From: an uncultured Ruficoccus sp. | GTDB taxonomy: Bacteria > Verrucomicrobiota > Verrucomicrobiia > Opitutales > Cerasicoccaceae | Direction: 5' to 3' | Assembly: GCA_965140785.1 (NCBI GenBank) | Contig: OZ223481.1 | Span: 640,001-704,000, forward strand | DNA: 64,000 bases | Shown here: in pieces, positions 1 through 64,000 of the stretch | How positions within the stretch are numbered: the first letter of the stretch is position 1 | Layout: the number at the start of each line of letters is the position of its first letter | Translations under genes and position numbers: made by a program | Notes under the pieces: model-generated | What the model saw: the letters and a program-made list of their open reading frames with translations, nothing else | Databases searched by the model: none | What the model was told of the DNA's origin: nothing

Positions 1-845
1 ACGGCGAAGCGGGCGCGCTTGAGCCCGCGGTCGGTTACGCCGAGATTGCGGACCATGGAGGTTTGCAGGTAGTAGGCTGCCAGGACGTTCCAGGTGTCGT
101 TTTTATTACCCGGATAGCTCTTGCGGGCCGAGGCGGTGAGGGAGGAACTGCTGGTCGAAGGCTGGTAGGGCGGAGTCATGGCAAAGGTTTCCACCCCGCT
201 GACCCGGGAGTCGCCCACCGAGTTAAAATGCAGGCTAATGAAGAAGTCGGCATCGACGCGGTTGGCGATGGCGGGGCGGCCTTCGAGCGGAATAAAAGTA
301 TCCGTTTCGCGCGTGAGGTGGACCCGGTAGCCATAGGTTTCGAGCTTGCGCTTGAGGCGCTGGGCCACATCGAGGGTGAGGGTCTTCTCGTTCACGCCCC
401 GGTACTTGTTTTGGGCGCCGGGGTCCTTGCCGCCGTGGCCGGGATCGATGACGATACGGTAGAGCTTGGGAACGGGCTCGAACTGCGTCGGCGTCAGCAG
501 CGGGCGGATGGTGGCGTCGTAGTCGCGTTTGGCCATCATCAGCTGCCCGCGGTTGGAGGCCACGGGGAAACCGAGGTAGATGCGCTCGCCGTTGAGGGTG
601 AGCCAACGCTTGTGAAGGGTGAAGCCGATCGCCGTCCACTGGCTTTTCAACTGGAGCTCCTCGCCGCTTTTGATCCAGTTGGTGCCCATGCCGAGCTGGC
701 TGGCGATGGTGTCCAGCGAGAGGTAAGTGGTGCCGTTGATGGTGGCCTGAGCGGCGTTCGCCCTGGGCAGCAGGGGGCCTACGATCAGGGAAAGCAACAG
801 CAGGAGCAGAACCGGGGGCCGGGAGCGTGTAGGCAGTTTACTCAT
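1..845 (-). CDS. N-acetylmuramoyl-L-alanine amidase (Amidase_3), 3' end runs off the window
   Basis: Not in the ORF track. Manual translation from ATG at 845 gives a signal peptide, then IVIDPGHGGKDPGA...EKTLTLDVA...LTRETDTFIPLEGRPAIAN...DFFISLHFNS, the zinc-amidase motifs. Confidence 0.9.
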   Translation of the reverse strand, partial: MSKLPTRSRPPVLLLLLLSLIVGPLLPRANAAQATINGTTYLSLDTIASQLGMGTNWIKSGEELQLKSQWTAIGFTLHKRWLTLNGERIYLGFPVASNRGQLMMAKRDYDATIRPLLTPTQFEPVPKLYRIVIDPGHGGKDPGAQNKYRGVNEKTLTLDVAQRLKRKLETYGYRVHLTRETDTFIPLEGRPAIANRVDADFFISLHFNSVGDSRVSGVETFAMTPPYQPSTSSSSLTASARKSYPGNKNDTWNVLAAYYLQTSMVRNLGVTDRGLKRARFA

Positions 846-979
846 GTCACAGTCGGGGCCGTATTGTTGCCACGTCCACCGGCCCGAGCCGAGACAATTT
901 CGTGCCCGCCGGGCGGTTCACGGATTGCAAACGGCTGTAGCACCCGGTGCGGGTGCGTTAACTCCGGGGCCGGGAACGA

Positions 980-1633
980 TTATTCCTCGGTGTCGTCCTC
1001 ATCCTCGTCGTCGTCGTCATCGTCGATGTCGACGTTGTACTTGAGCTTGCGCTTGTTCGCAGGCAAGGGCGACATGGTGAGCGTAATGTTCCGGCCGACG
1101 AGCTTGGCAGGCGCATCGGGGTTGGCGATGTGCGAGAGATCCTCTACGGCGCGCTTGATTACGTCAAAGCCCAAGTCCTTATGTTCCATTTCACGTCCAC
1201 GGAACATGAGGGTCATCTTGAGCTTGGAGCCCTTGGCCAGGAATTTCTCCCCGCGCTTGATCTTGGTCATGTAGTCATGCTCCTCGATGCGGACGCGGAA
1301 CTTGACCTCCTTGAGCTTGCTGGAGGAGTTGTTGGACTTGGCCTTGCTCTCCTTCTCCTTCTTGCTCTGCTCGTACATGTACTTGCCGTAGTCGAGAATA
1401 CGGCAGACCGGCGGGCGGGCAGAGGGGGAGATCTCGATCAGGTCGAGCCCGTTGTTCTGGGCAAGAGCGAGGGCTTCACGCGTCTGCATGACCCCGATCT
1501 GCTTGCCATCGGGGCCGATGACACGAATTTCCGGTACACGGATGCGCTCGTTTTTACGAGGTCCCCGGTTGTGGTTATGGCGGCGGCGTCCACCTGGACG
1601 GCGACCACCTCCTGAAAACGGCATGTTACCCAT
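980..1633 (-). CDS. infC: translation initiation factor IF-3
   Basis: [22 protein letters not shown]...[35 protein letters not shown]. Confidence 0.97.
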
Positions 1634-1891
1634 TACGAATCGAGTTGCCGTGAAGACGCGGCAGGCCCTTCACAAGTGGGCGCGGGGTCTGTGATGTGTG
1701 GAACCTTGTTGTTCAGCATAAATTGAATCAAATACGAAACTAAGCACAGAGTGTGCAACTTTCAATACTTTTTCCCGGAGCGTTTGGTAACAAAATCATG
1801 GCGGGCAAGGGGACCGGCTCGCCGTCCTCGAGAACGGCGCGGAACCGGTGTGCGCGGCAGAGGATTTATATCCGGTGGCTCTGAGGCGGGC

Positions 1892-3064
1892 TCAGGCGTC
1901 TAGGGGGGCGTCCACCTCCACGTCGGCCTCGTAATCCACGCCTTCGTAGCCGAAGCCGAAGAGCTTGAGGAAGTCGCTCTGGTACCCGGCGAAGTCGGAA
2001 ACGGTTTCGAGGTTTTCCGTGGTGACGGTCGGCCAGACGGCCTGGACGGCTTCCTGCACCTCGGGCTTCATCTCCCAGTCGTCGAGGCGGATGCGGTTCT
2101 CCGCGTCGGTCTCGGGCTGGCCGTTGCGATACTTTTGGGCGAAGAGGCGGACCATCTGCTCGATGCAGCCCTCGTGCAGGCCCTTTTCCTTCATCACCTT
2201 GAACAGGATCGAGACGTAGAGCGGGACGACCGGGATGGCCGAGCTGGCCTGGGTGACGACGGCCTTGTTGATGGCGACCCAGGCGGGGATGCCTTTTTCA
2301 GTCAGGGTGCCGGCGGTGTTTTCGAGATGTTCCTTGGCTTTGCCGATGGTGCCGCTGCGGTAGATCGGATGGGTGACTTCCGGTCCGATGTAGGAATAGG
2401 CGAGGGTGGCAGCGCCGTCGGCGAGCACGCCGGCTTCCTTCAGGGCGTCCATCCACAGGACCCAGTCTTCGCCGCCCATGACCTTAACTGTGTCGGCGAT
2501 TTCCTCCTCGGAGGCCGGTTCGATGACCTGCTCGCCGATGAGTTTTTTATCGGTGTCGAGGGTCTTGGCGGTAAAGGGGAAGCCCACGGGCTTGAGGACG
2601 GACTTGTAAATCTCGTCCGTGTCGGGGTCGGTGCGGCGGGGGGAGGCCAGGCTGTAAATGACCAGATCGACCTGCCCGAGCTTTTCGCGGATCATGTCGA
2701 TGGCCTTCTGCTTGATCTCATGGGAAAAGGCGTCGCCGTTGATGTTGCCGGCGAAGAGGCCCTTGGCCTCGGCGGCCTCGGTGAAGGCGGCGGTGTTGTA
2801 CCAGCCAGCGCTGGCGGGGCGGCCATTGGAGCTGGGACGCTCGAAGAACACCCCGACCGTGTCCGCGCCGAAGCCGAAGGCCGACACGATGCGCGAGGAA
2901 AGTCCGTAACCGGTGGAGGAGCCCACGACCAGCACGCGCTTGGGGCCGCCCTCGATGGCGCCCTGGCTGACGACGTGATCGATCTCTTCCTGCACGTGTG
3001 CGGCGCAACCGGCGGGGTGAGAGGTGATGCAGACAAATCCGCGTATTTTCGGCTTAATGACCAT
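1892..3064 (-). CDS. fabV: enoyl-ACP / trans-2-enoyl-CoA reductase FabV
   Basis: KPKIRGFVCITSHPAGC, GPKRVLVVGSSTGYGLSSRI, YSLASPRR, KVMGGEDW, VVTQASSAIPVVPLY. Confidence 0.95.
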   Translation of the reverse strand: MVIKPKIRGFVCITSHPAGCAAHVQEEIDHVVSQGAIEGGPKRVLVVGSSTGYGLSSRIVSAFGFGADTVGVFFERPSSNGRPASAGWYNTAAFTEAAEAKGLFAGNINGDAFSHEIKQKAIDMIREKLGQVDLVIYSLASPRRTDPDTDEIYKSVLKPVGFPFTAKTLDTDKKLIGEQVIEPASEEEIADTVKVMGGEDWVLWMDALKEAGVLADGAATLAYSYIGPEVTHPIYRSGTIGKAKEHLENTAGTLTEKGIPAWVAINKAVVTQASSAIPVVPLYVSILFKVMKEKGLHEGCIEQMVRLFAQKYRNGQPETDAENRIRLDDWEMKPEVQEAVQAVWPTVTTENLETVSDFAGYQSDFLKLFGFGYEGVDYEADVEVDAPLDA

Positions 3065-3171
3065 GGGGCGCAGTAAACCACTATTTACCCGGGGTAATCA
3101 CGCCTTTTTTTCCGGGACGTGACTAAAAAAGCCGTGCCCTCCCCCCCGGCTGCCGCCATGCTCCTGACTCC

Positions 3172-3831
3172 ATGGCAAGCCTGCAAGGAGCACTTTTTGA
3201 CTGGGACGGGGTCGTTATCGACTCGTCCGCCGCCCACGAACGGAGCTGGGACCTCCTGGCCGAGGAGGAAAAACGCCCGTTGCCGCCGGGGCACTTCAAG
3301 CGCGGATTCGGGCGCAAAAACACCGTCATCATCCCCGACATCCTCGGGTGGACGAGCGACCCGAAGGAGATCGCCCGCCTCGACGCCCGCAAGGAGGAGC
3401 TCTACCGCGAGATCATCCGCGAGCGAGGGATCGAGCCGCTGCCCGGCGTGCGGGAGCTGCTCCAGGGGCTGAAGGAGGCGGGCATTCCGTGTTGCGTCGG
3501 CACCTCCTCCTCGCGCGAGAATATCGAGACGATCATGGACATCGCCGACCTGCGGGAGTTTTTTGCCGACATCACCAGTGCCGAGGACGTCTCCCAGGGC
3601 AAGCCGGACCCGGAGGTCTTCGTCAAGGCGGCGCAGAAAATCCACCGCCAGCCGGAGGACTGCGTGGTCTTCGAGGACGCCATCCACGGCATCGAGGCCG
3701 GGCTGGCGGGTGGCATGAAAGTCGTGGCCGTCGCCACCACGAACAAACTCGAAGACCTCGGCATCGCCGATCTCGCCGTTGATCGCCTGACCGAGGTGGA
3801 TGTGGCGCGGTTACGCGAACTGTTTCAGTAA
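3172..3831 (+). CDS. HAD-superfamily phosphatase (beta-phosphoglucomutase-like)
   Basis: FDWDGVVIDS motif I, GKPDPEVF, VFEDAIHGIEAG. Confidence 0.9.
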   Translation: MASLQGALFDWDGVVIDSSAAHERSWDLLAEEEKRPLPPGHFKRGFGRKNTVIIPDILGWTSDPKEIARLDARKEELYREIIRERGIEPLPGVRELLQGLKEAGIPCCVGTSSSRENIETIMDIADLREFFADITSAEDVSQGKPDPEVFVKAAQKIHRQPEDCVVFEDAIHGIEAGLAGGMKVVAVATTNKLEDLGIADLAVDRLTEVDVARLRELFQ

Positions 3832-3840
3832 GGGAGAATC

Positions 3841-4713
3841 TCAGACCAGCGGCTTGCCCTTTTTCCTCCGCCTGCGCAGGTCGCGCAACATCAGGCTCAG
3901 GAACAGGCCCCGGACGGCGAGCGGGAGGAGGCGGTTCATGAAGCCGAAGAACCGCATCAGCCGGTCGAAGTGTCTCTGTCGGCGTGCGTCCCAGGGCAGG
4001 CGCATTTTTTCTCGCACCTGAGGCGGGAGGAAGCCGGTCGTGACGAAGCGGTTGAAGCGCCCGAAAAGCCCGCTCAGAGGCCTTCCGAGAAACTCCAGCC
4101 CGGCGATGCGCAGGAGAAAGGCGCGCAGGGTCTCGTCGATAGTAAAGGCATTCAGGTTTTTTTCCCAGTAGGCCTCGAAGGCGTCCAGACTCGGGTGCCA
4201 GCGCTCCGGCGGCACTTGTAAGGTGGTGGCCAGGGGTTCGGACATTTTTAATAGCTTTTCGGTGTCGGCGCGGCTGGGCTCGCCGCGCAGCTTGCTCCAG
4301 ACATCGCGGAAGCCGTAGTACAGGCAGCTCGCCACCCACAATTGCAGTTCCGGGTCGAAGGCGTTGTAGCGCACGGGGGACTTTTCGGTGGAGCGCACCT
4401 GCTCGTGCGAGCGGTCCACGGCGGCGCGGTAGGCGAGTTTTTCCTCCGCCGTACCGGCCATGGCCACGGCCAGATAGGTAAAGGTCGTCCGCCCGCGCTT
4501 GTAGGGGTGGACGAAGACGTTGCCACTGCGCACGGTGCTTTCCTTGACCCCGTAGCCGACTGCGGGGTTGGAGAGTTGGAGGATGATGTTGGCCGCCCCC
4601 GAGAGCGTCGAGACGTTGTCGAAGAGGCCGGGGAAATGCCGCTCCCACTCCTGCAGGCTCGGCGAGTCGCCAGGCTGGTGAAGGTCGGCGGGGTGCGGTC
4701 CGGCGTCGTTCAT
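3841..4713 (-). CDS. MpaB/DUF2236-family oxygenase-like protein
   Basis: GAANIILQLSNPAVGYGV..S, HPYKRGRTTFTYLAVA, H..V....SPVRYNAFDPELQLWVASCLY; start chosen at ATG 4713. Confidence 0.8.
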   Translation of the reverse strand: MNDAGPHPADLHQPGDSPSLQEWERHFPGLFDNVSTLSGAANIILQLSNPAVGYGVKESTVRSGNVFVHPYKRGRTTFTYLAVAMAGTAEEKLAYRAAVDRSHEQVRSTEKSPVRYNAFDPELQLWVASCLYYGFRDVWSKLRGEPSRADTEKLLKMSEPLATTLQVPPERWHPSLDAFEAYWEKNLNAFTIDETLRAFLLRIAGLEFLGRPLSGLFGRFNRFVTTGFLPPQVREKMRLPWDARRQRHFDRLMRFFGFMNRLLPLAVRGLFLSLMLRDLRRRRKKGKPLV

Positions 4714-4852
4714 GGTTGGTTGCTGTTGTCGGGGAGGGCTTGCGGATGGGCGGACCCGAGTAGGGAAAGCGTAAGGCGGGAGGCGGGGCGGATTCAACCT
4801 TCGTTTGGGGATGCTGACTTGCGGCGGGGCGGAGTTGGCTGCATGGTAGGGC

Positions 4853-6895
4853 GTGCGTTTTGAACTGGCATCCGAGTATCAGCCGATGGGCGACCAGCCG
4901 GCGGCTATTGACAAGCTCACCCGCTCGATCCAGGCGGGCAACCCCTATCAGACGCTGCTCGGGGTGACCGGCTCGGGAAAGACCTTTACCGTGGCCAATG
5001 TGATTGAGCGCGTCCAGCGGCCCACGCTGCTGATCTCGCACAACAAGACCCTGGCCGCGCAGCTGTACTCCGAGCTGAAGGCGTTCTTTCCCAATAACGC
5101 GGTCGAGTACTTCGTCAGCTATTACGACTACTACCAGCCCGAAGCCTACGTGCCCTCGAGCGACACGTATATCGAAAAGGATTCCTCCATCAACGAGGAG
5201 ATCGAGCGCCTGCGCATCGCCGCGACCAGCTCCCTCATCAGCCGCCGCGACGTGATCGTGGTGGCGAGCGTCTCGTGTATTTACGGCCTGGGCTCGCCGG
5301 AGGATTTTGAGGAGATGATGATTCCGATCCGCGTGGGCGAGGAGCTCGGGCGCGACCACTTCCTGGAGCGGCTGGTGGAGAATCTCTACACGCGCAACGA
5401 TGTCGTTCTGTCGCGGGGAAACTTCCGCGTGCGCGGCGAGGTGGTGGATGTTTTTCCGGCCTACATGGAGAGCGCCATCCGGATCGAGTTCTGGGGCGAC
5501 GAGGTGGAGTCGGTTTCTGCGCTGGACCCGCTCACGGGCGATACCGGCGAGCGGATGGAGCACTTCCAGCTCTACCCGGCCAACCAGTACATCACGCCGC
5601 GCCGCAAGCTCGAAACCGCCGTCAAGGCCATCCGCGCGGAGTTGGACGGGCGGATTGACCGAGCTGGAGAAAACCCAGAGGCTGGTCGAGGCGCAGCGCC
5701 TGCGTATGCGCACCGAGTACGATATCGAGCTGTTGCAGGAGATGGGCTTTTGCAGTGGGATCGAGAACTACTCGCGCCACCTCAGTGGGCGTAATCCCGG
5801 CGACCGACCCTGGTGCCTGATCGACTTTTTCCCGGACGACTTTCTACTCGTGCTCGATGAAAGCCACGCCACCTGGCCGCAGATCGGCGCGATGTACAAG
5901 GGCGACCGTTCGCGCAAGGAGCGGCTGGTCGAGTACGGGTTTCGGCTGCCCTCGGCGCTGGACAACCGCCCTTTGCAGGACAGCGGAATTTCAGGAGGTG
6001 ACCGGACAGACCATTTTTGTCTCGGCCACGCCCGCTGCTTACGAGCTGGAAAACTCCAGCGTCATCGCCGAGCAGGTGATCCGCCCCACCGGCCTGCTTG
6101 ATCCCGGTGATGGAGGTCCGCCCGATCAAGGGCCAGGTCGAGCATCTCATCGGCGAGGTGAAAAATGCCGTCCGAACGGGGCGAGCGCGTGCTCGTGACG
6201 ACGCTGACCAAGCGCATGTCCGAGGACTTGACCACGTATTTGCGTGAATCCGGGGTGCGCGTGGAGTACCTGCACTCGGATATTGACGCGATCGAGCGGG
6301 TGGAGATTTTACGCAATTTGCGGCGGGGGGACTTCGACGTGTTGGTGGGGGTCAACCTCCTGCGCGAGGGGCTCGACTTGCCCGAGGTTTCGCTGGTGGC
6401 GATTCTCGATGCGGACAAGGAAGGCTTCCTGCGCAGTCGAGACGAGTCTGATTCAGACCTGCCGGTCGGGCGGCCCGCCATGAAAAGAGGCCGAGTGATT
6501 CTCTACGCCAATGTGATGAACGACTCCCTGCGGCGTACCCTGGAGGTGACAGAGAAAGCGCCGGGCTAGACAGGCTGCTTACAATGCCGAGCACGGTATT
6601 ACACCGCGGTCAGTTAAACGCGGCCTTCAGGCCAGCCTTGCATGTGCCCGGGGGCAAGGGCGAAGACGTTGACGTGGTCAATGTGGCGGAGGCCGGTGGC
6701 GACGAGGACGTGGCCGTGGTGCTGGCGGAGCTGGAGACCGAGATGCTGGAGGCGGCCGGGAATCTGGAGTTTGAGCGTGCCGCCGTGCTGCGTGACCAGA
6801 TTGACGCGCTCAAAAGCGGGGAGGCCAAGGGCGGCTTCTCCAAAAAGCGTCGGAAGTCTTCCTCGCGCGGTAAAAGATCTTCCAGGAAACGCTAG
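4853..6895 (+). CDS. uvrB: excinuclease ABC subunit B, split by multiple frameshifts (probable sequencing errors; pseudogene not excluded)
   Basis: [80 protein letters not shown] and the C-terminal UVR domain ([13 protein letters not shown]) fall in successive reading frames. Confidence 0.93.
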
Positions 6896-6963
6896 TTATT
6901 TGTGGCCAAGGAGTTGTCTTTGAGGAACATGCCTTCCTGCTGGCAATCAGCTTGGATAAAAAA

Positions 6964-6996
6964 AAACAGGCGGACAAATGAATTGTCCGCCTGTTT
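6964..6996. terminator. intrinsic terminator-like hairpin after uvrB
   Basis: AAACAGGCGGACAA-ATGAA-TTGTCCGCCTGTTT perfect 14-bp stem preceded by an A-run, between convergent genes. Confidence 0.75.
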
Positions 6997-7220
6997 GCTG
7001 ATCAAAAACAGAAAGCCTGTTTTTCAACAGATAGAAAATCGGTGTAGTGGAAGGCGTTTTGGCCGGAAACGGGCTCAAATCGCCTTGGCTCTAACTGGAC
7101 TCCATCGCGCACGCAAACGATGGACCCAATTATGTTGTTACCCTTTCGGGCTTGGTAATAGCGCAACCTGATTCGAGAATGCCAGTTGCGATATTGGTGA
7201 TAAACTCGCCTTAACGAGTG

Positions 7221-7433
7221 CTATTTTTTGCGGGCTGTCTTAAACGCTGCTGCTGGTTCGCTAGCAACGATGCCGTCCGCGAGTCTTTCGAGGTGAGTCG
7301 CAATGAAGTTGGAACGATTGCGATTCTCCTCATCCGCGAGCTTGTCGATACGCTCGACCAAGTTCTGCGGTAGACTGATGGAGATTTGAGTTTTTCCGGG
7401 CGCACGCCCGTGGTTTTGTTTTCTTTGTGCCAT
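7221..7433 (-). CDS. small ribbon-helix-helix (CopG/MetJ/NikR-like) DNA-binding protein
   Basis: TQISISLPQNLVERIDKLADEENRNRSNFI fits the RHH strand-helix-helix pattern. Confidence 0.8.
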   Translation of the reverse strand: MAQRKQNHGRAPGKTQISISLPQNLVERIDKLADEENRNRSNFIATHLERLADGIVASEPAAAFKTARKK

Positions 7434-7600
7434 ATGCAGTGTGCTTATTGATAAACCTTTATCTATTATACCGGCGGAAATGATTTTCAACAAAAATATC
7501 ATTCCTGTCGTATCTAATAGGATACGGGTTATCGCGGAATGTTCCGATTGCCATTCAACTGATGCTTACATCGGTAAGCATCAGTACGGACAGTTTATAA

Positions 7601-8476
7601 CTAACCTTTATAGATTTCAAGCAAGGTGTCGGCGATTTCCGACGGGGTCGGCGCGACAGCGATGCCTGCATCCTTGAGGGCAGCGATTTTTGTGTCCGCC
7701 GATCCGCTACTACCAGATACGATAGCGCCCGCGTGGCCCATACGGCGTCCGGGGGGAGCTGTCGTACCCGCGATGAACGCGGCGACGGGTTTGTTTACAT
7801 TGGCCTTGATGTAGGCAGCGGCTTCTTCTTCCGCGCTACCTCCGATTTCTCCGATGAGAATAATGGCGTCCGTTTCCGGATCGTCATTAAAGAGTTTGAC
7901 CGCATCGAGGTGGCTGGTGCCGTTGACGGGGTCGCCGCCGATGCCGATGCAGGTGCTCTGGCCGTGACCGCGCACGGTGAGCTGGTACATAGCCTCATAG
8001 GTGAGGGTGCCCGAGCGGCTGACTACGCCGACCCGGCCGGGTTGGGCGATGTAGCCGGGCATGATACCGATATTGCAGATGCCGGGGGTCATGATGCCGG
8101 GGCAATTCGGGCCGATGAGGCGCGTTTTGCTCTTTCTCAGGGCGTCTTTGACCAGGGTCATGTCGCGCACCGGGATACCCTCGGTGATGCAGATGACCGT
8201 CTCGATCCCGGCGGCGATGGCCTCCAGGATGGAGTCGGCGGCGAAGGGCGGCGGCACGAAAATGACCGAGGTGTTGGCCCCTTCCTTGTCGACGGCATCC
8301 TGAACCGTGTTAAAGATCGGGAGTTTGTCTTCCCAGGTGGTGCCGCCCTTTCCCGGCGTGACGGCAGCCACATAGTTGGTGCCGTAGGCGATGTTGTTCA
8401 GGGCGTGCAGGGTGCCGGCCTTACCGGTAATTCCCTGCCCGACCACGCGGGTGTCTTTTCCGACGAGAACGCTCAT
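7601..8476 (-). CDS. sucD: succinyl-CoA ligase alpha subunit
   Basis: [36 protein letters not shown]. Confidence 0.98.
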
Positions 8477-8524
8477 TGTACCAAATAGACAGTAAAAAGT
8501 TAAAAAATGGTTAGGTCGCCTGCT

Positions 8525-9712
8525 TTACTTTTTGGCGAGTTCGACGATTTTCTTGGCCGCGTCGGCCAGGGAGTCGGCGGAGGTCAGCTTGAGGCCGCTT
8601 TCGTCGAGGAGCTTCTTGCCCTCCTTGACTTCGTTGCCTTCGAGGCGGACGACCAGCGGGACGTTCAGATCGACGTTTTTGGCCGCGCCGATGATGCCCA
8701 GGGCGATGGTCTTGCAGCTCATGATGCCGCCGAAGATGTTGACCAGGATGCCCTCGACGTTCGGGTCGCTGAGGATGATGCGGAAGGCCTCGGTGACCTG
8801 CTGCTCATTGGCGCCGCCGCCGACATCGAGGAAGTTGGCCGGGTTGCCGCCGAAGTGTTTGATGATGTCCATCGTGGCCATGGCCAGGCCCGCGCCGTTG
8901 ACGAGGCAGGCGATGTTGCCGTCCAGGGCGATGTAGCTGAGGCCGAACTTGGAGGCTTCGATCTCCTTGGGGTCCTCTTCGCCGAGGTCGCGCAGGGCCT
9001 CGATCTCGGGATGGCGGTAGAGGGCGTTGCTGTCGAAGTTGACCTTGGCGTCGAGCGCTTCGACGTCGCCGTCGACCGTGGTGATGAGCGGGTTGATCTC
9101 GACCAGCGAGCAGTCTTTTTCCCAGAAAAAGTTGTAGAGCCCGGTCAGGAGCTTGTCCATCTGCTTGAGCTGCTCCTTGGTGGTGAGGCCCAGGGCGAAG
9201 GCCACGGCGCGCTTGTGGTGGGGCATCAGGCCGCCCGCCGGATCGACGTGGACGCGGGTGATCTTCTCGGGCGTCTCTTCGGCGACCTTCTCGATATCCA
9301 TGCCGCCCTCGGTCGAGGCGATGAAGACCGGCTGCGAGTTCTCGCGGTCTAGCAGAATCGCCAAGTAGTACTCCTTGGCGATCTTGCTGGCTTCGGTGAA
9401 ATAGACGGTCTTGACCTCGCGACCCTTGGGGCCGGTCTGGTGCGTGACCAGAGTGTTGCCCAGCATGGCCTTGCCGGCTTCAAAGGCGGCCTCCTTGCTG
9501 TCGAGGACCTTGACGCCGCCCTTGTAACCGTCGGTAAAGGTGCCTTTACCGCGTCCACCGGCATGGATCTGTGACTTAACGACGATTTTCTCGCCGGTCA
9601 CGCTGTCGATCGCCGCCTGGAATTCATCTACACTCTGAACCGCTTTACCTGCCGGCACCGGGATGCCGTACTCGGTAAACAGTTCCTTGGCCTGATATTC
9701 ATGAATATTCAT
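8525..9712 (-). CDS. sucC: succinyl-CoA ligase beta subunit
   Basis: [50 protein letters not shown]. Confidence 0.98.
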
Positions 9713-9799
9713 GTTGTGTACTGTGCTGTTATCACATGACGGGCGATTGATCCGTCATGGCAACCAATTTTTTTGCGATTGCAGGTATTAGAAGCACTC

Positions 9800-10531
9800 T
9801 TAACCGAGCACTTCAGCTTGACTGGCCGTAATCTGCGCGACGCCGTGTTTCCCCAGTTCCAGCAGACGGGCCAGCTGGTCGGACGAGAAGGTAGCTTCCT
9901 CGCCCGTGCCCTGCACTTCTACGTACTCCCCGCCGCCGGTCATGACAATGTTAAAGTCCACCGAGGCCTCGCGGTCTTCGTGGTAGTTGAGGTCGAGGAT
10001 CTCCAGTTCGTGGAAAATGCCTACGCTGACCGCCGCCACCGAGTCGCGGAAGGGGCTCTCGGCCAGAACGCCGTCGGCCATCAGGGTGCGCACGGCGAGC
10101 TGGGAGGCCACGTAGGCCCCGGAAATGGAAGCGGTGCGGGTGCCGCCGTCGGCCTGGAGCACATCACAGTCGATCCACAGGGTGTAGCCGGGGAGCTTTT
10201 TCAAGTCCACTACGGCGCGCATGGAGCGTCCGATCAGGCGCTGGATCTCGACCGAGCGTCCGTCGAGCCTGCCCTTGGAAATGTCGCGCTTCTTGCGGTC
10301 GTGGGTGGAGTAGGGGAGCATGGAGTACTCCGCTGTGATCCAGCCGCCCTCGACGCCCTGCTCGCGCATCCAGCCGGGGACGCGTTTCTCCAGCGTGGCC
10401 GCGCAGATGACCCGCGTGTTGCCGTAGCTGGCCAGCACGGACCCGGTGGCGTGGGGGGCGAAGCCCGGTTCAAAGGACAAAGGACGCAGCTGGTCCGCCA
10501 GCCGGCCGTCGAGACGTTTTTCTAAAGACAT
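9800..10531 (-). CDS. rph: ribonuclease PH
   Basis: GWITAEYSMLP, EIQRLIGRSMR, DCDVLQADGGTRTASI. Confidence 0.97.
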   Translation of the reverse strand: MSLEKRLDGRLADQLRPLSFEPGFAPHATGSVLASYGNTRVICAATLEKRVPGWMREQGVEGGWITAEYSMLPYSTHDRKKRDISKGRLDGRSVEIQRLIGRSMRAVVDLKKLPGYTLWIDCDVLQADGGTRTASISGAYVASQLAVRTLMADGVLAESPFRDSVAAVSVGIFHELEILDLNYHEDREASVDFNIVMTGGGEYVEVQGTGEEATFSSDQLARLLELGKHGVAQITASQAEVLG

Positions 10532-10603
10532 ACGCCGCTCAGCATGGGGACCGGCACCGATTGGGCAACGGGAAAGCGTTACTTCGGCCTCAACAGATCG
10601 GTT

Positions 10604-11047
10604 TTATAATGCCTCAATATACCTGATGGAGGCATTCATGGATTTTAGATCCTTTTGCAGTTCAGATAAAACAGATAAGGGCATGCCCAGGTATCTAAAC
10701 TTTTTGCCGTCTTTGAATTCGATTTGAACTGGCAAGGGAGACCTTACCCAGCGGACGGCGTAAATATCATCTATCGAACGAGTCTGGACTACGCGTCCAC
10801 AGACTCGCCAGCGGATTTCATCTCCTGAGACTTCAAAGTCGGTCACCATGGTCAGCAGCACAGTGCCCGGGAGCACTATGGCTATTACGCTGGCAATGAG
10901 AAATGCGGCGAGGATCGCAGAGACGCTGCCCTGTCGGCCATAAATGAGGCCAGTTGCGAGAACTATCACCAAAACGATTCCGCCGAACACACATCCGACA
11001 AATGCTACATGGCGCAAAGATTGAAGGTTGTTCCCGTAGCGTTTCAT
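10604..11047 (-). CDS. hypothetical membrane protein (2 TM + small soluble domain)
   Basis: 147-aa ORF with two hydrophobic segments filling the gap between ispG and rph; lower GC than neighbours. Confidence 0.55.
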   Translation of the reverse strand: MKRYGNNLQSLRHVAFVGCVFGGIVLVIVLATGLIYGRQGSVSAILAAFLIASVIAIVLPGTVLLTMVTDFEVSGDEIRWRVCGRVVQTRSIDDIYAVRWVRSPLPVQIEFKDGKKFRYLGMPLSVLSELQKDLKSMNASIRYIEAL

Positions 11048-11229
11048 TCCTGTGGCGTGTCAATGAACCCTGAACGCGGTATCAACGATGGCCCTTGATC
11101 TTTGATGTCTGATCAGGGCTTGCTCTATTTTTGAATAAATCGGTTCGGGAGCACCGTGAATAGTGAATGTCCGATGCTCTCTGCGCCTCTGCTGTTAATA
11201 AAAAAAAGAGCGGCGGGGTGTCACCCGCC

Positions 11230-13269
<2,040 letters not shown>

Positions 13270-13357
13270 AGTTGTCTCAATTAAATTTCCTGGTGCCTGA
13301 AAACAAGGCAAAAGGGCGTCCGCGACGGCCCTTTGCGCTCAAAAGAAAGGGGACAGC

Positions 13358-15193
13358 CTACTCTTTCTGAGCGGGGAAAGCAATCGGGATCTCATACTGC
13401 TGCTGGCGCAGGGCTTGGCGCTTGGCCTCGGCGTCGCCGACCCAGTCGAGCGAGTCAAACAGTGTGATATATGCCATCAGCCCGAACAGGAGCACGACAA
13501 AGGCGCCGGTGGCGGCTTCGATCAGGCTGCGGGGCATGGGCCGACCCGTGAGCTTGGAAATGGTGGCGATGGTCATGTGCCCGCCGTCGAGCACGGGAAT
13601 GGGCAGCAGGTTGAGCAGGGCCAGGTTGACATTCAGGATCACGGCGAAGGCCAGCGCGGCGCGGAAGCCGTCCCACTTGCTCTGGTAGTTGTCGGGATTG
13701 GAAAAGCTGTGCATGAGCCGCCCGATGCCGACGGCCCCGTTCAGGTCCTTGAAGCCGATGTCCGAGCGCGGGCTGATCAGGCTGCCCAGCACGCGACCGA
13801 TCATTTTGATACTGGCGATGAACTGCTCGGGTGGCGTCGGGTGGACGATGATGAAGTCGTCCTGAATCCCGAAGCCGATCATGGTCCGGGTGATGGGCTT
13901 TACCAGCGACGCTTTCCAATCACCTTCGGATTGATAGACGTAGTCTTTATTGTCCTGGCTGAAGGTCAGTTGCGGGCCTGGGCCGGCTGCGCTGACGGTG
14001 GAGATGAGTGCTGAAAGACTGTCCACGGGCTGACCGTTGACGGCCAGCAACTGGTCGCCGGGTTCGAACTGGCCCTTGAGGGGGCTGTCTTCGGTCAGGT
14101 CAAAGAGCACGAGTTTGCCCGTCGTTTTCGGAGAGGCCGGGTTGGCTGTTTTGCTGGCATCATACACAGGCATGATCTCGGCGGTAGCCTCGGGCTGGTC
14201 GGCGGGGGCGAGGGAGACCAGCGGCTTGGTCCTGGGGACCTGCTCCGGGGAGACCGTGAGGCTCATGGGCTTGCCTTCGCGGATAAGAGAGAGGGTGACG
14301 GGCTCTCCGGGATGCTCCACAATGTAGTCATTAAGACCGAGCATGCTGTAAACTTTATGCCCGTCCACCGCCTCAATCAGGTCGCCGGGCTGGAGGCCGG
14401 CCTGTTCGGCGGGGGAGTTGGCCATGACGGAGCCGACGCGCAGCACCTGTGCTCCGGCAATACCGATGCGGCGGATGTCGCGCCCGGAGCGTTCATTGTA
14501 GGTCGAGAGCACGGGGAAAGCCTCGATCGGGAAGATGTCGCCGTCGCGCTCGACGAGGAGCTTGACGCGGGGGTTGCCGTCGGCGTCGCGCCCGGAACCG
14601 GTGGCTATGTACATGGCGACGTCCTGCCAGTCCTTGACGGGCTCACCGTCGATTTGCAGGATGCGGTCACCGGGCTGGAGCCCGGCCTTGGCGGCGGGCG
14701 AAGGAACGACGGTCTCGGCATCGATGGCAATCATCGGCTGAACGTAGCCGATGACGTTGGTCTCGATGGAACTGTGCGTCGGCATGCCCACCAGCCAGAC
14801 GGCGGTGCCCAGGATAAGGGCCAGGATCAGGTTGAAAAACGGTCCGGCGAAGGCCACGATCATCTTGTCGGCGTAGCTGATCGGGGGGAGTTGGTCGGCT
14901 TCCGGGCTATCGCCCTCGATGGTCTTCATGTCCGCCAGTTGGGGCAGGGCGACGAAGGCCCCGAAGGGAATCCAGCAGAAGCAGTACTCGACTCCGTCCT
15001 TACCGCGCCAGCCGAAGATCTTCGGTCCGAGCCCGAAAATCGAGAAGCGCTCGACCTTGAGCCCGCGCCACTTGGCGGCCAGGAAGTGACCCAGCTCATG
15101 GATGACGATGGCCCCGTTGAAAAACAGGATAATGAGCACCCAGCCCCACACGTTGGTGAAGAGACTGTGCAGGAGGTTGCCGTCGCCGCTCAT
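13358..15193 (-). CDS. rseP: RIP (site-2) metalloprotease with multiple PDZ domains
   Basis: IHELGHF (HExxH), AGPFFN, PDZ repeats (SPA..AGLQPGD), NLLPIPVLDGG; operon position after dxr. Confidence 0.93.
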   Translation of the reverse strand: MSGDGNLLHSLFTNVWGWVLIILFFNGAIVIHELGHFLAAKWRGLKVERFSIFGLGPKIFGWRGKDGVEYCFCWIPFGAFVALPQLADMKTIEGDSPEADQLPPISYADKMIVAFAGPFFNLILALILGTAVWLVGMPTHSSIETNVIGYVQPMIAIDAETVVPSPAAKAGLQPGDRILQIDGEPVKDWQDVAMYIATGSGRDADGNPRVKLLVERDGDIFPIEAFPVLSTYNERSGRDIRRIGIAGAQVLRVGSVMANSPAEQAGLQPGDLIEAVDGHKVYSMLGLNDYIVEHPGEPVTLSLIREGKPMSLTVSPEQVPRTKPLVSLAPADQPEATAEIMPVYDASKTANPASPKTTGKLVLFDLTEDSPLKGQFEPGDQLLAVNGQPVDSLSALISTVSAAGPGPQLTFSQDNKDYVYQSEGDWKASLVKPITRTMIGFGIQDDFIIVHPTPPEQFIASIKMIGRVLGSLISPRSDIGFKDLNGAVGIGRLMHSFSNPDNYQSKWDGFRAALAFAVILNVNLALLNLLPIPVLDGGHMTIATISKLTGRPMPRSLIEAATGAFVVLLFGLMAYITLFDSLDWVGDAEAKRQALRQQQYEIPIAFPAQKE

Positions 15194-15397
15194 GATTGGT
15201 GGTAAGAGTTACCGCTGAGATACGGAATCGTGGAAAACGAAAAAGTCAAAGTCTGGATGCAAGAGAGCGTCATGGCGGGGGATTGAAGACAGAAAAAACA
15301 TGGGGGTGGCGGCTGCCATCCCGGAGAGGCTTCCTCAAAATCTATCACCTAAAACCGGAGCGGGCGGGAAATGTTCACTCGCCGGTGACAGATTTCT

Positions 15398-16585
15398 TTA
15401 CTTGGCGGTGGGGGTGGTGAGGCAGGTGGCGACTTTTCCGGCGGCGATGCGGCGGGCCTCGGCGTCGGCGGCGAGCAGGTCCTCCAGGTTGTCGGGGTCG
15501 TGGTTGGTGAGAGATTCGAGGGTTTGCTCAATGATGCGGGGGATGTCCAGGTAGCTGATTTTGTCCGCCACAAAGGCTTCCACCGCGACCTCGTTGGCTG
15601 CGTTGAAGGCGCCGGTGGCAATGCCGCCAGCGAGAGCGGCCTCCCGGGCCAGGCGCAGGCAGGGGAACTGGATCTCGTCCGGCGGGCGGAACTCGAGGTT
15701 CATGAGCTGGGAAAAGTCGAGGGTGGCGTCCACCCCCTCGGCCCGCTCGGGGTAGAGGAGGGTGTGCTGGATGGCGAAGGTCATGACCGGCGGGCAGAGC
15801 TGGGCCAGGATGGAGCCGTCCACGTACTGGACCATGGAGTGGACGATGCTCTGGGGGTGGATGGTGACGTCGATCCGGTCGGCGGGCAGGTCAAAGAGCC
15901 AGCGGGCCTCGATCAGCTCCAGGCCCTTGTTGGCCATGGTGGAGGAGTCGATGGTGATCTTCGGGCCCATGTCCCAGTTGGGGTGCTTGAGGGCCATTTC
16001 CTTGGTCACGGTGGCCATCTGCTCGCGGGAGAAGTCCCGGAAGGGGCCGCCCGAGGCGGTCAGAATCAGCCGGTCCACGTCCACCTTGCGCTCGCCCTGG
16101 AGGCACTGAAAGATAGCGTTGTGCTCACTGTCGAGGGGGAGCATGCGCGAGCCGGACTTTTTTGCCGTCTCCATGACGAATTTGCCCGCCAGCACGAGGA
16201 TTTCCTTGCTGGCCAGGGCAATGTCCTTGCCCTTTTCCAGGGCGGCCAGGGTGGGCTTGAGCGAGAGGGTGCCGACCACGGCGGGGACGACCAGCTCGGC
16301 CTCCTCCAGCACGGAAACGGCAATCAGCCCCTCGATCCCGCAGTAAAGCTTCGTCTCCGCCGGAAAGGCGCCCGCGGCCTTGGCCTCTTCGCAGGCGGCC
16401 TCGTCGTAGATGGCGACATGGGGGACGTTGAACTCCTTGGCGATGCGGGCCAGGTCGCGCCAGCGGCGGCGACCGGCGATGGCGAGCAGTTCAAGCTTGT
16501 CCGGGTGCTTGGCGACGACGCGCAGCGTGTTTTCACCAATGGAGCCGGTGGCCCCGAGCAGGACGATCTTTTTGGGACTGGACAT
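15398..16585 (-). CDS. dxr: 1-deoxy-D-xylulose-5-phosphate reductoisomerase
   Basis: LGATGSIG, LPLDSEHNAIFQ, TASGGPFR, HPNWDMGPKITIDSSTMANKGLE. Confidence 0.98.
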   Translation of the reverse strand: MSSPKKIVLLGATGSIGENTLRVVAKHPDKLELLAIAGRRRWRDLARIAKEFNVPHVAIYDEAACEEAKAAGAFPAETKLYCGIEGLIAVSVLEEAELVVPAVVGTLSLKPTLAALEKGKDIALASKEILVLAGKFVMETAKKSGSRMLPLDSEHNAIFQCLQGERKVDVDRLILTASGGPFRDFSREQMATVTKEMALKHPNWDMGPKITIDSSTMANKGLELIEARWLFDLPADRIDVTIHPQSIVHSMVQYVDGSILAQLCPPVMTFAIQHTLLYPERAEGVDATLDFSQLMNLEFRPPDEIQFPCLRLAREAALAGGIATGAFNAANEVAVEAFVADKISYLDIPRIIEQTLESLTNHDPDNLEDLLAADAEARRIAAGKVATCLTTPTAK

Positions 16586-16628
16586 GGAGGTACTAAAATC
16601 AATCGGGTCCGGGAACGCTGAGCAGCCC

Positions 16629-17420
16629 TCAGACCAGATAGTTCAATAAGAGGTACCCGGCGGGCGCGGTCAAGATCAGGCTGTCGGTCAAATCGAAGAT
16701 GCCCCCGATGCCGGGAATGACGGCGCCGGAGTCCTTAACCCCCGCCTTGCGCTTGATCATGGACTCGATCAGGTCCGAGACCAGGGCGATGTCCCCGAGA
16801 ATGGCGGCGATCAGCGCGCCCTTGAGCAGGCCCATGTCCGGCAGCAGGTCCCCGAAGCACAGCAGCAGGATGACCCCGACCAGCGCGGAGACGGCAATGC
16901 CGCCCAGGGCACCCTCAATGGTTTTTTTCGGGCTGATGTGGGGGCAGAGCTTGTGCTTGCCGAACTTCATCCCCACCAGCAGGCCCCCTACGTCGGAGAA
17001 CTTCGAGACGGCGATGATCCAGACCGAGGCCATGACCGTGCCGGTGTCGCCGATCAGCAGGCTGTAGTACTGGAGCATGAAGGGCACGTAAATGATCCCG
17101 AAAAGCGTCGGCATGAAGCTCTCGCGTACCCGCGGCACCGCCAGCAGGGTAAAGGCGAGGATGACCGCGGAGAGGGCCGTCAGGTCCATCGGATGCTGGA
17201 CGGGCAAGAAGTAGCCTCCGAGCAGGATAAAAGCCCCCAGCAGCACGCCGGTGGTCTTGAGGGGGCGGTAGCCCATCTTTTCCAGCAAGTGGTAGAACTC
17301 CAGCTGGGTCAGGGCGGTCAGGGCGGCCAGCAGGAGGACGCCGCCGGGCGCGCCGAAGAGCACCAGCACGGCGATAATGACGACCCACAGGGTCACGGTG
17401 CTGGCGATGCGCTTCCTCAC
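16629..17420 (-). CDS. cdsA: phosphatidate cytidylyltransferase
   Basis: polytopic; ISPKKTIEG, SDLIESMIKRKAGVKDSG..IPG.GG..D..DS. Confidence 0.95.
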   Translation of the reverse strand: MRKRIASTVTLWVVIIAVLVLFGAPGGVLLLAALTALTQLEFYHLLEKMGYRPLKTTGVLLGAFILLGGYFLPVQHPMDLTALSAVILAFTLLAVPRVRESFMPTLFGIIYVPFMLQYYSLLIGDTGTVMASVWIIAVSKFSDVGGLLVGMKFGKHKLCPHISPKKTIEGALGGIAVSALVGVILLLCFGDLLPDMGLLKGALIAAILGDIALVSDLIESMIKRKAGVKDSGAVIPGIGGIFDLTDSLILTAPAGYLLLNYLV

Positions 17421-18193
17421 CGGTTGATGGCGGGTTCGCTGGACGGGGTGTCCTTGATCTGCTCGCCGGTCTTGCCGAAGCGCCGCTGGCGCTGGCGGAA
17501 GCTTTCCACCGCGTCGAGAAAGTGTTTACGGTCGAAATCGGGCCAATAAACCGGGGTGAAGAACATTTCGGAATAGGCGCACTGCAGGAGGAGGAAATTG
17601 CTGACGCGGGTCTCGCCGGAGGTGCGGATGAGCAGGTCCGGGTCGGGGACGCCCGCTGTGTACAGGTAGCGCGAGAAAAGCGGCCAGTCGAGGTGGTTCG
17701 GGTCGGCCTTGCCCTGGGCCACGTCCTCGGAAAAGGCCCGCACGGCGTCCAGCACCTCGGTGCGCGAGCCGTAGTTGAGCGCTACCTGGAGCACGTAGTC
17801 CTTGAAGTCCTTGGTCGCCTCCAGGGCCTCTTCGAGTTTTTTCTGCACGCCCTCGGGCAGTTCCTCGGGGCGGCCGATGACGCGCAGGCGTACCTTGTTT
17901 TTGACCAATTCGCGGGTGTTGCGCTCCAGAAAGAACTCCAGCAGGCCCATGAGGGAGGAGATTTCCTCCGCCGGACGCTGCCAGTTCTCCACGGAGAAGG
18001 CGAACAGGGTCAGGGTGCGGATATCCAGCTCGCGGGCGACCTTCAGGATCTCGCGGACGTTTTTGACTCCCCGGCGGTGCCCCTCGATCCGCGGCAGCCC
18101 GCGCTGACGCGCCCAGCGACCATTGCCATCCATAATGATGGCGACATGGTTGAGCCCCGGTGTTTTGGGCGATTGGCTGGCAGATTCGGACAC
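17417..18193 (-). CDS. uppS: undecaprenyl diphosphate synthase
   Basis: HVAIIMDGNGRWA, FAFSVENW.RP, DPDLLIRTSGE.RVSNFLL. Confidence 0.97.
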   Translation of the reverse strand: MSESASQSPKTPGLNHVAIIMDGNGRWARQRGLPRIEGHRRGVKNVREILKVARELDIRTLTLFAFSVENWQRPAEEISSLMGLLEFFLERNTRELVKNKVRLRVIGRPEELPEGVQKKLEEALEATKDFKDYVLQVALNYGSRTEVLDAVRAFSEDVAQGKADPNHLDWPLFSRYLYTAGVPDPDLLIRTSGETRVSNFLLLQCAYSEMFFTPVYWPDFDRKHFLDAVESFRQRQRRFGKTGEQIKDTPSSEPAINR

Positions 18194-18377
18194 GGTGGAG
18201 AGTTAGACTGCGGAAAGCGACAGAAGTTCTGTTCTTCCCTGCCGGGGACCGGCTTCAGGATGAACGGCCAACCTATAGGGGATTGACTTGGAAATGCAAA
18301 TCCCAATCGCGCCTCATTCGCGGGGGGGCTGGGGCGCTCGGTTTGACAGGCGGGCGGGGCGGGATTATCTTAATCGT

Positions 18378-18668
18378 ATGTCAGAACCTCTCAACACCGC
18401 CGCCATTGCCAACGCGCTGGCGGGCCTGCCCGGTTGGAGCCATGAAGACGACCGGCTCAAGAAAACCTACACTTTCGAGGATTTTTCCCACGCCCTGGCC
18501 TTCATTGTCCGTGTCGGCCTGGAAGCCGAGAAAATGAACCACCACCCGGAGCTTTTTAATGTGTACAACCGGGTCGAAGTGGCCCTGGCCACCCACGACG
18601 CCGACGGCAAAGTGACCCGCAAGGATGTCAACCTGGCCAAGGCGATTGAGGCGCTTGGCACGGATTAA
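18378..18668 (+). CDS. phhB: pterin-4a-carbinolamine dehydratase
   Basis: AEKMNHHPE...YNRV.V.L.THD; adjacent to folE2. Confidence 0.9.
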
Positions 18669-18791
18669 GCAGCTTCCCGGCAACGCATTACTCGAAAAAA
18701 CACCCTTTTCAGCCCCGGGCCAAAAATCGCATTCCACTGTTGCACGGCGGAAGGTTGTAAGGTATGGCTGGGGGTTTCGACAGAAAAGCCG

Positions 18792-19763
18792 ATGAACGAA
18801 TCAGTTACATCCAACCTGAAAGGTGCGCCCGGTCACAAGCCGAAGGCGCACTACGACAAGGATTTCCAGGTTACCGACGCGTATCGCCAGACCCTGCCGG
18901 ACATGCAGAACAGCGACACGTCGGAAATTCAGGGCGCTAACGTGCCGATCATGCAGGTCGGCATCTCCAACTTTCGCCTGCCCCTGATCTATCTGAGCAA
19001 AGGCTGCGAAAAGCGCACGCTGGAGACCTCCGTCACCGGGACCGTTTCGCTGGGGGCCGATGCCAAGGGCATCAACATGTCCCGCATCATGCGCGCCTTC
19101 TACGATTTCAAGGACCGGGTCTTTTCGCTGGAACTGCTGGAGGAGATCCTCCTGCGCTACAAGCGTGAGATCGGCAGCAGCCGCGCCCGGCTCAAGCTGA
19201 ATTTCAACTACCCGATCGTCCAGAAAAGCCTGCGCAGCGGGCTGGAGGGTTTTCAGTATTACCAGGTGGCTTACGAGGGCTTCATCGACGACCTCGACCG
19301 CTACCGCCGGTTCATTCACTTCGATTTCGTGTACTCCTCGGCCTGCCCGTGTTCGTCCGAACTCTCCGAGCATGCCCGCTCCGAGCGCGACATTTACGCC
19401 ATTCCGCACTCTCAGCGCAGCAAGGCCCGCGTCAGCGTGGAGGTCCGCGAGGGCCAGGACCTGCCGATCGAAGACTTGCAGCAGCTCTGCCTGGAGGCGC
19501 TCAAGACCGAGACCCAGGTCATGGTCAAGCGCGAGGACGAGCAGGCTTTCGCCGAGTTGAATGGCGCTTACGTCAAGTTCGTCGAGGACGCCGCCCGGCT
19601 CCTCTACGAGCAGCTCGACACCGAGCCCCGGATCAAAGACTTTCAGGTCGCCTGTGCGCATCTGGAGTCGCTCCACTCGCACGACGCTGTGGCTGTGATC
19701 AACAAGGGCCTGCCCGGCGGCTTCACCGGCGACACCCGCGATTTTCACGACCTGATCTGCTAG
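18792..19763 (+). CDS. folE2: GTP cyclohydrolase IB (FolE2)
   Basis: [50 protein letters not shown]. Confidence 0.95.
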
Positions 19764-19765
19764 AG

Positions 19766-19869
19766 GCGGGTTGCACGCGCTGGCAATGAGGGGCTGTGCC
19801 CCTACGACAGGTTGCACCTGCGGGCAATGAGGGGCTGCGCCCCTACGGAGCCAGAAAGGCTCCTACCCC
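19766..19869. repeat. REP-like element cluster (41-bp tandem unit x2 plus hairpin)
   Basis: 19766-19806 and 19807-19847 are near-identical (GGTTGCAC..GC.GGCAATGAGGGGCTG.GCCCCTACG); the minus strand reads GTAG + hairpin; related copies at 45616-45677 and 63954-63983. Confidence 0.7.
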
Positions 19870-20006
19870 GGGACGCTCATTCAGAGAAGGGCAACGCACC
19901 TGCTTTGCTCTGTTACCGGTTAATAGGCTCGGCGGCTCGGGTTGGTGAGTCGGGCGGCGGTCGGATTCTGCTTGTCCGAAAGGGGGCGCAGTTGTATGAC
20001 GGAGTC

Positions 20007-20516
20007 ATGACTCATACCCCCACGCTATCCCTGATTCTGGTCTTGGCTTTTGGCCTCTGCGGCCTCCTGCGCGCGGACGATGAACTGCTGCGCAACGGCG
20101 ATTTCTCCCGTGGCACCAGCGGCTGGAAGGGGGACCGCAATATCGAGGAGGACGACAAGGGCAACAAATACATGCTCATCGAAGCCGATGACGACGAGGA
20201 GCAGGTATTCATGCAGGAGGACCTCGACACGAAGGATCTAACGGCCTTTCTGCTGACTTTCCGATGCCGCCCGAGCGAGGATTATGTCGGCAAGGGGCTG
20301 GCCATCCGTTTTTCCCACCCCAGTGGCATGTATTATGAGTTCAAGATACTGCTCAAGAATCAGGGTGAGTGGGACACCATCAAGGGCCGCTTCCGGGAAA
20401 TGCGGACGTCCGATGAAGTGACGCTGGAGATTCACGTCCTGCCCGGCGAGGGCACGGTTATGTTCGACGACATATCCCTGAAACCTCTGGGCGCGGAAGA
20501 CGAGGAAGACTCCTAA
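20007..20516 (+). CDS. secreted protein, CBM4/9-like (galactose-binding fold) domain
   Basis: signal peptide, LLRNGDFSRG..GW near the start and VMFDDISL at the end, typical of this fold. Confidence 0.6.
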   Translation: MTHTPTLSLILVLAFGLCGLLRADDELLRNGDFSRGTSGWKGDRNIEEDDKGNKYMLIEADDDEEQVFMQEDLDTKDLTAFLLTFRCRPSEDYVGKGLAIRFSHPSGMYYEFKILLKNQGEWDTIKGRFREMRTSDEVTLEIHVLPGEGTVMFDDISLKPLGAEDEEDS

Positions 20517-20652
20517 GTCGGTTTCGCTTTATCGGCCTGCGGTGGGAATTCATGCGCAGAGTCCCCAATGGTCATTTGGAAACTCAGCGCACACGACACT
20601 GGGAATGTGAAAAAGAACTGGCACGGCGGCGCAGGTGTGGCATGGTGAGGCC

Positions 20653-22737
20653 ATGGATTTTTCCGGACCCAGCGTCAGTATCGACGACCAGTTTGCGCCC
20701 ATCGACTACGCCCGCGAGCTCAACCCGCAGCAGTTGGCGGCGGTGCAGGCTGCCGACGGTCCTGCGCTGGTACTGGCCGGGGCTGGCTCCGGCAAGACCC
20801 GGACCCTGACCTATCGGGTGGCCTGGCTCCTGGAGCAGGGCGTGTGGCCGGGCGAAATTCTTTTGCTCACCTTTACCAACAAAGCCGCCCGCGAAATGCT
20901 CGGGCGTGTCGAAGACCTCACCGGCGTGCCGCGCTGGAAGTTCTGGGGCGGCACCTTCCACTCCATTGGCCAGCGCTCCCTGCGCATTCATGGAGCAAGC
21001 ATCGGGATCGAAAAGGGCTTCACCATCCTCGACCAGGGCGACGCCGAGTCGCTGTTGGGCGATGTCATCCGCGAGCGCGACAGCACCTTTCTCAAAAACA
21101 AGGAGCACCCCAAGGCCCGCGTCGTGGCCGAGATGATCAGCTACGCGCGCAACACCCGCCAGCCGCTGGAGAACGTTATCCTCACCCGCTACCCCTGGCT
21201 GGAGGATATTCTGGAGACGCTCCTGAGCTTCGGCCGCGGCTACGCCGAGCGCAAGCTGCGCCAGCAGACACTCGACTACGACGACCTGCTGGAGCACTGG
21301 CTCCGGCTGCTCCAAACCGACGAGGAGGCCCGCAACTACTATCAGGACCGCTTTCGCCACATCCTGGTGGACGAGTTTCAGGACACCAACAAGCTCCAGG
21401 GCTCCATCGTCAACCTGCTCGCGGCCAAGCGACGCAACATCATGGTCGTCGGTGACAATTGGCAGTGCATTTATACCTGGCGCGGGGCTGAGTTCGCCAA
21501 CATGGAGGACTTCGCCGAGGTCTTCCCGGAGCGCAAGATTTACAAGATCGAGACCAACTACCGTTCCAGCCCGCAGATTCTGGCCTTTGCCAATCACATG
21601 ATGGGCGGACACCCCTCCATCCCCGGCTATCCGCTGGAGCTCCAGGCGCACCAGCCCATGCGCGACCGGCCTTACGTGCTGCCGTGCATGGATACCCGGC
21701 AGCAGGCCGACCTGGTGATTCGCCGGCTGGAGGCATTGCGCGAGGAGGGCCGCTCGCTCAAGGATGTGGCCGTGCTCTACCGCGCCCATTATCAGGCCAT
21801 GGACCTCCAAATGGAGCTTTCCCGCCGCGGCGTGCCCTACACGATCACCAGTGGCGTGCGTTTCTTCGAGCAGGCGCACATCCGCGATCTGGTGGCGCAA
21901 CTGCGCGTCGTGGCCAACCCGCGCGACAGCGCCGCCTTTGAGCGGCTCGCCATGCTCCTGCCTCGCGTGGGGGCGGTCACGGCGAAGAAACTTTACAAGG
22001 CCGCGCATGAGTTGGCCGAACAGGAGCACACCTCGCTGGTCTGGGCCATGCTCGGCGACCCGATCGTGAAAAAAGTCCCCGCCGATGCCCGCGAGGAGTG
22101 GAAAGACCTCGCCCAGACGCTGATTGATATGGAGCGGGCCATGGGCGGCCCCGCCGTCGCTCCGGCGCAAAAGGACGAGCCCGACCTCTTCGACCACGCG
22201 CAAAAGCAGGACCCCGGAGAAACGAGGGTAGCGGCCACCCCGCAGGAGATCGTCAAGCTCGCCATCGAGGGTTGGTACGGCGACTACCTGCGCAATATTT
22301 ACGACAACTGGCAGAGTCGCCGTGACGACCTCGACAGCCTGCTCGGCTTCGCCGCCCGCTACGAGGACATGAGCGAACTGCTGGCCCAGCTCGTCCTGCT
22401 CAACTCCGAGACGAGCGATCGCCGCATCGATCCGGACGAGGAGACGATCAAGCTCACCACCATCCACCAGTCCAAGGGGCTGGAGTTTCCGGTCGTCTTC
22501 GTGCTCGGGCTTTCCGAGGGACTGCTGCCGCTCAAGCGCGCCATCGAGGAGGGGGATGTCGAGGAGGAGCGCCGCCTGCTCTACGTCGCCGTGACCCGCG
22601 CCATGGAGGAACTCTACCTGTGCTTCCCACGGGTGACGACCTCCGGCGGACCGCCCCAGATCATGGAGCCCTCACGTTTCCTCACCGCTGTATCGGAAGA
22701 ATACTACGAGGTGTTGCGCGTCGGCGGCGGGCGCTGA
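20653..22737 (+). CDS. UvrD/PcrA/Rep-family DNA helicase
   Basis: AGAGSGKT, TFTNKAA, LVDEFQDTN, NYRS, TIHQSKGLEF, EERRLLYVAVTRA. Confidence 0.95.
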   Translation: MDFSGPSVSIDDQFAPIDYARELNPQQLAAVQAADGPALVLAGAGSGKTRTLTYRVAWLLEQGVWPGEILLLTFTNKAAREMLGRVEDLTGVPRWKFWGGTFHSIGQRSLRIHGASIGIEKGFTILDQGDAESLLGDVIRERDSTFLKNKEHPKARVVAEMISYARNTRQPLENVILTRYPWLEDILETLLSFGRGYAERKLRQQTLDYDDLLEHWLRLLQTDEEARNYYQDRFRHILVDEFQDTNKLQGSIVNLLAAKRRNIMVVGDNWQCIYTWRGAEFANMEDFAEVFPERKIYKIETNYRSSPQILAFANHMMGGHPSIPGYPLELQAHQPMRDRPYVLPCMDTRQQADLVIRRLEALREEGRSLKDVAVLYRAHYQAMDLQMELSRRGVPYTITSGVRFFEQAHIRDLVAQLRVVANPRDSAAFERLAMLLPRVGAVTAKKLYKAAHELAEQEHTSLVWAMLGDPIVKKVPADAREEWKDLAQTLIDMERAMGGPAVAPAQKDEPDLFDHAQKQDPGETRVAATPQEIVKLAIEGWYGDYLRNIYDNWQSRRDDLDSLLGFAARYEDMSELLAQLVLLNSETSDRRIDPDEETIKLTTIHQSKGLEFPVVFVLGLSEGLLPLKRAIEEGDVEEERRLLYVAVTRAMEELYLCFPRVTTSGGPPQIMEPSRFLTAVSEEYYEVLRVGGGR

Positions 22738-22802
22738 GCTGTACGTTTTTTTAAAAGCAGGTCGAGGCGAGATGTCGATGCCTCTGCCGTGAGCGTGGAC
22801 AC

Positions 22803-22832
22803 AAAAAAACGCCGGGCGTGTGGCCCGGCGTT
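22803..22832 (-). terminator. intrinsic terminator
   Basis: A-run + CGCCGGGC-GTGTG-GCCCGGCG. Confidence 0.7.
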
Positions 22833-22860
22833 GGATAAAATCTATAAAAGCTCGTCCGCC

Positions 22861-23103
22861 TTACTTGTCGGACTCGGTGGCCTCGTTAACCTTCTTCTTG
22901 GTGTCTTCGTAGGCATTCTTCACGGCGTCGCCAGTCTTGTCAGCGGCATCGCTGATCGCGTCGCCCGTCTTATCGGCAGCGTCGGAGATGTGGTCGCCGG
23001 CTTCCTTCATGTCGTCCTTGGCTTCTTTACTGCAGCCGGCGGCGAAGGTGATCACGGCGGCGGCGGTGAGAGCGGTTAAAAAACGGATCAATGATTTCAT
23101 CAT
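22861..23103 (-). CDS. small lipoprotein with 11-aa Asp/Ala/Lys repeats (YtxH/LEA-like)
   Basis: lipobox FAAGC, repeats DAADKTGDAIS/DAADKTGDAVK; own terminator. Confidence 0.8.
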   Translation of the reverse strand: MMKSLIRFLTALTAAAVITFAAGCSKEAKDDMKEAGDHISDAADKTGDAISDAADKTGDAVKNAYEDTKKKVNEATESDK

Positions 23104-23276
23104 GTTGAGTGGGATTAGTGGTTCTTGGATTATTATTTATAAGAGATGATAGACGGTAACGGTGAGGAGTCTAGGGCGTTTTTGATGGAAAGCAATGGCC
23201 TAATTTGTCCAGTGTGCGAGCGGGGAGCCCGTGGAAGAGATTTCGGCCCAGGCGCCATCGGTCTGTTGAAAACATT

Positions 23277-23310
23277 AAAAAAACGCCGGATGCATGCAGC
23301 ATCCGGCGTC
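23277..23310 (-). terminator. intrinsic terminator
   Basis: A-run + ACGCCGGATGC-ATGCA-GCATCCGGCGT. Confidence 0.7.
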
Positions 23311-23339
23311 CAGCTAAACTGTTATGCGCTCAGGGGGCG

Positions 23340-23546
23340 TTAGTTGGCTTTGTCGGTGGCGTCTTCCACGCTGTCACCGGCGTCTTCAACGGCATCGCCC
23401 ACGGAGTCTGTAGCCTTGTCGGCGGCCTTGGAGATGCTGTCTCCGGCGTCTTCGAGGTGGTCGCCAGCGGACTTTTCACACCCAGCTGCAAAAGCGAGAG
23501 CAGCGGCAGCCATAAGCACAGTTAGAAAGCGGAACAGTGATTTCAT
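23340..23546 (-). CDS. small lipoprotein, paralogue of 22861-23103
   Basis: MKSLFRFLT..AAA...FAAGC signal nearly identical to neighbour; EDAGDS repeats. Confidence 0.8.
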   Translation of the reverse strand: MKSLFRFLTVLMAAAALAFAAGCEKSAGDHLEDAGDSISKAADKATDSVGDAVEDAGDSVEDATDKAN

Positions 23547-23715
23547 GATGAGGTCCTTGTTAATGTTTTATGATTAGCGGATTAGTATTTATTGGATTGT
23601 AACGGTTGCCAGTATAGGCCCATTTCCGGCCGAATGCAAAACTCCGTCGTTTTTTTGCCGCCCGGTAAAACCTGGGGGCAGCCCGTGGGTCTGCTCGATT
23701 ATATGTAAGGCAGTA

Positions 23716-24234
23716 TCAGGCAGCCTCTTGGGAGAGCTCCCAGACCAAGTGGAAACTCGGCGCATGGTCGTCGGGATGGGCCGCCATGTCCGCAGAAAGC
23801 TCCTCAGCCGTGAACCATTTCCCCTCACTGATTTCCTCCGGGTCGAAGACGATCTCGTCGTCCCAAACCAGCTTATACACGGAGATAAACTCGTAGCCGG
23901 TGGCGCGGCAGGGGCTGTGGGAGAAAAGAAAGTCGAGTGTATCCATGCCATCGATACGGATGCCGAGCTCTTCTCCCAGCTCGCGAATGGCGGCAGTGCT
24001 GTAGGTCTCGCCCGCATCGACATGGCCCGAGCAGGAGGTGGTCCAGCGGTTGGGGTAGGTGTCCTTGGTGGGGGAGCGGCGTTGCACGTAGATATCGCCT
24101 TTGCTGTTGAAGACGAGGATGTGCACGGCGCGGTGAAACAGCCGCCGCCGGTGTACCTCGTGCCGCGGCAGTTGTGTGATGACCTCGTCACGCTGGTTGA
24201 CGACGTCGAAGGGTTCGTTGGGATTGGATGGCAT
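23716..24234 (-). CDS. NUDIX hydrolase (IPP-isomerase/YfcD-like)
   Basis: HRAVHILVFN, QRRS..KD.YP.RW..SCSGHVDAGE....AAIRELGEELGI. Confidence 0.88.
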   Translation of the reverse strand: MPSNPNEPFDVVNQRDEVITQLPRHEVHRRRLFHRAVHILVFNSKGDIYVQRRSPTKDTYPNRWTTSCSGHVDAGETYSTAAIRELGEELGIRIDGMDTLDFLFSHSPCRATGYEFISVYKLVWDDEIVFDPEEISEGKWFTAEELSADMAAHPDDHAPSFHLVWELSQEAA

Positions 24235-24314
24235 GGTGGATGGATGGGGAAGGAGAACGAGACTTCGTGTGTAGTTTTTTTTAATACGTTCATGAGCCCG
24301 GGCGGGCTGGCAGT

Positions 24315-25034
24315 TTAAAGGTCGCCGCTGAGCGGTTGCAGCCAGAGTTCATCGACCACGGTTTTGGCCGGGAGTTCCCAGGCATTTACGACGGCGAGGG
24401 CGACATCCTCGGCGGGCATGAGGCGCTCGCGCAGGGTTTCCGCGTCGAGGCCGGACTGGCTCCAGGCATCCGTGAGGGTGGGGCCGGGCAGGATACAGAG
24501 GACGCGCACGTCGTGCGCCATCAACTCCTGCCGCATGACGCGGCTCATGCCGAGCAGCCCGTACTTGGCGGCGCTGTAGGCACCCATCCCGGGGAAAATC
24601 TTCCGCGAGGCCGAGGAGGCGATGTTGACGATGGTGCCGCTTTTGCGCGTGGCCATGGCCGGGGCGAAGGCCTGCGAGACGAGAAACGCGCTGCGCAGGT
24701 TCGCCGCGATCACGGTGTCGAAGTCTTCCGTCGTCAGTTCGAGGAAGGGCTTGCCGAGATAGAAACCGGCGTTGTTGACCACGGTGTCGGGCTCGCCCTG
24801 AGCGCTTCGGATGGCTTCGGCCAGAGCGGTAACGGCTCCGGCGTCAGCCACATCGCAGGGGTAGGGGCGTGCCTCCACGCCGAGCGCTTCGCAGGCGCGG
24901 GCGGTGGCTTCGAGTTGGTCGGCGGAGCGGGCGGTGAGCGCGAGGCGGACCCCGCCCCGTTGCGCAAAAGCCCGGGCGATGGCCGCGCCGATGCCGCGCC
25001 CCCCGCCGGTGATCAAAATCAGAGGTTTATCCAT
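24315..25034 (-). CDS. SDR-family oxidoreductase
   Basis: ITGGGRGIG, VNNAG, YSAAK. Confidence 0.92.
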   Translation of the reverse strand: MDKPLILITGGGRGIGAAIARAFAQRGGVRLALTARSADQLEATARACEALGVEARPYPCDVADAGAVTALAEAIRSAQGEPDTVVNNAGFYLGKPFLELTTEDFDTVIAANLRSAFLVSQAFAPAMATRKSGTIVNIASSASRKIFPGMGAYSAAKYGLLGMSRVMRQELMAHDVRVLCILPGPTLTDAWSQSGLDAETLRERLMPAEDVALAVVNAWELPAKTVVDELWLQPLSGDL

Positions 25035-25217
25035 GCGCCGCAGACTAACTCCCGCCCCCGCCTCCGCCAAGCCACGAAGCGGATTAATTTTCCGGGCCGG
25101 GTCACACCCGGGGGCAATCAGGGGGTAGCCGCCTTGCTGGCGGCGTAGGGGAACTTGTTCCCCTCAATGTCTTGTGCGGCCAGGCACTGCGGGTCCGGGC
25201 TGCATAAGCCCGGAAGG

Positions 25218-26154
25218 TCAGCCTGCCCGCACGCCGCTGGCCAGGAGGGTCTCGAAGTACGGCTCCTGCTCCTCGCGGGCGACGACGGAGACATCGACAT
25301 GGTCGAAGCCCAGCTCCTTGAGCCACTGGTAGAGCGTGTTCTCGGCGAAGCCCAGCCAGGTGTCGGCGTAGAGTTCGCGGGCCTTTTCGAAGGTATGCTC
25401 CTTCAGGTCGAGGATGATCAGGCGTCCGCCGGGCCGGAGGATGCGGTGGGCCTCGCTGAGGGCGCGGAAGGGCTTGCGGGCGTGGTGGAGGGCCTGGCTG
25501 AGATAGGCCAAGTCCACGCTGGCGTCGGCCAGCGGCACCTCCTCGATGTCGCCGAGTTGGTAGTAAAGGTTGTCAATGCCGTGGCGCTGGGCCAGGTCGG
25601 TGCCGACCTCGACCATCTTTTTGGAATTGTCGATGCAGTAAACGGCTTCGGCGCGCTGGGCCAGGAGCTGGGCGAGCACGCCTTCGCCCGCGCCCAGGTC
25701 GGCGATGCGGATACGCGGGGTCAGGTGGAGCAGGAAGTGCCCGATGCCCTCCCACGAACGGCCGGGGCAGTAGTTTTTGCCTAAACGCCCGGCGACCTGA
25801 TTAAAATATTGCTCGGCCTGGCGGCGGCGCTTGTCGAGGATGCGGGCGAGGTTGGCCGCGTCGGTCTCCAGCTCGGGCTGGTGGGCGGTGGCGCGGCAGG
25901 CGGCCTCGATGAGCTGGCGCTCGCCGGCGGGAAGGTTGCGCGCGAGCGAGTAAAAGCTGCGCTTGCCGTCGCGCCGGTCGCTGGTCAGCCCGCCCTTGCG
26001 CAGGAGCGAGAGGTGCGAGGAGATGCGCGACTGGCCCATGCCGAGGATCTCCTGAAGCTCCGCCACCGACAACTCCTCCTGCGCCAGCAGGGCGACCACG
26101 CGTAGGCGTGTCGGGTCGGCCAGGAGTTTCAGGGTTTCGAGCGGGGTCGGACAT
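25218..26154 (-). CDS. ArsR-HTH + SAM-binding domain regulator (SahR-like); +1 frameshift in codon 4
   Basis: Removing one base from GGGG (26143-26146) gives MSDPLETLKLLADPTRLRVVALL..ELSVAELQEILGMGQSRISSHL; C-terminal ADLGAGEG, SQALHHA, LRPGGRL. Confidence 0.85.
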
Positions 26155-26375
26155 CGCGGGCCATGTGTCGCGGGTCGTCAGGCCGGGGTCAATGCGAATG
26201 GTGGGTTGGGGAAAATGACGGCGAACTTACTTTTGTGAGGGGAAGGGTAACGCAGCAAGCGTAGCATTTGCGCTCTGAAATACGGTTAGCGTTATCGGTC
26301 AGGTTGAACCGGGAGTTCCTTCGCCTCGCTCCGCTTGCTCAGGATGATAACGGAGAGATGGGTTTAGTACTGTAC

Positions 26376-26405
26376 AAAAAAAGCGGGGCCGTTTCGGGCC
26401 CCGCG
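26376..26405 (-). terminator. intrinsic terminator of greA
   Basis: A-run + GCGGGGCC-GTTTCG-GGCCCCGC. Confidence 0.7.
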
Positions 26406-26435
26406 TGGGTAAAGAAAACAAATGGCGGCTGTATC

Positions 26436-28295
26436 CTAGAGCTTCCGTCCCGAGTCGAGCCAGCGGGAGATGCTCTTGAGCTTCCAGTTGTGGACGGCGC
26501 CGTCGATTTCGGTCTGGACGGTGTCGCCGACGTGCTTGTTCATGAGGGCCTGGCCGAGCGGGGTCTTGTAGGAGAGGACATTATGCTCGGGGGCGGAGTC
26601 CCAGGCGCCCAGCAGGGCGTAGTTCTGTACCTCGCCGGAGCCGGTGTCCTCGACCTCGACGATGGAGCCGATGCCGACGGTGTCGTTGGTCACATCGGTG
26701 AAGTCGGTCACGCGGGCGCGGTTGAAGTCTTTTTCGAGCAGGGCCTTGCGGGCCATGAGGGTTTCCTGGTCCTGGCGGGCCATCTTGTACTCGGCGTTTT
26801 CGCGCAAGTCCCCGTGTTCGCGGGCGGTCTCAATGGCCTCCTTGTTCTCGGGGATTTTGACATTGATGAGCTCGTCGTACTCGGCCTTGCGGTCGTCGAG
26901 GCTCTTCTGGGAGACGATGAGCTCGTCCACCTTCTGCTCGGCCTCGCCGGAGACGAGGTTCTGGATGCTCGGGAAACGCTTGATGAAGCGGGCCAGGAGG
27001 GACTTCTTGGTCAGGTCCTCGAAGCCCTGGTTGAGGATGAGGCCCTGGGCGAGGTCGCGGGCGACTTCGTCGTTGGCGTCGGCGAGCATGTCCGGGATGA
27101 GCTCCTGGTCGTCGCTGAGGACGTCGGCGAGCTGGATGCGGCGGTTGCCGGTGCTTTGGAGGGCCTCGTAGTCGATGGCGTAAAGAATGGCGTTGAGCAT
27201 GCGCGGGCTGACCATGCCGTCCACCAGTTTGGCGAACTTGCGCGAGTTGCGGTTTTTGACGATCCAGTAGAGGACCGGGCCCTTGAGGTTCTGCTCGTTG
27301 AGCCAGCGCTTGAAGTGCTCGTGGACCATGTCCCCGCAGTCGCGATCGACCAGGAAGCTGATCGACTCGCTGGTCATCTTGCCCTCGGAGTTTTTCAGAA
27401 TGTCAATGAGGACGCTCTTCCAGTCCTCGGGGTAGACGCGTGTGAGCAGATCGAGGAAACGCTTGTGGTAGCCGTTGGGGATCTGGGAGGCCAGCTCGTT
27501 GAGGTCGTTGGCCCCGAGGATGAGGGACTTGGAGGTCGGCTCGATGGTTTCGGGGTCTTCGTCGAGGTGACGGGCGAGGTCGTTGCGGACCCAGACCCCG
27601 TGCAGGCGCTCGGCGTGGTTGAGGCCCATGGCGTCCTTGACCGCCTCGGTCAGGTGCTCGAAGATGTTGGGCAGGTCGCTGGCGATCTCTTCGACGTTTT
27701 CGGAGATCTGGTAAAGTTTCTCGGCCAGAGCGATCTTCTTCTTGGGCTGCTTGACCATGTAGAAATCCTCGAGGATTTCCTGTTCGGGCTTGAGCGGCTC
27801 GTCGCGCAGGGAGTAGGGATCGGTCTTGCGGCTGGGGGTGGCGATGCGCGGATCCTTGACCAGGACTTTCTTGGTGGCGGTCCACCACTTCTTGAATTTG
27901 ACGGGTCCGAGCAGGCGGGTGAGGAGGTTTTCCAGTTCGGTCGGACTGGCGGATTGGTCGTCGCAGTGGGAAAGGATCTCGGCCACGAGGTCACCCGGGC
28001 GCTTTTTGATCATGTCGGCGATGACTTCGGGCTCCGTGCGTTGGCGCACGAGGATGCTGCTGGCGTCGAGCAGGTCGAGCTTGTCGGCGCAGAAGGCCGG
28101 GTCCATGGCGTGGCCGGGCTTTTCGTCGAAATCGATGATAAGCTTGTCCTGGGCCTCGTCATAGGCGGTAATTTGGCCGAAGCCCCAACTGCGGTGCATG
28201 CAATATGTGCCCGGTTGCATGGCTTCCAATTTGGAGCGCAAGCGTTTCATGTCGGGCTTTTTTGCGATGATCGTATCGATCACATCTTTGTCCAT
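26436..28295 (-). CDS. greA: transcription elongation factor GreA with long N-terminal extension
   Basis: C-terminal AREHGDLRENAEYKMA, VGIGSIV, LSYKTPLGQALM; about 460 extra N-terminal residues. Confidence 0.88.
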   Translation of the reverse strand: MDKDVIDTIIAKKPDMKRLRSKLEAMQPGTYCMHRSWGFGQITAYDEAQDKLIIDFDEKPGHAMDPAFCADKLDLLDASSILVRQRTEPEVIADMIKKRPGDLVAEILSHCDDQSASPTELENLLTRLLGPVKFKKWWTATKKVLVKDPRIATPSRKTDPYSLRDEPLKPEQEILEDFYMVKQPKKKIALAEKLYQISENVEEIASDLPNIFEHLTEAVKDAMGLNHAERLHGVWVRNDLARHLDEDPETIEPTSKSLILGANDLNELASQIPNGYHKRFLDLLTRVYPEDWKSVLIDILKNSEGKMTSESISFLVDRDCGDMVHEHFKRWLNEQNLKGPVLYWIVKNRNSRKFAKLVDGMVSPRMLNAILYAIDYEALQSTGNRRIQLADVLSDDQELIPDMLADANDEVARDLAQGLILNQGFEDLTKKSLLARFIKRFPSIQNLVSGEAEQKVDELIVSQKSLDDRKAEYDELINVKIPENKEAIETAREHGDLRENAEYKMARQDQETLMARKALLEKDFNRARVTDFTDVTNDTVGIGSIVEVEDTGSGEVQNYALLGAWDSAPEHNVLSYKTPLGQALMNKHVGDTVQTEIDGAVHNWKLKSISRWLDSGRKL

Positions 28296-28358
28296 GAGCG
28301 GAATTTCTTGTCTTTATAATAGAAAATCAAGCCGATAACCTTTTGGCTATAAAAGGTC

Positions 28359-29643
28359 ATGACTCAATTTAAACCAACGGAATCGCCGTGGCAGACTGCC
28401 GCTGGTCTATGTGAAGTTTATCAAGCGCAGCCCGCCAAGGCGGAAACGCTAATAATGGATATCACCTTCCAATGCAGCGCGGATCGGCGCCGTTGTCAAT
28501 TCCTGTTCTACGGGGTTCTTCGGCACCGCCGACGGATCGAGGAACTGCTCGGGCGGCTGATTTCGCGTCGGCCCAAGCCCCGGCTGGCGGCCATGCTGCA
28601 GGTGGCGGTCTTTGAGCTGATGAGCGCCGGACCCGAGCGCCAACCGAAAGTGGTGGACTACGCTGTGGGGCAGATCCGTCGGCGCATGAGCCGTTCCGAG
28701 GCCGGACTGGCCAACGCCGTTTTGAGAAAAATACCCGCCGAGGCGGCGAAACTCGACCGCGAGGCCCCGGCGGCGGTTCGCCTCAGCCATCCCGACTGGC
28801 TGGCGGCGCGCTGGAGGCAGAACTTCGGCCCCGAGGCGGCGGAAAAACTCATGGCCTGGAACCTGGAGCCGCCGCCGGTGACCTTCCGGGTGCGGGGGGA
28901 TTTACCCCAAACGGAGGCGCTCGCGGCCACGGACTGGGCGGGGTTCGTGCAGCTCTCGGGCGCGTGGGCGGCGGTGGAGCCGCTGCTCAAATCCGGCAAA
29001 CTCTACGCCCAGGACCCCTCCACGCGCCTGGCTCCGGCGGCGCTGGCCGTGCGGCCCGGCGAATCCGTGCTCGACCTGTGCGCCGCTCCCGGCGGCAAGA
29101 CCCTCATGCTGGCCGACGCCCTCGGGTGCGACCCGAAGGGCCTGCTGGTTGCGGTGGATCTGCCCGGAGCCCGGCTGGTCCCGCTGGACGAAAACCTCCG
29201 CAAGCTCGACGACGGCGACGGCCCGCGGGTCAGCCTGCTGGGGCTGGACGTGCGCCGGCTGACGCCGGAGGTTTTGGAGAAAGAGGGTTTTTGCGACAGC
29301 CTTCGACGCCGTCCTCCTCGACGCTCCCTGCTCGAATACCGGGGTCCTGCGCCGCCGCCCCGATGCCAAGTGGCGGCTCCAGCCGGAGGACGTGCCTGCC
29401 AGCGTGGCGCTTCAGGGTGAACTGCTTGCCCATGCCGCTTCGCTGGTCAAGCCTGGCGGACGACTGGTTTACTCCACCTGCTCGCTCGAGCCGGAGGAAA
29501 ACGCCGGGGTCGTAAAAACCTTTCTCCAGCGCCCCATCGGGCAGGACTTCACCTGCCGCTCGCAGACTCTTTCGCTCCCCTGGGAAAGCGGTCACGACGG
29601 CGCCGGGGTGGCGGTGCTGCAATTGGCGGGACCGGCAGACTGA
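28359..29643 (+). CDS. rsmB: RsmB/NOP2-family rRNA m5C methyltransferase; one frameshift near 29290-29300
   Basis: NusB-like N-terminus, YAQDPS, VLDLCAAPGGKT; after the shift FDAVLLDAPCSNTGVLRRRPD, LVYSTCSLEPEEN. Confidence 0.85.
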
Positions 29644-29650
29644 CTCCGGG

Positions 29651-30529
29651 TTATTGGTGCGGGCTGGTGCCCGTTCCCGGGGCTGCGGCTGGATTGATCA
29701 GGCCCTGCTCCTGGAGAAATTGCTGGATGCGGGCCATGGTCTGATCCCGGATGGGTTGTTTCATATAAAAACCGTGGTCGCCCCCCTCGTTCGTGATGAG
29801 GACACAGACATCGCTGTTGGCCTGGGCTTTTTCGGTGAAAGCGACAGGGCCGGCGTAGGGGACGGTCCGATCGCCCGTGCCGTGGAAGATAATCGTTGGC
29901 GGCAGGCCCGGACGCAGACGGTGCAGGGGGGAGTAGGTCTCCCAGTTTTCCTTCAGCTTGCCGTAGCCGTAGCCCTGGCGGGAGGTGTCGATGACGGGGT
30001 TGAACAGCACGAGCGCAGCCGGGCGATAGGCCCCTGGGTCATCGGCTTTGCTCTGGTCGTCGAAGAGCGCCAACCCGGCGGCCAGATGTGCCCCCGCCGA
30101 GCCGCCACAGGCGATGATGCGATCCGGGTCGATGTTGAGTTCCTCCGCATGGGCGTAAAGGTAGCGCATGCCGTCCTGCGCGTCTGCCACCGCGTCGATA
30201 ACGCTGACCGGCGGGGTGGCGTCCTTGTCGTAAAGTCGGTACTCCAGGCAGGCCACAACCAGCCCCATATCTCGCAGGGGCCGGGCGAGGAAGTAGTAAG
30301 CTTGGGGGCTGCCCTTGACCCAGCCGCCGCCGTGGATGAGCAGCAGGCAGGGTCGGGGGGACTTGAGTTGATCGCCGGTGGTTTCGGGGTCGAAAATGTG
30401 AAGGGTCAGCTCCCGCCCGTCCACTTCCTTGTAGGGGATGATGGCCGTTGGAGGGTCGGCCCCAAAGACCGGGGAGGCCAGCAGGCCGAGCGTTAACAGG
30501 GTGACGGACAGGGTGCGGAAGCGGGGCAT
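29651..30529 (-). CDS. secreted alpha/beta hydrolase (HSL-type esterase)
   Basis: signal peptide, IHGGGW, GGSAGAHL, FHGTGD.TVP, GGDHGF. Confidence 0.9.
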   Translation of the reverse strand: MPRFRTLSVTLLTLGLLASPVFGADPPTAIIPYKEVDGRELTLHIFDPETTGDQLKSPRPCLLLIHGGGWVKGSPQAYYFLARPLRDMGLVVACLEYRLYDKDATPPVSVIDAVADAQDGMRYLYAHAEELNIDPDRIIACGGSAGAHLAAGLALFDDQSKADDPGAYRPAALVLFNPVIDTSRQGYGYGKLKENWETYSPLHRLRPGLPPTIIFHGTGDRTVPYAGPVAFTEKAQANSDVCVLITNEGGDHGFYMKQPIRDQTMARIQQFLQEQGLINPAAAPGTGTSPHQ

Positions 30530-30769
30530 GATGGGCAGTGAAGGGATGGATGTTGTTGTTGGGCGTGGCAGACCGATCGGGGCAAAGTCCGCCTGGCGGA
30601 CGTGCCAGGAAACGATCCGTTAAAGCCACCGGATGAAGCTTCCTCTATATTAGAGACTGGGGCCTGCTCTGTCTATAGACCGCGTTGATAATCCTTTCAC
30701 TATCCTGACGGCGGGCGGCCGACGGCTCGCTAGCGGAGGCAGCCCTTCCCCCTGGAGCCCCTTGCGTGT

Positions 30770-32065
30770 CTATTCCCGCGCCGGCTGCCTTACCTTCGCC
30801 AGCAGCATGAGGGGCAGAATGAGGACGGCAGCCCCGACGGCGTAGGTCACGCTGGAGCCCAGGCAATAATAGAGCAGGGCGGCCAGGATCGGGCCGATGG
30901 CGCGGGCGAGGGCTCCGGCGCTGCGGAACAGCCCCAGGTAGCGGCCTTGTTCGGCGCTGCCGGCATGGAGGGAGACCAGCGCGACCAGGCAGGGGAAGAC
31001 CAGCCCGGAACCGATCGACATGAAGCCCAGCGCGACGAAAAACGAGCTTTGCCGGATAATGGCCGCGATCAGCAGGAAGGACAGCGCCATGAACACGATG
31101 CCCGCCAGGGTGAGGCGTTTCTCGCCCAGCCGCGGAGCCATCCGGCGGACGAATCCGCCCTGCACGAGGATCAGGATGAAGCCGATGAAGAGAAACATCA
31201 TCCCGATGTCCTTCGTCGAGTAGGCGAAGTGCTCGACCACGTAAAAGGTCAGCATGAACTCCATCCCGCTAAAGGAGAGGGTGTAGAAGAAGTTCGTGTT
31301 GCAGATCCGGCGGATGTCCGGCAGGGGGATGCGGAAGAGCGCCAGCAGGCTGCGGTCGGTCTTGGAGGAGCTGGCGCGGGCGGCTTCGCGGTCAGCGTCG
31401 CTGAGGGTTTCCCGAAAACCCCACTGGATGAAAATGAGGTTGATCACAGACAGGCCGCAGGCGATGGCGGCGGGCACGGAAAAGGGATTGATGCCCCAGG
31501 CTTCCCAGGAGGGGTTAGCGGCGAGCCAGTTCCACTGGGCGCTGATGCCGCCGATGGCCGGTCCGAGCAGGAACCCCAGCGCGAAGGCGACCCCGACGAG
31601 GGCCATGCCACGCGAGCGGGCTTCGCGGCCCGTCACATCGGAGACAGCGGCAGTGGCCACGGCGATGTTGCCGCTCATGACCCCGGCCAGCACGCGGGTG
31701 GCCAGCAGAATCCAGAGCTGGCCGGAGAAAATCCAGCCCAGGTAGCTCAGGGCGGTGGCGCTCATGGTCAGCAGCAGGACCGGGCGGCGGCCAATGCGGT
31801 CTGAGAGCCGCCCCCAGATGGGGGAGAAGACGAACTGAAGCAGCGAAAAAAGCGAGCCGAAGATGCCGCCGAAGATGACCGTGACCAGGAAGCGCGAGTG
31901 CTCATTGGCGAAGGTTTCCCCCAGCCAGCCGCCGCCGTCGGGCCCGAGGTAGTAGTCCAGCATCGCCGGATAGAGCGGGAAAATGATGGAAAAGCCCATC
32001 AGGTCGATGAACAGAACCAGGAAGACCACGCCCAGGGCGCGCCGATTGTGGGGAGCTTGCGGCAT
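30770..32065 (-). CDS. MFS transporter (TetA/DHA1-like)
   Basis: polytopic; WGRLSDRIGRRPVL motif A. Confidence 0.9.
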   Translation of the reverse strand: MPQAPHNRRALGVVFLVLFIDLMGFSIIFPLYPAMLDYYLGPDGGGWLGETFANEHSRFLVTVIFGGIFGSLFSLLQFVFSPIWGRLSDRIGRRPVLLLTMSATALSYLGWIFSGQLWILLATRVLAGVMSGNIAVATAAVSDVTGREARSRGMALVGVAFALGFLLGPAIGGISAQWNWLAANPSWEAWGINPFSVPAAIACGLSVINLIFIQWGFRETLSDADREAARASSSKTDRSLLALFRIPLPDIRRICNTNFFYTLSFSGMEFMLTFYVVEHFAYSTKDIGMMFLFIGFILILVQGGFVRRMAPRLGEKRLTLAGIVFMALSFLLIAAIIRQSSFFVALGFMSIGSGLVFPCLVALVSLHAGSAEQGRYLGLFRSAGALARAIGPILAALLYYCLGSSVTYAVGAAVLILPLMLLAKVRQPARE

Positions 32066-32075
32066 GTCGCTAGTG

Positions 32076-32558
32076 TTAAGCGCCGAGCGCTTCTTGCAAG
32101 GCCGAGAGCGTATTTGCGGGGACAAATTTTTTCGTCCGGCCCGGATCGTACTGGGCAATGGCCTTGACCAGGCTGGAGGAGGTGTAGAAGTGCTCCTGCT
32201 TGGGCATGAGAAAGATGGTCTCGATCTCGGGGGCCAGGTCGCGGTTCATCTGAGCGAGCTGGAACTCGAACTCGAAGTCCGAGATGGCGCGCAGCCCGCG
32301 CACAATGGTGCGGGCGCCCATCTGGCGGGCGAAGTCCACCGTCAGCCCGCTGAGGGTGGCGGCCCGGGCGTTGGGGATGTCCTCCAGGTTCTCCTCAATC
32401 AGCTTCATGCGCTGTTCGATCGAGAGCAGGGGGTTCTTTTCCCGGTTGGGGGCCGCCGCCATGATGACCTCGTCGAACAGATCGCATGCGCGCCGAAGCA
32501 CGTCGAGGTGGCCGTTGGTGACCGGATCGAAAGTTCCTGCGTAAAGTGCGCGTCGCAT
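32076..32558 (-). CDS. coaD: phosphopantetheine adenylyltransferase
   Basis: [35 protein letters not shown]. Confidence 0.97.
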
Positions 32559-32680
32559 GGGCCTATGCGGTAACCCCGCCGGGCGCGCCTTGGCAAGCTT
32601 TCTCGGGAAAACAAGGGACTCGGCAGGGCCGAAAAGTTCTCGCCAAGCGCGGGGCAAGCCGGAAAAATGTCCCTCCTTTC

Positions 32681-33280
32681 ATGAATCTGCCGAACTTGCT
32701 TACCCTGTCGCGGATTGCGTTTTTATTCGTAATCGTGGCCCTGCTTTACGCGCCGTTCCGGGGGGCGGGCGCGCTGGCCTTTCTCCTGTTTATCGTGGCC
32801 GCACTGACGGACTGGGCGGACGGCTACATGGCCCGTAAGACCGGGCAGATCTCGAACTTTGGCAAGCTGATGGACGCCTTGGCGGACAAGGTGCTGATGG
32901 TGGGTATTTTCGTCACGCTGCTGGCTCTGCCGAGTTTTTTGCCCTGGTGGTGCATCTTTCTGGTCCTGCTGATCATCATGCGCGAGTTTCTCATCACCGG
33001 GCTGCGGCTGGTGGCGGCTTCGCAGGGTAAGGTCCTGGCGGCGGAAAAAGGCGGCAAGGTCAAGACCGTGGTCCAGATCGTGGCCGCGGCGGTGCTGCTG
33101 GCGGCTCGCTCGCTGGCGTTGGACTTTCACGCGGGGACCGCGGTGTACGATTTCTTTTTCTGGGTCGGGATGATCGCCTTTGTGCTGGCGGCGATCCTGA
33201 CCGTGCAGTCCGGCAGCGTGTACATGATTAAATACTGGTCGCTCTTTCAGGGGGACAGTGGCACGGGGAAGCGCGGATGA
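32681..33280 (+). CDS. pgsA: CDP-diacylglycerol--glycerol-3-phosphate 3-phosphatidyltransferase
   Basis: [21 protein letters not shown]....[18 protein letters not shown]. Confidence 0.95.
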
Positions 33281-33816
33281 GTCAGACGGGCTGGAAGGAC
33301 TATTTTCCCTGGACCAAGCTGCTGCCCACGCCCGTGGTGGTGCATGTCGCCACGCTGGGGCCGCTCGGGACACGCTTCAAGGCGCCGGGGACGATCGGCT
33401 CGGTCGCGGGCATCATCTGGTACACGCTCGTGTTCCATTATGCGTCGCCCTTCGCCTACCTGATCCTGCTGCTGCTCACGCTCTACGTCGGCACCGGGAT
33501 CTGCGGCGAGGCTGAGCAGCGCCTGCGCAAGCGCGATCCCGGCGAGGTCATCCTGGACGAATTTGTAGTCATACCGGTGTGCTTCCTCGGTCTGCAAGGA
33601 GTGATAGCTGGCCTCGGTGGCTGGGCCTGGGTGCTCATGCTGGCCGGGTTCGGGCTCTTCCGGCTCTTCGATATCCTCAAGCCTTTTGGAATCTCCAAAC
33701 TCCAGGACCTGCCGGGCGGCTACGGGGTCATGGCCGACGATCTGGCCGCCGCGGTGGTTACGTGCATCCTGCTGCACGTGGGGGTGATTTTTCTGCTGCC
33801 GCTGCTTCCGGCCTGA
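33277..33816 (+). CDS. pgpA: phosphatidylglycerophosphatase A
   Basis: [35 protein letters not shown]. Confidence 0.95.
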
Positions 33817-33852
33817 GACTGTGAGAGTCGCTTTGGGAGAAAGCTGCCGGGG

Positions 33853-34359
33853 CTATTGCTTTTCCACGCGCACGCGGAAGAATCGGACTGGCGAGGAGCT
33901 GGCATCGTAGGTGCCGGGGGGTGACAACCGACCACGAGACCATGTCCGCGGAGCCTTCGAGGACGACGTTGTAGTTGCCCGTGCTGTTGGTGGGGATGAC
34001 CACGGCGTTACTCGGCGTGGTGCTGGCCTTTTCCATTTCGTACAGGTAGGCGTCGTCCACCATCAGGGTGATGACGTCCTTCTGGCCCGGGAGCTGGATT
34101 TTCTTACCTGAAGCGATGTAAATGGGCAGGACCGGCACATCGCCGGTGGCGGGGTAGCGGTCGGCACACTCACGGCGAGGCCGTCCACGGTCATGTCCAC
34201 CGTGCCGTTATCGGAGAGCACGGTGACAATCTTCGCCACCTGGCCGCCGGGGACGGTGTAAGAGCCGCCGGAAGTGAGCGTGACGACAGCGGCACTCAGC
34301 ACGTTGGCGGTGAGCAGGGTGCTGGCGACGAGTAGAAAAGTGCGGAGGAGAGTTTTCAT
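33853..34359 (-). CDS. hypothetical secreted protein; two apparent frameshifts (about 34150 and 33920)
   Basis: Signal peptide ORF 34063-34359 joins 33758-34138; removing one G from the G-run at about 33916-33921 gives the end ...SADMVSWSVVTPGTYDASSSPVRFFRVRVEKQ*. Confidence 0.65.
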
Positions 34360-34590
34360 AACGGGGATCGGTAGAAGGTTTCACCCAGTAAATAAAGCAT
34401 GCGGTGGGTAGAGTCAAATAGTCGCAACTAAAGGTTTGGTTAATAAGGTGTTAAAATACAGGGGCTTCCTTGCTGGATGGGCGGTGGAGCGCGAAGCGTT
34501 TTTTCAGTGGGGATTGCGATTGGGGCGGAGATGATCCATAATTGGACATTACCCGGGCGTGCGTACAACCCGAATTGACCTTATTTGCTT

Positions 34591-35376
34591 ATGAATCTCG
34601 ACCCGCAGCAACAAAGCTCCCAAGCCCAGTTTGACCGCAACAGCGCCAACTACGGCCGCCAGCATATCCTGGCCCGGACCGACGACCTGGAGGCGGCCTT
34701 CGCTCATGTGCCGGCACCGGCTCGGGAGGCCCGCGCGCTGGATGTCGCCACCGGCGGCGGGCACACGGCGCTTTTCGCCGCCCGGCGCGGGTGGCAGGTG
34801 ACGCTGGCCGACCTCTCCGCCGCCATGCTGGAGAATGCCCACCGCCTACTTCAGGAGGAGGGATTCGGGGCCGAGCGGCGGCAGTTCCCGGCGGAGGAGT
34901 TTCCATTCGCGGACGGGGAGTTCGGTCTGGTCACCTGCCGGGTGGCCGCACACCACTTCAGCGACCCGGCGGCGTTTGTGCGGGAGACCTTTCGAGTGCT
35001 TGCGCCCGACGGCACTTTTGTCCTGATCGACGGCAGCCTGCCCGACGACCGGCCCGACGTGGACGCCTGGATGAACGCCGTTGAAAAATGGCGCGATCCC
35101 TCCCATGGCCGCCTGATCAGCCGCAAGGAGTGGACACAGATGGCCGAAGCTGCCGGATTTGAGGTCGTTTCGGCGGAGCTGAAGCCCTTTCTCCAGCCTG
35201 ATCTGGAGTGGTACTTCGAGACCGCCCGGACCAGCCCGGAGAACCGGCAAAAGGTGCTCGATGCCATTACCGCCATCTCCCCTGAAGTGCGTAAGAGCGT
35301 GCAACTGGCCGAGATGGACGGTAAAATTACCTGGGTCTGGCAACGGCTGGAGCTGGTTGCGCGCAAGCCGGCCTAA
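34591..35376 (+). CDS. class I SAM-dependent methyltransferase
   Basis: ALDVATGGGHTA, PFADGEF.LVTCRVAAHHF, RDPSH. Confidence 0.9.
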   Translation: MNLDPQQQSSQAQFDRNSANYGRQHILARTDDLEAAFAHVPAPAREARALDVATGGGHTALFAARRGWQVTLADLSAAMLENAHRLLQEEGFGAERRQFPAEEFPFADGEFGLVTCRVAAHHFSDPAAFVRETFRVLAPDGTFVLIDGSLPDDRPDVDAWMNAVEKWRDPSHGRLISRKEWTQMAEAAGFEVVSAELKPFLQPDLEWYFETARTSPENRQKVLDAITAISPEVRKSVQLAEMDGKITWVWQRLELVARKPA

Positions 35377-35435
35377 ACGGTTTAAATAATGGCAGAGCCG
35401 CTCCGCTCTTTACAGGCCCGGACGACTTTTATTTT

Positions 35436-35521
35436 TAACCACAGAGACACAAAGGCAAAAAGAACACAAAGAGGATTAGCCGTGTATAGTTCCAAACACC
35501 ACTCTGTGCCCTCTGTGGTTA
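35436..35521. repeat. imperfect inverted repeat (CACAGAG-type) between convergent genes
   Basis: TAACCACAGAGACACAAAG ... CTCTGTGCCCTCTGTGGTTA. Confidence 0.6.
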
Positions 35522-35535
35522 TAACATAAAATACT

Positions 35536-35973
35536 TTAATGGTGGTAGCCGGTCCCCTGGAGGATGGTGAAGGCGCGGTAGAGCTGCTCCAATAGGACGA
35601 CGCGGGCCATCTCGTGGGTGAAGGTCATGGGCGAAAGAGAGAGCAGGGTGTCAGCGCGGGCCTTGACCGCATCGCTCAGCCCGTAGGCTCCGCCGATGAG
35701 GAAGACCGCGTCCTGTCCGCCGGTGCGCAGGCTGTCGAGCCTCTGGGCCAGGGCGGTGGAAGGGCCACAGCGGCCCTCTTCGGCCAGTGCGAAAATATGC
35801 CCGCGCTCCTTTTCCAGGGCCTTGAGGATGCGCTCGCCCTCGCGCCCGGCGTCGGCATCGCGCAGCTCGATCATCTCCAGAGCGGTGTAAGGGCGCAGGC
35901 GCTTGGCGTACTCGCCGGCCCGTTCGCGCCAGGAGGGCTCCTTGAGTTTACCGACGGTGATGAGCTTAAGCAT
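35536..35973 (-). CDS. rlmH: 23S rRNA (pseudouridine1915-N3)-methyltransferase
   Basis: FLIGGAYGL, LSLSPMTFTHEMARVVLLEQLYRAFTI..G..YH. Confidence 0.95.
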   Translation of the reverse strand: MLKLITVGKLKEPSWRERAGEYAKRLRPYTALEMIELRDADAGREGERILKALEKERGHIFALAEEGRCGPSTALAQRLDSLRTGGQDAVFLIGGAYGLSDAVKARADTLLSLSPMTFTHEMARVVLLEQLYRAFTILQGTGYHH

Positions 35974-36059
35974 GGGCGGTGGGCGTCTGTGGCCAACGCG
36001 GATGTGGGGCCATGGCAGGGGACACGCCGGGTTGAGCCGTTGCCTGCATCGCGACGGTT

Positions 36060-37217
36060 TTACTTGGCCTGGGGCTCGGCAGCGGCGAGGAAGCCGCCGA
36101 CCAGCTCGTACAGCTCGGGAGCCTTGATGAGGAAGGAGTCATGGCCCAGGTCCATGTTGACCTCGGCGTAGCTGGCGTTCTTGCCGCAGCGGAGCATGGC
36201 GTGGACGATCTCGCGGTTTTGCTCGGGCGGAAAGAGCCAGTCCGAGGTGAAGCCGACCACGAGCGCGCGCGCCTGCATCTTCTCCAGCGAATCCTCCAGG
36301 CGGTTGCCTTCGCCGTAGAGGTCGAAGCGGTCCAGCGCCTTGGTGAAGTACAGGTAGGTGTTGGCGTCGAAGCGGTTGACGAAGCTCTTGCCCTGGTAGC
36401 GCAGGTAGCTCTCGACCTCGAATTCGACGTCGAAGTAGCCGCCGGCGTCGCGGGCCCGCTTGCGTACGCGGCCGAACTTGCGCTCCAGCCCCTCGTCGGA
36501 AAGGTAGGTGATGTGGGCCATCATGCGGGCCACGGCGAGGCCGACGTTCGGGCCCTGACCGGGCTCGTAATCGCCCTCGTGCCAGCCGGGGTCCTGAACG
36601 ATGGCGCTGCGGCCGACCTCGTTAAAGGCGATGGCCTGGGCGCTCTGGCGCGAGGTGGTGGCCATGGGCAGGATGGAGCGGACGCGCTCGGGGTACTCGA
36701 TCGCCCACTGGAGCGCCTGCATGCCGCCCATGGAGCCGCCGATGGCGCAATGGAGCACATCGATGCCGAGATGGTCGAGCAGACGCCGCTGTGCCCGGAC
36801 CATGTCGCGGATGCTGACCTGCGGGAAGGCCAGCCCGAAGCGCTTGCCGGTGGTGGGATTAATCGAGGCGGGGCCGGTCGAGCCCTGGCAGCCGCCCAGG
36901 CAGTTGCTGCACACGACGAAGTACTTCGTCGTGTCGATGGGCTTGCCGGGGCCGATCATGTTGTTCCACCAGCCGGGCTTGGCGTCCTGCAGGGAGTAAA
37001 CCCCGGCGCAGTGGTGGTCGCCACTGAGGGCGTGAAAGATGAAGATGGCGTTGTCGCGGGCGGCGTTGAGCTTGCCGTAGGTCTCGTAGCGCAGCGTGAA
37101 ACCCGGCAGCTCGCCCCCCTCCTCGAAGGTGAACGGCTCCTCACAGACAAAGTCGTGGTACTCGACCAGCCCGACTTCGCCCTCGTCGAGCACGGGCGCT
37201 GCTTCGGCATCATTCAT
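36060..37217 (-). CDS. metX: homoserine O-acetyltransferase
   Basis: HALSGDHH, GWW..MIGPGKPIDT, GGSMGGMQ, RFDANTY, GHDSFL. Confidence 0.95.
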   Translation of the reverse strand: MNDAEAAPVLDEGEVGLVEYHDFVCEEPFTFEEGGELPGFTLRYETYGKLNAARDNAIFIFHALSGDHHCAGVYSLQDAKPGWWNNMIGPGKPIDTTKYFVVCSNCLGGCQGSTGPASINPTTGKRFGLAFPQVSIRDMVRAQRRLLDHLGIDVLHCAIGGSMGGMQALQWAIEYPERVRSILPMATTSRQSAQAIAFNEVGRSAIVQDPGWHEGDYEPGQGPNVGLAVARMMAHITYLSDEGLERKFGRVRKRARDAGGYFDVEFEVESYLRYQGKSFVNRFDANTYLYFTKALDRFDLYGEGNRLEDSLEKMQARALVVGFTSDWLFPPEQNREIVHAMLRCGKNASYAEVNMDLGHDSFLIKAPELYELVGGFLAAAEPQAK

Positions 37218-37263
37218 GGAGGCAGTACTAAAAGCCCAAAACGGGCCGAAAGCACGCGAAAAC

Positions 37264-37890
37264 TTAAAACGCTTTTTCCGTTTTAATCAGCCGGATAAAC
37301 TGGCGGACGTAATCCTGAATGGAACCGTCAATGGCCATTGTGCACTGGTTTATCATCTCATAGCCGCTGCCACTCTGACTGGATTCACTCATAATGGGGC
37401 CGTATGTTCTTTTCATGCCCTGCATCTCAACCGTTATGAGGGTTGTGACCTGAGCTATCGTCTCAACCGAGCCCCAGCCGGCATCCAGATGGATTTCGGC
37501 TTTCTGGACATTGCCAGTCAGGAGGCCATCATACTCGTTTTTCAGTTGCTGATATTCGCTCATCGTGACCACATCGGCGTTGATGCCTGCTTTCCGGAGG
37601 GCGTCAACGCTGGCTTCAGCCAGGATCAGGCCGAGATTATCATTGCTGAGTATATCATCAATTTCCATGTCCCAGATGTTGAACACCGTGAAGAGGGTCT
37701 CGCCCTCCTCATTCTGGGGATAAGTGAACTCAACAACGGCAATGGTGGGCGTAGTCCCTGTTTCGGTGCGGATGGTGGGGACCGCCGCCACCGGCGTGTA
37801 CTTGAGCGTGGCCTTGGGGCTGGCACAACCAGCAAGGAGCGCGATGAATAATACAACAGATGGGACGAAGAGATAGCGTATGGTTTTCAC
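37264..37890 (-). CDS. hypothetical lipoprotein
   Basis: lipobox LLAGC after a hydrophobic signal peptide. Confidence 0.7.
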   Translation of the reverse strand: MKTIRYLFVPSVVLFIALLAGCASPKATLKYTPVAAVPTIRTETGTTPTIAVVEFTYPQNEEGETLFTVFNIWDMEIDDILSNDNLGLILAEASVDALRKAGINADVVTMSEYQQLKNEYDGLLTGNVQKAEIHLDAGWGSVETIAQVTTLITVEMQGMKRTYGPIMSESSQSGSGYEMINQCTMAIDGSIQDYVRQFIRLIKTEKAF

Positions 37891-37962
37891 ACGCTACTTC
37901 TCGCCAGCAGCCGCAAGGGCGGCAAGCTAATTTGCCGTTGACGCTGTATTAGCTGCGCGTCG

Positions 37963-38703
37963 TTAGCCCAAGAGGGACTCGTCGATGTCGAAATTGTGGT
38001 GGACGGCTTTGACGTCCTCCAGGTCTTCGAGCAGGTCCACCAGCCGGAGAATCTGTTTGGCGGTGTCCTTGTCGGTGATGCTGATCTCGTTGTTGGGCAG
38101 ATAGGCGATTTCGGAGGATTCGCAGGCGATGCCTTTGTCGGCGAGGGCCTGGTCAACGGTGTGGTATTCGCCGATCTCGCAGGTGACCTCGAAGTGGTCC
38201 TCGGCGTTTTCGACGTCCTCGGCGCCGGCTTCGAGGGCGACTTCCATCAGGGTGTCCTCGTCGGTGGCGTCGGCGGAAATGATGAACTGGCCCTTTTTCT
38301 GGAAATTGAAGGCGAGCGCACCGGCGCCGGCCAGGTTACCGTTGCACTTGGTGAAGGTGCTGCGGATTTCTGAGGCGCTACGGTTTTTGTTGTCGGTGGT
38401 GACTTCGACGATGAGGCCAACGCCGCCCGGGCCGTAGCCCTCGTACACCAGTTCGTCGTAGCTGACGCCGGGCAGTTCCCCGGTGCCCTTCTTGATGGCC
38501 TTTTCGATGTTATCGGCGGGCATGTTAGAGGCCTTGGCCTTCTGGATGCAGGTGCGCAGGCGCGGGTTGAACTCGGGGTCGCCGCCGCCTTCGCGGGCCG
38601 CGATGGTCAGCTCCTTGGAGATGACACTGAAAATCTTGCCGCGCTTGGCGTCAACCGCCGCCTTGGCGCGTTTAATTGTAGCCCATTTGCTGTGTCCGGA
38701 CAT
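37963..38703 (-). CDS. yebC: YebC/PmpR family protein
   Basis: MSGHSKWATIKR, NPRLR, YEGYGPGGV, TDNKNRS. Confidence 0.97.
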   Translation of the reverse strand: MSGHSKWATIKRAKAAVDAKRGKIFSVISKELTIAAREGGGDPEFNPRLRTCIQKAKASNMPADNIEKAIKKGTGELPGVSYDELVYEGYGPGGVGLIVEVTTDNKNRSASEIRSTFTKCNGNLAGAGALAFNFQKKGQFIISADATDEDTLMEVALEAGAEDVENAEDHFEVTCEIGEYHTVDQALADKGIACESSEIAYLPNNEISITDKDTAKQILRLVDLLEDLEDVKAVHHNFDIDESLLG

Positions 38704-38876
38704 GGCGAAATCTCAATGAAGGGGTTGGCTCTTCGTCAAGTGCGAAGAATCTGGGTAAACGGGGATTTTTGGGCCTCGGCGGGCGATGTCGATAGAAAAA
38801 AATGGCGCGGGCCTCCGCGGCCGAAGCCGGTGGGGTGGGTCTCTTTTTCCAAGGGTGAGAGGATTCGGGGAAGACA

Positions 38877-38915
38877 AAAAAGCCGGGAAACACATGGTGA
38901 TTCCCGGCTTTTTTT
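38877..38915 (-). terminator. intrinsic terminator after yidC
   Basis: AAAAAGCCGGGAA...TTCCCGGCTTTTT. Confidence 0.75.
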
Positions 38916-38931
38916 ATAAAATGAGCGTGCG

Positions 38932-40908
38932 CTAGCGCTTTTTCTTTTTCTGCTGGGGCAGACCCTTTCCGGTCAGGCTGCGTTTGGCGGCGCGCTGCTG
39001 CTCTCTGGCTGATTCCAGGCGGTCCCGGAAAGACTGCTTCTTGGAGCCGCCTCCGGGGTTGTCCTTGCTGCCGGCAGCGGCGAGGGCTTCCTCTTCGGGG
39101 TCGTCCTTACGGTGGTTGGTGATCCACTGCTGGCCGATGGTGAAGAGGTTCTGGCAGGTCCAGTACAGGACCAGGCCGGCGGGGAAATTATAGCAGAAAA
39201 ACAGGAAGACCAGCGGCATGAACTTGAACAGCGTGCGCTGCATGCTGTCCGTCGTCGGGGTGGGCGTCATCTGCATCTGGAAGAACATGGTGATGCCCAT
39301 GAGCAGCGGAAGCGGATTGATGGGGAACCCGGCGATATGGCCGACGGTGTCCGGGATGGACAGGTCGGGAATCCACAGGAAGGGCGCGAAGCGCAGCTCC
39401 GAGGCCGTCCGCAGCATGAAGTAAAACGAGAAGAAAATCGGGATCTGCACGAGCATCGGCAGGCAGCCGGCGGCGGGGTTGACCCGGTGCTCCTTGAACA
39501 ACTCCATGGTACGCTTCTGCATCTCCTGGGGGTTGTCCTTGTACTTCTCCTTGAGGTCGGCCATCAGCGGCTGGATCTTCGACATGCGCTTGGCCGAGCG
39601 CACCTGCACCTGAGTCAGCGGGTAGAGCAGGCTCTTGATGATGATCGTGATGATGATGATCGTGAAGCCCCAGCCCCAGGTCGGCGCGACATGGACCACG
39701 ACGCCGTGGACGGCGATCATGGCGTGGAGGAGAATCTTGCTGATGGCGCCGAAAAACCCGAACTGCATGACCAGGTCCTGCCGGTCGCCGAGGGCGGCCA
39801 GGCGGCTGTACTCCTTGGGCCCCACATAGTACTGCATGTGGTAGAGTTGTTGGCTGCCCTGGGTGAGGGCGTTGAGCTGGAAGCGGATGGCGCCGGTCAT
39901 ACCCTGCTCGGCCTCGGGGTCGTCCTCACCCTGGGTGAGGGAAACGGGCTGGGCGTAGATGCCGATGCCGGGCTCCTTGGGGGAGAGCACACCGGTGAAA
40001 AACTGGTTCTTGATCGCGCCCCATTCGACGGGCTCGATCGTCTCTTCGACCTTGTCCACGGGGGCTTTCTGGCCCATCCCGAAGAAGCCCTTGCTGCCCT
40101 TGAAGGTCTTCATCTGAATGAACTCGGCGTCCTCGCCGTTGTAATAGCCGAAGTTCAGGTAAGCGCCCCAGACGTCGCCCTCGGTGGGCGGGGCGGTGCC
40201 CACGTTGACGAAGATTTCGTTCTCGTTAAAGCTGACGTCAGACTCGTTGACGAAGGCGGTGGTGTGCTGGATGACGTAGGGGTCCTTGTCATCGCCGGTG
40301 CCCTGAAGCTGGTAGCCGCGCTTGATGCGCAGGCCATTCTCGGTCACGTACTCGAAGTTGACGCGGTCGTCCTCGTCGGAGTGGTACGTCATCTTGTAGT
40401 GCGGGGCGAACTCGTCCGGGGTGCCGTCGTTGTTGGTGTCGAGGCTGATGGCCAGCGCGGGCAGGACACCGCCGGCGTTAAAGACGTACGGCTGGTCGGA
40501 GTCGAGGGTAGCCGGGTACTTGAGCGTGCCGTTTTTGTCCTGGGCGACGAACTCGACGTGCTTGATGGCTCCGCCCCAGGTGGTGAAGGTGACGCGGATG
40601 GCGTCGTTTTCGAGGGTGATGAGCTCCTCGGCCTTGTCCGGCTGGGCGGCAGCCTCGACGGGGGCGGCGCTGTCGTCGGCCTGGACAAAGAAGTCGCGGG
40701 AGTCGCCCGTGTCGGTGGCTGTCTCAGCGGGGGCCGCCGGGGTGGTCCCGGTGTCGGGCTTGGCCGGCGTTTGCGGCTTCTGAGCGGTCTGGACTTCCTG
40801 GATCTGCTGCTGGAGGGCGCGTTCCTGCTGCTGGCGTCCCTGCCAGAAAATCATGAAAAAAGCGCCGCCGAGGAAGAGCAGCCCGAGAAAAATATTCTTT
40901 TTATCCAT
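38932..40908 (-). CDS. yidC: membrane protein insertase
   Basis: YVGPKEY, GCLPMLVQIPIF, FLWIPDLS.PD, PAGLVLYW; operon context. Confidence 0.97.
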   Translation of the reverse strand: MDKKNIFLGLLFLGGAFFMIFWQGRQQQERALQQQIQEVQTAQKPQTPAKPDTGTTPAAPAETATDTGDSRDFFVQADDSAAPVEAAAQPDKAEELITLENDAIRVTFTTWGGAIKHVEFVAQDKNGTLKYPATLDSDQPYVFNAGGVLPALAISLDTNNDGTPDEFAPHYKMTYHSDEDDRVNFEYVTENGLRIKRGYQLQGTGDDKDPYVIQHTTAFVNESDVSFNENEIFVNVGTAPPTEGDVWGAYLNFGYYNGEDAEFIQMKTFKGSKGFFGMGQKAPVDKVEETIEPVEWGAIKNQFFTGVLSPKEPGIGIYAQPVSLTQGEDDPEAEQGMTGAIRFQLNALTQGSQQLYHMQYYVGPKEYSRLAALGDRQDLVMQFGFFGAISKILLHAMIAVHGVVVHVAPTWGWGFTIIIITIIIKSLLYPLTQVQVRSAKRMSKIQPLMADLKEKYKDNPQEMQKRTMELFKEHRVNPAAGCLPMLVQIPIFFSFYFMLRTASELRFAPFLWIPDLSIPDTVGHIAGFPINPLPLLMGITMFFQMQMTPTPTTDSMQRTLFKFMPLVFLFFCYNFPAGLVLYWTCQNLFTIGQQWITNHRKDDPEEEALAAAGSKDNPGGGSKKQSFRDRLESAREQQRAAKRSLTGKGLPQQKKKKR

Positions 40909-40909
40909 G

Positions 40910-41218
40910 CTAACGTTTCATAGCTCCACTGCGCATCAGCAGGGTTGAGCGGCCGGGTTTTTCCGGCACAGGGTCGTGACCGCCAGGGTGGAACGGGTGG
41001 CAGCGGAAAATCCGCAGTAGGGCCATCCAGCTACCGCGCCACAGGCCGAAGCGCAGCAGGCTCAGGCGAGCGTACTCCGAACAGGTCGGGTGGAAGCGGC
41101 AGCCCGCATTGGGCCCGAGCAGGAGGCGTTTCATGGGAGAAAACACGACCTGATAGACCACCACGAGGGCGGCCGCGGCTCGGGCGGACAGGCTGGGAGG
41201 GTTCACGGAAGGCGGCAT
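40910..41218 (-). CDS. yidD: membrane protein insertion efficiency factor
   Basis: [27 protein letters not shown]. Confidence 0.93.
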
Positions 41219-41553
41219 TTTTTCGCCGCACGCAGGTATTGCTCCTGCAATTCGGCGAAAGTCAGTTGGTCAAATTGGGAACGGACAATGATGAGGACAT
41301 CGCATTCCGGCGGCAAGCATTCCTGGTTGAGCCGGAAAATCTCCCGCACCTGGCGCTTGGCCCGGTTGCGTTTGACGGCGTTGCCCACTCGGCGCGAGGC
41401 GATAACGCCCAGGCGGCGCTGCCCCGGAGGCACTCCCTCGCGCAAAGGATAGATGCGCATAATAAAAGCGTCGCAGTCGGCCCGGAAGCCTTCCCGGCGC
41501 GGCCGGTCGAAGTCAGCCCGCGTGCGCAGGTGCTGAGCGGCCCGGAAGCGCAT
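41203..41553 (-). CDS. rnpA: ribonuclease P protein component
   Basis: [28 protein letters not shown]. Confidence 0.95.
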
Positions 41554-41565
41554 CGGTGGGCGAGG

Positions 41566-41703
41566 TTAGACTTGCGTCAGACGCTTGCGGCCCTTGGCGC
41601 GGCGGGCGGTGAGGACCTTGCGGCCCCCGCGGGTCTTCATACGGGCGCGAAAGCCGAACTTGCGGATGCGCTTCACGCGGTGCGGACGATAGGTTGGTTG
41701 CAT
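41566..41703 (-). CDS. rpmH: 50S ribosomal protein L34
   Basis: Below the ORF-track cutoff; manual translation [45 protein letters not shown]. Confidence 0.97.
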
Positions 41704-41965
41704 GGTAGGTGCTGGTTAGAAGTTGGGAAATTGCGAAACCGCCTGAGAAAAGCGTTTTTTAGGCATGAGTCAAGCTTTGCTGAGGGAGAATACGCACCGT
41801 GTAAAAATCTTGTACTCATGAAAAATACCGGAACGGCTGCTCAAGCGGCCCTTTCTGTCCTTTGCGGGGAGGGTTTTATGAGTAATAAGCCCGTTCAGAT
41901 CCCCTACTGATTTTAGGTTTTACTTTTTTTTATTAATTGGATACAAAAAAAGAACAAAAAACAGT

Positions 41966-41992
41966 TAAAGGGCTTGGGAACTTCTCCGATAA
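41966..41992 (+). promoter_or_regulatory. sigma-28 (FliA/WhiG)-type promoter
   Basis: TAAA-N15-TCCGATAA (consensus TAAA-N15-GCCGATAA), ending 24 nt before the ATG; conserved before the paralogue. Confidence 0.65.
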
Positions 41993-42016
41993 GACGACTC
42001 GAACTATTTTATAGAT

Positions 42017-42922
42017 ATGCATACTACGAAATTCGCCATCCTTGCCGGCAGCCTGTCTCTGCTCATGGCTGCCCCCTTCGCATCCGGCGTTACTTACGCT
42101 ACCGATGATTTTGAATCCTATTCCGCTGGCTCTATTAATAATCAAGGCGGAGGTTCCGGCTGGTCCGGAAACTGGGCCGGGGGAGCCGGCCAGAGTATCG
42201 TCGATATGACGGGTAACGAGCTCAGCTACACGGTGAACGGTGGTAACACCATCAGTGGTGGCAACCGTTCCCTCCAGTTGAGTGGGACCAGCGAGATGGC
42301 GGCCAGCCGCGCATTATCCAGCCCGGAGAACGGCACGATCTACATCAGCTACCTGATGCGCGTGACGGGTACGACGATCCAGAACAACGACTTCGCCAGC
42401 ATGTGGCTGAACGAGCCCGGCGTTGCCGCGACGAATCCCGGCCCCTCCACCGGATTCAAGGCCAACAATGGGAACGGCACGGGCACAGAAGACTTCTTTA
42501 TCCGTCCCAACTATGACGGTAACCCCACCCATGCCGGCTATGCCGGAGATGTTGCCATGGATACCACCTATCTGGTGGTGGCCAAGTTCGAAGCCAGCGG
42601 TGGCGCCGGGACCAACTACGACACTTTCAGCCTCTGGATCAATCCCGACGCCTGGGATGAATATAATCCCGATGTGACTTATACCCGCACGAGTGACTGG
42701 GACGAGGTCGGCGTGATCGGCTTCCGTTCGGCCAACCTGAATACGTCCAGCGTCTATTTCGATAACTATTCGGTCACCGACAATTTCGAGGAATCCATTG
42801 GTGGGTTCGCTCCGACTGTGGTGCCCTTTGATCCAGGTTCCGGCCTGGGAATGGCTTTCGTCGGCTGGTTTGCCTGGCGCCGCTTCAAGCGTCGTCTGAG
42901 GGACAAGCAGGCGGCTGCTTAA
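42017..42922 (+). CDS. secreted surface protein with variant PEP-CTERM-like tail (VPFDPG)
   Basis: signal peptide, beta-rich G/S/T/N domain, C-terminal VPFDPGSGLGMAFVGWFAWRRFKRR (motif, TM helix, basic cluster). Confidence 0.85.
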   Translation: MHTTKFAILAGSLSLLMAAPFASGVTYATDDFESYSAGSINNQGGGSGWSGNWAGGAGQSIVDMTGNELSYTVNGGNTISGGNRSLQLSGTSEMAASRALSSPENGTIYISYLMRVTGTTIQNNDFASMWLNEPGVAATNPGPSTGFKANNGNGTGTEDFFIRPNYDGNPTHAGYAGDVAMDTTYLVVAKFEASGGAGTNYDTFSLWINPDAWDEYNPDVTYTRTSDWDEVGVIGFRSANLNTSSVYFDNYSVTDNFEESIGGFAPTVVPFDPGSGLGMAFVGWFAWRRFKRRLRDKQAAA

Positions 42923-42930
42923 ATTTTTAC

Positions 42931-42959
42931 GGGGTCCTCTCCACGGGGGACCCCTTTTT
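42931..42959 (+). terminator. intrinsic terminator
   Basis: GC stem GGGGTCC...GGACCCC followed by TTTTT. Confidence 0.75.
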
Positions 42960-42998
42960 ACGTCTGTCCTCTTCTTAAGCTCTCCTGTTTTACGCCTT

Positions 42999-43727
42999 AT
43001 GTCCTCCAGTGTGCTGTCGCTGCCGTCTGACAATCGGACGTCAACCCGTAGTTTTTTGCGCATTATCGGTTGGGCCCTGCTTTTGCTGGGCCTGATTGAT
43101 TATACTTACATCCTGATCGGGACGGATTGGATGAATCCGGTGGCCGAGCTGCGGACGGGGGGGCGCCTGGCCGAGCACATCGTGGCTCCGCTGCTGGGCT
43201 TGCTCTTCCTTCTGATCCCCGTCGGGGGGGATAAGTTTACCGTGGGCGAGGCCCGCGCACGTGCCCGTTTGGCCCGTTTGAGTCTGCTGCTGGGTATTTT
43301 TAGCCTGGCGCTGGTGCCGTTCATCCTGATCAGCGCCATCCGTATCCATCGCGCCTACGACAAGCAGGTGAGCACCTGGGTGAATCAGCAGGAAGAGCTG
43401 ACCGAGGGAGCGATCAAGAAACTCAACGACAAGCGCAGCCATGAGGAGGTGGAGGCCTTTGTGAGACCGCTTCCATTGGATGAAAACATGTTTTACGAGC
43501 CTGACTTGGAGGTCCTTAAGGAAAACTTGATTGAGAACTTCCACGAGATGAACACCGGTAATATCGAGCGCGCGAAGGCCCAGTTGGGCGCACGTCTGCG
43601 CAGCGTCTGGACGGACGCGGCCAAGTGGATGTTGACCGCCCTCATTGGGGCCGTGTCCTATTGGTTGATCGGGTGGAAAGGGCGCCGCTACGCGCGCTTG
43701 GCTGCCTCCGCCAAGGGGAAGAAGTAA
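42999..43727 (+). CDS. HpsJ-like membrane protein (3 TM, coiled region, 1 TM)
   Basis: LRIIGWALLLLGLID...WMNPVAELRTGGRLAEHIVAPLLGL resembles the HpsJ-family pattern (R.IGYGLL.L...D...FMNP.WE.Q..G.LVE.V.VPL.GL) and topology; recognised from memory, no search run. Confidence 0.65.
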   Translation: MSSSVLSLPSDNRTSTRSFLRIIGWALLLLGLIDYTYILIGTDWMNPVAELRTGGRLAEHIVAPLLGLLFLLIPVGGDKFTVGEARARARLARLSLLLGIFSLALVPFILISAIRIHRAYDKQVSTWVNQQEELTEGAIKKLNDKRSHEEVEAFVRPLPLDENMFYEPDLEVLKENLIENFHEMNTGNIERAKAQLGARLRSVWTDAAKWMLTALIGAVSYWLIGWKGRRYARLAASAKGKK

Positions 43728-43924
43728 AAAACTCTGCTCTCTAAAGAAGGTGGAAGGCCTTATTTCCCCCCTTTTTTAAACAGGAAGGCGAAAAAAAGCG
43801 CCCAGCTCGTCATTTTTGCCGCTGACGTGGCGGCCATAAGGTTATGGCACCCTTTAGGTGCCCTACTGCCTTTTGGTTTTACTCTTTCTTATAAAATGCA
43901 TACAAAAAAATAATAAAATTCTGC

Positions 43925-43951
43925 TAAAGGGCAAAGAAATAGCTCCGATAA
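43925..43951 (+). promoter_or_regulatory. sigma-28 (FliA/WhiG)-type promoter
   Basis: TAAA-GGGCAAAGAAATAGC(15)-TCCGATAA. Confidence 0.65.
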
Positions 43952-43975
43952 GACGAACCGCACCATTTTATAGAT

Positions 43976-44878
43976 ATGCATACCAAGAAATTTGCCATCC
44001 TTGCCGGCAGCCTGTCTCTGCTCATGGCTGCCCCCTTCGCATCCGGTGTTACTTATGCCGTAGATGACTTTGAGTCTTATTCAGTGGGTTCCATCGCTGG
44101 CAATAACGGCGGTACCGGCTGGGCTGGCGCCTGGTCTGGAGCTCCCGGCCAGGGTGTCGTCGACACCTCCTCCAATCCGCTGACCTACACTGTAAACGGC
44201 GGGAACACGCTGACCGGCGGTAACAAGTCGCTCCAACTGACGGGCTCCACCCAGTATGCGGCCTCCCGCGATCTGGCCAGCCCGCAAACCGGCGCGATTT
44301 ACATCAGCTATCTGATGCGCGTGGACGGGACGACGATTCAGGACAACGATTTCGCCAGCATGTGGCTGAACGCCCCCGGCACCGCCGCGAGCAATCCCGG
44401 CCCCTCCACCGGCTTTAAGGCTAACAACGGCGACGGTGCGGGTACCGAAGACTTCTTCATCCGCCCCTATCATGACGGCAACAACGCCGGCTACGCGGGG
44501 GACGTGAACCTCGGCGAAACCTATCTGGTCGTGGCCAAGTTCGAAGCCAGCGGTGCCAACGGGGCCAACTACGACACCTTTAGCCTCTGGGTGAATCCGG
44601 ATGCCTGGGACGAATTTGCCCCGGACGCCACTTATTACGGGGAGAGCTACATCACGCAGCTCAATACGCTGGGCTTCCGCTCGGCCAACCTCGACAATGG
44701 TACCTCCGTCCTGATCGACAACTTCACCACCACGGACAACTTTGAGGAGTCCATCGGTGGATTCAGCCCGACCACGGTCCCCTTCGATCCGGGGGCCGGA
44801 CTTGGGATGGCTTTCGTTGGCTGGTTCGCCTGGCGCCGCTTCAAGCGTCGTTTGAGCGACAAGCAGGCAGCTGCTTAA
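43976..44878 (+). CDS. secreted surface protein with VPFDPG tail, paralogue of 42017-42922
   Basis: near-identical signal peptide and tail (VPFDPGAGLGMAFVGWFAWRRFKRR); alignable along the full length. Confidence 0.85.
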   Translation: MHTKKFAILAGSLSLLMAAPFASGVTYAVDDFESYSVGSIAGNNGGTGWAGAWSGAPGQGVVDTSSNPLTYTVNGGNTLTGGNKSLQLTGSTQYAASRDLASPQTGAIYISYLMRVDGTTIQDNDFASMWLNAPGTAASNPGPSTGFKANNGDGAGTEDFFIRPYHDGNNAGYAGDVNLGETYLVVAKFEASGANGANYDTFSLWVNPDAWDEFAPDATYYGESYITQLNTLGFRSANLDNGTSVLIDNFTTTDNFEESIGGFSPTTVPFDPGAGLGMAFVGWFAWRRFKRRLSDKQAAA

Positions 44879-44886
44879 ATTTTAAG

Positions 44887-44917
44887 AGGGGCCCTCACCA
44901 TGGGGCTCCTTTTTTTT
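44887..44917 (+). terminator. intrinsic terminator
   Basis: AGGGGCCC..GGGCTCCT stem followed by a T-run. Confidence 0.7.
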
Positions 44918-44971
44918 AACAGGAAGTCCGGAAAGGACGTAAAGCAGGCTCATGCAGGGGTCTTCGGCCTT

Positions 44972-45406
44972 TCAACCCGCCTGAGACAAAAAGCTTAACG
45001 CGGCGCTGTAGCCGCTGAAGCCGAGCCCGGAGATGACGGCCTCGCAGACCGGGGCAGTCAAGCTCTTGTGGCGAAATTCCTCGCGCTGGTAGATGTTGGA
45101 GATGTGCACCTCCACGCAGCGCAGGCCGGTCCCGGCGATGGCGTCGCGCAGGGCCACGCTCGTATGGGTGAAGGCGCCGGGATTGACGACCGCGCCCGCG
45201 AACCCCGCGTCGGCCCAGGCAGCAAGCTTGTCGATCAGCTCGCCCTCATGGTTGGACTGGAAGCAATCGAGGCTCACCCCGGCCGTGTCGGCTTCTTGCT
45301 GGAGCTGGGCGAGCAGGTCGTCGAGGGTGGCATGACCGTAGATGTCCGGTTCGCGCTTGCCGAGCCGGTTCAGGTTGGGACCGTTGAGGATGCCGATTTG
45401 CTTCAT
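44972..45406 (-). CDS. aroQ: type II 3-dehydroquinate dehydratase
   Basis: LNGPNLNRLGKREPDIYG, QSNHEG, NPGAFTHTSVALRDA, EVHISN..QREEFRH. Confidence 0.97.
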   Translation of the reverse strand: MKQIGILNGPNLNRLGKREPDIYGHATLDDLLAQLQQEADTAGVSLDCFQSNHEGELIDKLAAWADAGFAGAVVNPGAFTHTSVALRDAIAGTGLRCVEVHISNIYQREEFRHKSLTAPVCEAVISGLGFSGYSAALSFLSQAG

Positions 45407-45615
45407 GGGGAGGAGTTTTACCGCAGAAAAACACGAAAGGGGAGACTGAAATTGCAGGACAGAGTCCTGCACCTGTGATCTTTACGGATCACGGATGCTG
45501 CCGCCAACGCTGCAGCATGGGCCGTAGTGGTGGTCGCCAACTCAAACGAACTTCGTAAGCCTCGTACAGGCAGGGTACGAATCTTGTAGGTAGATTTCCA
45601 TCTATAGCGAGCAAT

Positions 45616-45677
45616 GGGGTAGCGGCCTTTTGGCCGCGTAGGGGCGGAGCCCCTCCATACCCGCGGGTGTAACCCGC
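45616..45677. repeat. REP-like element (GTAG family)
   Basis: GGGGTAGCGGCC-TTTT-GGCCGC-GTAGGGGCGGAGCCCCT...GCGGGTGTAACCCGC; reverse-complement homologue of 19808-19869. Confidence 0.7.
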
Positions 45678-46432
45678 TAGAGGGGGCAGTCGGTAGGGAG
45701 GAATTCCCACTCCAGGCCGAATTTTTCGGCGCACTCGGCGGCGAGCGCCATGACACCGAAGACCTCGGTCGCGTAGTGGCCGCCGAGGTAGAGGTTAAAA
45801 CCCTCCTCCTGGGCGATGTTGAAATGCTCCTGCTTGAGCTCGCCGGTGAGAAAGGTGTCGATCCCGGCGGCTTTGAGGTGGGCGATGGCGGACTGGCCGC
45901 TGCCGGAGAGCAGGCCCATGCGCTTGGGTTGCTCGGGGCCGCACTCGATGGCGGTGAAGCTGGCCGGGAACAGCTCCTGGATGCGCTGGCGCAGGACGGT
46001 GCGCAGGGGAACGTTTTCGATGATCGCACCGATGCAGTGGCCTTCGTAGGGCAGGAACCAGTCGGTGATCTCCAGGGCCAGGCGGCGGGCGATGCAGGCG
46101 TTGTTGCCGATCTTGCGGTGCAGGTCCAGCGGCAGGTGGCTGCTGTACACGGCGATGTCGGCCTCGAACAGTTTGCGCACCTTGCGGTAGTTCGCCCCGG
46201 TCATCGGCAGGGGGGGCTTCCAGTTCATGCCGTGATGGACGATGAGAAAGTCCACCCCCGCAGCGGCGGCCAGCTCGAAGGGCACGGCCCCGGCGTCCAC
46301 GGCGGCGCCGATCTTCGTGACTTTCCCCGAGTTGGCGGCCTGGAGGCCGTTCATGGCAGGCGCAAAGTCCGTGATTTGCGAGCGGTTTGTGCGCTCGTCA
46401 CAAAAGGCTACGAGGTCTTCCAGTCGCGGCAT
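45677..46432 (-). CDS. Nif3-like dinuclear metal centre protein (YbgI/YqfO family)
   Basis: NGLQ, LIVHHG, YSSHLPLDLH..IGNN, TGE, GGHYATE.FGV. Confidence 0.93.
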   Translation of the reverse strand: MPRLEDLVAFCDERTNRSQITDFAPAMNGLQAANSGKVTKIGAAVDAGAVPFELAAAAGVDFLIVHHGMNWKPPLPMTGANYRKVRKLFEADIAVYSSHLPLDLHRKIGNNACIARRLALEITDWFLPYEGHCIGAIIENVPLRTVLRQRIQELFPASFTAIECGPEQPKRMGLLSGSGQSAIAHLKAAGIDTFLTGELKQEHFNIAQEEGFNLYLGGHYATEVFGVMALAAECAEKFGLEWEFLPTDCPL

Positions 46433-46567
46433 GCCTCCTAATTAGAGGCAATACGGGACCGACTTCCATGAAAAAACCTCAGGTAATGGAATTTCCCCCG
46501 GCCATCTCAGGGGCAAAAGGGATTGCTCCTGCGCAACTTCGGGGGGATAATAGGCGTTTCTTTACCC

Positions 46568-47242
46568 ATGCCAGATTTTAAGCAAATTCGGGGTGTTGTC
46601 TTCGACATGGACGGGCTCATGCTCGATACGGAGCGTCTGTTCCGGCGGGCTTACCAGCAGGCCGCGATGGAGGTCGGGGTACACTTTCCGGACGAATTGT
46701 ACGCCGAAATGATCGGTCACCGGGCTGATTCGAGCCAGCGCATCCTGCGCGAGGGGCTGGGCCCGGGCGTCCCCCACGAGGAGATCATCGAGGGCGCGCG
46801 CCGGCACTACTACGCGCTGCTGGAAAAAGACGGCGTACCCGTGCGCCCCGGCCTGTTGGAAACGCTGGACTACCTCGATGAAGTTTCGATGCCCCGGGCC
46901 GTGGCCACCTCGACCCACGCCGGGCTGACTCAGAGTAAGCTGACCGCCGCCGGCCTTTCCGCCCGCCTGCCTGTCGTGGTGAGCGGGGACCAGGTCGAGA
47001 ACGGAAAACCCTCGCCGGACATCTACCTGCGTGCGGCCGAGTTGTTGGAGCTCGACCCGATACACTGCCTCGTGCTGGAGGATTCCGCCACCGGCCTGGA
47101 GGGAGCCCACCGCGCCGGTATGATGCCGGTGCTCATTCCGGACCTGCGCGAGCCCACCGACAGGATGCGCGAACACGCCGCTTGTATTTATTCTTCACTA
47201 CACGACTTTGCCGAAGCCTTCCGCCGCGGGCGGGAGAGCTGA
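46568..47242 (+). CDS. HAD-superfamily phosphatase
   Basis: FDMDGLMLDTE, GKPSPDIYL, LEDSATG. Confidence 0.9.
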   Translation: MPDFKQIRGVVFDMDGLMLDTERLFRRAYQQAAMEVGVHFPDELYAEMIGHRADSSQRILREGLGPGVPHEEIIEGARRHYYALLEKDGVPVRPGLLETLDYLDEVSMPRAVATSTHAGLTQSKLTAAGLSARLPVVVSGDQVENGKPSPDIYLRAAELLELDPIHCLVLEDSATGLEGAHRAGMMPVLIPDLREPTDRMREHAACIYSSLHDFAEAFRRGRES

Positions 47243-47279
47243 GCCCGCAATCGCATTGATTGCCAACCGCCGCCGCCCC

Positions 47280-48417
47280 ATGCACCGATTTCTCCGCCAC
47301 CGCCCCTGGTTCCTTTTGCTGGGGCTGCTGCTGATAACCGCCTCTCCACTGGAGGCCGCCCGCACCATTGGTAAGCTGGAGGCCGGGGACAAGGTTTACT
47401 ACAACGTCCGCGTGAAGGAAGTACTGCCGGATGCGATCATCATCCTGCACCAGGAGGGAATCGCCAAGGTTCCGCTGGAGGACCTGCCGGAAAATCTCCA
47501 ACGGGCCTTCCACTACGATCCCGAGCGGGCCAAGGCGTACCGGGCTTACCTGGCCAAGCAGGAGGAGGCCCGTCGCCAGCAGCAGGCGCAGGAAAAAGCG
47601 AAGCGGGCGAAAGAGCAGAAGGCCAAAAACAAGCCCGTGACCCTGGCCGACCGGATGCTGCCCCTGTTCGGCAGCCCGCCCGAACTTCAGGAGCGCGTGG
47701 ACCTGCGGCCCGAGTTCCGCGAGATGGGCTTTTATGCGAAAAGCCAGGGACGCCGCCCGAGCTGCGCGGTCTTCTCCGTGGTCAGCGCGCTGGAGTACCA
47801 ACTGGGGCGCAACACCGGCGAACCCCGTCGGCTCTCCGAAGAGTACCTCATCTGGGCCACGCGCCAGTCACTCGGGATGTCGCAGATCCGCATGAAAGAC
47901 GGCGGGGACATGACCGGCGACGAGGACCTGGGTTTTACGCTGATGGAGGTGGTGCAGGCGCTGCGGGCCTACGGCGTGGCGGATGCCGAGGACTTGCCCA
48001 ATACCTTCGGCGCATCCATGGCCGAGATCGAGGAGCCGCCCACCGAAACGGTGGAAAAAGCCCGCGACCGCCGCCGCGTCGAGGCCTACTGGGTCAGTGG
48101 CCGCACCCCGGAGGAGCAGCTCGACGGCATTTTTCATCTGCTCAACAACGATGTGCCCGTCGTCATCGGCCTGGCCTGGCCCAACTACGCGGCGGTTTCA
48201 CGCTCGCCGCTGATCGACGACCAGACGCCGCGGGCGGGGGGCCGGGCACGCCGTCACCCTCGTGGGCTACAAGTGTGAGTCCGGCAACCCCGAGGACGCG
48301 CGTTTCCAGTTCAAAAACTCCTGGGGCCCGCGCTGGGGCAACGGCGGTTACGGTTGGGTCTCCTGGGACTACCTGCGAGACAACCTGCACAGCGCGGTCT
48401 TCCTCGACTGCGAGTGA
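47280..48417 (+). CDS. secreted papain-like (C1) cysteine peptidase; frameshift at the G-run about 48236-48241
   Basis: SQGRRPSCAVFS (Q..C), LSEEYL; after the shift GHAVTLVGY...KNSWGPRWGNGGYGWV. Confidence 0.85.
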
Positions 48418-48482
48418 GTGCTTCCGAGCGCTCACTCTTTCAAACCGTCAAACGCTCAAGCATGTAAACTTCCCCGCGTGGA

Positions 48483-49649
48483 TCACGCCGGAGGCAGGCG
48501 GCTGATGATATCGTCGCGGTTGGCGTGAAAGATCGCTTCCTCACGGGTGATGACGCCTTCCTCGCACAGGTTGACCAACTGGCGCTCCAGCGTTATCATG
48601 CCGACCTCGGCGCTGGTTTCCATCGCCGAGTAAACCTGGGCGAGCTTGGCGGTGCGCAGGAAGTTGCCCATCTGCGGAGTGTTGCGGAAGACCTCCATGG
48701 CCACCGCGCGGCCATTGCCGTCGGCGCGGGGGACGAGCTTCTGGCTGAGCACGTAGGAGAGGCTGAAGGAGAGCTGCGTGCACAGTTCGCGCTCCCGGTC
48801 GGAGGGGAACATGTCGATCAGACGGGTCAGCGCGCCGATGCAGTCGCGGGTGTGCAGCGTGGCGAAAACGAGGTGGCCGGTTTCGGCGGCGGTGAGGGTG
48901 AGGGCGGCGGTTTCGAGGTCGCGGATTTCACCGACGAGGATGATGTCCGGGTCCTCGCGCAACGCGCTGCGCAGCCCCGCCGAAAAGGACGAGGTGTGCA
49001 TGCCCACCTCCCGCTGGGAAATGAGCGAGCGGTCGCTTTTAAAGATGTACTCGATCGGGTCCTCCAGCGTGATGATGCGCAGTGAGCGGGTGCGGATGAT
49101 CGCGTGCAGCAGGCTGGCGATGGTGGTGGACTTACCGCTGCCGGTGACCCCGGAGACGATGACCAGCCCCTGGCGCATGCCCACGATGCGCTGCCAGATA
49201 CTGTCGTAGGGGAAGCCGACCTCGGAAATTTCGGGGATACGCGGAGGGAGCAGCCGGATGACCGCAGCCAGGCCGGTGCTGTCCCGAAAGGCGTTGATGC
49301 GGTAGCTGTAGGTGCCTTCGGGCAGATCCAGCGCGTAGCCGCAGTCGATGTCATCCATCAGGTTCTGCTGCATGTGTGCCCGGTCGGACTCGGACAGCAG
49401 GGGGTAGATCAGCGCCTCGGCCAGCTCCTGGGTGAGCACCTCTCCCCCGGGGATGGAGTGGAGGTCCTCGTCCATGCGGAAGCGCACTGGCTGGCCCACC
49501 TTGAGGTGAAAGTCCGAGATGCGCGGCAGCCCGTTGCTCATGTACTCCGGATCAATCGCGCTGCTGAGCAAGTCCACGATGCTGTAGCGCGTGTCGTTGG
49601 CGCTATAGACTTTGTTCTCGAGGTCGTAGGTGGGCGGAGGCGTGGACAT
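48483..49649 (-). CDS. pilT: PilT/PilU-family type IV pilus retraction ATPase
   Basis: GVTGSGKSTT, TLEDPIE, QREVG, LREDPDIILVGEIRD, AAETGHLVFATLHT. Confidence 0.9.
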   Translation of the reverse strand: MSTPPPTYDLENKVYSANDTRYSIVDLLSSAIDPEYMSNGLPRISDFHLKVGQPVRFRMDEDLHSIPGGEVLTQELAEALIYPLLSESDRAHMQQNLMDDIDCGYALDLPEGTYSYRINAFRDSTGLAAVIRLLPPRIPEISEVGFPYDSIWQRIVGMRQGLVIVSGVTGSGKSTTIASLLHAIIRTRSLRIITLEDPIEYIFKSDRSLISQREVGMHTSSFSAGLRSALREDPDIILVGEIRDLETAALTLTAAETGHLVFATLHTRDCIGALTRLIDMFPSDRERELCTQLSFSLSYVLSQKLVPRADGNGRAVAMEVFRNTPQMGNFLRTAKLAQVYSAMETSAEVGMITLERQLVNLCEEGVITREEAIFHANRDDIISRLPPA

Positions 49650-49673
49650 GAGTGGATAAAGGGGCGGAAAGGG

Positions 49674-50423
49674 TCAAGGTTTCGGGGCGAGCTTTGCGTC
49701 GTCCGTTTTTTTCTCGATCGTAAAGATGACGTAGATATAGCTGCGGAAACTTATGGTCTGGGGAAGGTAATAAACGGAGCCTTCGTCGCTGGACGCAGGA
49801 GCGTATTGGATACTATAGCTTTCATCCGGGACATATCGCAGGTGGATGTTCATGAAATGCTCTTCGGAGATCGTGTAAACGCCTTTAACTTGCATGCCAA
49901 ACTTACCGGTCAGCAGGTTGGCTTTTTCTTTGGCATTAGCGACGGCTTCGTTCAGCAGTTCGTCTTCAATCGTTTTCTCCTTGGTCGAGCCGAAATAGAC
50001 ATACAGTCTTCCAGTGCTTTCCCGCTGGTTGAGGTAATCCACCAGCAACGGAAAGGCATCCAACTGATCGAGCGTAATTTTTACGTCTCGGTTGGTTTCG
50101 TAAACCTGCGGCTTGGTCTTTTCCCAAGAGTTGGCCCGCTTACCCTCAGTCTGGATTTCATAGGAGACGATGCCTGTTGTCGGCAGATGGTTGCTCTCAA
50201 AGAAATCGAGCAACTTCGTGAACTCGCCATTGTTGGCGCTCAGGGCGTCGTCATAGGTCTCGCCGCGGGTCAGAATGTCGAGCGAGAGGGTGAACTGGTC
50301 GGGCGGGACTTTCCGGATCGCCTCACCCTCGACATGGATGAAGGGCTCGTTGGGCGTGACCTCGGCATTGAGCCAGGCTGTGAAAAAGAGGAGAAGGAGG
50401 AAAACTTTCGGAGAGTGGGGCAT
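49674..50423 (-). CDS. SIMPL (DUF541) domain periplasmic protein
   Basis: signal peptide, IHVEGEA..KVPPD, L.EAVANAKEKA..L. Confidence 0.8.
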   Translation of the reverse strand: MPHSPKVFLLLLFFTAWLNAEVTPNEPFIHVEGEAIRKVPPDQFTLSLDILTRGETYDDALSANNGEFTKLLDFFESNHLPTTGIVSYEIQTEGKRANSWEKTKPQVYETNRDVKITLDQLDAFPLLVDYLNQRESTGRLYVYFGSTKEKTIEDELLNEAVANAKEKANLLTGKFGMQVKGVYTISEEHFMNIHLRYVPDESYSIQYAPASSDEGSVYYLPQTISFRSYIYVIFTIEKKTDDAKLAPKP

Positions 50424-50477
50424 AGGGATAAATATCACTTTCCGGCAAGAAAAGCGGCCTCCGTCTTCGAGGCCTCC

Positions 50478-51173
50478 TCAGGGTAGGAGGCCGCGGGCGC
50501 GTTTGCGCTGGAGGGCGCTGGTCAGAACCTGGCGGATGTGGGCGGAGTTGCCCTCGAAGCCCGGCATGTTGACCAGCCAGGCGTAGATGGCTTCGGCCTG
50601 GTCGGGGGTCATCAGCGAGGGGGTCTCCAGCACGCGGTCGAAGGCGTCCACCACGGCCTGGGCGATGACGCGCACGAGGGTCTTGGCCACATCGGAGCTG
50701 CGGCGCTCGATCAGCATGTCGGCGGCCTCGACGAGCGGGAACTCCTTAAAAATGTTCTGGTAGATGCTCATGGCATCGATGATCTCGACCTCGGTGCGCG
50801 GGTAGAAGCACGCCATTAGATTCCACGGGTAGTCCTTGGCGTCGCCCACGCCGGTGCGGAAGTCGCTGCGCACGATCACCGTCGGGATGTCCGCGAACTT
50901 GGCGAACATGTACTCGACCACGGTGCCCGAGTCCAGTTCGGCCCCGTCGAAGCCGAACAGCGCCAGGTCGCACTCAAGCAGGTTGAGGATGTTGTGATCG
51001 CGCAACTGCTGCGGGGTGCTCTCGGGGCGGGCGAGATTCTGCGGGAGCACGCTGCAATAGCGCCGGTCGGACAAATCGGAGATGGCCTCGGCCAGCAGTG
51101 CGTTGCCGGCAAGGTCTTTGTGGGTAAACAACTCTCCGGCAAAGTAGATATTCAAAGAGGGTACGTCGGCCAT
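50478..51173 (-). CDS. nucleoside 2-deoxyribosyltransferase / N-glycosidase family protein
   Basis: IYFAGELF, LPQ, CD.....DG.ELDSGTVVE..FA, RSDFR, WNLM. Confidence 0.85.
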   Translation of the reverse strand: MADVPSLNIYFAGELFTHKDLAGNALLAEAISDLSDRRYCSVLPQNLARPESTPQQLRDHNILNLLECDLALFGFDGAELDSGTVVEYMFAKFADIPTVIVRSDFRTGVGDAKDYPWNLMACFYPRTEVEIIDAMSIYQNIFKEFPLVEAADMLIERRSSDVAKTLVRVIAQAVVDAFDRVLETPSLMTPDQAEAIYAWLVNMPGFEGNSAHIRQVLTSALQRKRARGLLP

Positions 51174-51281
51174 ATGCCACCTACCGATGGCAGGTGAACC
51201 GCCCGAAAACAACAAAAAAGCGGCCCGCCCGGCGGACCGTTTGCGCTTTGCAAGGCTCTGTCGCGGCCATATCATAACCGC

Positions 51282-52226
51282 ATGCAACCCCTCATTCTCG
51301 TCATCGGTAGCTACAATCAGGATCTCTTCTGGCAAATCCCCGCTTTCCCCGCGCCCGGCCAGACCTGTGTGGGCGCTTTTAGCACACTGCCCGGCGGCAA
51401 GGGTTCCAATCAGGCCGTGGCCATTGCCCGGTTGGGCGTGCCGACCGCCTTTTGCGGCTCAGTGGGGGAGGACACCTTTGGCCGGGCGCTGCCGGCGTTT
51501 TACCGCAGCGAAGGGATCGAGGATCATCTTGTTTACAAAAAAGACCAGCCCACCGGAAATGCCGCCATATGGGTCAACGCCGAGGGCGAAAACCAGATCG
51601 TCATCTCCGCCGGGGCGAACGGCTCGCTGCAACCGGCAGACATCCCGCTGCCGCTGCTGGGGCAGGTCCGCCTGCTCGTCTGCCAGAACGAAAGCTGCCC
51701 GTCGACCACTGCCTGGGCCTTTGAACAGGCGCGCGCCAATGGCGTGACAACCGTGCTCAACCCCGCACCCATGCGGGCGGATTTTCCCTTCTCACTCCTG
51801 CGCCACACGGACGTCCTCGTGCCGAACGAAAGCGAATTCGCCGAATTGCTCGTGCGACTGGGGGAGGCGCCGTCGCCGACTTTTGACGCCGACAGCGTGG
51901 CCGCACTTTCCGCCGAGGAAATGCACGGGCTGTGCCGTAGACTCGGTGTGCCCACGGTGATCGTTACCCTCGGGCGACGCGGGTCGTTTGTCGATCAGGC
52001 GAGCGGTTTTACGCAGGTGCCCGCGCACAGCGGCGTGGAGGCGGTCGATACGACCGGAGCCGGAGACGCCTTTATCGGCGGGCTCTGCGCCCACCTGGTT
52101 GAAAAAGCCCAAGGCCCCGTCGCTGCCGCCCGCTATGCCAGCGCCGTGGCCGCCCTGTCTGTGACGAAAAAAGGCGCAACTCCTGCCATGCCCACCCGCG
52201 CCGAGGTGGAGGCGTTTTTGGGCTAG
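51282..52226 (+). CDS. rbsK: ribokinase (PfkB family)
   Basis: GSYNQD, PGGKGSNQAVA.ARLG, GENQI....GAN, NPAP, PNESE, DTTGAGDAF. Confidence 0.9.
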   Translation: MQPLILVIGSYNQDLFWQIPAFPAPGQTCVGAFSTLPGGKGSNQAVAIARLGVPTAFCGSVGEDTFGRALPAFYRSEGIEDHLVYKKDQPTGNAAIWVNAEGENQIVISAGANGSLQPADIPLPLLGQVRLLVCQNESCPSTTAWAFEQARANGVTTVLNPAPMRADFPFSLLRHTDVLVPNESEFAELLVRLGEAPSPTFDADSVAALSAEEMHGLCRRLGVPTVIVTLGRRGSFVDQASGFTQVPAHSGVEAVDTTGAGDAFIGGLCAHLVEKAQGPVAAARYASAVAALSVTKKGATPAMPTRAEVEAFLG

Positions 52227-52457
52227 TGCCTATTCAGATAAACGAAAAAGCTCAATTTCAGAACGAAAAGACACATTTCAGCCGCTTTGAGCGTTTCTGG
52301 CGGATTGATTGATGAAGAACAGGGTAATTTTAATTTATGCTACGACCGCAGAGGCTCGTGAGCGTGTGCTTGACAATATACGTTATAATATAAATCATTA
52401 TAGGGTGAATGAGTATAATGATGCGCTTAGTTCATTCTCTTCAAGATGTAATTAAAT

Positions 52458-52724
52458 ATGGTCCAAATATATATATACTTTTCGTCTTTTGTTTTAATTG
52501 TCATTGTTTCAATCTATTTGGCCTTTAAGTCTGAATACGGTATTGCAATTATATTGTTTTCTATGATTTTTTTTCCAGCGATAGAGCAGTATGATATTGA
52601 TTATAATTTCATAGGTATGAAGCACATTCAATATTTGCTAATTGAGCGGGTTTTTGTTTTGATTGGATGCTTGTTGGTGGTTCATAAGGTTATAGGTTTA
52701 AGTGGGTTAAGGAATGATGTGTAA
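52458..52724 (+). CDS. small AT-rich hydrophobic hypothetical protein
   Basis: 88-aa ORF with 2-3 hydrophobic segments inside a strongly AT-rich patch. Confidence 0.4.
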   Translation: MVQIYIYFSSFVLIVIVSIYLAFKSEYGIAIILFSMIFFPAIEQYDIDYNFIGMKHIQYLLIERVFVLIGCLLVVHKVIGLSGLRNDV

Positions 52725-52912
52725 GTTTGTGAATGCATTTTCCGTCTTGTTTTTATTTTAACTTGCATTTATACTTTTGGCCAGTCCGACCTAACGTGGA
52801 TGGTGGTAGGGGAGAACCGTGTGGCTACGTATGAACAGCGGGTGGGGCGGAATCTAACAGGCCCTAGAGTATCATTAGTTTAAAAGCGCACCGCAATGGG
52901 AGGTTTCTCTGT

Positions 52913-54133
52913 TTACTGCTGCGTCAGGCGCAACTGGTAAAAGATCGCCTGGCCCGGAGCGGGGGCGTCGGTTTCGCTCCAGCGATACAGCGTGTGTGCA
53001 TCGCTGCTGCCGAGGGTTTCCACGCCTGCGCTCCAGGCAGAGGAGCCGGTCTTGGTCGCGACTTCGGACCAGGTTCCGGCGGTCAAATCATACGTGCGCC
53101 AAATGGCGTAGGTAACGTCCGGGCGGGCGGGTTCGGGCAGTTCGAGCTGGAAGCCGGGGACGCCGCCATCGCTTACGGCGCTGGGCAGGCCACTGCCGGT
53201 TGAGCCGTCGTCGATGCCGAGCGCGTAGCGGACGCCGTTGGGCAGGGCGGCGGGCGTGGTGCTTTCGGCGAATCCGATGCCGGTGAGGCCGTCGGCCCAG
53301 AGCCAGTTGTCATACTTTTCCACGACAACGGTCGTCATGCGAAAGGTGACGGCGTAGTCACCCGGCTGGGTGAAAGCCCAGTTGCAGTGATGGTGCCAGC
53401 CGGCGGCGAGGTAGATGCAGTCGTCCGCGTCGATGCCATCGGAGGTGGCCATGTAAACACTCGGGGGAGCGCCGGCGTTGCCAAAGTTGAAGAGCGTGAA
53501 CTCGCCGCCCGTGGGGCCGGTCACCTTTACCAGTTCGAGGCGAACGAATTTATCGGTACTGCCCGCGCCGATGGCGGGGGCTCCGGGGTTCCAGGGGACC
53601 AGTTGCGGGTCTTCCTCGGAATCATCGGCAACACGGAGGCCGGGATAAATCCAGGTTTGGCCCGGAACTACGTCTTGTTGGACAATCCAGAACTTTTGCC
53701 CGACTTCGGCTCCGATGAAGCCGAAGCCGGCATCGATGCTCGCCTGCCCCATGATCTGCCCGCAAGCCTCGTTGAAGTACAGGTAGGCTTCGTCCGGGGT
53801 GTAGTACAGGTCGTCTGCCGGGTTGTCCGGCTCTGAGAGGTTGGCCACGGCGATGAACGGGTTGCCCGCGCCGCCGACGTAGGAAATATTCAGGTCCACA
53901 TGCAGGCCGTCCAGCTTTTCCCGCCCGGCCTGCTCGGTCGTAACGCCGAAGTAAAAGGTATGCTCGGAACTGGTTACGGTCAGGCCTTGGGCTTGCGCGT
54001 ATCCAAAGCTGGATACAATCATGCCGATTGTGAGCGCCAACCGTCCGATCATTCCGCGCAGGTGCGAAAACCGGGAGCGGCGAGGGCCGGTGACGCGATG
54101 GGGAGAGCGGTGGATGTCGGTGGACGTGTTCAT
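52913..54133 (-). CDS. secreted protein with TIGR03769/choice-of-anchor-M-like domain and Verrucomicrobia-type C-terminal domain
   Basis: LHVDL, GFIGAEVGQKFWIVQQ, LVKVTGP.GGEF.L, WHHHCNWAFTQPGDYAVTF; C-terminus TYAIWRTYDL..GTW...IFYQLRL; true start may be about 54052. Confidence 0.75.
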   Translation of the reverse strand: MNTSTDIHRSPHRVTGPRRSRFSHLRGMIGRLALTIGMIVSSFGYAQAQGLTVTSSEHTFYFGVTTEQAGREKLDGLHVDLNISYVGGAGNPFIAVANLSEPDNPADDLYYTPDEAYLYFNEACGQIMGQASIDAGFGFIGAEVGQKFWIVQQDVVPGQTWIYPGLRVADDSEEDPQLVPWNPGAPAIGAGSTDKFVRLELVKVTGPTGGEFTLFNFGNAGAPPSVYMATSDGIDADDCIYLAAGWHHHCNWAFTQPGDYAVTFRMTTVVVEKYDNWLWADGLTGIGFAESTTPAALPNGVRYALGIDDGSTGSGLPSAVSDGGVPGFQLELPEPARPDVTYAIWRTYDLTAGTWSEVATKTGSSAWSAGVETLGSSDAHTLYRWSETDAPAPGQAIFYQLRLTQQ

Positions 54134-54834
54134 CGTTGCGGGGGCTGGGCTGGGTTGACGCCGCGGGCGAAAATTTCTTTAAGTTTACTGGCGAGCATAT
54201 AGTCCACGTGACCGTCGGCGTAGAGGTAGTTGGCCCCGCCGCGGTGGCGGTCGGGCTGGATGTCCAGCCGCGCGTAGGCGTAGCCGTTAGCCCCGGTCCA
54301 GGTGCGCGAGTGGGTGTGGTCGGAGTTGACAGTGACTGGGCGGTTGTCGGCACCGGTGAAGACCGTGATTGTGCGGGCGGGATTGGGCAGCTGCATGAGA
54401 TTGGTATAGTCCTCGTTGACTTCAAACTGGCCGGTGGCGAAGTTGAAGCTCTTGCTGGTCACGGCCACGTACTCGTTCATGACGTAGCTGGAGGAGCCTT
54501 TTTCGAGGCGCTCGTCAGCCTTCGGGTCGCCGGGGCAGATGCGGATCGCATCCACGTTGCCGGTGTAGGGGGCGAGGGTTTGAATCCACGACTTGCTGGC
54601 GGCGGTGTCATGGGTGGTCTTCGGGAACTGACCGCGATTGGCTTGGCAAAACAGCGTGATACCGGTGCCGATTTGGCGCAGGTTGGAGGCGCACTGGGTC
54701 TGACGGGCCATGTCCCGGGAGGAGGACAGTCCGGCATGAACGAGGCAGGCCAGCACCGCCAAAATGGCAATGCCGGCCAGCAATTCGACCAGGCTGAAGG
54801 CGCCTGGTCGGTTTTTACTCAAGCCACTGTGCAT
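54130..54834 (-). CDS. prepilin-type N-terminal cleavage/methylation protein with H-X9-DG domain
   Basis: AFSLVELLAGIAILAVLA, QCASNLRQIG, RHRGGANYLYADGHV. Confidence 0.92.
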   Translation of the reverse strand: MHSGLSKNRPGAFSLVELLAGIAILAVLACLVHAGLSSSRDMARQTQCASNLRQIGTGITLFCQANRGQFPKTTHDTAASKSWIQTLAPYTGNVDAIRICPGDPKADERLEKGSSSYVMNEYVAVTSKSFNFATGQFEVNEDYTNLMQLPNPARTITVFTGADNRPVTVNSDHTHSRTWTGANGYAYARLDIQPDRHRGGANYLYADGHVDYMLASKLKEIFARGVNPAQPPQR

Positions 54835-54838
54835 CGGT

Positions 54839-55610
54839 TCAGGTCAACGATCGATTTACGGGGCGTGAGCCGCGAGCGCCGAAGCGACGGCGCAGCAGGA
54901 CCACCCCGAGGCAGGCGGCCCCGGCCATGGCGGCATAGGTGGACGGTTCGGGCACGACATTAAAGGTGTAGGTGGCGGTATCGCTTTGCAGGATGCCCTC
55001 GATGGTGCCGGTCACCGTGAACTCCAGCTCATAGACGCCCGCCTCGGTGAAGCCCCAGTTGACGTGCTGGTGACCGGAAATGCCGAGGTCCAGCGTGATG
55101 GCGTCGGCGGCGCTGATGCCGTCGGCGGTGCTCATGAAAAAGGTCGGCGTGAAGCCGCCCACCCAAACCGAGAATTCGCCTGAGGCGGGCATGTTTGCCC
55201 CTACCAGGGTGAGCGTGAGGGTATTGTCGTCGAAAGTTCCGAGCGTGATTTCCTCGCCGCCGACTCCGAGGTACGGCGCGTTCAGGTCCGCCGCGCCGCC
55301 TGCCCCGAGGTTGCTATCGGGCAGGTACCAGTAGTTTCTCACCCGCGCTGACACCGAGCGGGTCCCAGGCGCTGCCGCTGGGGCGGCCGCCGTTGCTATT
55401 GACAAAGGCGTAGCTGCTTTGCGGCACGACGATGACGGCCTCGTCGGGCGCGTATTCGGTTTCGGTGGATTCGTCGTGGACGTGCAGCTCCAGTTCGGTG
55501 CCTTCGCCCAGGCCGAGATCCATGTGCCCGGAGGTGAGGTTGACCGCTCCCTGAGAGATGCTGACAGAAATAAGGGCGCCCAGCCCGATCAGTAAGGTAG
55601 ATGACTTCAT
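54839..55610 (-). CDS. PEP-CTERM protein with TIGR03769-like domain; +1 frameshift at about 55336
   Basis: signal peptide, GHMDLGL, LHVHDE, YWYLP, GHQHVNWGFTEAGVYELEF, VPEPSTYAAMAGAACLGVVLLRRR; GAGAAACTAC restores to GAG AAC TAC. Confidence 0.85.
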
Positions 55611-55620
55611 GGGGGGCAAA

Positions 55621-55674
55621 AATGCAACAACCTTGCATTAGCCGTCAAGGCTTTTAATGCAACTATATTGCAAC
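55621..55674. promoter_or_regulatory. two tandem palindromic operator-like boxes (Fur/Zur/Mur-family-like)
   Basis: AATGCAA-CAACC-TTGCATT (55621-55639) and AATGCAA-CTATA-TTGCAAC (55656-55674), just upstream of the ATG at 55610. Confidence 0.6.
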
Positions 55675-55731
55675 AAACAAATCTTCCGCCCGTTATCCCG
55701 ATTTCAACCAGCAATCATAAAATACCCATTT

Positions 55732-55808
55732 CCCGCGAAGTCACGCGAAGGAACACGAAGTGAGTCACTCCCTCATCGACTTTGCGTATCTTCGCGTGAC
55801 TTCGCGGG
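55732..55808. repeat. 19-bp perfect inverted repeat (CGCGAA-type)
   Basis: CCCGCGAAGTCACGCGAAG ... CTTCGCGTGACTTCGCGGG. Confidence 0.75.
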
Positions 55809-55984
55809 CCATCTCTTTATCGATATACTTGAAAACGGTATTATCCAGCCCGCTACGCTCCCAGCCGCCTGGCGAACCTTCAACACATTTCCCCACTGAG
55901 TGCGACAGATTAAAGCGAAAGTGCTCTAGTTTTTATTTTACTAAAAAATCTGGTGTATCCATCCATGAATACACAATCAGCCAA

Positions 55985-56068
55985 CCAATGACCAATGACC
56001 AATGACCAATGACCAATGACCAATGACCAATGACCAATGACCAATGACCAATGACCAATGACCAATGA
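55985..56068. repeat. perfect heptamer tandem repeat (CCAATGA)12
   Basis: 12 exact copies counted, immediately downstream of the TPR gene stop. Confidence 0.97.
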
Positions 56069-56071
56069 CGC

Positions 56072-57097
56072 TTAAGGCTGGGCGCGCGCGGAGGCGGATC
56101 CGAGCTCGGCTTCGACTTCGGCCCGTGCCTCCTGAAGGGAGGGGCGTTCAACAGTGGCGAGTACTTGGCGGGCCTCGTCGGTGCGGCCCATTTTTATGAG
56201 CACCCGTGCTTCTTGCAGGTGGATGAGGTCGAGCTTGAGCGGATCGGTGACGCCCTTGCCGAGGATGCGCCACTGGTTGAGGGCGTCCTGCCAGTCGGGG
56301 TCTTCCACCTCGAAGAAAGCCTCGGCGTAGCGGATGTGGTAGTCGCGATTGGCCGGGGCGAGCTGAGAGGCGCTGTGAAAGGCGTCGAGCATGTTGCGAT
56401 CGAGCGTCTCGGGCTCGAAGATACCTTTGTCGATGTAAAACTTACGGTAGCGCGAGAGCAGTTCGCCCAGTTCGTAGCGGTAGAGGGGCTCTTCGGGTTC
56501 GAGGTCGATGGCGGCGAGGTAGTAGGGCAGGGCGAGGGCGTACTCCCCCTCCTCGGCGAGGTAGTTGCCGATCTGTTGCTTGGCCACGGCGAGGTTAGGG
56601 TCGAGCATATTGGCCTTCATGAAGGCCTTGTTGGCCGCTTTAGTCTCACCGATGCTGCGCAGGAATTTCCCGTAGAGCAGGTAGCCGTAGACGTACTCGG
56701 GATTGTCGAGGAGGAAGGAGTCGTACTCGGTTGCGATGACCTGGAGGCGACGTTCGTACTCGGCCTCGCTGCGGTGGGCGGAGTTCGCCGCCATTTCTTC
56801 AAAGAGCGCGTCCTGGCTTTCGAGGATGTCGATGAGGCGGGCGTCGGAGAGGGTTTCGCGATAGGGCTCATGCTCGCCCTCGGTACTGGCGGCGTCGGTG
56901 GTGGTGGCGGCTCCCTGGGCGGTCGGGGTGTCGTCCGTTTTTTCTTCTTCGCTGGGGCCGAAGAGCCCGTCGTAAATGTCGTCAAAAAAATCTGCGCGGG
57001 CCGCTGTGCCGGTGCCCAGCCACAGAGTCAGCGCCAGTATCAGGAGTTGGCAGCCGGTGAAAAAACGGGCCGGGTGGTGACGCGTGTTGCAGTGCAT
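56072..57097 (-). CDS. exported tetratricopeptide-repeat protein
   Basis: signal peptide; TPR-like helices (A...YLAAIDLEPEEP.YRYELG). Confidence 0.8.
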   Translation of the reverse strand: MHCNTRHHPARFFTGCQLLILALTLWLGTGTAARADFFDDIYDGLFGPSEEEKTDDTPTAQGAATTTDAASTEGEHEPYRETLSDARLIDILESQDALFEEMAANSAHRSEAEYERRLQVIATEYDSFLLDNPEYVYGYLLYGKFLRSIGETKAANKAFMKANMLDPNLAVAKQQIGNYLAEEGEYALALPYYLAAIDLEPEEPLYRYELGELLSRYRKFYIDKGIFEPETLDRNMLDAFHSASQLAPANRDYHIRYAEAFFEVEDPDWQDALNQWRILGKGVTDPLKLDLIHLQEARVLIKMGRTDEARQVLATVERPSLQEARAEVEAELGSASARAQP

Positions 57098-57281
57098 GGA
57101 AAAAGCGGATTGTGGATTCAGGCTGGTAATCGAGACCCCGCATTGTACCGGCGGCAAGCGTAAACGCCCCGGCGGGTGGTGGTGGGGGAGGTCCGGATTG
57201 TTCGGCCAGGATGGATAAAACAGGGTCGTGCGGCGGTTTGTTCCCTGGATTGCGACGCACGGGTTACGAGGGCCTGTTGCG

Positions 57282-58580
57282 TTACTCTGATGGGGGTGAG
57301 GCTGGCGGTCTTTTCGGAATACCCGCCTCCCAGGGGTCGAAACTGAGCCGGGGAAGCCCGCCCGTGACGCACAGGCGCAGGTGGCGGTGGCGGGCCAGGT
57401 AGTGCAGGCCTACGAGCACGGCGGCGATGCCCGAGGCGGCGCCGATCATGAGCGCCCAGCGCGGGCCGAAGCGGTCGGCCACCCAGCCGACGATCGGTCC
57501 GCCGATGGGCGCGCCGCCCATGAAGATCGCCATGAGGATGGCGACCACGCGTCCGCGCATGGCCGGCTCGGTCGAGAGCTGGACGGTGCTGTTGACCGTG
57601 GTGGTAAAGGTCTGCGCGCACAGCCCGACGAGGATGAGCATGGCGCCGAAAAACCAGAAGGTCGGCAGCAGCGCGGCCAGTACGAAGGCCCCGCTGAACA
57701 CGCTCGCCGCCACCAGCACGAGGCTGATCCGTGGGCGTTCGCGGCTGGCGGAGAGGAGCGCGCCGATAACGGCGCCGACCGCGGCCAGCGAACTGAGCAG
57801 CCCGTACTGGTCGGCCCCGGCGTGAAAGACCGACACGGTCATGGTCGAGACGTAGATGGGGAATTTCAGGCCGAAGGTGCCGATCAGGAACAGCATCAAA
57901 AGCAGGGCCTTGAGGTCGGGCCGGTCCCAGACGTAGCGGAAGCCGGCCAGCAGGCTTCCGCGGTTGCGCAGGGCGCGGTCCACCGGGGTCAGCTCCTCTT
58001 GCCGCAGCAGGCACAGCGAGGCGAGCACGGTGATATAGGAGGCGGCGTTGATGAGAAAAACCCAGCCGCTGCCGATGGCTGCGATGAGCAGCCCGGCCAC
58101 GGCTGGGCCGACAGTGCGCCCGATGTTGAACGAGGTTGAGTTGAGCGCGACGGCATTGGAGAGATTGCCTTCGCCCACCAGGTCGGCGACGAAGGTCTGC
58201 CGCGCCGGGGCGTCAAAGGCCGCCGCGCAGCCCAGCAGGAACGCGAAAAGATAAACCTGCCACAGCTGGACCCAGCCGCCGACGGTGAGGATGCCCAGCC
58301 CGAGGGCGAGCAGCCCCATGGCGGCCTGGGTGGCCAGCAGGATCTTGCGCCGGTCGCAATGGTCGGCGGCAAATCCGGTGATCGGCAGCAGCAGGACGGG
58401 CGGGCCGAACTGCAGGCCGATTACGATCCCGATGGCGGTGGCGTTCTTGTCGGTGAGCTGGGTGAGGACGATCCAGTCCTGCGCCGTGCGCTGCATCCAG
58501 GTGCCGACATTGGAGACGATCGCCCCTCCCGCCCAGACGCGGTAGTTGTAGTGGCGCAGTGAGCGAAACGTTCCCCTCAT
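57282..58580 (-). CDS. MFS transporter (EntS/DHA3-like)
   Basis: FRSLRHYNYR, SNVGTWMQRTAQDW, ADHCDRRK, PARQTFV, NAVALNSTSFN. Confidence 0.9.
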   Translation of the reverse strand: MRGTFRSLRHYNYRVWAGGAIVSNVGTWMQRTAQDWIVLTQLTDKNATAIGIVIGLQFGPPVLLLPITGFAADHCDRRKILLATQAAMGLLALGLGILTVGGWVQLWQVYLFAFLLGCAAAFDAPARQTFVADLVGEGNLSNAVALNSTSFNIGRTVGPAVAGLLIAAIGSGWVFLINAASYITVLASLCLLRQEELTPVDRALRNRGSLLAGFRYVWDRPDLKALLLMLFLIGTFGLKFPIYVSTMTVSVFHAGADQYGLLSSLAAVGAVIGALLSASRERPRISLVLVAASVFSGAFVLAALLPTFWFFGAMLILVGLCAQTFTTTVNSTVQLSTEPAMRGRVVAILMAIFMGGAPIGGPIVGWVADRFGPRWALMIGAASGIAAVLVGLHYLARHRHLRLCVTGGLPRLSFDPWEAGIPKRPPASPPSE

Positions 58581-58599
58581 ACAGATCCTTGGTCGGCGA

Positions 58600-59322
58600 C
58601 TAAAAGAGCTCGCCGAAGAGCGAACCCTGCTGCGGCTTTGTCGGGGGCGGGGCGGTCTCCGCAATCAGCTCGGGGCCGTCGTTGCGGGCGCTGTTGACAG
58701 TTTCCGAGACCGGATGGCGCACGAGGGCGTCCTCCGGTGGGGGCTTGAGCAGGTCGGCCACGTCGGAGGCGCGTTCGCGGCTGGTGTCGAGCCAGCGCTC
58801 GTAATCCGCCGGGGCGATGAGGACGGGCATGCGGTGGTGCAGGGGCTGCATCCAGTCGTTGGCGGCGGTGGTGAGGATAGAGCACGACTCGATCTCCGAG
58901 CCGTCGGGGCTGCCCCAGTGCTCCCAGAGCCCGGCCAGGGCGAGCAGGCCGCCGTCCGCCGGGCGCACGTAGTAGGGCTGCTTGCGCCCGCTGCCGAGGT
59001 CTTTCCACTCGTAGAAGCCGTCGGCGGGGATGAGGCAGCGCTTGTGGCGCATGGGCCCGCGAAAGGCCGGCTTGCCGGCGGCGGTTTCGGAGCGGGCGTT
59101 GATGAGCTGAAAGGCGATGCCGGGGTCCTTGGCCCAGAAGGGGACGAGCCCCCAGGTCAGTACGGCGCATTCGCGGCCCCCGCGGTTGCGGTCCTCACGG
59201 ATGGCGGCGACCGGCTGGCCGGGGGCGATATTGTAACGGGCCTTGAACTGAGGCGCGTTGCGCAGGACGAACTGCCGGATCAGTTGCTGCATTTTGGCCG
59301 TTAAGACGAAGCGTCCGCACAT
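58600..59322 (-). CDS. SRAP/YedK/HMCES abasic-site processing protein
   Basis: MCGRF N-terminus, RYNIAP, WGLVP, INARSET, RCLIPADGFYEW, HHRMPV. Confidence 0.95.
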   Translation of the reverse strand: MCGRFVLTAKMQQLIRQFVLRNAPQFKARYNIAPGQPVAAIREDRNRGGRECAVLTWGLVPFWAKDPGIAFQLINARSETAAGKPAFRGPMRHKRCLIPADGFYEWKDLGSGRKQPYYVRPADGGLLALAGLWEHWGSPDGSEIESCSILTTAANDWMQPLHHRMPVLIAPADYERWLDTSRERASDVADLLKPPPEDALVRHPVSETVNSARNDGPELIAETAPPPTKPQQGSLFGELF

Positions 59323-59403
59323 CCCGTGATTTTCGCAGCCTGGCCGGGCGGGGCAATGGAAAACCTTTGCCACCGGCGCGGGAATGTCCCAAATGCAGAG
59401 GGC

Positions 59404-60567
59404 ATGTTTGACTTTGACCAGGTAATCGACCGGACGGACACAGGCAGCCTCAAGTGGGGCAAGTACGCCGGTAAGGACGTGCTGCCGCTGTGGGTGGCGG
59501 ACATGGACTTTGTCTCGCCTCCGCCGGTGCTGGAGGCGCTGGAGGCGCGCACGCGGCACGGGATTTTCGGCTACACGCTGGCTCCGCCCTCGACCCAGGA
59601 CGCGGTGCTGGCCTATCTCAAGCGCGTTCACGGTTACGAGGCCAAGCGCGAATGGCTGGTCTGGCTGCCGGGGCTGGTCCCGGCGCTTAACGTCGTGGCG
59701 TGTGCCTTCGGCGAACCCGGCGACTCGATTCTGACCTGCACGCCGGTGTACCCGCCGTTTCTGTCGGCCCCCGGCTGGCAGGGGAAGGACCTGATCACCA
59801 GCCATCTCAAGCTGGAGGACGGGGCGTGGACGTTCGACTTCGACGATCTGGAGGCCAAGGTCACGGCCCGCACGCGGAGCTTCATCTTGTGCAACCCGCA
59901 TAATCCGGTGGGGCGCGTTTACCGCCCCGAGGAGCTGGAGCGCCTGGTCGCCTTCTGCGAAAAGCACGACCTGGTGCTGTGTTCGGACGAAATCCACTGC
60001 GACCTGCTCTTTGACGGAGCCAGGCACACGGTGACCGCGTCGCTCTCGCCCGAGGCCGAGAAGCGCACCATCACCCTGATGGCCCCGAGCAAGACCTATA
60101 ACCTGCCGGGCCTGTGCTGCTCGTTCGCCATCATCGCGGATCCGAAGCTGCGGCTGCGTTTCCAGCAAGCGGCGCGGGGGCTGATCACCGAGGTCAACTG
60201 CCTGGGCTACGCCGGTTGCGAGGCCGCCTATAATGAAGGCGAGCTGTGGCGGCTCGAGCTGATGGAGTACCTGATGTCCAACCGGGACTTTCTCTATAAC
60301 TTTATCAACGAGCGTCTGCCGGAGATCACGCTGCGCCCGATGGAGGCGACCTACCTGGCCTGGCTCAACATCGAGGGCGTGCGCGCGCTCGGCTGCGAGA
60401 ACCCGCATAAGCTCTTCGAGGAGCACGGGGTGGGGCTTTCGCCGGGGGCGGACTTTTATGACGCCGACTATGTGCGGCTCAACTTCGGCTGCACCCGCGC
60501 CATGCTGGAGCAGGCGCTGCTGCGGATGGAGAAGGCCGTGGCCAGCCTGCGTAAATCCACTGACTGA
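59404..60567 (+). CDS. PatB/MalY-family PLP C-S lyase
   Basis: LPLWVADMDF, HGIFGY, LCNPHNPVGRV, SDEIHCDL, APSKTYNLPG, RLNFGC. Confidence 0.93.
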   Translation: MFDFDQVIDRTDTGSLKWGKYAGKDVLPLWVADMDFVSPPPVLEALEARTRHGIFGYTLAPPSTQDAVLAYLKRVHGYEAKREWLVWLPGLVPALNVVACAFGEPGDSILTCTPVYPPFLSAPGWQGKDLITSHLKLEDGAWTFDFDDLEAKVTARTRSFILCNPHNPVGRVYRPEELERLVAFCEKHDLVLCSDEIHCDLLFDGARHTVTASLSPEAEKRTITLMAPSKTYNLPGLCCSFAIIADPKLRLRFQQAARGLITEVNCLGYAGCEAAYNEGELWRLELMEYLMSNRDFLYNFINERLPEITLRPMEATYLAWLNIEGVRALGCENPHKLFEEHGVGLSPGADFYDADYVRLNFGCTRAMLEQALLRMEKAVASLRKSTD

Positions 60568-60604
60568 ACCGGGGTCCTTCGATGGGGCCGCCCGCGGTTA
60601 AGAT

Positions 60605-61603
60605 TTACTGGAGCCAGCGGGTCCAGTTGGTCTGGAATTCCTCAAGGTTGCCCCGGGTGATAACGACGGGTGGGACGGTGTAGATGGACTTCTCCGGGTC
60701 CTTCTTATTATTGATCTTGTCGATCAGGAGGTTGAGCCCGAGCTTGCCCATGGCGAAGTAGTCCGTGGCGAGGACAGCCTGGACCTGGCCGCTGGCGATA
60801 AAGGGGATGACGTGCGGGTCGGCGTCCATGGCGACGCAGACTTTGGCCTGGGGCTTCCAGGGCAGGGGGCGGCCGCCGAGCAGGGGCCAGTTGCCGAGGA
60901 TGAGCCAGCCGCGCAGGTTCCGTCCGTAGTCGGCGTCGGTGACTTCCTGGATTTTGGGGAAGCTGCTACCGAAGGTCTCCTGCGTATAGTAGGGGCCGTC
61001 GATCTCGATGTCCGTGACCTCCGCCAGAGCGGCTTTGGCTCCGGCCAGCCGGAGCCGGGCCACCGGGTCGTCGGCACTGCCGGCCATGACGGCGATATTG
61101 TCGCGCACGAAGCGGAGGTTCTTGATAAAGGTTTCGGCGGCCAGACGGCCTGCGGCCTCCTCGTCGGTCATGATGCTGGCCAGACGTTTGGAGGCGATGT
61201 CGCTGCCGACGGTCACGACCGGAATGCCGTGTCTGGCCAGGAAATCGATCTCCTCGGCCACTTCGCTCGAGCTGTCCACATTGAGCAGGACCGCATGGTA
61301 GCCATCGACAAAGGCCTGGTGGATGGCCTGGCTGCGGCCCCGGGCGGAATTATCCACCGGAGAGAGATTGTCCACGGTGAGGGCGAGGTAGTACTCGTCT
61401 TCGAGCGCGGGGACAGCCTGGCGTGCGCCGGCTTCGATCGCCTTGGCGGCGGGGGATTCGCCGTGGTCGGTGATGACGGCGATCTTGTAGGTTTCCCACA
61501 CTTCGCGGGGCTTGGCCGCCAGCGTCAGTGGCAGCACGGCGAAGCCCAGCCACAGGAGCCGGGCCAGTGGTCGCAAGCGTGGGTAAAGTCGGGACGGGGT
61601 CAT
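60605..61603 (-). CDS. periplasmic sugar-binding-protein-like (type I PBP fold)
   Basis: signal peptide, GIPVVTVGSD, TDEEAAGRLAA, RLAGAK; no ABC permease adjacent. Confidence 0.75.
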   Translation of the reverse strand: MTPSRLYPRLRPLARLLWLGFAVLPLTLAAKPREVWETYKIAVITDHGESPAAKAIEAGARQAVPALEDEYYLALTVDNLSPVDNSARGRSQAIHQAFVDGYHAVLLNVDSSSEVAEEIDFLARHGIPVVTVGSDIASKRLASIMTDEEAAGRLAAETFIKNLRFVRDNIAVMAGSADDPVARLRLAGAKAALAEVTDIEIDGPYYTQETFGSSFPKIQEVTDADYGRNLRGWLILGNWPLLGGRPLPWKPQAKVCVAMDADPHVIPFIASGQVQAVLATDYFAMGKLGLNLLIDKINNKKDPEKSIYTVPPVVITRGNLEEFQTNWTRWLQ

Positions 61604-61659
61604 CTGGTCTTTGACACCCTGCACGGGAATGCTCAGGATGAACAGTACATTAACACATT

Positions 61660-63081
61660 ATGGACCCCATCATTTCGGTTTTGTTGTTTATTTTCGGTGC
61701 AATCGTGGGCGCCGGGGTGCTCTGGGCGGTCCTGAAGAAGGCCGCCGGGGACGCTCAGGACCGGATCCGTGCCGAGGGTGAGACCGAAAAAGCCCTCCTC
61801 TCCCAATCGCTGGAGCGTGCTCAGGCGGAGCTGGAGCAGGTGCGTGGCGAGTGGCAGGCCAAGAGCGTCGAGGTGTCCCGGCTGGCCGGGGATCTGCGCG
61901 AGAGCGAGACCCGCCGCGAAGCCGAGACCCAGGCCGCTCAGGAGAAGCTGGCCGTGATTGACCAGGCTGAAAAAAAGCTCCGCGAAGCCTTTCAGGCGCT
62001 CTCCGCCGACGCCCTGCGCAGCAACAACGAGAGCTTTCTCAAACTGGCTAAAGAGTCGCTGGAGAAGTTCCAGCAGGGGGCGCAGGGGGACCTGGAAAAG
62101 CGCCAGCTCGCCATCAACCAGCTCGTCAACCCGGTCAAGGAGTCGCTGCAAAAGGTGGACGAAAAAATCCACCTCTTGGAAAAAGCGCGGGTCGCCGCCT
62201 ACGAGGGCCTGCAGGAGCAGGTGCGCGGTCTGCTCACCGCCCAGCAGCACCTCGGCACCGAGACGCACAACCTCGTGCGCGCGCTGCGCGCCCCGCAGGT
62301 CCGGGGGCGCTGGGGCGAGATGCAACTGCGCCGCTGCGTGGAGTTCGCCGGGATGGTGGCGCACTGCGATTTCACCGAGCAGGAGAATGCCAGGACCGAC
62401 GAAGACCGCCGCCTGCGTCCGGACATGATCGTGCGCCTGCCCAATGGCCGCCAGATCATCGTCGATGCCAAGATGACCTTCGACGCCTTCGGGGAGGCCA
62501 TTCTGACCGAGGACGCCGACCGTCAGGTCGAGCTTTTCCAGAAACACGCCCGCCAGGTGCGCGACCAGGTCAAAAAACTCAGCGAAAAGGCCTACTGGCG
62601 CCAGTTCGAGTCCACACCGGAGTTTGTGGTGCTTTTTCTGCCGGCGGAGTCGTTTTTCAGCGCCGCGCTCGAACACGACAGCTCGCTCATCGACTACGGC
62701 TCCGAGCAGCGCGTCATCCTGGCCACACCGACGACCCTGATCGCCCTGCTCAAGGCCGTGGCCTACGGCTGGCGGCAGGAGGAAATCGCCCGCGAGGCTC
62801 GTGCCATCAGCGAACTGGGGCGCGACCTCTACACCCGCCTGGGCACGCTCGCCGGGTATTTCGAGGAGCTGCGCAAGGGGCTTGACCGCGCCGGGGACGC
62901 CTACAACAAGGCCGTCGCCTCGATGGAGTCGCGCGTCCTCGTGACCGCCCGCAAGTTCAAGGACCTGCACGTGGCACCGGACAGTGATATTCCCGACACC
63001 CAGCCGGTGGAGAAAGTTCTGCGCGAACCCCTGGCCGACGAATTACGCCTCCCCGACGGCGGGGATGCTCCCGAGACCTAA
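61660..63081 (+). CDS. rmuC: DNA recombination protein RmuC
   Basis: N-terminal TM + coiled coil, RGRWGEMQL, RPDMIVRLP, IVDAK, LSEKAYW, PEFVVLFLPAE, ATPTTLIALL. Confidence 0.95.
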   Translation: MDPIISVLLFIFGAIVGAGVLWAVLKKAAGDAQDRIRAEGETEKALLSQSLERAQAELEQVRGEWQAKSVEVSRLAGDLRESETRREAETQAAQEKLAVIDQAEKKLREAFQALSADALRSNNESFLKLAKESLEKFQQGAQGDLEKRQLAINQLVNPVKESLQKVDEKIHLLEKARVAAYEGLQEQVRGLLTAQQHLGTETHNLVRALRAPQVRGRWGEMQLRRCVEFAGMVAHCDFTEQENARTDEDRRLRPDMIVRLPNGRQIIVDAKMTFDAFGEAILTEDADRQVELFQKHARQVRDQVKKLSEKAYWRQFESTPEFVVLFLPAESFFSAALEHDSSLIDYGSEQRVILATPTTLIALLKAVAYGWRQEEIAREARAISELGRDLYTRLGTLAGYFEELRKGLDRAGDAYNKAVASMESRVLVTARKFKDLHVAPDSDIPDTQPVEKVLREPLADELRLPDGGDAPET

Positions 63082-63102
63082 GGACTCTTTTCAGTTTATC
63101 CA

Positions 63103-63516
63103 GTGATGGCCAAACGCGTACTGATTTTTATTTCATTTGTACTCTGCCTGACGATAGGAACGGCGCTTGGGGCTTACCTCGGCGCGTTGAAAGTACGGTA
63201 CGATGCCACCCAGGCCGCCCGCAATGCGGCCCGGAATTTTTTCAACACTCCGGTGTTGGGTAGCAACTACCGCGAAGGTGACCAAGTCTTCATCCGCCCG
63301 GATATCCCCCTTCCGGCAGGCTTCGTGCTCGCCGTGCCCGCGGATACGGAAAAGATACGTATTCAGGTTGGCGGACCGAGCGAGACTGTGCTTGCGTACT
63401 GCCAGCCGGTTTACGGCGAAGATAATTACGTGTTTCTCTATACAAACGGTATTGTCATAACCGGGCCAGGTACCGCGTTGACACGTGCTTCCGCGCCTGA
63501 GCTATCCGTCCGCTAG
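63103..63516 (+). CDS. hypothetical protein with N-terminal TM/signal
   Basis: 137-aa ORF co-oriented between rmuC and the Smr gene. Confidence 0.55.
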   Translation: MMAKRVLIFISFVLCLTIGTALGAYLGALKVRYDATQAARNAARNFFNTPVLGSNYREGDQVFIRPDIPLPAGFVLAVPADTEKIRIQVGGPSETVLAYCQPVYGEDNYVFLYTNGIVITGPGTALTRASAPELSVR

Positions 63517-63552
63517 CTATCAAAACGCCCCTCCTAAATTTATAACCCTCTC

Positions 63553-63825
63553 ATGGACGACGACCCTGTAGAAGTACCCATCACCGATCAGCTCGACCTG
63601 CACACCTTTCGTCCGCAGGAAGTGGGCGAGCTGCTGCCCGCTTATCTGGAGGCCTGCCTCGAAAAGGGTTTTACGCGGGTGCGCATCATCCACGGCAAGG
63701 GGACCGGCACCCTTCGCGAAACCGTCCACGCCTGCCTGCGCAAGCTCGATTACGTGACCGGGTTCCGCCTGGCCGACGAGACCGCCGGCTCCTGGGGCGC
63801 AACCTGGGTCGAGTTAAAGCAGTGA
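63553..63825 (+). CDS. stand-alone Smr/MutS2 domain protein
   Basis: LDLHTF, VRIIHGKGTGTLR, GSWGATWV. Confidence 0.93.
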   Translation: MDDDPVEVPITDQLDLHTFRPQEVGELLPAYLEACLEKGFTRVRIIHGKGTGTLRETVHACLRKLDYVTGFRLADETAGSWGATWVELKQ

Positions 63826-64000
63826 GGGTTTTCCGGGCTTACGCAGCCCGGACCTGCGGTGCGTGACCGCACAGGACATGGAGGGGGCGAGCCCCCGCGC
63901 CGCCAGAACGACAGTTGTCCCTTGAATGCTCGACCAGCCAACCCGCGCAGCCCGGGGCAGGAGCCTTTTGGCTCTGATGGGGCAAATGCTGGTCCAGCCG

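Follow-up and report, generated by a model that had tools for sequence, protein, structure and literature searches.

The closest described relative of this locus is the cyanoexosortase A system (TIGR03763, or CrtA; TIGR04153; NF050013; and NF050011), three of whose gene families are common to cyanobacteria and Ruficoccus. Among the cyanobacterial crtA loci that we fetched, hpsJ is a neighbor of the gene in 10 of 16 and 12 of 15, and in one genome (G729), a PFE gene, hpsJ, and a fused crtA lie in a row. We found no paper on the link between PFE-CTERM, HpsJ-like A, and CrtA, whose parts are catalogued as NCBIfam models, nor any on the set of PF tail, HpsJ, and CrtA outside the cyanobacteria. In the cyanoexosortase B system of Nostoc punctiforme, which the available portion of its description links to polysaccharide adhesion (PMC12188702), secreted proteins with tails of the same layout (a motif, a transmembrane helix, and a basic cluster) are likewise handled by an exosortase. 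However, CrtB is a separate branch of the exosortase tree and, according to that portion, its substrates carry PEP; PFE, CrtA, and hpsJ do not occur in the main text. The VPDSG-CTERM/XrtC and VPLPA-CTERM/XrtD systems also combine a minority tail with its own exosortase subfamily, beside a large set of PEP-CTERM proteins (accessible part of bioRxiv 10.1101/2023.06.07.544157), but the motif and the enzyme branch in Ruficoccus are different, and a third family, HpsJ, travels with the pair.

The initial annotation of 64,000 nucleotides of DNA from an uncultured Ruficoccus (the window) suggested a cyanobacteria-like dedicated sorting subsystem in a verrucomicrobium. The HpsJ score, the non-PEP tails, and the linkage all favor this idea. 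Ruficoccus likely has a small dedicated export route built from a three-part set (a PF-type tag, an HpsJ-like protein, and a CrtA-like protease) that is otherwise known from cyanobacteria. Ruficoccus belongs to the Verrucomicrobiota, and its version differs from the cyanoexosortase A system in several ways: the enzyme scores below the family's cut-off and seems to be without the associated domain; there are three copies of hpsJ, two of them lying with substrates far from crtA; the VPFDPG variant of the tail is missed by NF050011; and there are no polysaccharide genes beside crtA.

The VPFDPG proteins and their tails

On the plus strand, the window encodes two PF-CTERM proteins of 301 and 300 amino acids (copy 1, 42017-42922; copy 2, 43976-44878) on either side of a 242-amino-acid HpsJ-like A membrane protein (42999-43727). 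As annotated, both copies end in VPFDPG, a transmembrane helix, and a basic cluster, and begin with a signal peptide (read off the sequence, without a predictor). The two proteins are identical at 223 of 302 positions overall, at 23 of 24 in the signal segment, and at 164 of 236 in the passenger segment (pS = 0.57, pN = 0.20). In the tails (amino acids 270-298 of copy 1, 42824-42910; amino acids 269-297 of copy 2, 44780-44866), 27 of 29 positions are identical, and since pS is 0.46 while pN is 0.03, the tail is kept by selection. Across four species, 24-28 of the 29 positions are identical (pS = 0.38-0.69), and purifying selection on the tail is strong. So, the description of the tail as nearly invariant holds up, while the reported divergence of the passenger amounts to just 69% identity.

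In three congeners, this site holds hpsJ with a single VPFDPG gene, and the pair seen here thus arose by local duplication; among the genomes compared, the two-copy layout is found in this genome only. Copy 2 is nearer to the congeners' single-copy orthologues (its passenger matches that of G229 at 199 of 237 positions, versus 167 of 236 for copy 1), and copy 1 is the faster-diverging of the two. In alignments, the AT-rich region 5' of copy 1 (41905-42016, plus strand), which is likely a promoter, is repeated 5' of copy 2 (43865-43975, plus strand) and partly kept in three congeners; a search for a sigma-70 consensus promoter gave no match. A terminator-like hairpin of 10 pairs (7 of them G-C) with a T run lies in the gap between copy 1 and hpsJ (42931-42954, plus strand) and shows no conservation in the three congeners compared; a hairpin search found another 3' of copy 2 (44893-44905, plus strand). 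GC3 is lower in the three genes (0.71-0.78) than in yidC (0.89), but since yidC is the sole comparison gene, we gave this difference no weight. Contigs from run X1 span all 30 bins of the window (a short one fits two places), and no differences are listed for them, but X1 is possibly the source sample and hence no independent confirmation of the sequence.

The initial annotation put forward a candidate new sorting module. Its tails, though, represent no new kind of sorting signal: they are divergent PFE-CTERM-type signals. Both fall below the cut-off of 24 bits for NF050011 (PFE-CTERM), at 16.3 bits for copy 1 and 12.8 bits for copy 2. A custom PF model gives them 24.0 bits (E = 1.7e-5) and 13.1 bits (E = 0.046), respectively, and with no VPFDPG tails in its training, they rank second and third among 11,287 C-termini. 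Along with 16 other Opitutales tails, they align without gaps, with the [VI]PF motif, the helix, and the basic cluster in register, and the P, F, and G are invariant in 21 of 21 aligned tails. As the initial annotation had it, the tails are distinct from PEP-CTERM: models TIGR02595 and PF07589 gave no match up to E = 1 in NCBIfam or Pfam, and a model built on 86 PEP tails from this same genome gave at most 5.3 bits (for copy 1). A canonical VPEP tail does occur elsewhere in the window, as reported, on a PEP-CTERM protein at 54839-55405 on the minus strand (TIGR02595, 24.6 bits; cut-off 16). The genome's PF-tailed set is small, with 2-3 proteins versus about 100 PEP-CTERM proteins. The third PF-tailed protein is encoded directly upstream of an hpsJ and passes NF050011 (32 bits).

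The passenger is a jelly-roll domain. By fold, it matches X122 domains, calreticulin, and lectin/lyase sandwiches, with a TM of about 0.5 and 10-17% identity, and its neighbors in the atlas are Verrucomicrobiota PEP-CTERM clusters. It is homologous to the passengers of verrucomicrobial PEP-CTERM proteins with ConA-like or jelly-roll domains, and homologues carry ordinary IPES, VPEP, and TPEP tails, but in Ruficoccus the tail is swapped for the PF type. We infer that native passenger domains acquired PF tails by tail exchange.

HpsJ and a CrtA-like exosortase

The protein between the two copies had been described as HpsJ-like, with four transmembrane segments and no cysteine. It scores 147.5 bits against NF050013 (HpsJ_like_A, cut-off 140) and also passes the cut-off for HpsJ_fam (NCBIfam), but it scores just 42.5 bits against NF050014 (HpsJ proper, hormogonium polysaccharide; cut-off 260). 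It has 0 cysteines. Three segments have a mean hydropathy above 1.5; the fourth, near 205-227, is weaker and was read by eye. The structure model is all-helical (pLDDT 95), and a fold search with it found generic helical bundles only (best Z = 12.5). Two of the genome's three hpsJ paralogues pass NF050013: this one and the one on contig C43 (156.7 bits). The paralogue adjacent to crtA scores 68.7 bits, below the cut-off of 140.

No exosortase was found in the window, as stated originally. The candidate protease (G000:C10:496349-497317) is encoded on the same contig, 185 kb away, directly behind a second hpsJ paralogue. Its best match among 20 models is TIGR03763 (cyanoexosortase A), with 77.4 bits (below the cut-off of 150), and the next model gives 42.9 bits; XrtD gives 28.6 bits and XrtC has no match. 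The Cys-Arg-His triad of exosortases (as given in the part of bioRxiv 10.1101/2023.06.07.544157 available to us) is present as Cys189, Arg234, and His252 and is invariant in 32 of 32 aligned rows. The Ruficoccus enzyme stops just past the last helix, and TIGR04153, the associated domain or protein, has no match in this genome (91% complete, in a search with no control match) or in G048 or G215, so the enzyme could be partly degenerate. The enzymes of G012 and G005 are fused to a TIGR04153-like domain (below the cut-off), and the cyanobacterial scan found such fusions in G729 and G634. Predicting a complex between the window's HpsJ and the CrtA-like enzyme gave no answer (score 0.01).

Among 251 Opitutales genomes, HpsJ-like genes are found in 8, PFE-CTERM proteins above the cut-off are found in the same 8, and in 8 of 8, hpsJ lies directly upstream of a CrtA-like gene. 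Five of these carriers are from one genus, so that about 3-4 independent lineages underlie the co-occurrence. Of 26 hpsJ matches, 14 are behind a PF-tail gene, 8 are before crtA, and 4 are neither. So, the expected linkage is conserved and comes with a CrtA-like exosortase in this genome and in every carrier, though the flanking pair does not recur. While no exosortase in the 251 genomes reaches the TIGR03763 cut-off, a profile from 16 cyanobacterial CrtA only gives 74-200 bits for the 8 and at most 52 bits for 48 other Opitutales exosortases. A further 11 genomes, all lacking hpsJ, also have TIGR03763 matches, which we do not count as CrtA-like: these are long enzymes with at most 52 bits, and the 10 that were placed in the tree are all outside the branch. 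PFE tails and hpsJ are both absent from five genomes of the same family, although each has 2-7 exosortase matches. The exosortase set leaves out 5 loci missed by the profiles, 3 partial or over-long rows, and a frameshifted gene on C26.

In 121 genomes of the cyanobacterial phylum, CrtA is found in 21 and HpsJ_A in 21, with 20 in common. CrtA is present in 5 of 6 PFE-bearing genomes, but 16 of 21 CrtA-bearing genomes have no PFE tail, so CrtA and HpsJ presumably serve other tails too. A rule that PFE occurs only with low-scoring CrtA (5/7 versus 0/14 genomes) was drawn up post hoc, and L099, with a 254-bit CrtA and a PFE match beside it, contradicts it. Of 72,556 plasmid records, one matched, and it was cyanobacterial.

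In the exosortase tree, 12 Opitutales-type CrtA share a single branch with 33 from cyanobacteria (97/87), which places the enzyme with cyanoexosortase A. A further tree also groups them (98 SH-aLRT). (CrtC was left out of these trees, and the AU tests omitted another 17-18 rows.) Grouping the CrtA-like enzymes with native Opitutales exosortases was rejected by the AU test (p-AU = 0.026) but kept by the SH test (p = 0.18). An earlier AU test kept this grouping (p = 0.495), but the free tree that it used proved suboptimal, and it is uninformative. Whether or not cyanobacterial CrtA is kept as a single clade, the resulting trees are indistinguishable (p-AU = 0.70 and 0.38). In the unrooted HpsJ tree, the Opitutales rows lie outside a 123-row group, whose 2 named rows are both cyanobacterial. 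We infer that the gene set moved between Opitutales and cyanobacteria, with either direction possible.

Possible roles of the three components

Based on gene content, family scores, conserved linkage, co-occurrence, tree position, and predicted folds, the VPFDPG proteins are probably substrates of the CrtA-like protease, and the HpsJ-like protein is probably an accessory membrane component of the route. We propose that Sec exports the PF-CTERM protein and that, once the signal peptide is removed, the C-terminal helix would keep the protein tethered. The CrtA-like enzyme, rather than the housekeeping exosortase (C34:164652-165779), would read [VI]PF-x6-G and cut at or near the motif. The jelly-roll domain would be handed to some acceptor and reach the surface or matrix, and there it would bind glycan. 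HpsJ is predicted to form a membrane bundle of four helices with a long hairpin in the periplasm. It would help to present the tail or to link the reaction with the acceptor, and it may substitute for the CrtA-associated domain that is apparently missing from the Ruficoccus enzymes.

HpsJ paralogues might also be substrate-specific adaptors, each reading the tail encoded next to it and passing the protein to one shared CrtA-like enzyme. Each Ruficoccus genome has three hpsJ genes, two behind PF-tail genes and one before crtA, and the paralogues branch apart from one another, every branch going with a conserved tail type of its own. Furthermore, the window-type HpsJ, which accompanies the deviant tail, lacks two near-invariant residues, Pro41 (present in 131 of 143 rows) and Trp49 (present in 136 of them), while the orthologue at the same site in G215 has both, beside a more ordinary IPFNVNP tail. 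One further HpsJ, P0072, is likewise without both residues. But this joint change is a single evolutionary event (a metagenome search for a second case found 2 loci, both with PEP tails), and hpsJ is absent from the surrounding 1.5 kb or so for 3 of 14 Ruficoccus PF-tail genes and for most of those in G005 and G012. We view adaptors as possible but lean against them. The broader version, in which HpsJ-family adaptors set exosortase specificity and one stripped-down CrtA-like enzyme, with no periplasmic partner domain, serves several tails via co-evolving paralogues, we find rather doubtful. If adaptors were confirmed, they would be the first function for HpsJ and a logic that is undescribed for sortase-like systems.

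It seems quite unlikely that the housekeeping exosortase for PEP-CTERM proteins cuts the PF tails while the linked hpsJ and crtA act elsewhere, such as on polysaccharide. The tail layout, which PEP-CTERM shares, and the PEP-type tails of passenger homologues would fit, deletion of hpsJ is reported to alter the composition of Nostoc hormogonium polysaccharide (available part of PMC5702739), and nucleotide-sugar or Wzc-type genes adjoin the operon in G012 and cyanobacterial L101. However, PF tails were not found in the 243 of 251 genomes without hpsJ (3 matches were below the cut-off; of 2 weak ones rejected, one is an ordinary IPEP tail and one matches across a stop), and the Ruficoccus hpsJ-crtA pair sits among housekeeping genes, with no sugar or polysaccharide genes. 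A decaying remnant, with the tail now an uncleaved inner-membrane anchor, would explain the apparent lack of the associated domain and the drift of tail and HpsJ from the family consensus, but it is very improbable given the triad (intact in 12 of 12 rows), the selection on the tail and its invariant residues, and the retention of all three parts in 5 of 5 Ruficoccus genomes.

A dedicated route via the CrtA-like enzyme would mean that a system named for cyanobacteria reaches another phylum, with members in Opitutales that NF050011 and TIGR03763 overlook and with apparent tail exchange on native passenger domains. With 2-3 PF-tailed proteins, three hpsJ genes, and one CrtA-like enzyme, in a genus that has named isolates, Ruficoccus is a minimal case for how substrates are assigned among several exosortases and for the role of HpsJ.

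Tailed paralogues and their HpsJ-like neighbor

All three ORFs lie where the initial annotation placed them, on the + strand: PF-CTERM copy 1 (42017–42922), the HpsJ-like middle ORF (42999–43727), and PF-CTERM copy 2 (43976–44878). They are flanked by rnpA-yidD-yidC on one side and a type II dehydroquinase gene on the other. The two copies are 74% identical. Their passenger domains match at 164 of 236 positions (pS 0.57, pN 0.20). Their 29-residue tails match at 27 of 29, with pS of 0.46 and pN of 0.03, so the tail is under selection and is not a fresh copy. Because three congeners and another Opitutales genome (G215) carry a single PF gene with hpsJ at the same rnpA-yidC site, we consider the second window copy to be a duplication. 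It is seen in this genome only, and it also took in the upstream region and hairpin. Relative to the orthologues, copy 2 is closer and copy 1 is faster-changing. Elsewhere in the window (52913–55405, - strand), a protein with a VPEP tail and a choice-of-anchor M domain precedes a prepilin-like ORF and another surface protein.

The tails were said to differ from ordinary PEP-CTERM, and indeed no PEP-CTERM model matches them; against PFE-CTERM (NF050011) they score 16.3 and 12.8, below the cut-off of 24. We also built a model from 18 PF tails of other genomes, excluding VPFDPG tails, and ran it on 11,287 C-termini. A protein on contig C43 ranked first (39.3 bits) and the window copies ranked second (24.0 bits) and third (13.1 bits; with E = 0.046, this match is not significant). 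The window tails align without gaps to the other Opitutales PF tails, and the proline, the phenylalanine, and a downstream glycine are invariant in 21 of 21. Judging by sequence, the window tails are divergent PFE-type tails. Ordinary tails are abundant in this genome (85 VPEP or IPEP tails by motif scan; 98 C-termini match a PEP model at E below 1e-3).

The middle ORF's proposed resemblance to HpsJ is confirmed by HpsJ_like_A (NF050013; 147.5, cut-off 140) and HpsJ_fam (102.9, cut-off 60); it does not reach the cut-off for HpsJ proper. As had been noted, its product has no cysteine. Its structure prediction (pLDDT 95) shows four long helical segments, and under the positive-inside rule, a short TM1–TM2 loop and a long TM3–TM4 hairpin would face the periplasm. 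Homologs at 72% and 66% identity are from Ruficoccus, according to their sources, and one is already auto-named "HpsJ-like protein, cyanoexosortase A-associated". Separately, five proteins of 441–783 amino acids (P0026, P0027, P0030, P0048, and P0084) contain an HpsJ-like stretch, and four of them have two or three such stretches each; these may be tandem or fused members of the family.

A cyanoexosortase A-like enzyme and its distribution

The genome has three exosortase loci and three hpsJ genes. One hpsJ (C43:41652–42446) comes after a protein above the PFE-CTERM cut-off (32 bits). Another (C10:497471–498223) directly precedes an exosortase gene (C10:496349–497317) whose best of 20 models is cyanoexosortase A (CrtA; 77.4 bits, runner-up 42.9). 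In this CrtA-like enzyme, Cys189, Arg234, and His252 are invariant; Cys-Arg-His is described as the suspected exosortase triad in bioRxiv 10.1101/2023.06.07.544157. The protein ends immediately after its last helix. Integrase-like and terminase-like ORFs (names read off the sequence) adjoin a putative tRNA-Glu just past purC (C10:489690–493680), 3 kb from the crtA-like gene with two housekeeping genes in between; G011 and G094 likewise have integrase-like ORFs after purC. The third exosortase gene (C26:28113–29752, - strand) is split by a frameshift, and its two pieces share 69% and 76% identity with an intact 541-amino-acid enzyme from G011; it is either a pseudogene or an assembly error.

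HpsJ_like_A matches occur in 8 of the order's 251 genomes, and PFE-CTERM matches above the cut-off occur in the same 8 (3 others have sub-cut-off matches). Five of these carriers belong to one genus, one to a sister genus, and two to other families. In all eight, hpsJ is directly upstream of the CrtA-like gene (in G215 this gene fell below the E-value limit of the order-wide scan, but CrtA is nonetheless its best model). In a phylum sample, matches were found in 3 of 401 genomes, all Ruficoccus. Five genomes of the same family, each with 2–7 exosortase matches, have neither hpsJ nor PF tails. A tail model derived from the carriers, which is circular for the carriers themselves, gave just 2 weak matches beyond them, both noise. 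By our count of neighborhoods, 14 of the 26 hpsJ matches lie after a PF-tail gene and 8 lie before crtA, which leaves 4 with neither arrangement. In G215 (C37:1240661–1243236), a PF-tail gene and the hpsJ-crtA operon converge; at no other Opitutales locus did we see all three parts together. In G012 (C53), the genes downstream of hpsJ and a fused crtA include nucleotide-sugar aminotransferase and epimerase genes, an arrangement usual for exosortase-polysaccharide loci.

Relation to cyanobacterial systems

Against a profile of 16 cyanobacterial CrtA proteins, the 8 hpsJ-linked enzymes score 74–200 bits and 48 other Opitutales exosortases score at most 52. The hpsJ-linked enzymes join cyanobacterial CrtA with support of 98 in one tree and 97/87 in another, which includes long branches and has an unresolved base. 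Grouping them with native Opitutales enzymes instead was not rejected in a first AU test (whose free tree was poor); in a second, AU rejects this grouping (p = 0.026) and SH does not (p = 0.18). The sequences point to a CrtA-like branch shared by Opitutales and cyanobacteria, and the donor may lie on either side. In G012 and G005 the enzyme carries a fused CrtA-associated domain, as it does in G729 and G634 from the cyanobacterial phylum.

In cyanobacterial loci, hpsJ adjoins crtA in 10 of 16 cases in one set and 12 of 15 in another. Across 121 cyanobacterial-phylum genomes, 21 have CrtA and 21 have HpsJ_A, with 20 having both; 6 have PFE tails, 5 of these together with CrtA. HpsJ and CrtA thus nearly coincide, with PFE tails as a subset. 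In G609, G634, G652, G711, and G729, PFE tails go with CrtA lineages that fall outside the canonical sub-branch of 13 rows, which suggests a CrtA subtype serving PFE tails; in G713 the single PFE match is in a 50-amino-acid frame, and CrtA has no match at 1e-25.

Proposed roles

By analogy to the CrtB model from Nostoc (PMC12188702), the PF-tailed protein would be exported by Sec and tethered by its tail; the CrtA-like enzyme would then cleave the tail, and the protein would be placed on the surface or in the matrix. In that model, cleavage itself is inferred rather than observed.

Most likely, HpsJ is an accessory of the CrtA-like route. It might instead be a one-to-one adaptor for each substrate; against this, hpsJ is missing from the vicinity of 3 of 14 Ruficoccus PF genes and of most PF genes in G005 and G012. 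Window-type HpsJ lacks Pro41 (present in 131 of 143 rows) and Trp49 (136 of 143), two positions of the predicted periplasmic loop. Its partner tail is the deviant one; the G215 ortholog keeps both residues and its tail is more ordinary. This correlated change, a single event, is a lead on HpsJ's role. A second lead comes from PMC5702739, which cites others for a change in polysaccharide composition when hpsJ is deleted; PMC10581220 names hpsJ solely within a table.

The passenger is predicted to be an all-beta sandwich (pLDDT 83), with matches to X122, calreticulin, lectin, and lyase jelly rolls at TM of about 0.5; its neighbors in the atlas are Verrucomicrobiota PEP-CTERM clusters. Homologs carry IPES, TPEP, or VPEP tails in G000 (the window's genome), G215, and G011 and on two metagenome contigs; a native passenger has thus had its tail exchanged. 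Serine and threonine make up 19–20% of the mature part. Going by the fold, we guess that the passenger may bind a glycan.

Our literature searches found no "PFE-CTERM", no main-text passage on "cyanoexosortase A", and nothing combining exosortases, horizontal gene transfer, cyanobacteria, and Opitut-; subscription papers, supplements, the 2012 exosortase survey, and NCBIfam comment texts may name members of this kind.

The cyanobacteria-like sorting subsystem originally suggested holds for genes and homology: the Ruficoccus sorting module is real at the gene level, and its function is predicted. It is a variant of a catalogued system, occurring outside cyanobacteria. Compared to the cyanobacterial system, its enzyme is shortened, its hpsJ genes are multiplied and lie beside substrates, and its tail is missed by current models.
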